26,333 bases of DNA from Sphaerochaetaceae bacterium (lineage in GTDB: Bacteria > Spirochaetota > Spirochaetia > Sphaerochaetales > Sphaerochaetaceae). The stretch is from positions 1 through 26,333 of the forward strand of contig JAKSPF010000001.1 of NCBI GenBank assembly GCA_024405065.1, in the 5' to 3' direction. The translations under genes and the position numbers were made by a program. Below, in pieces: positions 1 through 26,333 of the stretch. A model generated the notes under the pieces. It made no database searches. It was not told the origin of the DNA and saw nothing but the letters and a program-made list of their open reading frames with translations. The first letter of the stretch is position 1. The number at the start of each line of letters is the position of its first letter.

Positions 1-1
1 T

Positions 2-751
2 GCTCATTCTGAAGAAATCACAGCTGCCGGAATGGTACCCGGATTCGGTTCGCCCATAGGCTGTAAGGAAGATACGGTTGTAATAGTTGATGATTCGGTT
101 GCAAAATCCAACAACCTTGTTGCCGGTGCAAACAAAGAAGGTTTTCACTATCTGAATACAAATTACGGAACAGACTACACAGGTTTTGTTGCAGATATTG
201 CAAGCGCACAAAACGGTTTTATCTGTCCGCAATGCGGTCAGAAACTTACCTCTTCAAAGGGTGTTGAAGTGGGAAATATTTTCCAGCTCGGCACACGTTA
301 CTCTGAGGCAATGAACTGCTACTATCAGGATGAAAACGGACAGAGAAAACCTGTTGTAATGGGAAGCTACGGAATAGGCATAGGCAGGCTTTTGGCGTGT
401 CTTTGTGAACACTACAATGATGAAAAGGGTCTGAAACTTCCTTTAGCTGTAGCTCCTTATCAAATTCATTTTATTTCTCTTGTAAAAAATTGCAAAATAT
501 CGGATGATATATACGGTGAGCTTGAGTCTGCCGGATTTGAAGTTCTGTATGATGACAGAAATGAAACGGCTGGTGTAAAGTTTGCAGATGCTGATTTGAT
601 AGGTATTCCTATCCGTATCACGCTCGGTACAAAAAGCCTTGCGGAAGGAAAGTGTGAAGTCAAGTTGAGGAGTAATCCTGATGAAACGCTGAACTTCGGA
701 ATTGACACTGTTGTATCGGAGATGAAAGCCCTCCTAACAAGGCTCGTATAG
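2..751 (+). CDS. proS: Prolyl-tRNA synthetase, C-terminal part (5' end lies outside the window)
   Basis: Frame is open from base 2. Class II motifs GVEVGNIFQLGTRYS and MGSYGIGIGRL, and anticodon-binding domain YDDRNETAGVKFADADLIGIP. Confidence 0.95.
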   Translation, partial: AHSEEITAAGMVPGFGSPIGCKEDTVVIVDDSVAKSNNLVAGANKEGFHYLNTNYGTDYTGFVADIASAQNGFICPQCGQKLTSSKGVEVGNIFQLGTRYSEAMNCYYQDENGQRKPVVMGSYGIGIGRLLACLCEHYNDEKGLKLPLAVAPYQIHFISLVKNCKISDDIYGELESAGFEVLYDDRNETAGVKFADADLIGIPIRITLGTKSLAEGKCEVKLRSNPDETLNFGIDTVVSEMKALLTRLV

Positions 752-807
752 GATTGAGGGTCACCTTCTTGGTTGATTGTTTTACCTGAGCCTTGAATCA
801 ATACCTT

Positions 808-847
808 GGGCTGTTGCGTTCCCCCACAATGCGCAGCCCTTTTTTTT
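808..847 (+). terminator. Intrinsic terminator downstream of proS
   Basis: GGGCTG (808-813) pairs with CAGCCC (834-839), with further internal pairing, followed by T8 (840-847). Confidence 0.8.
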
Positions 848-966
848 ATTTAATAGATTATCATCCGATTTTTTGTGATAAGCTAATTGCAAATTGCGAT
901 TAGATGAGCCTGAAACGGCACTACGTCCGTTGCCGGAATTACTGATGTTGATTTGCAAAGTCAAAT

Positions 967-2142
967 TCAGGATTTATGAAGAGAGTTTTGAAAGTTGCTC
1001 CACAGGGAACAAAAAGGTTTTACAGCAATGTCCTTATAAGACATTGAATCAGTTCCGTCGTATAAGACTAATCCGGAAACGGAATCTGAATATTCCGAAT
1101 TAAATTTCTCGATACCTTTTGTCCAAGTTGTCTGAAAAGTTTTTGTAGACTTTATTTCAACAGGTTGAATTTTTCTTCCTCTTTCTATTACCAAATCTAC
1201 TTCTATTCCATCTGATGTTCTGTAGTAATACATTTTTTCCGACTTCAGTTCATTGAAGTTTCTCTTTATGTATTCAAGAACTACTAAATTCTCAAATAAT
1301 GCCCCGTAAGCTTTGTCTTTCCGTAATTGCTCTGTATCTCTTATTCCGAGTAGTGCACAAGCCAAGCCGGTGTCATAAAAATAAAGTTTCGGGGACTTCA
1401 CTAATCTTTTTGTTTTATTTACGAAGTAGGGTTGCAGTTGAAAACAAATAAACGATGTTTCAAGAATTGACAACCACTCGTAAACAGTTTTTGTTGACAC
1501 TCCACAATCCTTTGCCAGACCGGTAATATCAAGAATATTCCCTATTCTATTTGCACAAAGTACAACAAATTTTCTAAAAAGAGCAGCATCTTTAATTTTT
1601 AATACTTCACGAACATCTTTTTCTACATAGGTAGAAATATAGTTTTCAAAAAATGGTCCGACTGACATTTTATTTGAAAGCAGTCTTGGGTATCCTCCAT
1701 ATAAGATTCTTTCACTTGCGTTGTCGGAAGAATACAATTTTTCTGCTTCTTTCATAGAAAAGGGCAGAAGATTGAAAATAGCAACCCTTCCTGAAAGAGA
1801 TTGGCTGACCGCCTGCATCAGGAGAAGGTTATTTGAACCCGTAAGAATAAACATATTAGGCACATTGACTTGGTCTACAATACCTTGAATATAGGACAAA
1901 ATTGCCGGAACTTTCTGAATTTCGTCCAAGATTGCCCCGTTTGGGTAATTACTTAAAAAACCGATCGGATCATTTTCTGCTCTCTCTCTTACATCCGGAG
2001 TTTCCATTGATACATATGGTTTGTCTGTGAACAGCATTTTACACAATGTTGTTTTTCCGGATTGCCTTGGTCCCTGTATTAAGATTACAGGATATTCTCT
2101 TGCAATTTCAGTAAGCTTGTCTTTAATTTCTCTTTCAATCAT
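967..2142 (-). CDS. AAA-family ATPase with C-terminal DUF4143 / PD-(D/E)xK-like domain
   Basis: Walker A GPRQSGKT, Walker B ILDEIQ, LTGSN, PKLYFYDTGL, FENLV, and C-terminal EVDLVIE...VEIKS. 391 aa. Confidence 0.88.
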   Translation of the reverse strand: MIEREIKDKLTEIAREYPVILIQGPRQSGKTTLCKMLFTDKPYVSMETPDVRERAENDPIGFLSNYPNGAILDEIQKVPAILSYIQGIVDQVNVPNMFILTGSNNLLLMQAVSQSLSGRVAIFNLLPFSMKEAEKLYSSDNASERILYGGYPRLLSNKMSVGPFFENYISTYVEKDVREVLKIKDAALFRKFVVLCANRIGNILDITGLAKDCGVSTKTVYEWLSILETSFICFQLQPYFVNKTKRLVKSPKLYFYDTGLACALLGIRDTEQLRKDKAYGALFENLVVLEYIKRNFNELKSEKMYYYRTSDGIEVDLVIERGRKIQPVEIKSTKTFQTTWTKGIEKFNSEYSDSVSGLVLYDGTDSMSYKDIAVKPFCSLWSNFQNSLHKS

Positions 2143-2153
2143 AAGCCAACAGT

Positions 2154-2182
2154 ATCATAATTCTTGCAAAATGGGAAGTAAA
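2154..2182 (-). promoter_or_regulatory. Putative sigma70 promoter TTTACT-N17-TATGAT for the AAA ATPase
   Basis: -35 at 2182-2177 and -10 at 2159-2154, with the ATG 11 nt further on and no Shine-Dalgarno. Confidence 0.5.
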
Positions 2183-2229
2183 AGTCTTGCAAAACGGGAA
2201 GTAAAAGTCTTGCAAAACGGGAAGTAAAG
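2162..2229. repeat. Three tandem copies of a 23-bp unit TCTTGCAAAA(C/T)GGGAAGTAAAAG
   Basis: Units at 2162-2184, 2185-2207 and 2208-2229 (the last is one A shorter). Confidence 0.95.
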
Positions 2230-2264
2230 AAAGTGCAGAAATACTTAGAGACCAAACCCATATC

Positions 2265-3977
2265 TTATTTTACAGCATAGTTGCTGCAATCAATAAAATC
2301 GTCTTTTTCTTGTGAAAGTTTCAGCATATCAACTTTTCCGCCCTGATTTTTAGGGAAGCTGTCACGTATTTTAATCAGCTTCGGAAGAACCGGAATATCC
2401 TTGCAATCCGACAAGATGGCAAACAACTTCTCCGCAAGAGCATCTTTGTCCGTTATCGGTTGATTCGGTATGATGTGAACAGAATAGACATTTTTCCCAT
2501 TATACATCATATTAACCATCTTGATACACGACACTTCAGGCTCCTTTTTCAGGACATTTTCCACAATATAAGGGTAAACACACTTACCGTCCGGAGCGAC
2601 AAACCTTTGACTGATTCTTCCGAGAACAGTCAATTCTCCGTTATGATTCATTACTCCCAAATCTCCGGTACGAACCCATTTTCTGCCTTCTTCATCTCTG
2701 ATAAAAAAGTTTTTTGTTTCTTTTGGGTCGTATATGTACTCCCTCATGGCAGTAGGTGTGTATATGAATATCTCTCCTGTTTCTCCGTATTGCTTTTCTT
2801 TCAGTGTATCGTGGTCAAAAATTGAAACGGTATTGTACGGAACTGCCACCCCGGCACAGACAGGATTTTTCAGGTTATACGGAGCAAAGGTGACCATGCT
2901 GTTGGTTTCCGACATTCCATACATATTCCGCAACCGGTCTTTTGCTCTTTTCTCTTTCAGAAATCCGGTGATTGTATTGTATTCAACTTCAGAAACAGCT
3001 TCCCCTATTGTGTAGGCACATTTCACATCCGAAAGGTCAAGTTCTCCGGAGAAAGAAGCAATCATTGCAAGCCACAGTGACGGAGGAGAAAAAAGAATAT
3101 TTGCACGATACAAAGCTGAATCTTTGAGAAAGGTCGCAAACGGATACTTTCCCGGGTATCGCGGGTGTTGGAGAACGGTAAGCCCCATCATAAGCGGTAC
3201 TAAAAGAAGTAAAGACGTTCCGGAAACAACTCCCGTTGAAAGAGTTGCAGAAAGTACATCTCCTCTGTTCCAGTCAAACCCTGCCCTGCGGACAATTTTT
3301 TCCAAAGCGATATAACTCCTGTTTTCCATTACGATTCCTTTGGGTGCTCCTGTAGAACCTGTTGATGCTGAAATCGTAAGAGGAAAATATCCTCCCCACA
3401 CTTCTTCTGCACATTCGGTTATTTTGAAATTGAGAAAAACATCCCACGTGCAGATATTGGATGAAGATTCACTGTATTCTTTATCGGAGCAATCTTCTCC
3501 TATCGGTTTGTCATAGGGCAGAATCACTATATGCGACAGTTCATCCGCCGCATTGTTTTCAGAAAATCTGAGATACACATCATTTGTACAGAATATCAGA
3601 GGAATATCAATATCCGACACCGCATGTATGAATAACTCAGAAGTTGTTCTGTCTGTCAGAATCATTACTCCGACGCCGATTTTACTGCAGGCAAGAAGAA
3701 TGGAAACAGCCTGAGGAGAGTTTGCCCCGAGCAAAATCATTTCTCCTTTCCTTATGTTCAGGGATGTCATGATATCAGCCACTCTGTTTGCCTGACAGAT
3801 AAGTTGCTTATAACTTATTCTCTTCCCCATAAAAATAAGTGCAGCATCATCTTGGTGTTGTTCATTTGCCTCAACAATTGCTCTGTACACTGACATATCG
3901 GTGTCTTTATACTTTAGAACATCCTTATTGTGCAGAACAGATGAAGGATGATTTTTTGTTTTTCCAAGCCGCAACAT
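2265..3977 (-). CDS. Class I adenylate-forming enzyme (AMP-dependent acyl-CoA ligase-like)
   Basis: STGSTGAPKG, YGMSET, WVRTGDLG, GR hinge and terminal GGKVD lysine. SD GAGAGG lies 8 nt before the ATG at 3977. Confidence 0.85.
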   Translation of the reverse strand: MLRLGKTKNHPSSVLHNKDVLKYKDTDMSVYRAIVEANEQHQDDAALIFMGKRISYKQLICQANRVADIMTSLNIRKGEMILLGANSPQAVSILLACSKIGVGVMILTDRTTSELFIHAVSDIDIPLIFCTNDVYLRFSENNAADELSHIVILPYDKPIGEDCSDKEYSESSSNICTWDVFLNFKITECAEEVWGGYFPLTISASTGSTGAPKGIVMENRSYIALEKIVRRAGFDWNRGDVLSATLSTGVVSGTSLLLLVPLMMGLTVLQHPRYPGKYPFATFLKDSALYRANILFSPPSLWLAMIASFSGELDLSDVKCAYTIGEAVSEVEYNTITGFLKEKRAKDRLRNMYGMSETNSMVTFAPYNLKNPVCAGVAVPYNTVSIFDHDTLKEKQYGETGEIFIYTPTAMREYIYDPKETKNFFIRDEEGRKWVRTGDLGVMNHNGELTVLGRISQRFVAPDGKCVYPYIVENVLKKEPEVSCIKMVNMMYNGKNVYSVHIIPNQPITDKDALAEKLFAILSDCKDIPVLPKLIKIRDSFPKNQGGKVDMLKLSQEKDDFIDCSNYAVK

Positions 3978-4119
3978 TCTGTCTTCCTCTCTTTTTTACC
4001 CTTGTTTTTAATCGTATCGTTTACAGATGCTTTTGCTTTGAATTATTAAGTTACAGTATCAGTGTCTCCATTTCAATAAGGTTTCTGTCAGGATTATAAA
4101 ATTTTACTACTCGCTAACC

Positions 4120-4134
4120 ATGACTGTGAGTCAT
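4120..4134. promoter_or_regulatory. Possible operator palindrome ATGACT-gtg-AGTCAT in the divergent intergenic region
   Basis: Perfect 6-bp inverted repeat about 20 nt upstream of a minus-strand TATAAT (4098-4093). Function unknown. Confidence 0.25.
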
Positions 4135-4315
4135 TGTTGCAAGGTATGTATTCCGATGGTGAGACATATACATCAAAAGATTTTACTTTGAGGAAAGTAA
4201 CGGCAAACATGCTGTCTGCCGATATAATGGAAATGTTTTTTATTTAAAATTAGCTCTGTGTTTTATACTGCAAAAGCAAGTTCAGAATTCATGAATGGAA
4301 TTTGGCAATTGGCTT

Positions 4316-4324
4316 TGGTATAAT
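4316..4324 (+). promoter_or_regulatory. Extended -10 promoter TG-G-TATAAT, 6 nt before ATG 4331 (leaderless architecture)
   Basis: TGGTATAAT-GGAAGA-ATG read directly from the sequence. Confidence 0.65.
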
Positions 4325-4330
4325 GGAAGA

Positions 4331-5290
4331 ATGGATGTATGTTTTGAAATGGTTTCCGATGCCGTAATTACGTTGCAAGGCAAGGCACGGAAAACCCCGA
4401 TACTCAGTTCAGCTTTTCTAGGTGAAAATCTTTTTTTGAAGGCAGAAAATCTGCAAAAAACAGGTTCTTTCAAGTTCAGGGGTTCTTTGAACAAGATACA
4501 ATCTCTCTCTGATGATGAGTTGTCACACGGCATAATTGCCTGTTCTTCCGGAAATCACGCACAGGGTGTTGCTCTTGCCGCATCAAAAATTGGAATAAAA
4601 TCCATAATTTGTATGTCTGAGCGTGCTTCAAAACAGAAAATAAATGCCACAAAATCATACGGCGGAGAGGTACTTCTTGTTCCGGGATCCTATGACGATG
4701 CAGCAAAAAAAGCTGAAGAACTGCGTAAAGAAAACGGCTATACCTTAGTTCACCCTTTCAATGATCCGTTTGTAATTGCAGGTCAGGGTACAATAGGAGT
4801 AGAAATTGCAGAGCAGGTTCCCGATGTTCAACAGATTCTTGTACCTGTAGGTGGCGGCGGACTGATAAGCGGTATTGCTCTTGCAATCAAAACCCTCAAA
4901 CCTTGTTGTAAAGTAATCGGAGTACAAGCGGCAAACGTTCCGTCAATGTTCTCTTCAATGGCAGCAAGAAAGATTGTTTCCGTCAAAGAAAACAAAGAAA
5001 CACTTGCAGACGGCATTCACGTTCTGACTCCGGGAGACATCACCTTTGCAATGGTTAACAAATATGTTGATGACATAGTCACTGTCTCTGAAAAAGAAAT
5101 AATGGATGCCATGGTGAAATTGCTGGCATACTCCAAGACCGTGGTGGAAGGAGCCGGTGCGGTATCCGTTGCGGCCTTCCTTTCAGATAAAGTAGATAAA
5201 AACCTCAAAACAGTCTGTGTTGTTTCCGGCGGAAATGTTGACTTGGAAGTTCTGAACACAGCCATAAGCATTGAGTCCGGCCTTATATAA
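4331..5290 (+). CDS. ilvA: Threonine ammonia-lyase (PLP-dependent dehydratase), short form without regulatory domain. Start re-assigned from 4295 to 4331.
   Basis: KAENLQKTGSFKFRG (PLP lysine), SSGNHAQG, VPVGGGGLISG, VVSGGNVD. Confidence 0.92.
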   Translation: MDVCFEMVSDAVITLQGKARKTPILSSAFLGENLFLKAENLQKTGSFKFRGSLNKIQSLSDDELSHGIIACSSGNHAQGVALAASKIGIKSIICMSERASKQKINATKSYGGEVLLVPGSYDDAAKKAEELRKENGYTLVHPFNDPFVIAGQGTIGVEIAEQVPDVQQILVPVGGGGLISGIALAIKTLKPCCKVIGVQAANVPSMFSSMAARKIVSVKENKETLADGIHVLTPGDITFAMVNKYVDDIVTVSEKEIMDAMVKLLAYSKTVVEGAGAVSVAAFLSDKVDKNLKTVCVVSGGNVDLEVLNTAISIESGLI

Positions 5291-5314
5291 TGTCTGAAAA
5301 AAACACTTACTCTG

Positions 5315-7966
5315 TTATTTGATTTTGACCCATTTTGTTGGGTCAAAAATGTTGTCTTTCACGGTCCACCATTCTCCGTTTCCTACACCGAATTTTGTAG
5401 CAGATTGGTGACCGTTTACAAATATGGGTTGTGGCATTACAAATTTGTTTTTGTTATTTATTTCTTTTCCCGTAAAAGGATTAACCGCATTAAACAGTCC
5501 ATTCACAGCCAGCGTAGGACTGTCCGCATTTGTCATAAATTCATTGGAGACTGTAAACCCATGTGAATTAAAATCTTTTACAAGCATTATGGGATTAAAA
5601 CATCCACCTGCACCTTTAACAATACCATCACCCAAGTCAAATCCGTGATCAGACGTGAGAATAATCCTTGTATTATCATAAACTCCGCATTCCCTCAGAT
5701 AATCAAACCATTCACCCAAAGTAATCAGTGCTGCAAGCTGACACCTGATGTGATAGACAGTAATATAATTTGAAGTATCTAAAATACCCCCCCCCATCGC
5801 AGATACAACCGTATCTGCAGTAACAAAAGGAACCTTATCTTTCACAGTAGAAATGGGAGCAGTAACCTCTGAGATAGTTCCGCTATGAGGTGTTGTATTC
5901 TGTAGCATCAGAAAGGTGTTGTCTTGCCCATCCTCAATTTCCACAATATCCGTCAAACTCAAGAGTGTTGAATATTCATTTGCAAAGTGGGCATCAATCA
6001 CATCTGATGAAGTGGTAACATAGGAACCGGTATCGTAAAAAGGATCGTACAAAAAAAGCGGACAGCACTTCATAATCGGGAACCAAAAGTAATTGTGCAA
6101 AAAAGACCTTACATCCGATACCGAATATTTCTGTTCATACGCAAAACGAAAAACACCGTTCAGATCATAGGCTTTGACATTCTCATACCCGTCATAAATA
6201 CTTAAATCAGAAAATCGGACGTATTCCTCCGTAGGAGGATTTATCACGGTAACATCGTATCCTTCATCAGAAAAAACCGCCGGTAAGACTTTCAATGCTT
6301 CATTGTGTCTTACATGCAAAGATTCTTCCGGTCTGTTGTTTATTGCATCAGGAGTATATTCATACCCTCCGAATAAGGCGGGACTACCTGTTGTTGTCCA
6401 TCCGCCGAACGATACGGTATTAGGATAGAACGTAAAACCGTCATATAGATTTTTCAGTTGAGGATAAAGCGTCAGCTCAAACGGAAAAAGATAACCGGGA
6501 GCCCTGTCAAGCATTATAACAATTACATTTTTCCCTGTTCTGCTCATAGCAAAAAGCTTTTTTTCTGCAGATATTTTATCCGTTTTGGTCACATGAACGG
6601 TTTTGAGCCTGACACCTATGGTCACAATATTCACAAGACAGATGGAAATTACAGTTATAAGAAAAATCACAGTCAGAGATTGTGTAAACTTTCTGAATCT
6701 GAAAAATATAAGGCAAACTACAGATATCACTGCAATGTCTACAACAACATTGAAAAGCATCTGTTTTGAAGTAAAAATTACCTCTTTGTCGTAAATCAGA
6801 TTATATGACAGAATCCCGAGGTCCTTTCCGAAAAACAGGAAATTCACCAACCCCACAACAAAAAACGCAAGCATTACACAACTGAGCATTTTTTTAAATT
6901 TTCCCTGCATAAGAACATAGTAAATATTCACCCACACAAGAAACAGACCGCCGAACATACAGAGCGTAGTCATCAAAACTCTTGAAATACTCATCGGAGC
7001 AGGAGAAAATTCAGCGGGAGAGGACTTTATTACAGATGACGGTATGAGCAAACCCATCAGCAGTGTCAGCAATATACAAGAAACATAGAATATGTGTTTG
7101 TATGTACCCTGCTCATCTTCCTGAGCGTATTGCTTTTCTGTATTCAGAAAACTGCACAGCAAAGGGATACTTCCGGCAACACAGATTGCAACAAAAAACA
7201 TCATTTTCTTGAAATTTGATGCGTATCCCATTTTGATTGCAACCATCAATATCACAACTCCGGCCAGTGCACACAGGTAATATCCGAATCTCTTATATTT
7301 CTTTGATAAATTTCCGACCAGATTTTTTCCCAAGGAGAACACATTGTTCATTGTCCAGTAAAGTACAAGCCCTGACGGACTGTTATACAACAACACCAAA
7401 AATACCAGTGCCATTATGTACAGCTGCAACTTTTCTTTCAGCTTGAACCCTCTTGTGTATATTGCTCCGGACACTATGTTTACAAGTGTCATCACCACAG
7501 GAAGCACATTTATCGTAACTCCCGCAAAACTTATCAATGCATCAGGTTTTGCCAGATTACTGAAACAGAAAAAACTCACCCCTTCCAGAAGTTTCAGTTT
7601 TGACAGATAGTTATACGCTGCCATGAAAAACGGTATCTGCAATAACAAAGATATTGCTCCGCGCAATGCATATATCGGCTTATAATTCTGCTCCCTGTAG
7701 TATGCAGAAAGCACCATTACACGTTTGTCTCCATGATAACAGCGTTTTATCTGATTTACCCACTTCTCCATGGATTTCTGCTTGTTCCGTTCTTCTTCCT
7801 GTATGGCATCAGACCTTTTGTACAGTGGCAGAACCAACAATTGGACAATCAGACTTACTCCGATTATTGATATTCCCGGATTTTCGGAAAATCTGTAGAT
7901 TATCGCAAATACAAATTCTATTATAAATTCTATCGGTCCTATCAGAAGTGCATAAAAAAGGTTCAT
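5315..7966 (-). CDS. YidC/Oxa1 core fused to ~7 extra TM helices and an LtaS/alkaline-phosphatase-superfamily phosphotransferase domain (copy B, 883 aa)
   Basis: YidC motifs LLLQIPFF, NLAKPD, VLPVVM, PSGLVLYWTMNN. C-terminal NVIVIMLDR, FYPNTVSFGGWT, TTPH, IILTSDHG, TNAD. Confidence 0.85.
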   Translation of the reverse strand: MNLFYALLIGPIEFIIEFVFAIIYRFSENPGISIIGVSLIVQLLVLPLYKRSDAIQEEERNKQKSMEKWVNQIKRCYHGDKRVMVLSAYYREQNYKPIYALRGAISLLLQIPFFMAAYNYLSKLKLLEGVSFFCFSNLAKPDALISFAGVTINVLPVVMTLVNIVSGAIYTRGFKLKEKLQLYIMALVFLVLLYNSPSGLVLYWTMNNVFSLGKNLVGNLSKKYKRFGYYLCALAGVVILMVAIKMGYASNFKKMMFFVAICVAGSIPLLCSFLNTEKQYAQEDEQGTYKHIFYVSCILLTLLMGLLIPSSVIKSSPAEFSPAPMSISRVLMTTLCMFGGLFLVWVNIYYVLMQGKFKKMLSCVMLAFFVVGLVNFLFFGKDLGILSYNLIYDKEVIFTSKQMLFNVVVDIAVISVVCLIFFRFRKFTQSLTVIFLITVISICLVNIVTIGVRLKTVHVTKTDKISAEKKLFAMSRTGKNVIVIMLDRAPGYLFPFELTLYPQLKNLYDGFTFYPNTVSFGGWTTTGSPALFGGYEYTPDAINNRPEESLHVRHNEALKVLPAVFSDEGYDVTVINPPTEEYVRFSDLSIYDGYENVKAYDLNGVFRFAYEQKYSVSDVRSFLHNYFWFPIMKCCPLFLYDPFYDTGSYVTTSSDVIDAHFANEYSTLLSLTDIVEIEDGQDNTFLMLQNTTPHSGTISEVTAPISTVKDKVPFVTADTVVSAMGGGILDTSNYITVYHIRCQLAALITLGEWFDYLRECGVYDNTRIILTSDHGFDLGDGIVKGAGGCFNPIMLVKDFNSHGFTVSNEFMTNADSPTLAVNGLFNAVNPFTGKEINNKNKFVMPQPIFVNGHQSATKFGVGNGEWWTVKDNIFDPTKWVKIK
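5787..5795 (-). repeat. G9 homopolymer inside the catalytic domain of copy B, currently in frame (ATG GGG GGG GGT)
   Basis: C9 on the + strand at 5787-5795. No other G/C run of this length was noticed in the window. Confidence 0.9.
7320..7956. repeat. 637-bp direct repeat, copy 1 (identical to 10024-10660)
   Basis: Line-by-line comparison found no mismatch at offset 2704. Shadow ORFs 7416/10120 and 7654/10358 also translate identically. Confidence 0.95.
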
Positions 7967-7967
7967 A

Positions 7968-10670
7968 TCAGGGTTCTGTCCTTATAAGTTTCCAGTTTTC
8001 CGGAACAAAAATATTTTCCTTCACATTCCACCAGTTACATCCTCCGGCAGAAACAAAAAAGTTTCCCGTTCTCAACTCCGAATCGCTGTCATCAAGAATC
8101 ATCTGTATACCCGACTTTACCTGACTGTCAATAGGTCTTCCGGTAAACGGATTAACAGGATTGTCTATAGCATCGCTGAAAGCAATTGTCGGAACATCTG
8201 CATTTGTCATAAATTCGTCATCTATTTTAAAACCATGTGCATCAAAATCCTTTACCATCAGAAGAGGATTGAATCTTGTAGCTAAACTGCTGAGTTTTGA
8301 GCAATTCATTTCCCATCCGTGATCAGAAACAATGATTATTTTGGTATTATCAAAAACATCATTATCCTTCAGCCACTGACAGTATTCACCAATTGCAATA
8401 AGAGCAGCCAAATTAGTACGCAGATGCATTTTAGAACTGTAATCCGATACATCAAGGACGTAACCATCAGAAGATTCAACCACACCTGACGGAACATCTA
8501 CCATAGGAACCTCAGAGTATCTTGTGGGGATAACACCGGAAGCTTCGGCAATACCTCCGTCATGAGTTACACAACTGTACATGAGAAAAAAAGCATTGCT
8601 GCAGTCTTCCGCAACTCCGGTAATTTTTTCAAGATTCAGAAGTCCGGAATAATCATCTATAAACCCTGAATCAAGAAAATCAGAATCGGTTGATGTATAA
8701 TAACCGTCATCATATATCGGGTCATACATACATAACGGACACATTTTCATGATTGAATACCAGAAAAAATTGTGAATAAAACTCCTTTTATTTGATACGG
8801 GATATTCTTTCTCATAATCTTTAACAAACATCCTTTCAATTCTGCGGACACTGATATCAGGATATTCGTCATACATACTTAAATCGGATGTCCAGACATA
8901 ATTTGCCAAAGGAGGATCAAACACATCTACATTGTAGCCGTTTTTTGAAAAAAGCAAAGGCATAAGCAAAAGAGCCTGATTATGTTTTTCTTTTAATGAT
9001 TCATTCTCTCTGTCATTGATTGCCTCAGGCGTGTACTCGTAACCTCCAAACAGTGCCGGAGAGCCTTTGACAGTTCCTCCCGCAAAGGAAATTGTATTCG
9101 GATAATAGGTAAACCCATCCAGCAGGTCTCTCAATTGAGGATACAGATCAAGCTCAAACGGAACAGCAAAACCCAAGGCTCTATCCAGAAAAAAGACAAT
9201 AACATTCCTGCCCTTTTTACTCAGACATAGAATTTTTCCGTCTTCCGGTAATTCATCCATGCTATTAACAGTACTGTCATCCCGAAATTTTTGTGATTTT
9301 TTGTTTTTAATAAAAATCGAACCGATATTAACAAAGCTCAGAGCAATTATACTAATCAGCAGAATAATTGAAAGTTTATGCACAATGTGTTTAAACTTGA
9401 AAAACAATAACCAGCAGACAATAAACACAAAAAAATCAACAACAATGTTTATCGCAATTTCTTTGTGAGCAATTGACAATGGCTTGTCAAAAACAAGGTT
9501 ATAGGACAGAATCCCGAAGTTCTTTCCGAAAAACAGGAAATTCACTGTGCCTACAAGCAGTATTACAAAAACGAGAAATGAAAAAGAACCTTTTGATTTA
9601 TCTCCTGCAAAAATATAGTAAATATTGCTCCATATCAGAAACAACCCTGCAAACAGGCAAAACGTTGTTGCCATAATTGCCCATACGGTCATTCCTCCTG
9701 CTCCGAACTCGTCCGGAGAAGATTTGATAACAGCGGAAGGAATAACCAAGCCTATGAAAATCGTCAAAGATACAACTGAAAGATAAAAAATCTTTTTTGA
9801 AATTTTCCTTCTATCCGGCAGTATATCTATCCGGTTTGCATTTTTCTTGACAACTGATAAAAAAAGAGGAACTGAAGAAATAACGGCAACCGCAATAAAA
9901 AAAACTGTTTTTTTCAGATTTTCAGCGTAACCTTTTGTCACTCCGATAATCAGTATTGATATGCCTGTCACTAAACAGAGCCATTGTCCTGCATTTCTCC
10001 ACTTCCTTGTTACCAGTGCAAAGAGATTTTTTCCCAAGGAGAACACATTGTTCATTGTCCAGTAAAGTACAAGCCCTGACGGACTGTTATACAACAACAC
10101 CAAAAATACCAGTGCCATTATGTACAGCTGCAACTTTTCTTTCAGCTTGAACCCTCTTGTGTATATTGCTCCGGACACTATGTTTACAAGTGTCATCACC
10201 ACAGGAAGCACATTTATCGTAACTCCCGCAAAACTTATCAATGCATCAGGTTTTGCCAGATTACTGAAACAGAAAAAACTCACCCCTTCCAGAAGTTTCA
10301 GTTTTGACAGATAGTTATACGCTGCCATGAAAAACGGTATCTGCAATAACAAAGATATTGCTCCGCGCAATGCATATATCGGCTTATAATTCTGCTCCCT
10401 GTAGTATGCAGAAAGCACCATTACACGTTTGTCTCCATGATAACAGCGTTTTATCTGATTTACCCACTTCTCCATGGATTTCTGCTTGTTCCGTTCTTCT
10501 TCCTGTATGGCATCAGACCTTTTGTACAGTGGCAGAACCAACAATTGGACAATCAGACTTACTCCGATTATTGATATTCCCGGATTTTCGGAAAATCTGT
10601 AGATTATCGCAAATACAAATTCTATTATAAATTCTATCGGTCCTATCAGAAGTGCATAAAGCAAACTCAT
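7968..10670 (-). CDS. YidC/Oxa1 core fused to ~7 extra TM helices and an LtaS/alkaline-phosphatase-superfamily phosphotransferase domain (copy A, 900 aa)
   Basis: Same YidC module as copy B. C-terminal NVIVFFLDR, YYPNTISFAGGT, CVTH, IIIVSDHG, TNAD. ATGA overlap with the upstream gene and a 1-nt gap to the downstream gene. Confidence 0.85.
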   Translation of the reverse strand: MSLLYALLIGPIEFIIEFVFAIIYRFSENPGISIIGVSLIVQLLVLPLYKRSDAIQEEERNKQKSMEKWVNQIKRCYHGDKRVMVLSAYYREQNYKPIYALRGAISLLLQIPFFMAAYNYLSKLKLLEGVSFFCFSNLAKPDALISFAGVTINVLPVVMTLVNIVSGAIYTRGFKLKEKLQLYIMALVFLVLLYNSPSGLVLYWTMNNVFSLGKNLFALVTRKWRNAGQWLCLVTGISILIIGVTKGYAENLKKTVFFIAVAVISSVPLFLSVVKKNANRIDILPDRRKISKKIFYLSVVSLTIFIGLVIPSAVIKSSPDEFGAGGMTVWAIMATTFCLFAGLFLIWSNIYYIFAGDKSKGSFSFLVFVILLVGTVNFLFFGKNFGILSYNLVFDKPLSIAHKEIAINIVVDFFVFIVCWLLFFKFKHIVHKLSIILLISIIALSFVNIGSIFIKNKKSQKFRDDSTVNSMDELPEDGKILCLSKKGRNVIVFFLDRALGFAVPFELDLYPQLRDLLDGFTYYPNTISFAGGTVKGSPALFGGYEYTPEAINDRENESLKEKHNQALLLMPLLFSKNGYNVDVFDPPLANYVWTSDLSMYDEYPDISVRRIERMFVKDYEKEYPVSNKRSFIHNFFWYSIMKMCPLCMYDPIYDDGYYTSTDSDFLDSGFIDDYSGLLNLEKITGVAEDCSNAFFLMYSCVTHDGGIAEASGVIPTRYSEVPMVDVPSGVVESSDGYVLDVSDYSSKMHLRTNLAALIAIGEYCQWLKDNDVFDNTKIIIVSDHGWEMNCSKLSSLATRFNPLLMVKDFDAHGFKIDDEFMTNADVPTIAFSDAIDNPVNPFTGRPIDSQVKSGIQMILDDSDSELRTGNFFVSAGGCNWWNVKENIFVPENWKLIRTEP
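10024..10660. repeat. 637-bp direct repeat, copy 2 (identical to 7320-7956)
   Basis: Boundaries fixed by first mismatches at 7319/10023 and 7957/10661. Confidence 0.95.
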
Positions 10671-11881
10671 CCCGAAATTTCCTTCTTTTTCTTTATAAGA
10701 TAATCTACTGTCAGTTTTGCAGACTCACCGATGTACTGCCAGCAGTCAGCTTTGACAGATGCCCTGTTTGCCCGCAAAACATCACTTGCAAGAGCTTTGT
10801 CAATCACATCTTTAATACTGGAAAAATCGTCTTCTTTAAGCTCGTAACCCAACCTTTCCATTGCCTGATTACGCCATACAGGTCCGTCAATCCATGCAGC
10901 ATCATACTTTGACCTGTCAAATGTTCCGCTTGCATAAATCAGAGGTCTGTCAAACAGCAAGGTATAGTCAAAAACCACACCTGAAACATCGGAAATCATT
11001 ATGTCTGATCGGCGTAACACGTCAAAATTATCGTTGTCGTAATTCCACTCAAAATTACTGAATTCACTCTGTAGCGTTTCAAGCACTTGTGATTCGGAGT
11101 GAACAGACTGAGGATGCGGGCGTACTATGATTTTGTAACCGGTAGCAGCAAGTTCTCTGAGCAACTTTCTGCCGTATTTTGACAAAAGTCCTTCCGGTCC
11201 CCATGTAGGAGCAACCAATACAGTAGTAATGTCATTTTTTTCAACAATTTCAGCCGAAGATTTTTTCAGCATTGTATCCATATACGGAGAACCTACAACT
11301 TCAAGGTCTTTTGCTTTGATTCCTCTTTTTTGCTCAAGTTCACGTACATAAGATTTCTGAAATTCTCCGGAAAGCAGAATTGCATCAAAAAAATCTATTC
11401 CGAACATCTCGTAGTCAATCACTCCGCCCACTTCATGTAAAATGTGAACATAATATTTTGTGTTTGCCGAACGCTTCCACTGATACACATCAAGTCCGGG
11501 TGTTGTTGCCAAACAAATATCGGATTTAAGCATATTCATTCGGGCAAACGCCTTGTTCCCTTCTCCTGCAAATCTGCATTTTACATATCTGTAGTTTTCC
11601 GAAAGTGCAGGATCGTCGGATGAAGCAGTCCAATAGTCTACCTGAATTTTTCTTTTTTCAAACTCATCACATATCGGTTTAAAAACATTCCAATAACGTT
11701 TGCTGTCACTGAATATTGCATACGGTACGTAATTTACGTCTTTTGCAACTGCTTTACCTCCGTGTACCAAAAAACTGAACTTCACTTTAAGTTTCTGAAC
11801 AAAGAAAAAACCTGCGGTGACCACGCCTATCAGAACCGTGAACAACATACTCCCGGTTCCCGGATCTATATAACAGAACAT
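10667..11881 (-). CDS. CDP-glycerol glycerophosphotransferase family protein (TagF/TagB-like) with N-terminal YIDPGTGS + TM segment
   Basis: YYVHILHE, GSPYMD, LVAPTW, IIVRPHP and DIMISDVSGVVFDY..DRPLI correspond to TagF-family motifs. Confidence 0.82.
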   Translation of the reverse strand: MFCYIDPGTGSMLFTVLIGVVTAGFFFVQKLKVKFSFLVHGGKAVAKDVNYVPYAIFSDSKRYWNVFKPICDEFEKRKIQVDYWTASSDDPALSENYRYVKCRFAGEGNKAFARMNMLKSDICLATTPGLDVYQWKRSANTKYYVHILHEVGGVIDYEMFGIDFFDAILLSGEFQKSYVRELEQKRGIKAKDLEVVGSPYMDTMLKKSSAEIVEKNDITTVLVAPTWGPEGLLSKYGRKLLRELAATGYKIIVRPHPQSVHSESQVLETLQSEFSNFEWNYDNDNFDVLRRSDIMISDVSGVVFDYTLLFDRPLIYASGTFDRSKYDAAWIDGPVWRNQAMERLGYELKEDDFSSIKDVIDKALASDVLRANRASVKADCWQYIGESAKLTVDYLIKKKKEISG

Positions 11882-11910
11882 AAAGGATCAAAACCCTCCC
11901 TATAGCAAAA

Positions 11911-11939
11911 ATATTAAAGAGACGGTTACAAAATTGCAA
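11911..11939 (-). promoter_or_regulatory. Putative sigma70 promoter TTGCAA-N17-TAATAT for the three-gene operon
   Basis: -35 at 11939-11934, -10 at 11916-11911, followed by SD-like GGGAGG (11900-11895). Confidence 0.5.
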
Positions 11940-11960
11940 TCAACTCTGAAACTTACTTGC

Positions 11961-12617
11961 CTACTTGCGGAAACTTTCGCGCCAAACCTTTGCAGGACTT
12001 ATTCTGAACCGAACCAGACAGTAAATCCATGCTATTGCAATACTGGAAAGATGTACAAGATGGGATATTCCTGCGCTCGTTCCGAATACCTGAGAAAGAA
12101 CCTCAATCAACATGAAAATCATGACAGCTAAAGGCATTTTCATGGGAATAAAAAAGAACAAAAGTATTCTGCTGTCAGGGAAAAGAACCGATATCAGAAA
12201 AAGCAACCCGTATATCGGCCCTGAAGCTCCGAGTATCATCACATTGGACATTCCGCCTACAGTATTCACCGCAGAGCTTAGAATTCCGCCGAGAACTCCG
12301 GTAACAAGATAAAAAAGAAGAAACTCACGACTTCCCAGAAAACGTTCGCAGGACATCCCGAACATCAGCAGGGCATACATGTTGAACAGAAGGTGTGTAA
12401 AATCAACATGAACAAACATATAACTCACAAACTGCCACACAAAACCGTGTTTCACCATCTGCGGCACAAGTCCGAGCCAATAAATAAGAGGCACGCCTTT
12501 TACCGAAAATTTGAAATGCCCGACGGCAAAATAAACAAGTACATTGAGCATTACAAGGTACAGGCAAACCGAACAGTATGTATAGGTGAATTTTTTGTTG
12601 AAAATATTGTTGTTCAT
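11961..12617 (-). CDS. Rhomboid-family intramembrane serine protease (start re-assigned to ATG 12617)
   Basis: WQFVSYMFVH, HLLFNM, catalytic GASG, and SHLVHL histidine motif. Six to seven TM segments. Confidence 0.9.
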   Translation of the reverse strand: MNNNIFNKKFTYTYCSVCLYLVMLNVLVYFAVGHFKFSVKGVPLIYWLGLVPQMVKHGFVWQFVSYMFVHVDFTHLLFNMYALLMFGMSCERFLGSREFLLFYLVTGVLGGILSSAVNTVGGMSNVMILGASGPIYGLLFLISVLFPDSRILLFFFIPMKMPLAVMIFMLIEVLSQVFGTSAGISHLVHLSSIAIAWIYCLVRFRISPAKVWRESFRK

Positions 12618-12624
12618 AGGATAA

Positions 12625-12653
12625 AACATAAACGTTAGCAGGATTCTGGTCAA
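12625..12653 (-). promoter_or_regulatory. Putative promoter TTGACC-N17-TATGTT, 7 nt before ATG 12617 (leaderless architecture)
   Basis: Read directly on the minus strand. No SD before the ATG. Confidence 0.6.
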
Positions 12654-12722
12654 TCACGGTTTTTCAGCAACCGGCGAACCGGCACTATCGCAATTTACTT
12701 CACTTTGTGATTTACTTTCAAT

Positions 12723-13325
12723 ATGGCAACAAACAAAAGAGACACTGCAGATTCATATACCCAAAGGGCTCATAGAGAAGGCTATCCGGCAAGAAGCGTA
12801 TACAAACTTGAGGAAATACAGAAACAGAACAGTATTATAAAACCGGGTAACACGGTACTTGATGTAGGTGCCGCACCCGGCAGTTGGACCCTGTACACTC
12901 ACCGTGAGTTGCTCAAAGGGAACGGACGCATAATTGCAGTTGACCTCAATCCCCTGAATCTCAATCCCTTACCTTCCACGGTCACGGCATTTGTCGGTGA
13001 TGCTTTCTCAGATGAAATACGGGCAAAACTCACCGCAAACGGACCGTTTGATGCAATAATCAGTGATGCGGCTCCCATGACAACCGGAAACCGCACAGTA
13101 GATACGTCAAGAAGTGAATATCTTGCCGAACAGGTTGTCCGTCTTGCACAGGAGCAACTGAAACCTCACGGAAACCTTGTAATAAAGATATTTCAGGGCG
13201 GCGGACAACAGCAGATAATGCAGATAATGAGAACCCTGTTTGTAAAATCAAAGTCACTCAAACCCAAAGCCTGCCGCTCTGACAGTTTTGAAATTTACCT
13301 CATCGGACTGGACAAACGTTCTTAA
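12723..13325 (+). CDS. rlmE: 23S rRNA 2'-O-methyltransferase RlmE/FtsJ
   Basis: GYPARSVYKL, VLDVGAAPGSW, SDAAP, VIKIF, SFEIY (K-D-K-E tetrad). Confidence 0.93.
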   Translation: MATNKRDTADSYTQRAHREGYPARSVYKLEEIQKQNSIIKPGNTVLDVGAAPGSWTLYTHRELLKGNGRIIAVDLNPLNLNPLPSTVTAFVGDAFSDEIRAKLTANGPFDAIISDAAPMTTGNRTVDTSRSEYLAEQVVRLAQEQLKPHGNLVIKIFQGGGQQQIMQIMRTLFVKSKSLKPKACRSDSFEIYLIGLDKRS

Positions 13326-15178
13326 ACGGCCAGCAGAGAATGAAGCTTTCTTGCAAATTCAGACGGATTTTTCGGCATTACTCCTGAAGACAGCAATGCC
13401 TGATCAAGAAGCACAGAACTGGCATCGTCTATAAAATCCTTATCTTTTGACTCTGCAATTCTTTTCACAAACGGATCCTGTTCGTTTATCTCAAGAATCG
13501 GAGCACTTTCCATACCGGACTGTCCCATGGCTTTCAACATTTGCTGCATTTGAACAGTAGGATCATTTTCATCAGCAACAACTACGGCAGAAACATCGGA
13601 AAGCCTGTTGGAAAGCTTAACTTCCTTCACCCTGTCACCGAGACTCTTCTTTATCTTTTCAGCAAGTTCTGACTTTTCTTCTTTGGCTTGCTTCTTTTCC
13701 TCTTCGGTCATGAAATCTTCCATTGCACTGCTGCGGTTTATTGCCTTAAGTGCAATTTCTTCATACTTGTTCACGGAAGAAATCACAAGTTCATCAATGT
13801 CATCAGTCATCAGCAGAACTTCAATACCTTTCTCCTTATAGGAAGAGAGGAGCGGTGAGTTCTTTAATGTCTGCTCATCCCCGCCGGTTATGTAATAAAT
13901 GCTTTTCTGGTCTGATTGCATCCTCTCCTTATATTCCTTAAGAGAGGTGTAACCGTCAACGGACGTGCTTTTGAACCTCACAAGACCGAGCAATTCATCA
14001 CGGTTTGCATAGTCCTGATAAAGACCTTCTTTCAACGGACGATTGTACTGTTCAATAAACTTTGTATAAAGCTCCGGATTCTGTTCGGAAATCTTTTTAA
14101 ACTCAGACAGAAGTTTCTTAACAGAAGCATTCCTTATAGCTGACATCACCTTGTTCTGCTGAAGAATTTCACGACTCACGTTAAGAGGGAGATCTTCACT
14201 GTCTATCACACCCCGTACAAAACGCAGATATGTAGGTAAAAGTTCCTTGTCATCGTCAGTTATATAAACACGCTTCACGTAAAGTTTCACACCGGGTTTG
14301 TAATCAGCATGATACATATCAAACGGAGCCTTTGCAGGAATGAAGAAAAGCGTTGTGTATTCCGTTGCACCTTCAGCCTTTGTGTGAATGAAGAAAAGCG
14401 GATTTTCAGAGTCATAACTTGCGTTTTTGTAAAATTCGTTATAATCGTCATCCTTGAGCTCGGACTTGCTTCTTGTCCACAAGGCCGCAGCACTGTTTAC
14501 CTTATCAACCTTATGCTCACTGCCGGTGACATTGTATTTGTCATCATAAGTATTCTGGTCGTACGCAAGATATATGGGATATGCAATGTGATCACTGTAC
14601 TGCTTTATAAGATTTTCAAGTTGCCACCGGTTTGCATACTCTTTTCCTTCATCGTTAAGATAAAGGACAATAGTTGTTCCGCAACTTTCACGGGAAGCAT
14701 CGTCAATTGTGTATTTATCATGACCGTCGCTTGTCCATTTGAAAGCCGTATCACTTCCGTATGCACGTGAAGTCACCTCAACTTTGTCTGCTACCATAAA
14801 TGCCGAGTAGAAGCCTACGCCGAACTGTCCTATCAGATTACTGTTTGCTTTCTGGTCATCCGAAAGATTTGCAAGAAAACGCTTTGTACCGCTGTGAGCA
14901 ATGGTTCCGAGATTTTCCTCAAGCTCATCATGGCTCATACCTATACCGTTGTCGGAAATGGTAAGGGTACGTTTATCACCTTCGGTGAATGATATGTCTA
15001 TGCGCAATTCACCGTCAACAGACGTATTTTCCGTAAGACTCCTGTATTTAAGTTTATCCAGTGCGTCGGAAGCATTTGATATAAGCTCCCTGAGAAAAAT
15101 CTCCTTATGTGAGTAAAGAGAGTGAATAATAAGGTGAAGAAGGTCTGAAACCTCCGTCTTGAACTGTCTGCGTTCCAT
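13322..15178 (-). CDS. htpG: Molecular chaperone HtpG (Hsp90)
   Basis: FKTEV, FLRELISNASDAL, IGQFGVGFYSAFM, LPLNVSREILQ. SD AGGAGG. Stop overlaps the rlmE stop by 4 bp. Confidence 0.97.
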   Translation of the reverse strand: MERRQFKTEVSDLLHLIIHSLYSHKEIFLRELISNASDALDKLKYRSLTENTSVDGELRIDISFTEGDKRTLTISDNGIGMSHDELEENLGTIAHSGTKRFLANLSDDQKANSNLIGQFGVGFYSAFMVADKVEVTSRAYGSDTAFKWTSDGHDKYTIDDASRESCGTTIVLYLNDEGKEYANRWQLENLIKQYSDHIAYPIYLAYDQNTYDDKYNVTGSEHKVDKVNSAAALWTRSKSELKDDDYNEFYKNASYDSENPLFFIHTKAEGATEYTTLFFIPAKAPFDMYHADYKPGVKLYVKRVYITDDDKELLPTYLRFVRGVIDSEDLPLNVSREILQQNKVMSAIRNASVKKLLSEFKKISEQNPELYTKFIEQYNRPLKEGLYQDYANRDELLGLVRFKSTSVDGYTSLKEYKERMQSDQKSIYYITGGDEQTLKNSPLLSSYKEKGIEVLLMTDDIDELVISSVNKYEEIALKAINRSSAMEDFMTEEEKKQAKEEKSELAEKIKKSLGDRVKEVKLSNRLSDVSAVVVADENDPTVQMQQMLKAMGQSGMESAPILEINEQDPFVKRIAESKDKDFIDDASSVLLDQALLSSGVMPKNPSEFARKLHSLLAV

Positions 15179-15191
15179 CTGACGCCTCCTG

Positions 15192-15224
15192 AAAAAAATG
15201 CAGTCTGCGGCAAAGACCGCAGAC
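15192..15224 (-). terminator. GC-rich hairpin plus U7 between the patatin gene and the htpG RBS
   Basis: GTCTGCGG-TCTTTG-CCGCAGAC (15224-15203), then TGCA and T7 (15198-15192). Confidence 0.5.
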
Positions 15225-15272
15225 CTGATAAAGTTACCCCCAATTCACCAAAACGGCAAGTTCCTCTGTAAA

Positions 15273-17516
15273 TCAATGAATTTCAAGGTACAGTGAAAAT
15301 CTGAGTCTTTGATTGATTCCGGCTCCTATGACAATCTCACCGAACCTTGAACCGAGACGATAACCGGCGAACAGACCTACATCCCATAACCCGCCCTTGC
15401 ACCCTGAAAACGGAGCCACATTTGAATCTGTCCGCTCACCCAATTCATCATGCATCAACTCATAGGGCATCAGAAATGCCGTATGCTCGTCATTTGACCT
15501 GAAGCCTGCTTTCAGCTGAAACAGCAGGTGCGGTTCAATAAGCCCGTCTGCAAGCTTATAGTCATAGGAAACACCGCCCATTATACAGTCTCTTACAAAA
15601 AAACCGCATGAATATCCGGGCACCCCGTAACTTCCTCCGTAATCCGTATATGATTCAGTAAGTATCCGCGGCTCACGGCTTGTCTGAGCAAAAAGTTCAA
15701 CTCCGAGAAGAGATTTATCACTTAACTGGAAAAAGTCTTCAAACGCACCTATCAGTTTATAGGTCCAGAAGTTGTATTTTTTATCCTTAAACACCGTTCT
15801 TCCCACTCTGCCGCCCAGATCGGCACGTAATCCGTTCACCCCGTTTTGTTCGGCAATGTAATCACCGATACGGATAAAAGCAAGTTCCAACTTCGGGAAA
15901 AACAACGTGTAGCGTCCGTTTTCAGAATTGAACAACTCCGGAAATACTCCGGGATCCCACGCTTTGTCATTTTTAAGAAAAAACACGTCCGCTTTGACTG
16001 CAAAATTTGAATTGATGTCTTTTTCATCTGTAACTTTGATTCCTGCGCTTCCTCTGATGCCGAACTCTGTTCCTCTTACCGCCGTTCCATGAACAATAGA
16101 AAAGTCATCAAAATCTCCGGAAGATTTTACAATATCTTCATTCAGGTTAAGCCTGTTGGTACGTATACTTATGCTCCCTGCATCAAGAACGAACGTATGT
16201 CTGAAATACAGATTAATGTCATCTCCCTCCGAATCGTCATCAAGAAGAACAAATCCCTCATATTCCGCTTTCATACCGTTTCCGATTTTTACAGCCGTAG
16301 ACATACTGTAATTAGACCCCTGTATCTCATGAAGAAAAACCTTTACGGCAAATGTGGGAATCACATTCAGAACCGGTGATTTACTGCGTCCTTCCTTAAA
16401 ATCAAAGCTGAGAGAACCCGTTCCGAACAAACCGATTGAAACACGTGAATCGTGAAGGGCCCTTGATTTTCTGTATTCTGTTGAAGCCTGTGCCTTTGAT
16501 ACCGCCCTTTCCTCCCATTTGGTAAAATACTCACCCTGACGGTTCGGATCTTTGTGCTCCCTTTTGTCCTCAGGAATACTTTCCGCAATTTCCAGAAGAG
16601 CATCATAGCATTGCCTGACCGCTTCTTCACCGCGCTTTATTGACTCCTCCGCCTTTCCGAAATCCAAAGTGCCGATTCCCGTAAGATCCGGTTCAAGCAC
16701 AATATCGGCATACTGAATCTGCTCCTTTACAGGTCCGGAAACTATAAGGGAAAACACTCCTCCGGCCGTACCGGAAAGAGACTCGTATGTTTCACGGGTA
16801 TTTCCCAACTTGGCATTCACATTTTCACAGATAACAATATCAAATCCGTATTCTCTTGCCAATTTTGCCGGCATATTGTCTTTGAGACCACCGTCAAACA
16901 CCAGAGTTCCGTCAGCAAGCTCATACGGTTTGAAAGCAAGAGGAATGCTCATTGAACCTCTCATTGCATCAATAATTGAACCGTCCTTGAAGACAATCTT
17001 TTCACCGGTAACCGCATTTACCCCTATGCATCTGAACGGCACAACAAGATTGTCAAACCTTATCCATTTGGGAACATTTCCTACGGTCTCATTAAAAAAA
17101 TTCATTATCTTGTAATCATCAATGAGACCGTTTATTTTTCCCACGCCTTTTCCGATTTCAAGGTTCAGAATATTGTATGTGTCATAGGAAAACGGCTCGG
17201 TCATTTCTACATAACCGGAGCTTTCAAATGTTGTGAAAAGATTTTTAAGGTCATTGTTCTCAACAACCCTTCTTATATCTCCCGGACTGTAACCCGCACA
17301 GTAAAGTCCCCCTATGAGTGCACCCATGCTGGTTCCCAGTACCATATCAATCGGTATACCGAGCCTTTCCAGCTCTTCAAGAACAGCAATATGGGCAATG
17401 CCCTTTGCTCCACCGCCTGAAAGAACAACCGCCACAGAGGGTCTTCCGTTTAATGTAGAAAATACAGATGTCACCGCAACACAGAAAACCAAAAACAGGA
17501 CAATACACCTTTTCAT
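15273..17516 (-). CDS. Patatin-like phospholipase with signal peptide and predicted C-terminal outer-membrane beta-barrel
   Basis: GGGAKG, GTSMG (nucleophile Ser), DGG. N-terminal signal MKRCIVLFLVFCVAVTSVFS. Alternating amphipathic strands at the C-terminus ending RFSLYLEIH. Confidence 0.85.
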   Translation of the reverse strand: MKRCIVLFLVFCVAVTSVFSTLNGRPSVAVVLSGGGAKGIAHIAVLEELERLGIPIDMVLGTSMGALIGGLYCAGYSPGDIRRVVENNDLKNLFTTFESSGYVEMTEPFSYDTYNILNLEIGKGVGKINGLIDDYKIMNFFNETVGNVPKWIRFDNLVVPFRCIGVNAVTGEKIVFKDGSIIDAMRGSMSIPLAFKPYELADGTLVFDGGLKDNMPAKLAREYGFDIVICENVNAKLGNTRETYESLSGTAGGVFSLIVSGPVKEQIQYADIVLEPDLTGIGTLDFGKAEESIKRGEEAVRQCYDALLEIAESIPEDKREHKDPNRQGEYFTKWEERAVSKAQASTEYRKSRALHDSRVSIGLFGTGSLSFDFKEGRSKSPVLNVIPTFAVKVFLHEIQGSNYSMSTAVKIGNGMKAEYEGFVLLDDDSEGDDINLYFRHTFVLDAGSISIRTNRLNLNEDIVKSSGDFDDFSIVHGTAVRGTEFGIRGSAGIKVTDEKDINSNFAVKADVFFLKNDKAWDPGVFPELFNSENGRYTLFFPKLELAFIRIGDYIAEQNGVNGLRADLGGRVGRTVFKDKKYNFWTYKLIGAFEDFFQLSDKSLLGVELFAQTSREPRILTESYTDYGGSYGVPGYSCGFFVRDCIMGGVSYDYKLADGLIEPHLLFQLKAGFRSNDEHTAFLMPYELMHDELGERTDSNVAPFSGCKGGLWDVGLFAGYRLGSRFGEIVIGAGINQRLRFSLYLEIH

Positions 17517-17531
17517 TTCAAAGAGCTCCTC

Positions 17532-18566
17532 TTACACCCAAGTTTTTATATCATCAAGCATCGTGCTTTTGTAAAAAAATCTGTCAAGAGCAAGTTCTCC
17601 GGCAGCCCTTGTTCCCGCCTTTTCTCCGAGAAGAGATCTGCGCACCTCAAAATCCGGACAGACCTCTCTTATTTTATCAAGGCAGGCATCAGGAATAGAG
17701 GCTCCTTCTCCGCCTATTACCGCAAGTTTGGCACCGGTTATGCGATATGCGGCTCTGAGAGCCTTTGAAACAGCATGGAAAACATCGTCACCTAAATTTT
17801 CCCATATATCGGAAAGTCTTGCATCTTTTTGTCCCGTAATCTCACAGGCTGTGCATATATGCTCTAAATCCGCTTCAGGTGAAACCTGCAGTTTTCCGAA
17901 CTCAGAACCGCAAGTCAGTATTCTGCCGCAGGAAATAACGGCAAGACTCATTGACTGCCCCCAGTTGAGGTACATTGCAGATTCTTTTTCAGCAAGATTT
18001 CTGTCAACAAGTTTTTCCGCATTTACAAGAGCCTTTGTGGCATCCTCCGCAACAGTTTCAATGTGAAGGGAGGTTTCCATTGCATCCGCAATATCAAAAT
18101 CATCCCACGGAAGTACGGATGAAGACAAAGAAATTCCCGCACCGATGAATTTCTCCTGAGGTATAAGCTTCATATTCCTTATACAACTTTTCAGAACAGA
18201 AACACAGAATTCCTCCGGACTTCCGACAGTCACCGTAGGAATACGCTCAAATTTCACCGGTTTTGCGTCAAGATTACATACTGCTATTGTACTTGTTTTC
18301 CCTGCAATATCCACGGCAAGTACAAATCCGGAATCGTAACATACAGACAGTCCGGTAGGTCGTCTTCCGTTTTCGGTACGGGTTTTCCCCGTTTCCCTGA
18401 CCATACCCTTATTTATCAAATCTCCCGTTATTTCTCCTACGGAAACTTTATTCAGCTCAAGAATCCTTGCCAGTTCCGCCCTTGAAACGGACGGATGCTG
18501 CCTGAGTTCGTACAAAACACGTGAAGTATTGATTATTCTTGCGCTTTTAGGCTGGCTGAGTTTCAT
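17532..18566 (-). CDS. ROK-family transcriptional regulator (winged-helix plus degenerate sugar-binding domain)
   Basis: SRAELARILELNKVSVGEITGDL HTH, GRRP, VLAVDIAG. Confidence 0.8.
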   Translation of the reverse strand: MKLSQPKSARIINTSRVLYELRQHPSVSRAELARILELNKVSVGEITGDLINKGMVRETGKTRTENGRRPTGLSVCYDSGFVLAVDIAGKTSTIAVCNLDAKPVKFERIPTVTVGSPEEFCVSVLKSCIRNMKLIPQEKFIGAGISLSSSVLPWDDFDIADAMETSLHIETVAEDATKALVNAEKLVDRNLAEKESAMYLNWGQSMSLAVISCGRILTCGSEFGKLQVSPEADLEHICTACEITGQKDARLSDIWENLGDDVFHAVSKALRAAYRITGAKLAVIGGEGASIPDACLDKIREVCPDFEVRRSLLGEKAGTRAAGELALDRFFYKSTMLDDIKTWV

Positions 18567-19759
18567 TATTCCGTTGTGTAGTTGTCAAAATACCCCTGAA
18601 TAAGAACAACCGGAGTTCCCTTGTCACCGCTTCCGCTGGTAAGGTCACTCAAAGAACCCAGTAAATCCGTAAGCTGCCGCGGAGTCGTACCTTCGCTTGC
18701 CATATTTCCTACAAGATTTGAATCCTTTGCCTTTATGCTTGACTTCACCGCCTCCCGCAGTTCCTCACCTGAAAGATTCTTGTACTCGTTGTCCGCAAGA
18801 TATTTGAGTTTCAGTTCATTGGGCGTTCCTTTAAGCCCCTCTGTGTATGCCGGAGAAACAACCGGATCCGCAAGTTCCCAGATTTTTCCGACAGGGTCTT
18901 TGAACGCACCGTCTCCGTACACCATAACTTCAACGGTCTTTCCGGTTCGTTTTTTCATTTCAGCCTGTATCTTTTCAACAAGAAACTGACAGTTTCGGGG
19001 AAAAAGTTTTACCCTGTCTTCCGTTGCCTTGTTTGATCCGAGCAGACCGTATTTCTCATTGTAACCGCTGCCGTTTACTGAAGCGGAAAGAATATCGTCC
19101 ATTCCCAGAACAACCTTTGCGCCGCCTTTTTTCAGAAGTTCTTTTGTTCTGGCTCTTGTATGAATATCACAGGCAATCACTTTGTCCGTAAATTTCAGAA
19201 TCGCCTGCGGCTGATTTGCAAAAACAACTTCACACTCTGCCCCGCAGCCTTCAACTATGCTTTTGTAGTAATCAACATAGTCAACTCCGGTGAATCTGTG
19301 AATATAAACACCGAAGATTTTACGATATTGCTCAAGGCTCAGAACATCTGAATACGGATTGAGACCGGATTCGTACAGCTTATCCAAATCAACAATGGCG
19401 TTACCTACTTCGTCACTCGGATAACTGAGCATCAGTACCACTTTGTCACATGCCGCAGAAATCCCCCTGAGACAGATTGCAAAACGGTTTCTTGACAGAA
19501 TGGGGAAAACAACACCCACAGTACCGCGGCCGGTTTTCTCTTTCACATCCGCAGCAATATCGTCAACAGTTGCGTAATTTCCCTGACTTCTTGCAACTAC
19601 GGACTCGGTAATTGCAATAACGTCTTTGTCATGAATCTTCAGATTACCGTACTCCGCAGCACCTATGACACTGTTTACCACAACCTCACAGAGATCATCA
19701 CCCTGTCTTATAACCGGACATCTGACACCGTAAGATGCTGTTCCAATCATTCTCTGCAT
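18566..19759 (-). CDS. CofE / F420-0:gamma-glutamyl ligase family protein, substrate unknown
   Basis: PVIRQGDDL, DKDVIAITESVVARSQG, VMVYGDGAFKD, DLLGSLSDLTSGSGDKGTPVVLIQG. Confidence 0.75.
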   Translation of the reverse strand: MQRMIGTASYGVRCPVIRQGDDLCEVVVNSVIGAAEYGNLKIHDKDVIAITESVVARSQGNYATVDDIAADVKEKTGRGTVGVVFPILSRNRFAICLRGISAACDKVVLMLSYPSDEVGNAIVDLDKLYESGLNPYSDVLSLEQYRKIFGVYIHRFTGVDYVDYYKSIVEGCGAECEVVFANQPQAILKFTDKVIACDIHTRARTKELLKKGGAKVVLGMDDILSASVNGSGYNEKYGLLGSNKATEDRVKLFPRNCQFLVEKIQAEMKKRTGKTVEVMVYGDGAFKDPVGKIWELADPVVSPAYTEGLKGTPNELKLKYLADNEYKNLSGEELREAVKSSIKAKDSNLVGNMASEGTTPRQLTDLLGSLSDLTSGSGDKGTPVVLIQGYFDNYTTE

Positions 19760-19762
19760 AAT

Positions 19763-20296
19763 TCACCTCTCTTCAGGATCAAGTTCTGCAATATACGGAA
19801 GGGTTCTGTACCTTTCAGCGTAATCAAGCCCGTATCCCACAACCCAGACACTGGGAATATCAAAACCCACATAGTCAATCTCCACGGGAAAAGCAAGTTC
19901 GTTGGGCTTTCTTGCAAGAACCACGGTCTTCACGGATTTTGTATATCTTGACTTAAAATTCTTTATGAGATAGTCAAGAGTGTGACCGGAATCAAGTATG
20001 TCTTCCACAATCAGAACATCCCTGCCTTCCTGATTTTCCCTCGCATCCATTATGATTCTTACATTTCCGCTCCTCTTACTTGCATTTCCGTAACTTGAAA
20101 CGGACATCAAATCACCGACATGAGGCATGGTAAGATACCGGCATAAATCTGCCATGAAAATAAAAGAACCTTTCAGAATACCTACTATTATCAGAGGTTC
20201 CCTGATGTCTTTGTAATCTTCGCTTATCTGAGCGGCAAGCTCCTTCACTCTCTGCTCAATTCTCTGTGAATCAATTATGGTATTTTTGATTTTCAT
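19763..20296 (-). CDS. hpt: Hypoxanthine phosphoribosyltransferase
   Basis: ILKGSFIFMADL, PRPP motif VEDILDSGHTL, VVGYGLDYAERYRTLPYI. SD AGGAGG. Confidence 0.95.
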   Translation of the reverse strand: MKIKNTIIDSQRIEQRVKELAAQISEDYKDIREPLIIVGILKGSFIFMADLCRYLTMPHVGDLMSVSSYGNASKRSGNVRIIMDARENQEGRDVLIVEDILDSGHTLDYLIKNFKSRYTKSVKTVVLARKPNELAFPVEIDYVGFDIPSVWVVGYGLDYAERYRTLPYIAELDPEER

Positions 20297-20394
20297 AGGA
20301 CGGAACCTCCTGTCCGTATCGTAATTTTGACATTTTTGAGGTATTTTGTCATCCTTGCCAATGCATAACTTGCAGGGCGAACCGGTACTGTACG

Positions 20395-22062
20395 TCAGTC
20401 TGAATAGTCACTCTGCCCTATGAACTCCCGCAAAGCCGAGTCTGCCGGCACCAGTTCTGCGGGAATCTCATAAACATTTTCAAGAAAAGCAAGCAACCGT
20501 CTTGCGGTAGCATAAACCCTGCCCGTCTCTGCCGACACGGATTTAAGTACCGGTGAGGCATAGGGCGCAAGCACCCCGAGTTCATAATCAAGTGCACTGT
20601 TGACCATTACATCTGCGTTGTTCTGGTGAATGAATATGTTTTTACTCTCGGCAGCGGTAACATCATCCCACATGGATAACGTATCAACCACGGAAGCTCC
20701 GCGTTCACGTAAATCACGCACTATTCTCCTGATAAGCCGGTTATCCGTGGTAGACACCCTGTTATGATCATCAAGATTAAGTTGAGTAAGAGCCGAAATG
20801 TACACTTTGAAAACATACTTCGGATTGACACAGGAGGTGATTTGCGGATTAAGACCGTGAATTCCCTCAATTACGAACACGGTGTTTTCCGTAAAACTTA
20901 CAGGCGGATCAGGAAAACTCTGCTCCTGTTTAGAAAAACTCCATTTGGGCAGACAGACCTGTTTACCGTCAAAAATGTCCTTCATGTTTTTTCTGAACTG
21001 TTCCACACGCAGCGCTTCAAGACATTCGTAATCCGGTTCGCCTTTGGCATTTTTGGGCAAGACTTTTCTCGGCAAGTAGTAATCATCAAGAGATATCCTT
21101 ATGGTATGCTTACCAAGCAACGCAAGCTGTTCACACAGACGTTTTGCAAAAGTTGTCTTTCCGGAAGAAGACGGACCTGCAATGAAAACAGCATGCGCAT
21201 CTCTTTCAAATACCGAGTCAGCCACCTGAGCAAGTTTCCTTCTATGCAGGGCTTCTGCATGCCTCACAAACTGCTTTGCGCGGTTCTGAAACACAACTTC
21301 GTTCATTTCACCCACGCAGCGCACACCTAAAATTTTTCCCCATTGCTTATTTTCTTCAAAAACCGAAAACAGTAACGGATTGTCCTTGAACGGCTTTATT
21401 TCGGTAATGGCAGACGATACCGGATACTGCAAAATCATACCGTCAGAACCGTAAGGAGCAAGCTTCCACAAGCTCAGTACGGAGGTATTTGACACAATGG
21501 GCTCATACGCAATGTCACAGTAATCGCCTGTCTTGTAAACATTGACATCCGGAGTGTTTATACAGGCAAGAAGCATTACCGTAGTCCTGTTTCCGTTGTT
21601 TCTGAAAAAATTTATTGCCTCTTTGAACGGAACACTGCAAAACTCTATGGAAAGTTTCATTGAAACAAGTTCACGCATCTTTTCTTCAATAACGCACACA
21701 TCTGCATCAATATCACGCGAGCCGTCATCAAAACGGAAGTAAAAACTTGAACCCAGAGAATGACCTATAACAAGTCTTCTGTCCGGAAAGACCAGCTTTG
21801 CCGCATAAAAAAGAAGAAATGAAAGACTGTGCCTGTAAATTCTTCTTCCCATAGGGTCAAACACCCTCACCGGAACGACTGATGAAGAACTGGAGAATCT
21901 GTAAGACAGAGGTCTTGCTTCTCCGTTTACAAAAGCTCCCACCGGCGGATTGTCATTGTAATCGGGCGATACTTCGTATTTTGCCAGTTTCATCAGTTCT
22001 TCTACTGACGTATATCGTTCAACCTCATAATTTCTGCCTTCAAAACTTACTGAAAGATTCAT
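20395..22062 (-). CDS. Nucleoside (uridine-family) kinase with N-terminal ThrRS TGS/editing-like region. Start re-assigned to 22062.
   Basis: IAGPSSSGKTT, ISLDDYY, IEGIHGLNP, DNRLIRRIVRD. N-terminal YRHSLSFLL and LVIGHSLG. SD GGGAGG lies 6 nt before ATG 22062. Confidence 0.85.
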   Translation of the reverse strand: MNLSVSFEGRNYEVERYTSVEELMKLAKYEVSPDYNDNPPVGAFVNGEARPLSYRFSSSSSVVPVRVFDPMGRRIYRHSLSFLLFYAAKLVFPDRRLVIGHSLGSSFYFRFDDGSRDIDADVCVIEEKMRELVSMKLSIEFCSVPFKEAINFFRNNGNRTTVMLLACINTPDVNVYKTGDYCDIAYEPIVSNTSVLSLWKLAPYGSDGMILQYPVSSAITEIKPFKDNPLLFSVFEENKQWGKILGVRCVGEMNEVVFQNRAKQFVRHAEALHRRKLAQVADSVFERDAHAVFIAGPSSSGKTTFAKRLCEQLALLGKHTIRISLDDYYLPRKVLPKNAKGEPDYECLEALRVEQFRKNMKDIFDGKQVCLPKWSFSKQEQSFPDPPVSFTENTVFVIEGIHGLNPQITSCVNPKYVFKVYISALTQLNLDDHNRVSTTDNRLIRRIVRDLRERGASVVDTLSMWDDVTAAESKNIFIHQNNADVMVNSALDYELGVLAPYASPVLKSVSAETGRVYATARRLLAFLENVYEIPAELVPADSALREFIGQSDYSD

Positions 22063-22096
22063 ACCCTGCCTCCCGGACATAACCACATGATGGTTC

Positions 22097-22105
22097 ATTG
22101 TAACA
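22097..22105 (-). promoter_or_regulatory. Extended -10 element TG-T-TACAAT upstream of the nucleoside kinase
   Basis: Read directly. It overlaps the ORF-track ATG at 22098, which argues for the later start. Confidence 0.5.
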
Positions 22106-22132
22106 TACCGTAGAGCAAACTCACATCAATAA

Positions 22133-23869
22133 TCACTTCTGAAAACTGCTCCGGATTCTTTTATATTCCTTTACTGCCTCGGGATTCAGCTTCTCCGCAC
22201 ATTTGATCACTGTGCTCTCATTACCGGTAAAACGGAACCGGTCACTCAGATCCATCATCTGCATTACGGCATCAACCCGTTCTTTCTCAAAGTTTTCTTC
22301 AACATGCGTATTGTCCCCTATCATCATCCTGAACCTTGATTGACCGTTGTATTGCGGCCAAGAAAGTCCGTCAACGGAAGGATCTCCGGTTTTACAGAAA
22401 TTGGAAATCATCTGTTGAAACCGCAAGGAAAGTTTCACAGCCTCCGGCGTTCCGAAAACCCATTCACTGAAATTACCGAACAGATAACTGCAATCTACTG
22501 CGTGTGCCGCTCCGAGTTTTGAGTATTCTCCGTCATAGCTTTTATCAAAAGTGTAGAAATATCCTTTTCCGCCGTTTTTTGCATGCATCTCTGCTTGGTA
22601 AATATTTCCGGCATTAAAGGCGTGATCATCCATGAATCTATAGTAAACTTCCTTTCCCGTATATCCGAGCCGGTGCAGAGTCTCTTCATAAGACGCATAG
22701 GCTTTCCTGAACTCTTCATTACCGTTCTGAAGAATATCCTCCGTCACTCCCTCACAGGCAGCATCAAACAATTCATCTATATCGGCAAAAACACGGAGAT
22801 AATAACGGAATTCTTCCGCAGTATTTCCCTGTAAAATCACAATATCGGAGGAATCTCCACGTGACCACGCATCAAGCGGATCCGACTCTATAACGGAGTT
22901 TCCTCTCACAGGATGATGATAAATATCGCCCAGATTGAAGCTCCACCATTTTCTCAGGTCTTCAAACGGTATTTGTTTCAGGTCTTCCACCGTTTCACAT
23001 CCGAAGGCTTCACGCAAAGCGGAAACCTGAGCCGAGGTTTCAGACAATTCACTGAACTGCGCCACAGAACCGCTCATGGGAATTGCTTTTGAAAAAAGAC
23101 CTTTTGCTTCCGGCATCACGCATAGCATTGAAACGGCTCCGCCGCCTGCTGATTCTCCGCAAATTGTAATGTTCTCCGGATCTCCGCCGAATGCCGCTAT
23201 ATTCTCACGAATCCAGCGCAGTGACTGTACAATATCCAGTAAACAAAGCACACAGGAATCCGGATAATTCTTTCCGTCAGGAAATGACGACAGATCAATC
23301 TGTCCCAACATACCCAGCCTGTAATCAACTGTGACTACGAGAATTTCCGGATTGTTTTTTGCAAAACAAAACCCGTTATAAAGCGGATCTGAGGTACCGC
23401 CTGCCATCCATCCGCCGCCGTGAATGAATACAAAAACCGGTTTGGCGGTCTCAGTCCCGATAACGCTTGTCCAAATATTCAGACCGAGACAATCCTCTCC
23501 CTGCTCGTAAAGTGATGCTTCTTCATCCAAATCAACACTCTGCATTCCGCTTTTCATAAAATGAAATGCTTCAAAAACACGGTCAGATGCATCCGGTGCC
23601 TGTGGCGTACAGAAACGCAATTCACCTTCAGGTTGTTTTGCGTAAGGAATTCCTTTCCAGATACGTACTCCATCTTCCTGCACACCTACAAATACTCCGT
23701 TTACGCACTTTGCTGCAAGAGAAACATCGTATTCACCTGTAATTTCCCTGTTGGGTGCATACTCGGGCAGAGCCTCAGCCACCCTGTCACTTACAAACCT
23801 ATCGGTCACTGAACACCCGCACAACACACAGAGACAGACAATAAATAATACAGACCTTACTTTCCTCAT
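22133..23869 (-). CDS. Type B carboxylesterase/lipase, probable lipoprotein
   Basis: GIPYA, EDCLGLNIW, FIHGGG, YRLG, GESAGG (Ser), AAHAVD (His). Signal peptide with lipobox-like LCGC. Confidence 0.9.
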   Translation of the reverse strand: MRKVRSVLFIVCLCVLCGCSVTDRFVSDRVAEALPEYAPNREITGEYDVSLAAKCVNGVFVGVQEDGVRIWKGIPYAKQPEGELRFCTPQAPDASDRVFEAFHFMKSGMQSVDLDEEASLYEQGEDCLGLNIWTSVIGTETAKPVFVFIHGGGWMAGGTSDPLYNGFCFAKNNPEILVVTVDYRLGMLGQIDLSSFPDGKNYPDSCVLCLLDIVQSLRWIRENIAAFGGDPENITICGESAGGGAVSMLCVMPEAKGLFSKAIPMSGSVAQFSELSETSAQVSALREAFGCETVEDLKQIPFEDLRKWWSFNLGDIYHHPVRGNSVIESDPLDAWSRGDSSDIVILQGNTAEEFRYYLRVFADIDELFDAACEGVTEDILQNGNEEFRKAYASYEETLHRLGYTGKEVYYRFMDDHAFNAGNIYQAEMHAKNGGKGYFYTFDKSYDGEYSKLGAAHAVDCSYLFGNFSEWVFGTPEAVKLSLRFQQMISNFCKTGDPSVDGLSWPQYNGQSRFRMMIGDNTHVEENFEKERVDAVMQMMDLSDRFRFTGNESTVIKCAEKLNPEAVKEYKRIRSSFQK

Positions 23870-23875
23870 TGTCTC

Positions 23876-23884
23876 ATAATATCA
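23876..23884 (-). promoter_or_regulatory. Extended -10 TG-A-TATTAT, 6 nt before ATG 23869 (leaderless architecture)
   Basis: TGATATTAT-GAGACA-ATG on the minus strand. Confidence 0.55.
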
Positions 23885-23928
23885 CAAAAAATCGGTATAG
23901 AGCCAATATCCGGATTTACAGCAGCGGT

Positions 23929-25251
23929 TTATTTCTTCACAATCCAAATTCCTCGGGTTCCGCCTTCTCTTTCAATAATGCCTTTTTCCTTCAAGGTCGC
24001 AAATGCACGTTCTACACTTCTTTGACCAACACCAAGTTGCTCGGATATTGTTTTAGCACTTATTTTATTATTTTCCAAAACCTTGGATATGACAAAATTC
24101 TCAAGTTCACTATTACCGCCAAGATTACCGCCAGAATTACCGCCAAGATTACCGCCAACTGCCATAACCTCTTCATTAAACGGAATGGTAACGTTAATGT
24201 AATTATCAGTAATTTTGAACGCTTCCTTCCCGTATTTACTCACAATGACAGGGATTCCATGACCGGTGTGTTCAGAGATATTCATCTGATTAAAAATCGT
24301 CATAAGCATATCATTTCTGGGACAACTGACTCCACTGAAGAACTGTTCCTCCGACTGTCCGCTCGGAAGCCCGCCGTGCGACAAGATTTCTATTCTGTTG
24401 CTGAATATGCAAAACAAGGGCTGAGAAACAGTCCAGTCGTTATGGATAATCGCATTGATTAATGCTTCATTGACTGCATTCATATCAAATAGATATTTAT
24501 CCACTCGGGGTCTTACACTCGTGTCTGTCTTGCATATGTTTTCGGAAACAAATCTGTTTCTGATTTTTTCATACGTAAAGAGCAGGCAGCCTCCGCCATA
24601 ATCGTTTCTGCTTGAAATGCAGGTTTTATCCTTTCCGTCAAACTTAACAACGATTATCGGAATCATATTGCTATCAGAAAGAAGCTCTGCCATCTTGTTA
24701 TAATGGCCATCCACAGTTCGCAACTTAAGGCTTTGTTCAAACGAATTGTCATTAAGATGATATCCTGCTGAAGTGTAGTAATTTTTAAGCGTGTTAAAAG
24801 AAAAGTTTCCTGCCATGCCAACAGAACTGATAATAAGGTCTCTGTTTGAAAGTCCCTGCATATATCTGCGCTGTATTTCCTCTGTACTCATGCTCTTGCA
24901 GGACGAACCGATTCTAAGATAGCACCCCGCTTGTGAAAAACCGTGCTTTTTTATGCAGTATAACGACTTTAAGCCCTTTTTAACATCAATTACAATAACA
25001 GTCTTATCTTCAATGAACTCAATTTTAGGTTCTACAAGCCCCGTGGGTACCGGTTCAATACTGTCCGTAATAATGTCAGAAATCTTTTTCAGATTTTCGT
25101 CAACCTTGGATACTCCTATAGGACTGCCGTCATCTTTTATTCCAATATAAATACTTCCGCCATCAGTATTAAGAAAAGCAACTATTTCCTTTGGAAGAGT
25201 CCCATTTAATTTTTCTTTAAACTCTATGGTCTCTGATTCAAATTTCTGCAT
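23929..25251 (-). CDS. Schlafen/AlbA_2 domain + HATPase_c_4 + C-terminal HTH protein
   Basis: ESETIEFKE, AFLNTDGGSIYIGIKDDG, NEALINAIIHNDW, RIEILSHGGL, C-terminal HTH and IIEREGGTRGIW. SD GAGGTG. Confidence 0.85.
   Translation of the reverse strand: MQKFESETIEFKEKLNGTLPKEIVAFLNTDGGSIYIGIKDDGSPIGVSKVDENLKKISDIITDSIEPVPTGLVEPKIEFIEDKTVIVIDVKKGLKSLYCIKKHGFSQAGCYLRIGSSCKSMSTEEIQRRYMQGLSNRDLIISSVGMAGNFSFNTLKNYYTSAGYHLNDNSFEQSLKLRTVDGHYNKMAELLSDSNMIPIIVVKFDGKDKTCISSRNDYGGGCLLFTYEKIRNRFVSENICKTDTSVRPRVDKYLFDMNAVNEALINAIIHNDWTVSQPLFCIFSNRIEILSHGGLPSGQSEEQFFSGVSCPRNDMLMTIFNQMNISEHTGHGIPVIVSKYGKEAFKITDNYINVTIPFNEEVMAVGGNLGGNSGGNLGGNSELENFVISKVLENNKISAKTISEQLGVGQRSVERAFATLKEKGIIEREGGTRGIWIVKK
24112..24156. 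repeat. Four in-frame 12-bp-period repeats (ATTACCGCC core) encoding GGNL-GGNS-GGNL-GGNS
   Basis: Cores at 24112, 24124, 24136 and 24148. Confidence 0.95.
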
Positions 25252-25269
25252 AGATCACACCTCAAAAAA

Positions 25270-25298
25270 ATTTTATGCTATTTCCGTCATATCTTCAA
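25270..25298 (-). promoter_or_regulatory. Putative sigma70 promoter TTGAAG-N17-TAAAAT for the AlbA_2 gene
   Basis: -35 at 25298-25293, -10 at 25275-25270. Confidence 0.55.
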
Positions 25299-25351
25299 CA
25301 TATTTCACCTGATATGCGCGGCAATATTATAGTAAACCTCAAATTTTTTGA

Positions 25352-25510
25352 ATGCATATCACCATGGTTTCTGCAATAACAAACGAAGGGCAAGTGCATT
25401 TCAAAATTTATAAAGAAGCCATGAATACGGAACTGATGAAAAATTCTATAGGTAAGATGAAGGAAGTTGCATGGAGCTGGTTTCAGCAAATAAAATTCTT
25501 CTCAATATGA
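25352..25510 (+). pseudogene. IS630-family transposase remnant (fragment of the DDE domain)
   Basis: Translation MHITMVSAITNEGQVHFKIYKEAMNTEL... resembles the IS630 segment NMISAITNxGxVxF(M/K)xYxxxMN. It is flanked by stops, and no inverted repeats were seen. Confidence 0.55.
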
Positions 25511-25520
25511 TTTTTTGTCA

Positions 25521-25549
25521 CTGACATTTTTCTGCTTGTGCTGTATTCT
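25521..25549 (+). promoter_or_regulatory. Putative promoter CTGACA-N17-TATTCT upstream of the small-ORF cluster, overlapping a TGTCA-C-TGACA palindrome (25516-25526)
   Basis: Read directly from the sequence. Confidence 0.45.
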
Positions 25550-25576
25550 AAATCATCAAGAATAGGAAGGTTGAAG

Positions 25577-25684
25577 ATGGCATTTTTACAATGAAGCGAG
25601 AATGTAGTTGCCGGAATTTTTAGCGGAATCATTGCAAACTACATTTACGACCGGATTAAACAACACAAGAACGATAGCTCTTGA
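25577..25684 (+). CDS. 35-aa small ORF MGIFTMKRECSCRNFSGIIANYIYDRIKQHKNDSS, possibly a decayed small membrane peptide
   Basis: AGGAAGG lies 6 nt upstream of the ATG. A hairpin overlaps the stop (25677-25702). Not in the ORF track. Confidence 0.3.
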
Positions 25685-25744
25685 GTGGGGGCTCGGAAGA
25701 GCCATACATCCGGAATATATCACATAACAATTTTGGAGGCAATT

Positions 25745-25846
25745 ATGAATTGGTTTATGGTGATTGGAATTTTTATTGGTGTTTTTGTTGGAACTTTCCT
25801 GTATAGGTGTTTTTATGACAAGAAAGAGAAACATACACACAACTGA
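25745..25846 (+). CDS. 33-aa single-TM peptide MNWFMVIGIFIGVFVGTFLYRCFYDKKEKHTHN
   Basis: GGAGG SD (25735-25739) 5 nt before the ATG. Hydrophobic helix with GxxxGxxxG and a charged tail. The next SD follows the stop directly. Confidence 0.65.
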   Translation: MNWFMVIGIFIGVFVGTFLYRCFYDKKEKHTHN

Positions 25847-25857
25847 AAGGAGCAATT

Positions 25858-26150
25858 ATGCCGAGAGGTGGTTTTAGAGAAGGTGCTGGCAGACCGAAGG
25901 GAACATGTAAGCCAGAGTCAGAAAAGGGACGGAAGACTGTTTACAAGGTGCCGGGCGGAAAGCCGGTTGGTCTGAAAGAGGTGAGAAAGGCGGGAGACCG
26001 AAAGGATCTACAAAAGACGGAACCGGGAGGAAGACTGTTTACAAGAACTTCACGGTTTGCTGTTTGCCGGAAGAGTACGAGGTTTTGAAACAGAAGGCTT
26101 TGGAAAGCGGAAAAACAATAAGCCGGTTCTTAATTGATTTGGTTAAATAA
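25858..26150 (+). pseudogene. Small DNA-binding protein (RGGxRxGAGRP N-terminus + ribbon-helix-helix-like C-terminus) split across two frames by a 98-bp internal duplication
   Basis: SD AAAGGAG. The ATG frame gives MPRGGFREGAGRPKG...GRKTVYK. The -1 frame gives ...GRKTVYKNFTVCCLPEEYEVLKQKALESGKTISRFLIDLVK* (stop at 26150). Confidence 0.65.
25931..26045. repeat. 17-bp direct repeat GGAAGACTGTTTACAAG at 25931-25947 and 26029-26045
   Basis: Exact match with a 98-bp offset. Confidence 0.95.
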
Positions 26151-26206
26151 TTGGAGCTGTAACAAAAAAAACCGTTTTTTCTGACAGAGGGTTACAGCCT
26201 CTTTTA

Positions 26207-26333
26207 TTATTGTCGGATAAACTTTGAGACACGGCTTCATCTTCCTGCAGATCAAATAGTTGCGGAGTGACCTTATTCTTGGATAAACTTTGAGGGAATT
26301 TTTGGCACGTTCCGGGCTGAAAAAGTTGCGGAG
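26207..26333. CRISPR. Edge of a probable CRISPR array: 36-nt repeat GTTGCGGAGTGACCTTATTCTTGGATAAACTTTGAG with 30-nt spacers, truncated by the window end
   Basis: Partial repeat 26207-26228 (20/22 match to the 3' end), spacer 26229-26258, full repeat 26259-26294, spacer 26295-26324, third repeat start GTTGCGGAG 26325-26333. Period is 66 nt and the two spacers are unrelated. Only one complete repeat is visible. Confidence 0.72.

Follow-up and report, generated by a model that had tools for sequence, protein, structure and literature searches.

Three consecutive genes on the minus strand of the window (the whole 26,333-nucleotide stretch of DNA analysed) encode a TagF-like protein and two large paralogous proteins, here called fusion A and fusion B:

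10667-11881, minus strand: TagF-like gene (P0001), 404 aa
11840-11872, minus strand: motif YIDPGTGSMLF at the N-terminal start of the TagF-like anchor, more than 90% conserved (50 homologues from 80 loci)
7968-10670, minus strand: fusion A (P0002), 900 aa, with a YidC module, a seven-helix membrane domain and an alkaline-phosphatase-superfamily domain
5315-7966, minus strand: fusion B (P0003), 883 aa, architecture as in fusion A

The original prediction described the trio as translationally coupled, and the features behind this were confirmed: the ATGA overlap at 10667-10670 between the TagF-like gene and fusion A, and the single-nucleotide gap (7967) between the two fusions. A GGAGG ribosome-binding site lies about 11 nt ahead of the ATG of the TagF-like gene. 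The promoter that had been proposed for the trio was not recovered, as a consensus scan of the 79-nt upstream gap (11882-11960) returned no site; the hexamers TTGATT and TAATAT are seen there, but 21 nt apart. Since a rhomboid gene is located immediately upstream on the same strand, co-transcription of the trio with this gene is possible.

The fusion proteins are 57% identical. Their residues 1-216 match exactly except for residues 2 and 4, and a segment of 637 bp is 100% identical at the DNA level (10024-10660 and 7320-7956). The two proteins have one TagF-like partner in common and near-identical YidC modules, and diverge in the seven-helix and catalytic parts, a pattern pointing to two different specificities, for acceptor or donor.

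The TagF-like protein matched PF04464, the CDP-glycerol glycerophosphotransferase family, with an E-value of 3.6e-13 and 49.6 bits against a cut-off of 22.1. The match runs from residue 183 to 327 and from position 150 to 300 of the 367-position profile, corresponding to the C-terminal half only, and the TarF equivalog model NF041712 scored 15.9 bits, far below its cut-off of 550. A transmembrane segment at residues 8-31 is followed by a lysine-rich stretch, and the protein is predicted to consist of a single N-out transmembrane anchor and a cytoplasmic GT-B-like catalytic domain. The YIDPGTGSMLF motif is proposed as a docking or targeting element. The motifs RPHPQS and ISD.SGV.FD are conserved at more than 90% in the 50 homologues, and RPHPQS may contain the counterpart of the catalytic histidine of TagF. 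The protein resembles TagF, TagB and TarF in its PF04464 match and in the HP-containing and SD.SG..FD motifs, and differs from them in its membrane attachment, through an integral N-out segment that bears a conserved motif and not by peripheral binding, and in a genomic context that favours choline or 2-aminoethylphosphonate (AEP) donors over CDP-glycerol.

Domain structure of the fusion proteins

AlphaFold2 models of the fusions (pLDDT 83; 83.2 for fusion B) bore out the predicted architecture, with the YidC helices followed by seven helices and then by an alpha/beta domain roughly 415 aa long. The following elements were delimited:

10011-10670, minus strand: YidC-fold module of fusion A, residues 1-220
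7307-7966, minus strand: YidC-fold module of fusion B, residues 1-220
6566-7297, minus strand: seven-helix membrane domain of fusion B, residues 224-467, from the AlphaFold2 helices
7971-9239, minus strand: alkaline-phosphatase-superfamily domain of fusion A, residues 478-900, invariant residues as in fusion B
5318-6565, minus strand: alkaline-phosphatase-superfamily domain of fusion B, residues 468-883
6395-6397, minus strand: Thr524 codon of fusion B, candidate nucleophile, invariant in 48 and 32 homologues
5787-5795, minus strand: in-frame G9 homopolymer within the catalytic domain of fusion B, read directly from the sequence

Residues 31-217 matched PF02096 with 83.5 bits for fusion A and 85.4 bits for fusion B against a cut-off of 35, and TIGR03592 with 89.9 and 90.6 bits against 84.3. 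The N-terminal module also modelled as a YidC fold, with B. halodurans YidC2 as a Foldseek match (3wo6; TM 0.71, rmsd 3.3, 216 columns) and 20-25% identity to the matched YidC structures. The module shares with YidC, SpoIIIJ and Oxa1 the five-helix core and the cytoplasmic helical hairpin between TM1 and TM2, whereas it differs from them in being attached to an enzyme and in its groove. Canonical YidC carries an Arg or Lys in the hydrophilic groove of TM1; at this position both fusions have Gln42, and 47/47 aligned homologues have Gln, Asn or Ser, while the host's own canonical YidC carries Lys at the matching position. Neither fusion shows a signal peptide, a lipobox or a P1 domain, and the YidC module is the best-conserved part between paralogues (13 genomes).

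A canonical YidC was indeed found elsewhere in the genome (G000:C146; 603 aa, P1 domain, 195 bits), followed by jag. The fusions do not stand in a housekeeping yidC context, the yidC-jag pair being separate and the fusion occurring in only 6 of 40 relatives. The P1 domain of the canonical protein and an Omp85 match agree with the diderm host that had been supposed.

In fusion B the seven helices span residues 224-245, 252-274, 286-315, 327-352, 355-379, 400-423 and 425-467, and SSPxEF is a conserved outer-loop motif of this domain. Foldseek returned no PDB fold match for the domain, all non-YidC matches having E > 0.1, and conservation between paralogues is lowest here.

The alkaline-phosphatase-superfamily domain would be extracytoplasmic, judging by hydropathy, Lys/Arg counts and YidC topology. 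The domains of fusions A and B are 46% identical; that of fusion B passes the PF00884 cut-off of 25 bits (31.3) and that of fusion A falls below it (20.4). Foldseek matched the fusion B domain at E of about 1e-7 to phosphonate monoester hydrolase (PMH), LtaS, MCR-1, PbgA and sulfatases. The label "LtaS-like" originally given to this domain is thus too specific, as it is about equidistant from PMH, sulfatases, LtaS, MCR-1/EptA and PbgA. Residues D487, T524, H694, D773 and H774 of fusion B were invariant in alignments of 48 homologues, which span several phyla, and of 32 homologues, and D487 is aligned to the Asp that binds metal in PMH (2w8s). Thr524 is the candidate catalytic nucleophile on the basis of its position, 37 residues past the metal-binding Asp, and its invariance. 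A formylglycine-type sulfatase was considered and rejected, since the nucleophile position is Thr within T-N-x-G-x-P-A-L-F-G-G and no C/S-x-P-x-R is present.

The predicted arrangement, a polytopic N-terminal membrane domain joined to an extracytoplasmic alkaline-phosphatase-fold domain, is also that of EptA, MCR-1 and PptA, and here too the candidate Thr lies about 37-40 residues past the first metal ligand; full-length MCR-1 (9nww) and EptA (5fgn) are fold matches of fusion B. However, the fusions have no EptA_B_N (PF08019) match, contain seven unmatched helices instead of five, carry a YidC module at the N-terminus and are paired with a cytoplasmic TagF-like enzyme, and sequence similarity to the EptA/MCR-1/PptA group is limited to the Asp-His region. 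LtaS, LtaP and GacH have an extracellular alkaline-phosphatase-fold domain with a Thr and metal site, as would the fusions, and paralogue pairs occur among them too; 4uor, 2w5r and 4uop are fold matches from this group at E of about 1e-7. In contrast, LtaS gave no sequence-level match to the fusions (phmmer, profile) and has five N-terminal transmembrane helices against the twelve of the fusions (five of YidC plus seven), while for LtaS and GacH phosphatidylglycerol is the source of glycerol-phosphate, and neither requires a CDP-activated donor or a TagF-like partner.

Distribution and genomic context of the gene pair

The fusion architecture was found at a minimum of 566 loci (at least 566) in species-representative genomes, and 1366 clusters at 50% identity had E below 1e-30. 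As anticipated, database homologues are named only "YidC" (NCBI: "membrane protein insertase YidC"), so that this annotation of a very large family, which has no characterised member, hides what appears to be an enzyme. A TagF-like gene lies within 300 nt of the fusion on the same strand in 59/80 loci, anywhere in the locus in 66/80, and adjoins the fusion in 6/6 further loci. Among 40 relatives, five have both genes, one the fusion alone, one a weak TagF-like match alone and 33 neither, so that the two genes co-occur in five of the six fusion-bearing relatives. The linkage is therefore conserved, and with the YidC fold modelled and a separate canonical YidC present, none of the three outcomes that the original prediction had named as counting against it was found.

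Only about one locus in three has, within 8 kb of the pair, genes for head-group activation. Of the 80 loci, 27 contain a LicC-like NTP transferase, 16 a choline kinase and nine an EamA transporter (LicB-like), with the gene order licC-licA-licB-TagF-fusion or its reverse. L028 holds a BCCT choline transporter and a wHTH-NTP-transferase-kinase fusion, as do, judged by position, L049, L051 and L080. PEP mutase or AEP genes are found in L004, in L010 and in 4/80 loci, and an NTP-transferase fused to a CobD-like decarboxylase in L008 and L034. The pair thus fills the operon place of LicD, the presumed CDP-choline consumer, beside licA/licB/licC-type genes, while LicD has an unrelated fold and acts entirely in the cytoplasm. 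Among five genomes with lic genes beside the pair, LicD (PF04991) was not found in four, all of them MAGs, and was present in the fifth, an isolate.

In C. immunis, licABC leads to ChoP on the exopolysaccharide with no licD or transferase named, ChoP on this polymer drives a host metabolic phenotype, and in C. symbiosum licABC alone is sufficient (preprint 10.1101/2024.06.12.598703). In gut and rumen Clostridia, the TagF-like/fusion pair stands at the position expected for LicD in lic operons. It is a specific candidate for the transferase step left unnamed in that work, and also a candidate for phosphonate (AEP) tailoring of surfaces.

The window contains no head-group activation gene adjoining the trio. 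Elsewhere in the genome, which is 88.9% complete, TagD (TIGR01518), choline kinase (PF01633) and LicD (PF04991) were not found, and at this completeness the absence of TagD, LicA and LicD is not proven. Of the Lic-1 components, two LicC-like genes are present, one of which heads an operon (C117) with a PhnS2/PhnT2/PhnU2-like importer. The trio may be linked to this operon through 57% identity to a neighbour at L004 and through best NCBIfam matches that lie below their cut-offs.

The tree of TagF-like proteins splits with 100/99 support into clades A and B. Clade A holds the protein of the window together with AEP- or decarboxylase-linked entries and none of the choline-kinase-linked ones, all of which (14/14) fall in clade B. 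The fusion tree mirrors this split, as co-inheritance alone would also cause it to do. Since AEP genes occur at two clade B loci, clade does not map cleanly to head group.

A possible transmembrane relay and its alternatives

Taken together, these data suggest that the trio is a self-contained, membrane-spanning envelope-decoration module that acts as a LicD-independent relay of CDP- or CMP-activated head groups, a reading to which we give about even credence. In a first step, the cytoplasmic TagF-like enzyme, held by its N-out anchor, would load the head group onto a membrane-bound acceptor of the inner leaflet. The enzyme belongs to a family identified above, and its donor would be a CDP- or CMP-activated small head group. 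TagF-like capsule transition transferases act on lipid-linked acceptors of the inner leaflet (PMC11666461). The loaded lipid-linked intermediate would then reach the outer leaflet at the fusion protein. In a third step, modelled on the use of phospholipid donors by EptA, PptA, LtaS and GacH, the extracytoplasmic domain would move the phospho- or phosphono-head group to a periplasmic or surface acceptor; the fold and residues observed provide a Thr nucleophile with an Asp and Asp-His metal site, and the transfer chemistry is presumed. Phosphocholine is probably the head group in most Clostridia, with the pair acting in place of LicD. For the present genome, AEP or a related amino-alcohol phosphate is more probable, given the clade A position of the TagF-like protein and the LicC-like gene beside the PhnS2T2U2-like importer. 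The order of loading in the cytoplasm, passage through the bilayer and transfer on the outer face would recall GtrA/B/C, ArnC/EF/T and CsbB/GtcA/YfhO in logic only, as those systems belong to unrelated families and move sugars, not phospho-head groups.

As for the YidC module, in a rough weighting it could be a docking site for the TagF-like anchor helix, with slightly less weight a conduit for the lipid-linked head group or, with the least weight, a plain cis-insertase. YidC-type insertases have been reported to scramble lipids (10.1101/2023.09.01.555937). A more far-reaching version of the relay, which we regard as possible and somewhat doubtful, is that a YidC fold has been permanently enlisted in an enzyme, its charge-free groove holding the YIDPGTGS anchor helix and/or passing the donor head group. 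The trio would then be a single transmembrane relay of CDP/CMP-activated ChoP or AEP to surface glycans. It would supply the ChoP/AEP transferase, independent of LicD, that is missing in gut Clostridia and in some spirochaete-like diderms, and the fusion would be the first YidC-superfamily member whose primary function is not insertion. The fusion is a natural experiment on what a YidC groove can do besides protein insertion.

Alternatively, the YidC module might be only a private cis-acting insertase or chaperone for the enzyme. The catalytic domain would then draw on PE or PG without involvement of the TagF-like product, and the TagF-like enzyme would modify the same polymer separately in the cytoplasm. 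The intact and strongly conserved YidC core is consistent with this explanation, as is the apparent existence of seven-helix and catalytic relatives lacking YidC (Atlas leads only), and to our knowledge the characterised membrane transferases of the alkaline phosphatase superfamily all use bulk phospholipids. However, the family-wide loss of the groove charge speaks against a conventional insertase, enzymes such as LtaS and EptA work without a private YidC, the genome has a canonical YidC, and both the pairing with the TagF-like gene and the conserved anchor motif would be left unexplained. We consider this explanation unlikely.

Teichoic-acid chemistry, as originally proposed, appears more improbable still. 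The TagF-like enzyme would use CDP-glycerol or CDP-ribitol and the fusions would be LtaS-type synthases or primases, building or decorating a polyol-phosphate polymer or glycolipid; the PF04464 match and the presence of LtaS and LtaP among the best fold matches speak for it, and the two paralogues recall the LtaP/LtaS pair of Listeria. Against it, glycerol-3-phosphate cytidylyltransferase was not found in this genome, and among the recurrent clusters near the pair at the 80 loci (the five commonest and a few rarer ones, run through Pfam or homology searches) none was a CDP-glycerol or CDP-ribitol gene, the recurrent partners being choline and AEP activation genes. Moreover, LtaS is no nearer to the catalytic domain than PMH, sulfatases or MCR-1, the TarF equivalog score is far too low, and LtaS itself does not need CDP-glycerol.

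A role as non-catalytic sensors or scaffolds in the manner of PbgA/YejM, in which the fusions would bind a lipid or glycan without transfer, is very improbable: PbgA/YejM structures are among the fold matches, but PbgA is not known to have a complete active site, whereas the metal ligands and Thr of the fusions are invariant in the 48 homologues from several phyla. The NCBI name and the above-threshold PF02096 match would make the fusions additional paralogues of the YidC insertase that carry an accessory domain and have a general role in membrane-protein biogenesis. This is hardly credible given the patchy distribution, the separate yidC-jag, the lost groove charge, the conserved enzyme domain fused on and the paired TagF-like gene.

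Finally, fusion paralogues occur in arrays of up to six in tandem. A poly-G tract underlies the phase variation of PptA, a ChoP transferase with a lipid donor (PMC10434233), and the G9 tract of fusion B, a further likeness to PptA, is possibly a slipped-strand switch. The paralogue arrays, the homogenised YidC modules and the G9 tract suggest that host-associated bacteria vary their surface decoration.

Gene order and architecture of the fusion proteins

The three consecutive ORFs noticed in the window were confirmed, with an ATGA overlap at the P0001/P0002 junction and a gap of one base between P0002 and P0003. A GGAGG ribosome-binding site lies 5' of the P0001 ATG, and a rhomboid gene precedes the set.

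10667-11881, minus strand: P0001, TagF-like protein, ORF of 404 aa
7968-10670, minus strand: P0002, fusion A, ORF of 900 aa
5315-7966, minus strand: P0003, fusion B, ORF of 883 aa
11961-12653, minus strand: rhomboid gene (PF01694), 79-nt gap upstream of P0001

The original prediction assigned the three genes a promoter of their own, which gained no backing from a consensus scan of the 79-nt gap between P0001 and the rhomboid gene, where no sigma-70-like site was found; co-transcription with the upstream rhomboid gene is possible. Intramembrane proteases were found repeatedly near the pair of TagF-like gene and fusion, namely the rhomboid in the window and Rce1-like CPBP proteases (PF02517) in four other loci, between or adjoining the two genes (L016:7250-8008, L018:7369-7980, L026:6050-6742 and L070:3278-3967), and the fusion might be processed by these neighbours.

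P0001 scored 49.6 bits with PF04464 (cut-off 22.1) over residues 183-327. Its single hydrophobic helix (residues 8-31) is followed by a Lys-rich stretch, and the motif YIDPGTGSMLF at the N-terminus of the TagF-like proteins is more than 90% conserved among 50 homologues. A PDB search with P0001 gave no useful match.

Both fusions matched PF02096 and TIGR03592 above threshold over residues 31-217 and lack a signal peptide and the periplasmic P1 domain; the PF00884 cut-off was passed by P0003 only. A model of P0003 built from 48 homologues reached a mean pLDDT of 83.2, and a model of residues 1-468 gave 83.4. The N-terminal 220 residues superimposed on B. halodurans YidC2 (3wo6) with a TM-score of 0.71 and an rmsd of 3.3 Å and also matched E. 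coli YidC in Foldseek, while the search with residues 1-468 returned no significant PDB relative for the seven helices at 224-467. The C-terminal domain of the model adopts an alkaline-phosphatase-superfamily fold; phosphonate monoester hydrolase (PMH), LtaS/LtaP, MCR-1, EptA, PbgA/YejM and many sulfatases matched it nearly equally well (E about 1e-7, target TM 0.35-0.55). In sequence, alignment to PMH and sulfatases was confined to the Asp-His region plus the first Asp that binds metal, and PDB searches with the protein or the C-terminal-domain profile produced no LtaS or EptA alignment. The domain order first proposed was thus borne out, but the LtaS-like label proved too specific, as LtaS scores about the same as PMH, sulfatases and MCR-1.

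Residues D487, T524, H694, D773 and H774 are invariant among the homologues. Since the C/S-x-P-x-R motif is absent, the catalytic domain is a candidate Thr-type phosphotransferase rather than a sulfatase, with T524 as candidate nucleophile on the grounds of position and invariance, not of superposition. Topology would place this domain outside the cytoplasm, because the YidC core ends in the cytoplasm and seven more helices follow; the K/R-rich loops are mostly consistent with this orientation.

The catalytic domain of fusion B contains an in-frame G9 run (window 5787-5795) and copy A has none; the related ChoP/PEtn transferase gene pptA of Neisseria is phase-variable via a poly-G tract (PMC10434233). 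As leads only, with no alignment, Atlas clusters of 555-719 aa "hypothetical proteins" from Bacillota, Spirochaetota and Pseudomonadota resemble the 7-TM and catalytic parts without a YidC module, and BcsG and EptA-like clusters lie farther off.

One TM1 position sets the YidC module apart: canonical YidC has Arg (or Lys) there, both fusions have Gln, and the 47 aligned homologues all have Gln, Asn or Ser. TM3 and TM5 contain many invariant polar residues (T160, N163, S166, Y170, N207 and S211). As the original prediction required, a separate YidC is encoded elsewhere in the genome; this 603-aa protein has a helix at its N-terminus, contains a P1 domain (PF14849) and carries Lys in the groove.

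Contig C146 of the window's genome (L014:3864-6532), minus strand: canonical yidC, then jag/KhpB

The role of housekeeping insertase therefore does not fall to the fusions. The P1 domain of this YidC, together with an Omp85 match, supports the earlier view of a diderm host. Immediately upstream of canonical yidC is an rve-type integrase gene (L014 7255-8472).

Distribution, linkage and paralogy of the pair

With a word-indexed search, more than 3200 fusion homologues were found; an exhaustive comparison with the 50% representatives gave 1366 clusters at E <= 1e-30, and a scan of species-representative genomes yielded at least 566 fusion loci. The only database name for these proteins is "membrane protein insertase YidC". 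Carriers are mostly Clostridia from gut and rumen (Oscillospiraceae, Lachnospiraceae, Ruminococcaceae and Acutalibacteraceae), and the others include one Treponema and one Atopobiaceae. Strains in culture that have the module include Acetatifactor aquisgranensis DSM 110981 (L049), Hydrogeniiclostridium mannosilyticum ASD2818 (L046), Lachnospiraceae bacterium XBD2001 (L034) and Bacterium 1XD8-76 (L051). The fusion occurred in 6 of 40 relatives of the window's genome, the best being 38% identical. This value is below the 41-43% identity to Clostridia homologues, so the sequence data fit a patchy, horizontally spread module.

The predicted linkage between the two genes proved to be conserved. In 59 of 80 sampled fusion loci the same strand carries a TagF-like gene no more than 300 nt away, and 66 have one anywhere in the locus; a P0001 homologue also adjoins the fusion in all six loci fetched earlier by exact-protein look-up, one of these homologues, 46% identical to P0001, having no Pfam call. 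Among the 40 relatives, five carry both genes (adjacent in four), one the fusion alone, one a weak TagF-like gene alone and 33 neither.

P0002 and P0003 are 57% identical overall. Residues 1-216 are the same in both except at positions 2 and 4, and the DNA is identical over 637 bp (window 7320-7956 and 10024-10660), whereas protein identity is about 45% in the remainder of the genes. The YidC module was the most similar part in 13 of 13 genomes with at least two full-length fusions, paralogues sharing 43-98.6% identity in this module, 26-58% in the 7-TM part and 38-68% in the catalytic part. The highest value belongs to L050, and homogenisation is weaker in 11 other genomes. This recurrence in 13 genomes suggests that the near-identity is not peculiar to the window's assembly, and an assembly artefact was rejected as its main cause; it is probably a recurring biological pattern, arising through gene conversion or strong constraint. 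We infer that every fusion in a genome must fit its single TagF-like partner through the YidC module, which would explain both the near-identity of the module and the conserved YIDPGTGSMLF motif.

At least two fusions were present in 16 of the 80 loci. In L084 (282-15693) six fusion genes stand in tandem, head to tail, with pairwise YidC-module identities of 61-86%, and no TagF-like gene was found in this 18.5-kb locus.

Head-group genes

Clustering of the ORFs of all 80 loci returned, besides chance neighbours, three widely shared families: the fusion, the TagF-like protein and a LicC-like NTP transferase/choline kinase set. Of the 80 loci, 27 encode the NTP transferase, 16 a choline kinase (PF01633) and 9 an EamA transporter. 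Two gene orders are typical.

licC-licA-licB-TagF-fusion: L018, L019, L021, L026, L041, L045
TagF-fusion-licC-licA-licB: L020, L046, L062

A separate layout is common to L028, L049, L051 and L080, whose scanned parts include, in L049, a wHTH-NTP-transferase-kinase fusion plus a further NTP transferase and, in L028, a BCCT transporter. PEP-mutase/2-aminoethylphosphonate (AEP) genes lie beside the pair in L004 and L010 and were found in 4 of the 80 loci; in L008 and L034 an NTP transferase is fused to a CobD-like phospho-amino-acid decarboxylase. Assignment of the neighbouring NTP transferase to GalU/GtaB was rejected on the basis of NCBIfam scores far under cut-offs, the N-terminal wHTH and the co-occurrence of choline kinase. 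LicD was absent from these loci and was not found in four of five whole genomes with lic genes beside the pair.

In the window's own genome (88.9% complete), whole-genome search found no LicD, and searches for TagD (TIGR01518) and choline kinase were likewise negative. Two LicC-like NTP transferases are encoded in the genome, both with 57% identity to the one beside the TagF-like gene of L004. One of them, with an N-terminal extension, heads a same-strand run with an importer.

Contig C117 (L012:2916-11596), minus strand: GINT1_N-like protein, LicC-like NTP transferase, ABC importer and two unmatched proteins

The three parts of the importer best matched the "putative 2-aminoethylphosphonate" components PhnS2, PhnT2 and PhnU2, all below cut-offs, and the run ends with two proteins of about 560 aa matching no family. 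The run is likely a head-group supply route.

A maximum-likelihood tree of 64 TagF-like proteins split with support 100/99. The 9 rows of clade A are the window protein plus eight others, of which three are AEP-linked, two decarboxylase-linked and three unlinked; choline-kinase-linked rows, 14 in all, occur only in clade B. A FastTree of 103 fusions showed a matching split, with the two window fusions nearest to each other; because the genes are adjacent, co-inheritance alone could mirror the trees. The head group is probably phosphocholine (ChoP) in Clostridia and more likely AEP-like in this genome. The polyol-phosphate (CDP-glycerol) chemistry originally proposed is probably wrong, as TagD was not found and choline/AEP activation genes occur instead.

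Proposed relay

In the hypothetical mechanism, the TagF-like enzyme would transfer an activated head group to a membrane lipid in the inner leaflet, and the fusion would take up the lipid-linked intermediate. Its outer domain would then pass the head group to a surface acceptor through an intermediate bound covalently to Thr, as EptA, PptA, LtaS and GacH do. The YidC module may dock the TagF-like partner or conduct the head group; YidC-type insertases have been reported to scramble lipids (10.1101/2023.09.01.555937). We infer these steps from the observed families and folds, invariant catalytic residues, pairing and association with activation genes, together with the failure to find LicD in four of the five lic-carrying genomes, or LicD and TagD in this one.

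Two routes of ChoP transfer are known: LicD draws on CDP-choline and PptA on a lipid donor (PMC10434233). In C. immunis, ChoP on the exopolysaccharide is licABC-dependent, licD not being named, and in C. symbiosum licABC alone suffices (10.1101/2024.06.12.598703). Neither a fusion of YidC to an enzyme nor a phosphocholine transferase of TagF-like type was described in the literature we searched. The original reading was right on architecture, pairing and the separate YidC, and probably wrong on chemistry. The module is a large, so far uncharacterised variant of the known systems for head-group transfer, and its YidC-fold fusion is unprecedented.

Elsewhere in the window, a 747-aa protein (15273-17516, minus strand) combines a patatin domain at the N-terminus with a long C-terminal part that no Pfam family matched and that looks like beta-barrel sequence.

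Follow-up and report, generated by a model that had tools for sequence, protein, structure and literature searches.

The end of a contig from a Sphaerochaetaceae-like gut bacterium very likely carries the cas-distal end of a type II-C CRISPR array

Introduction

A stretch of spirochaete DNA stops in the middle of what looks like a repeat-spacer pattern, and the locus raises the question of whether this pattern is the end of a genuine CRISPR array and, if so, which Cas system it serves and on which side the leader and the cas genes lie. The window analyzed here, 26,333 nucleotides long, is an entire contig (C1) of a metagenome-assembled genome (MAG) of 199 contigs and 1.28 Mb, 89% complete and with 4.3% contamination. 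The MAG is Sphaerochaetaceae-like, and the sequencing runs in which this stretch occurs are animal gut and faeces metagenomes, with no RNA run listed among them. The evidence described below makes it very likely that the feature is the oldest, cas-distal end of a type II-C CRISPR array of a Sphaerochaetaceae-like gut bacterium, with the assembly break falling inside the array.

Results

The window ends in one complete and two incomplete repeats

The last 141 bases of the window comprise three repeat copies and two spacers with a period of 66 nt (Table 1), and just one of the three repeats is complete. The terminal repeat matches the full one at 20/22 positions in its inner 3′ 22 nt (26207-26228), within which GGATAAACTTTGAG is unaltered, and at 1/14 positions in its outer 5′ 14 nt. 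An earlier note, made from the letters of this stretch, had described a 36-nt repeat recurring every 66 nt, a pair of 30-nt spacers without relation to each other and, on the left, a terminal repeat preserved on its 3′ side only, and all of these were confirmed on the sequence. As window and contig are identical, the array breaks off where the contig stops, and the assembly offers no sequence with which to extend it; a contig end of this kind is a usual break point for assemblers.

Table 1. Features at the right-hand end of the window (positions are those of the window).
Feature	Coordinates	Strand	Remarks
Sigma-70-like promoter match, CTGACA-18-TATTAT	26181..26210	+	10/12 positions; consensus match only
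Terminal repeat, oldest and cas-distal	26193..26228	+	3′ 22 nt kept, 5′ 14 nt degenerate
Spacer 1, oldest spacer, 30 nt	26229..26258	+	
Full 36-nt repeat, crRNA sense	26259..26294	+	GTTGCGGAGTGACCTTATTCTTGGATAAACTTTGAG
Spacer 2, 30 nt	26295..26324	+	unrelated to spacer 1
Next repeat, first 9 nt	26325..26333	+	cut by contig end

No further copies of the repeat were found beyond the window in the 1.28-Mb assembly when up to 8 mismatches were allowed, and neither the repeat nor a part of it occurs at the ends of the other contigs. The exact repeat gave 0 matches in the JGI metagenome contigs, and no copies with up to 3 mismatches were present in the genomes of forty relatives. A search with a degenerate repeat pattern returned a sole match, the locus L089, which is of the type found in the uncultured Spirochaetales MAG RUG12683 (see below).

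The same repeat surrounds other spacers in other metagenomes

A pattern with one complete repeat is thin by itself; it is made solid by a cognate anti-repeat on another contig of the MAG and by the occurrence of the same repeat with other spacers elsewhere. The latter was documented by comparing the Logan contigs of four gut or faeces metagenomes (X1 to X4) with the window end. Unitigs of 96 nt in X1 and X4 contain the repeat, a different spacer of ~30 nt and the repeat again, and a 694-nt contig of X3 opens with the repeat, followed by a spacer unlike spacer 2. The presence of other spacers around this repeat in other samples indicates that it belongs to a longer array, the content of which varies between samples. 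The repeats and the two 30-nt spacers of the window, together with four or more further spacers beside this repeat in metagenome contigs, agree with the definition of a CRISPR array, in which identical direct repeats alternate with unique spacers of near-constant length. The earlier note had stated that its reading would fall if the repeat did not continue or if the unit were part of a coding repeat, and the contigs of X1, X3 and X4 answer this in favor of CRISPR.

The comparison of the spacers with phage sets, which the same note had proposed as a route to a PAM, was run on IMG/VR and INPHARED and yielded no convincing protospacer, so that no PAM was derived. Both spacers gave 0 matches as 30-mers in IMG/VR, where the 3′ 20-mer of spacer 2 was not matched either, and the INPHARED phages gave weak matches only, the best being a gapped one to MT835478.1 (87.5%, E 0.2). 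The 3′ 20-mer of spacer 1 has one match in IMG/VR, in IMGVR_UViG_3300023237_000006, which was judged to be due to chance as a protospacer: the other 10 nt match at 1/10 positions and the contig is AT-rich. A second copy of spacer 1 was not found in its own genome with up to 6 mismatches.

A Cas9 gene of the same MAG is split across three contigs

A Cas1 profile search of the same genome gave a match on contig C87, which carries, in this order, the C-terminal part of a Cas9 (443 aa), Cas1 (312 aa) and the first 37 aa of Cas2. The cas1 gene directly follows cas9 and is a type II cas1 (cas1_NMENI, 247 bits); cas2 begins 15 nt after it and breaks off with the contig at aa 37. The Cas9 profile TIGR01865 matched three contigs, C149 (143 bits), C99 (492 bits) and C87 (102 bits), which encode the N-terminus, the middle and the C-terminal part of the protein, respectively, with 0 internal stops. 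Neighboring pieces overlap, C149:1-403 with C99:1611-2013 (403 nt, 90.6% identity) and C99:3-134 with C87:1-132 (132 nt, 97% identity). These data suggest one cas9 gene encoding ~1,100 aa, apparently intact and split across the three contigs, and in the alignment with the Cas9 proteins of relatives the RuvC-I and HNH motif columns are conserved. The overlaps are below full identity, suggesting that the cas9 locus was broken in the assembly by co-assembled strain variants, and the pieces may stem from different strains. For this reason, and because the MAG is 4.3% contaminated, the binning of the window with the cas contigs is not in itself proof of one genome.

A predicted tracrRNA next to cas9 is complementary to the repeat of the window

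In order to find an anti-repeat, as had also been suggested earlier, the repeat was slid along the cas contigs with RNAduplex. A single outlier was obtained, at C149:598-642 (+), with a duplex energy of -44.3 kcal/mol, the runner-up in the cas contigs reaching -30.6 kcal/mol. Compared to a background of 4,000 random genome windows (mean -14.2, sd 3.3, minimum -31.8 kcal/mol), the C149 site lies ~9 sd beyond. Repeat positions 1-36 pair with C149:639-601 except for position 23, that is, at 35/36 positions, and the duplex is made of 32 Watson-Crick and 3 G-U pairs with two small bulges on the tracrRNA side. The pairing fits the + strand of C149 only, as reading the opposite sense would turn each G-U pair into an A-C mismatch. 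The observation that there is no anti-repeat in the window was correct; the cognate one lies at C149:601-639 instead.

On the 3′ side of the anti-repeat, AAGG comes first, then a 7-bp hairpin closed by a GAAA loop, and finally a GC-rich hairpin of 12 bp that runs into a T run. C149:601-699 (+) is, as predicted from these elements, a tracrRNA composed of anti-repeat, nexus hairpin and terminator. A TTGACA -35 element is located at positions 569-574 of C149, and the tracrRNA is located ~100 nt upstream of cas9 in divergent orientation, cas9 having a promoter-like site of its own. No Rfam family matched the tracrRNA region or the array. Two other complementary stretches were discarded: an anti-repeat candidate on C18 (gapless score 17, -28 kcal/mol), which gave way to the C149 site, and an 11-mer complement on C79, regarded as a chance match.

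The match between repeat and anti-repeat functionally ties the array to the cas contigs, and the strand of the tracrRNA sets the crRNA sense as the + strand of the window (GTTG...). With a Cas9, a type II Cas1 and Cas2 adjoining cas9, and a predicted tracrRNA with anti-repeat, 3′ hairpins and terminator that is complementary to the window repeat, the earlier call of a type II array was right. Type VI, which had been named as the alternative, is excluded; like type V, it was abandoned as a reading as soon as the tracrRNA and Cas9 had been identified.

Arrays of related loci mostly stand directly after cas2

The nearest Cas9 proteins are at most 61% identical and derive from Spirochaetota MAGs, mostly of ruminant guts. 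Repeats with a period of ~66 nt are present in 56 of 80 related Cas9 loci, nearly all of them immediately after cas2, and the repeats of the relatives are 36 nt long and read GTTG... or GTTC... on the strand opposite to cas9 in nearly all loci. The closest Cas9 found, 61% identical over 669 aa, is that of RUG12683 (CACZJR010000011.1, locus L010), the Cas1 of which is 54% and the Cas2 N-terminus 81% identical. This is also the closest locus with an array: downstream of cas9 (1102 aa), cas1 and cas2, a gap of ~65 nt leads to the array on the opposite strand and leaves no room for csn2 or cas4. The RUG12683 repeat is identical to the window repeat at 28/36 positions, with the same ...GATA.ACTTTGA 3′ end, and the tracrRNA has the same architecture and position. 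A further locus, JAEEGL014889814.1 (L089), has the same repeat and leader as RUG12683 and documents the junction from the other side, with the last repeat, the leader and then cas2 on the opposite strand. The II-C feature of cas2 followed directly by leader and array is found in the closest relatives, L010 and L089; in this genome, C87 ends inside cas2. RUG12683 differs in belonging to another species and genus and in its flanking genes, which are not syntenic; likewise, the genes flanking cas9 on C149 showed no synteny with the relatives.

An anti-repeat upstream of and divergent from cas9 was present in 7/7 relatives examined. In the alignment of the tracrRNA with these 7 relatives GCTAACAAG and CAC.AAAT are invariant, and the terminator stem shows compensatory changes in 8 of 11 pairs. 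For each repeat the best partner is its own anti-repeat, the value for this genome being -44.3 kcal/mol against -19 to -26.5 kcal/mol with foreign ones, which indicates that repeat and anti-repeat co-evolve. Cross-pairing with RUG12683 is accordingly far weaker (-26.5 and -33.9 kcal/mol) than pairing with the own partner (-44.3 and -51.0 kcal/mol), as repeat and anti-repeat have co-diverged between the two.

The relatives also bear on the orientation. In two of them (L013 and L052) the cas-distal terminal repeat keeps just the crRNA-sense 3′ part, 18 and 15 nt, respectively. With arrays following cas2 on the opposite strand and a far terminal repeat likewise truncated, the relatives bear out the suggestion that the degenerate repeat marks the old end. 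From their layout we infer that the array of this genome would adjoin cas2. The leader and the cas genes had been placed to the right of the window, and they are indeed expected there, as the tracrRNA sets the crRNA sense to the + strand of the window; the contiguity would follow the relatives' arrangement.

The locus resembles the type II-C system of Neisseria meningitidis

The Nme1Cas9 locus of Neisseria meningitidis shares with this system a minimal cas9-cas1-cas2 set, a Cas9 of ~1,100 aa, 36-nt repeats starting with GTTG and 30-nt spacers, and the II-C system of Campylobacter jejuni is similar. The array is read towards cas2 in Neisseria and, here, in the relatives, and the leader and the new spacers lie transcription-downstream. 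Differences were also observed: the Cas9 proteins are distant kin only, the nearest homologues of this one being proteins of spirochaete MAGs, and the predicted tracrRNA here stands upstream of cas9 in divergent orientation.

According to this arrangement, the array would continue rightward from the window to a leader and then to cas2-cas1-cas9, encoded on the - strand, past which the tracrRNA would follow. The crRNAs would be read from the + strand of the window, each consisting of a spacer and then the 5′ part of the next repeat, and every repeat would pair with the anti-repeat of the tracrRNA from C149. The crRNA:tracrRNA duplex would be loaded into the ~1,100-aa Cas9, which would cut matching invader DNA beside a PAM, and Cas1-Cas2 would insert new spacers at the opposite array end, beside cas2, while the window keeps the oldest ones.

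By analogy with the II-C systems of Neisseria and Campylobacter, the 3′ part of the preceding repeat probably supplies the promoter for each crRNA, and this would explain why the outermost repeat keeps only its 3′ part. In the II-C system of N. meningitidis, the promoters of the crRNAs are embedded in the repeats, and the repeat next to the leader gives rise to no crRNA on its own (PMC12477760); the part of the repeat kept at the old end here corresponds to the promoter-bearing part in Neisseria (PMC12477760). Most repeats of the relatives, in a clade of spirochaete and proteobacterial Cas9 proteins, end, in crRNA sense, in a TAnAnT -10-like hexamer (TATAAT, TAAAAT or TAGAAT), which agrees with the Neisseria mode. 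The exceptions are this genome (TAAACT) and RUG12683 (TAGACT), which have a ...CTTTGAG/T tail and the hexamer 5 nt further in, unlike in the Neisseria repeat, where it stands at the very end. The repeat-promoter analogy is therefore weaker for this genome.

Two other routes of crRNA production can be drawn from the sequence, and together we consider them rather unlikely. The -10-like element, which lies 5 nt further in both here and in RUG12683, might make the crRNAs begin near the first base of the spacer and carry a full 30-nt guide; alternatively, read-through from an external promoter (26181-26210) might be combined with RNase III cutting of the 36-bp repeat:anti-repeat duplex. The Neisseria crRNA guide, for comparison, is 5′-shortened to ~24 nt. 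Either route, if true, would set this II-C system apart in its crRNA biogenesis. The promoter match (Table 1) starts just upstream of the terminal repeat, overlaps it and ends within this degenerate repeat, and is possibly an external promoter for reading through the array from the old end; such matches number 5 in the region, with 2.5 expected. It also overlaps a terminator-like hairpin (26186-26202) of a small gene upstream of the array, described below.

Alternative explanations

That the 66-nt unit, equal to 22 codons, is a chance or coding tandem repeat and not CRISPR at all is hardly credible. There is one complete unit only, and reading frames on the - strand stay open up to the contig end, but the repeats are identical as DNA while the spacers are unrelated, other samples carry other spacers between the same repeats, and the cognate anti-repeat beside cas9 stands far outside what random windows of the genome produce (~9 sd); these last two findings already refute such a reading. 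It is very improbable, too, that the array is of type II-A or II-B and comes with csn2 or cas4. The contig ends inside cas2, so that csn2 could follow, and the csn2 search, which gave 0 matches in this genome, gave 0 in the control genomes too. Against this, the closest relatives run from cas2 into leader and array with no space for either gene, the Cas9 has ~1,100 aa, and the array on the opposite strand, together with the -10-like ends of most relatives' repeats, is as in the II-C systems of Neisseria and Campylobacter.

A somewhat larger, still small probability goes to an orphan or second array located elsewhere on the chromosome, which would share the repeat of the cas9 locus without adjoining it. 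No contig of the assembly and no read joins C1 to C87, the lack of synteny around cas9 on C149 means that the context of the locus is not conserved, and mobile-looking small genes (one RHH-like, one for a tiny membrane peptide) sit directly upstream of the array. However, in most related loci the array comes directly after cas2 and two distinct arrays per locus are not evident, C87 ends inside cas2 exactly at the predicted array start, and the degenerate repeat is found at the predicted cas-distal end. The same tracrRNA and Cas9 would serve the array even if it were detached. The suggestion of an orphan array made in the earlier note is hence not supported, the same MAG holding cas9, cas1, the start of cas2 and the cognate tracrRNA, and the cas-distal end of a II-C array next to its cas genes is the reading we retain.

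The array end is real but ordinary, very probably of type II-C, and of little import beyond annotation. The case documents a fragmented gut-spirochaete MAG with a probable II-C Cas9 system that looks complete; standard tools working contig by contig would overlook it or class its array as an orphan. It also provides a matched set of Cas9, tracrRNA and repeat, in which the ~1,100-aa Cas9, 61% identical to its nearest relative, could serve as a compact ortholog candidate for genome editing. Furthermore, the terminal repeats keeping only the 3′ part, here and in two relatives, lend small comparative support to repeat-embedded promoters in II-C arrays.

Genes on the left of the array

The remaining 26 kb of the window contain housekeeping genes only, in agreement with the earlier remark that no cas genes lie on this side. 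They encode, among others, ProRS, an AMP-binding enzyme, a PLP enzyme, HtpG, a patatin-like protein, an F420-ligase-like protein and a carboxylesterase, along with a CDP-glycerol glycerophosphotransferase-like gene and two YidC-sulfatase fusion paralogues. HtpG shares 82-84% identity with proteins from Sphaerochaetaceae and Spirochaetales MAGs.

The small RHH-like gene directly upstream of the array (25858-26150) contains a 98-nt insertion (25931-26028) that shifts the frame and is flanked by 17-nt direct repeats. The insertion is missing in two other metagenomes, X4 skipping 98 nt (25930 to 26029) and X1 skipping 107 nt, which indicates that an uninterrupted allele of the gene exists in the population; as for the insertion itself, it is either a strain-specific one or the product of a chimeric assembly. 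The last large gene ahead of the small ORFs and the array (23929-25251, -) encodes a 440-aa protein with Schlafen AlbA_2, HATPase_c_4 and C-terminal HTH domains. The two fusion paralogues are arranged in tandem on the - strand (5315-7966 and 7968-10670; 883 and 900 aa), and each combines an N-terminal YidC/60KD_IMP insertase domain with an LtaS-like sulfatase domain. This fusion is unusual, and the CDP-glycerol glycerophosphotransferase-like gene adjoins the pair.
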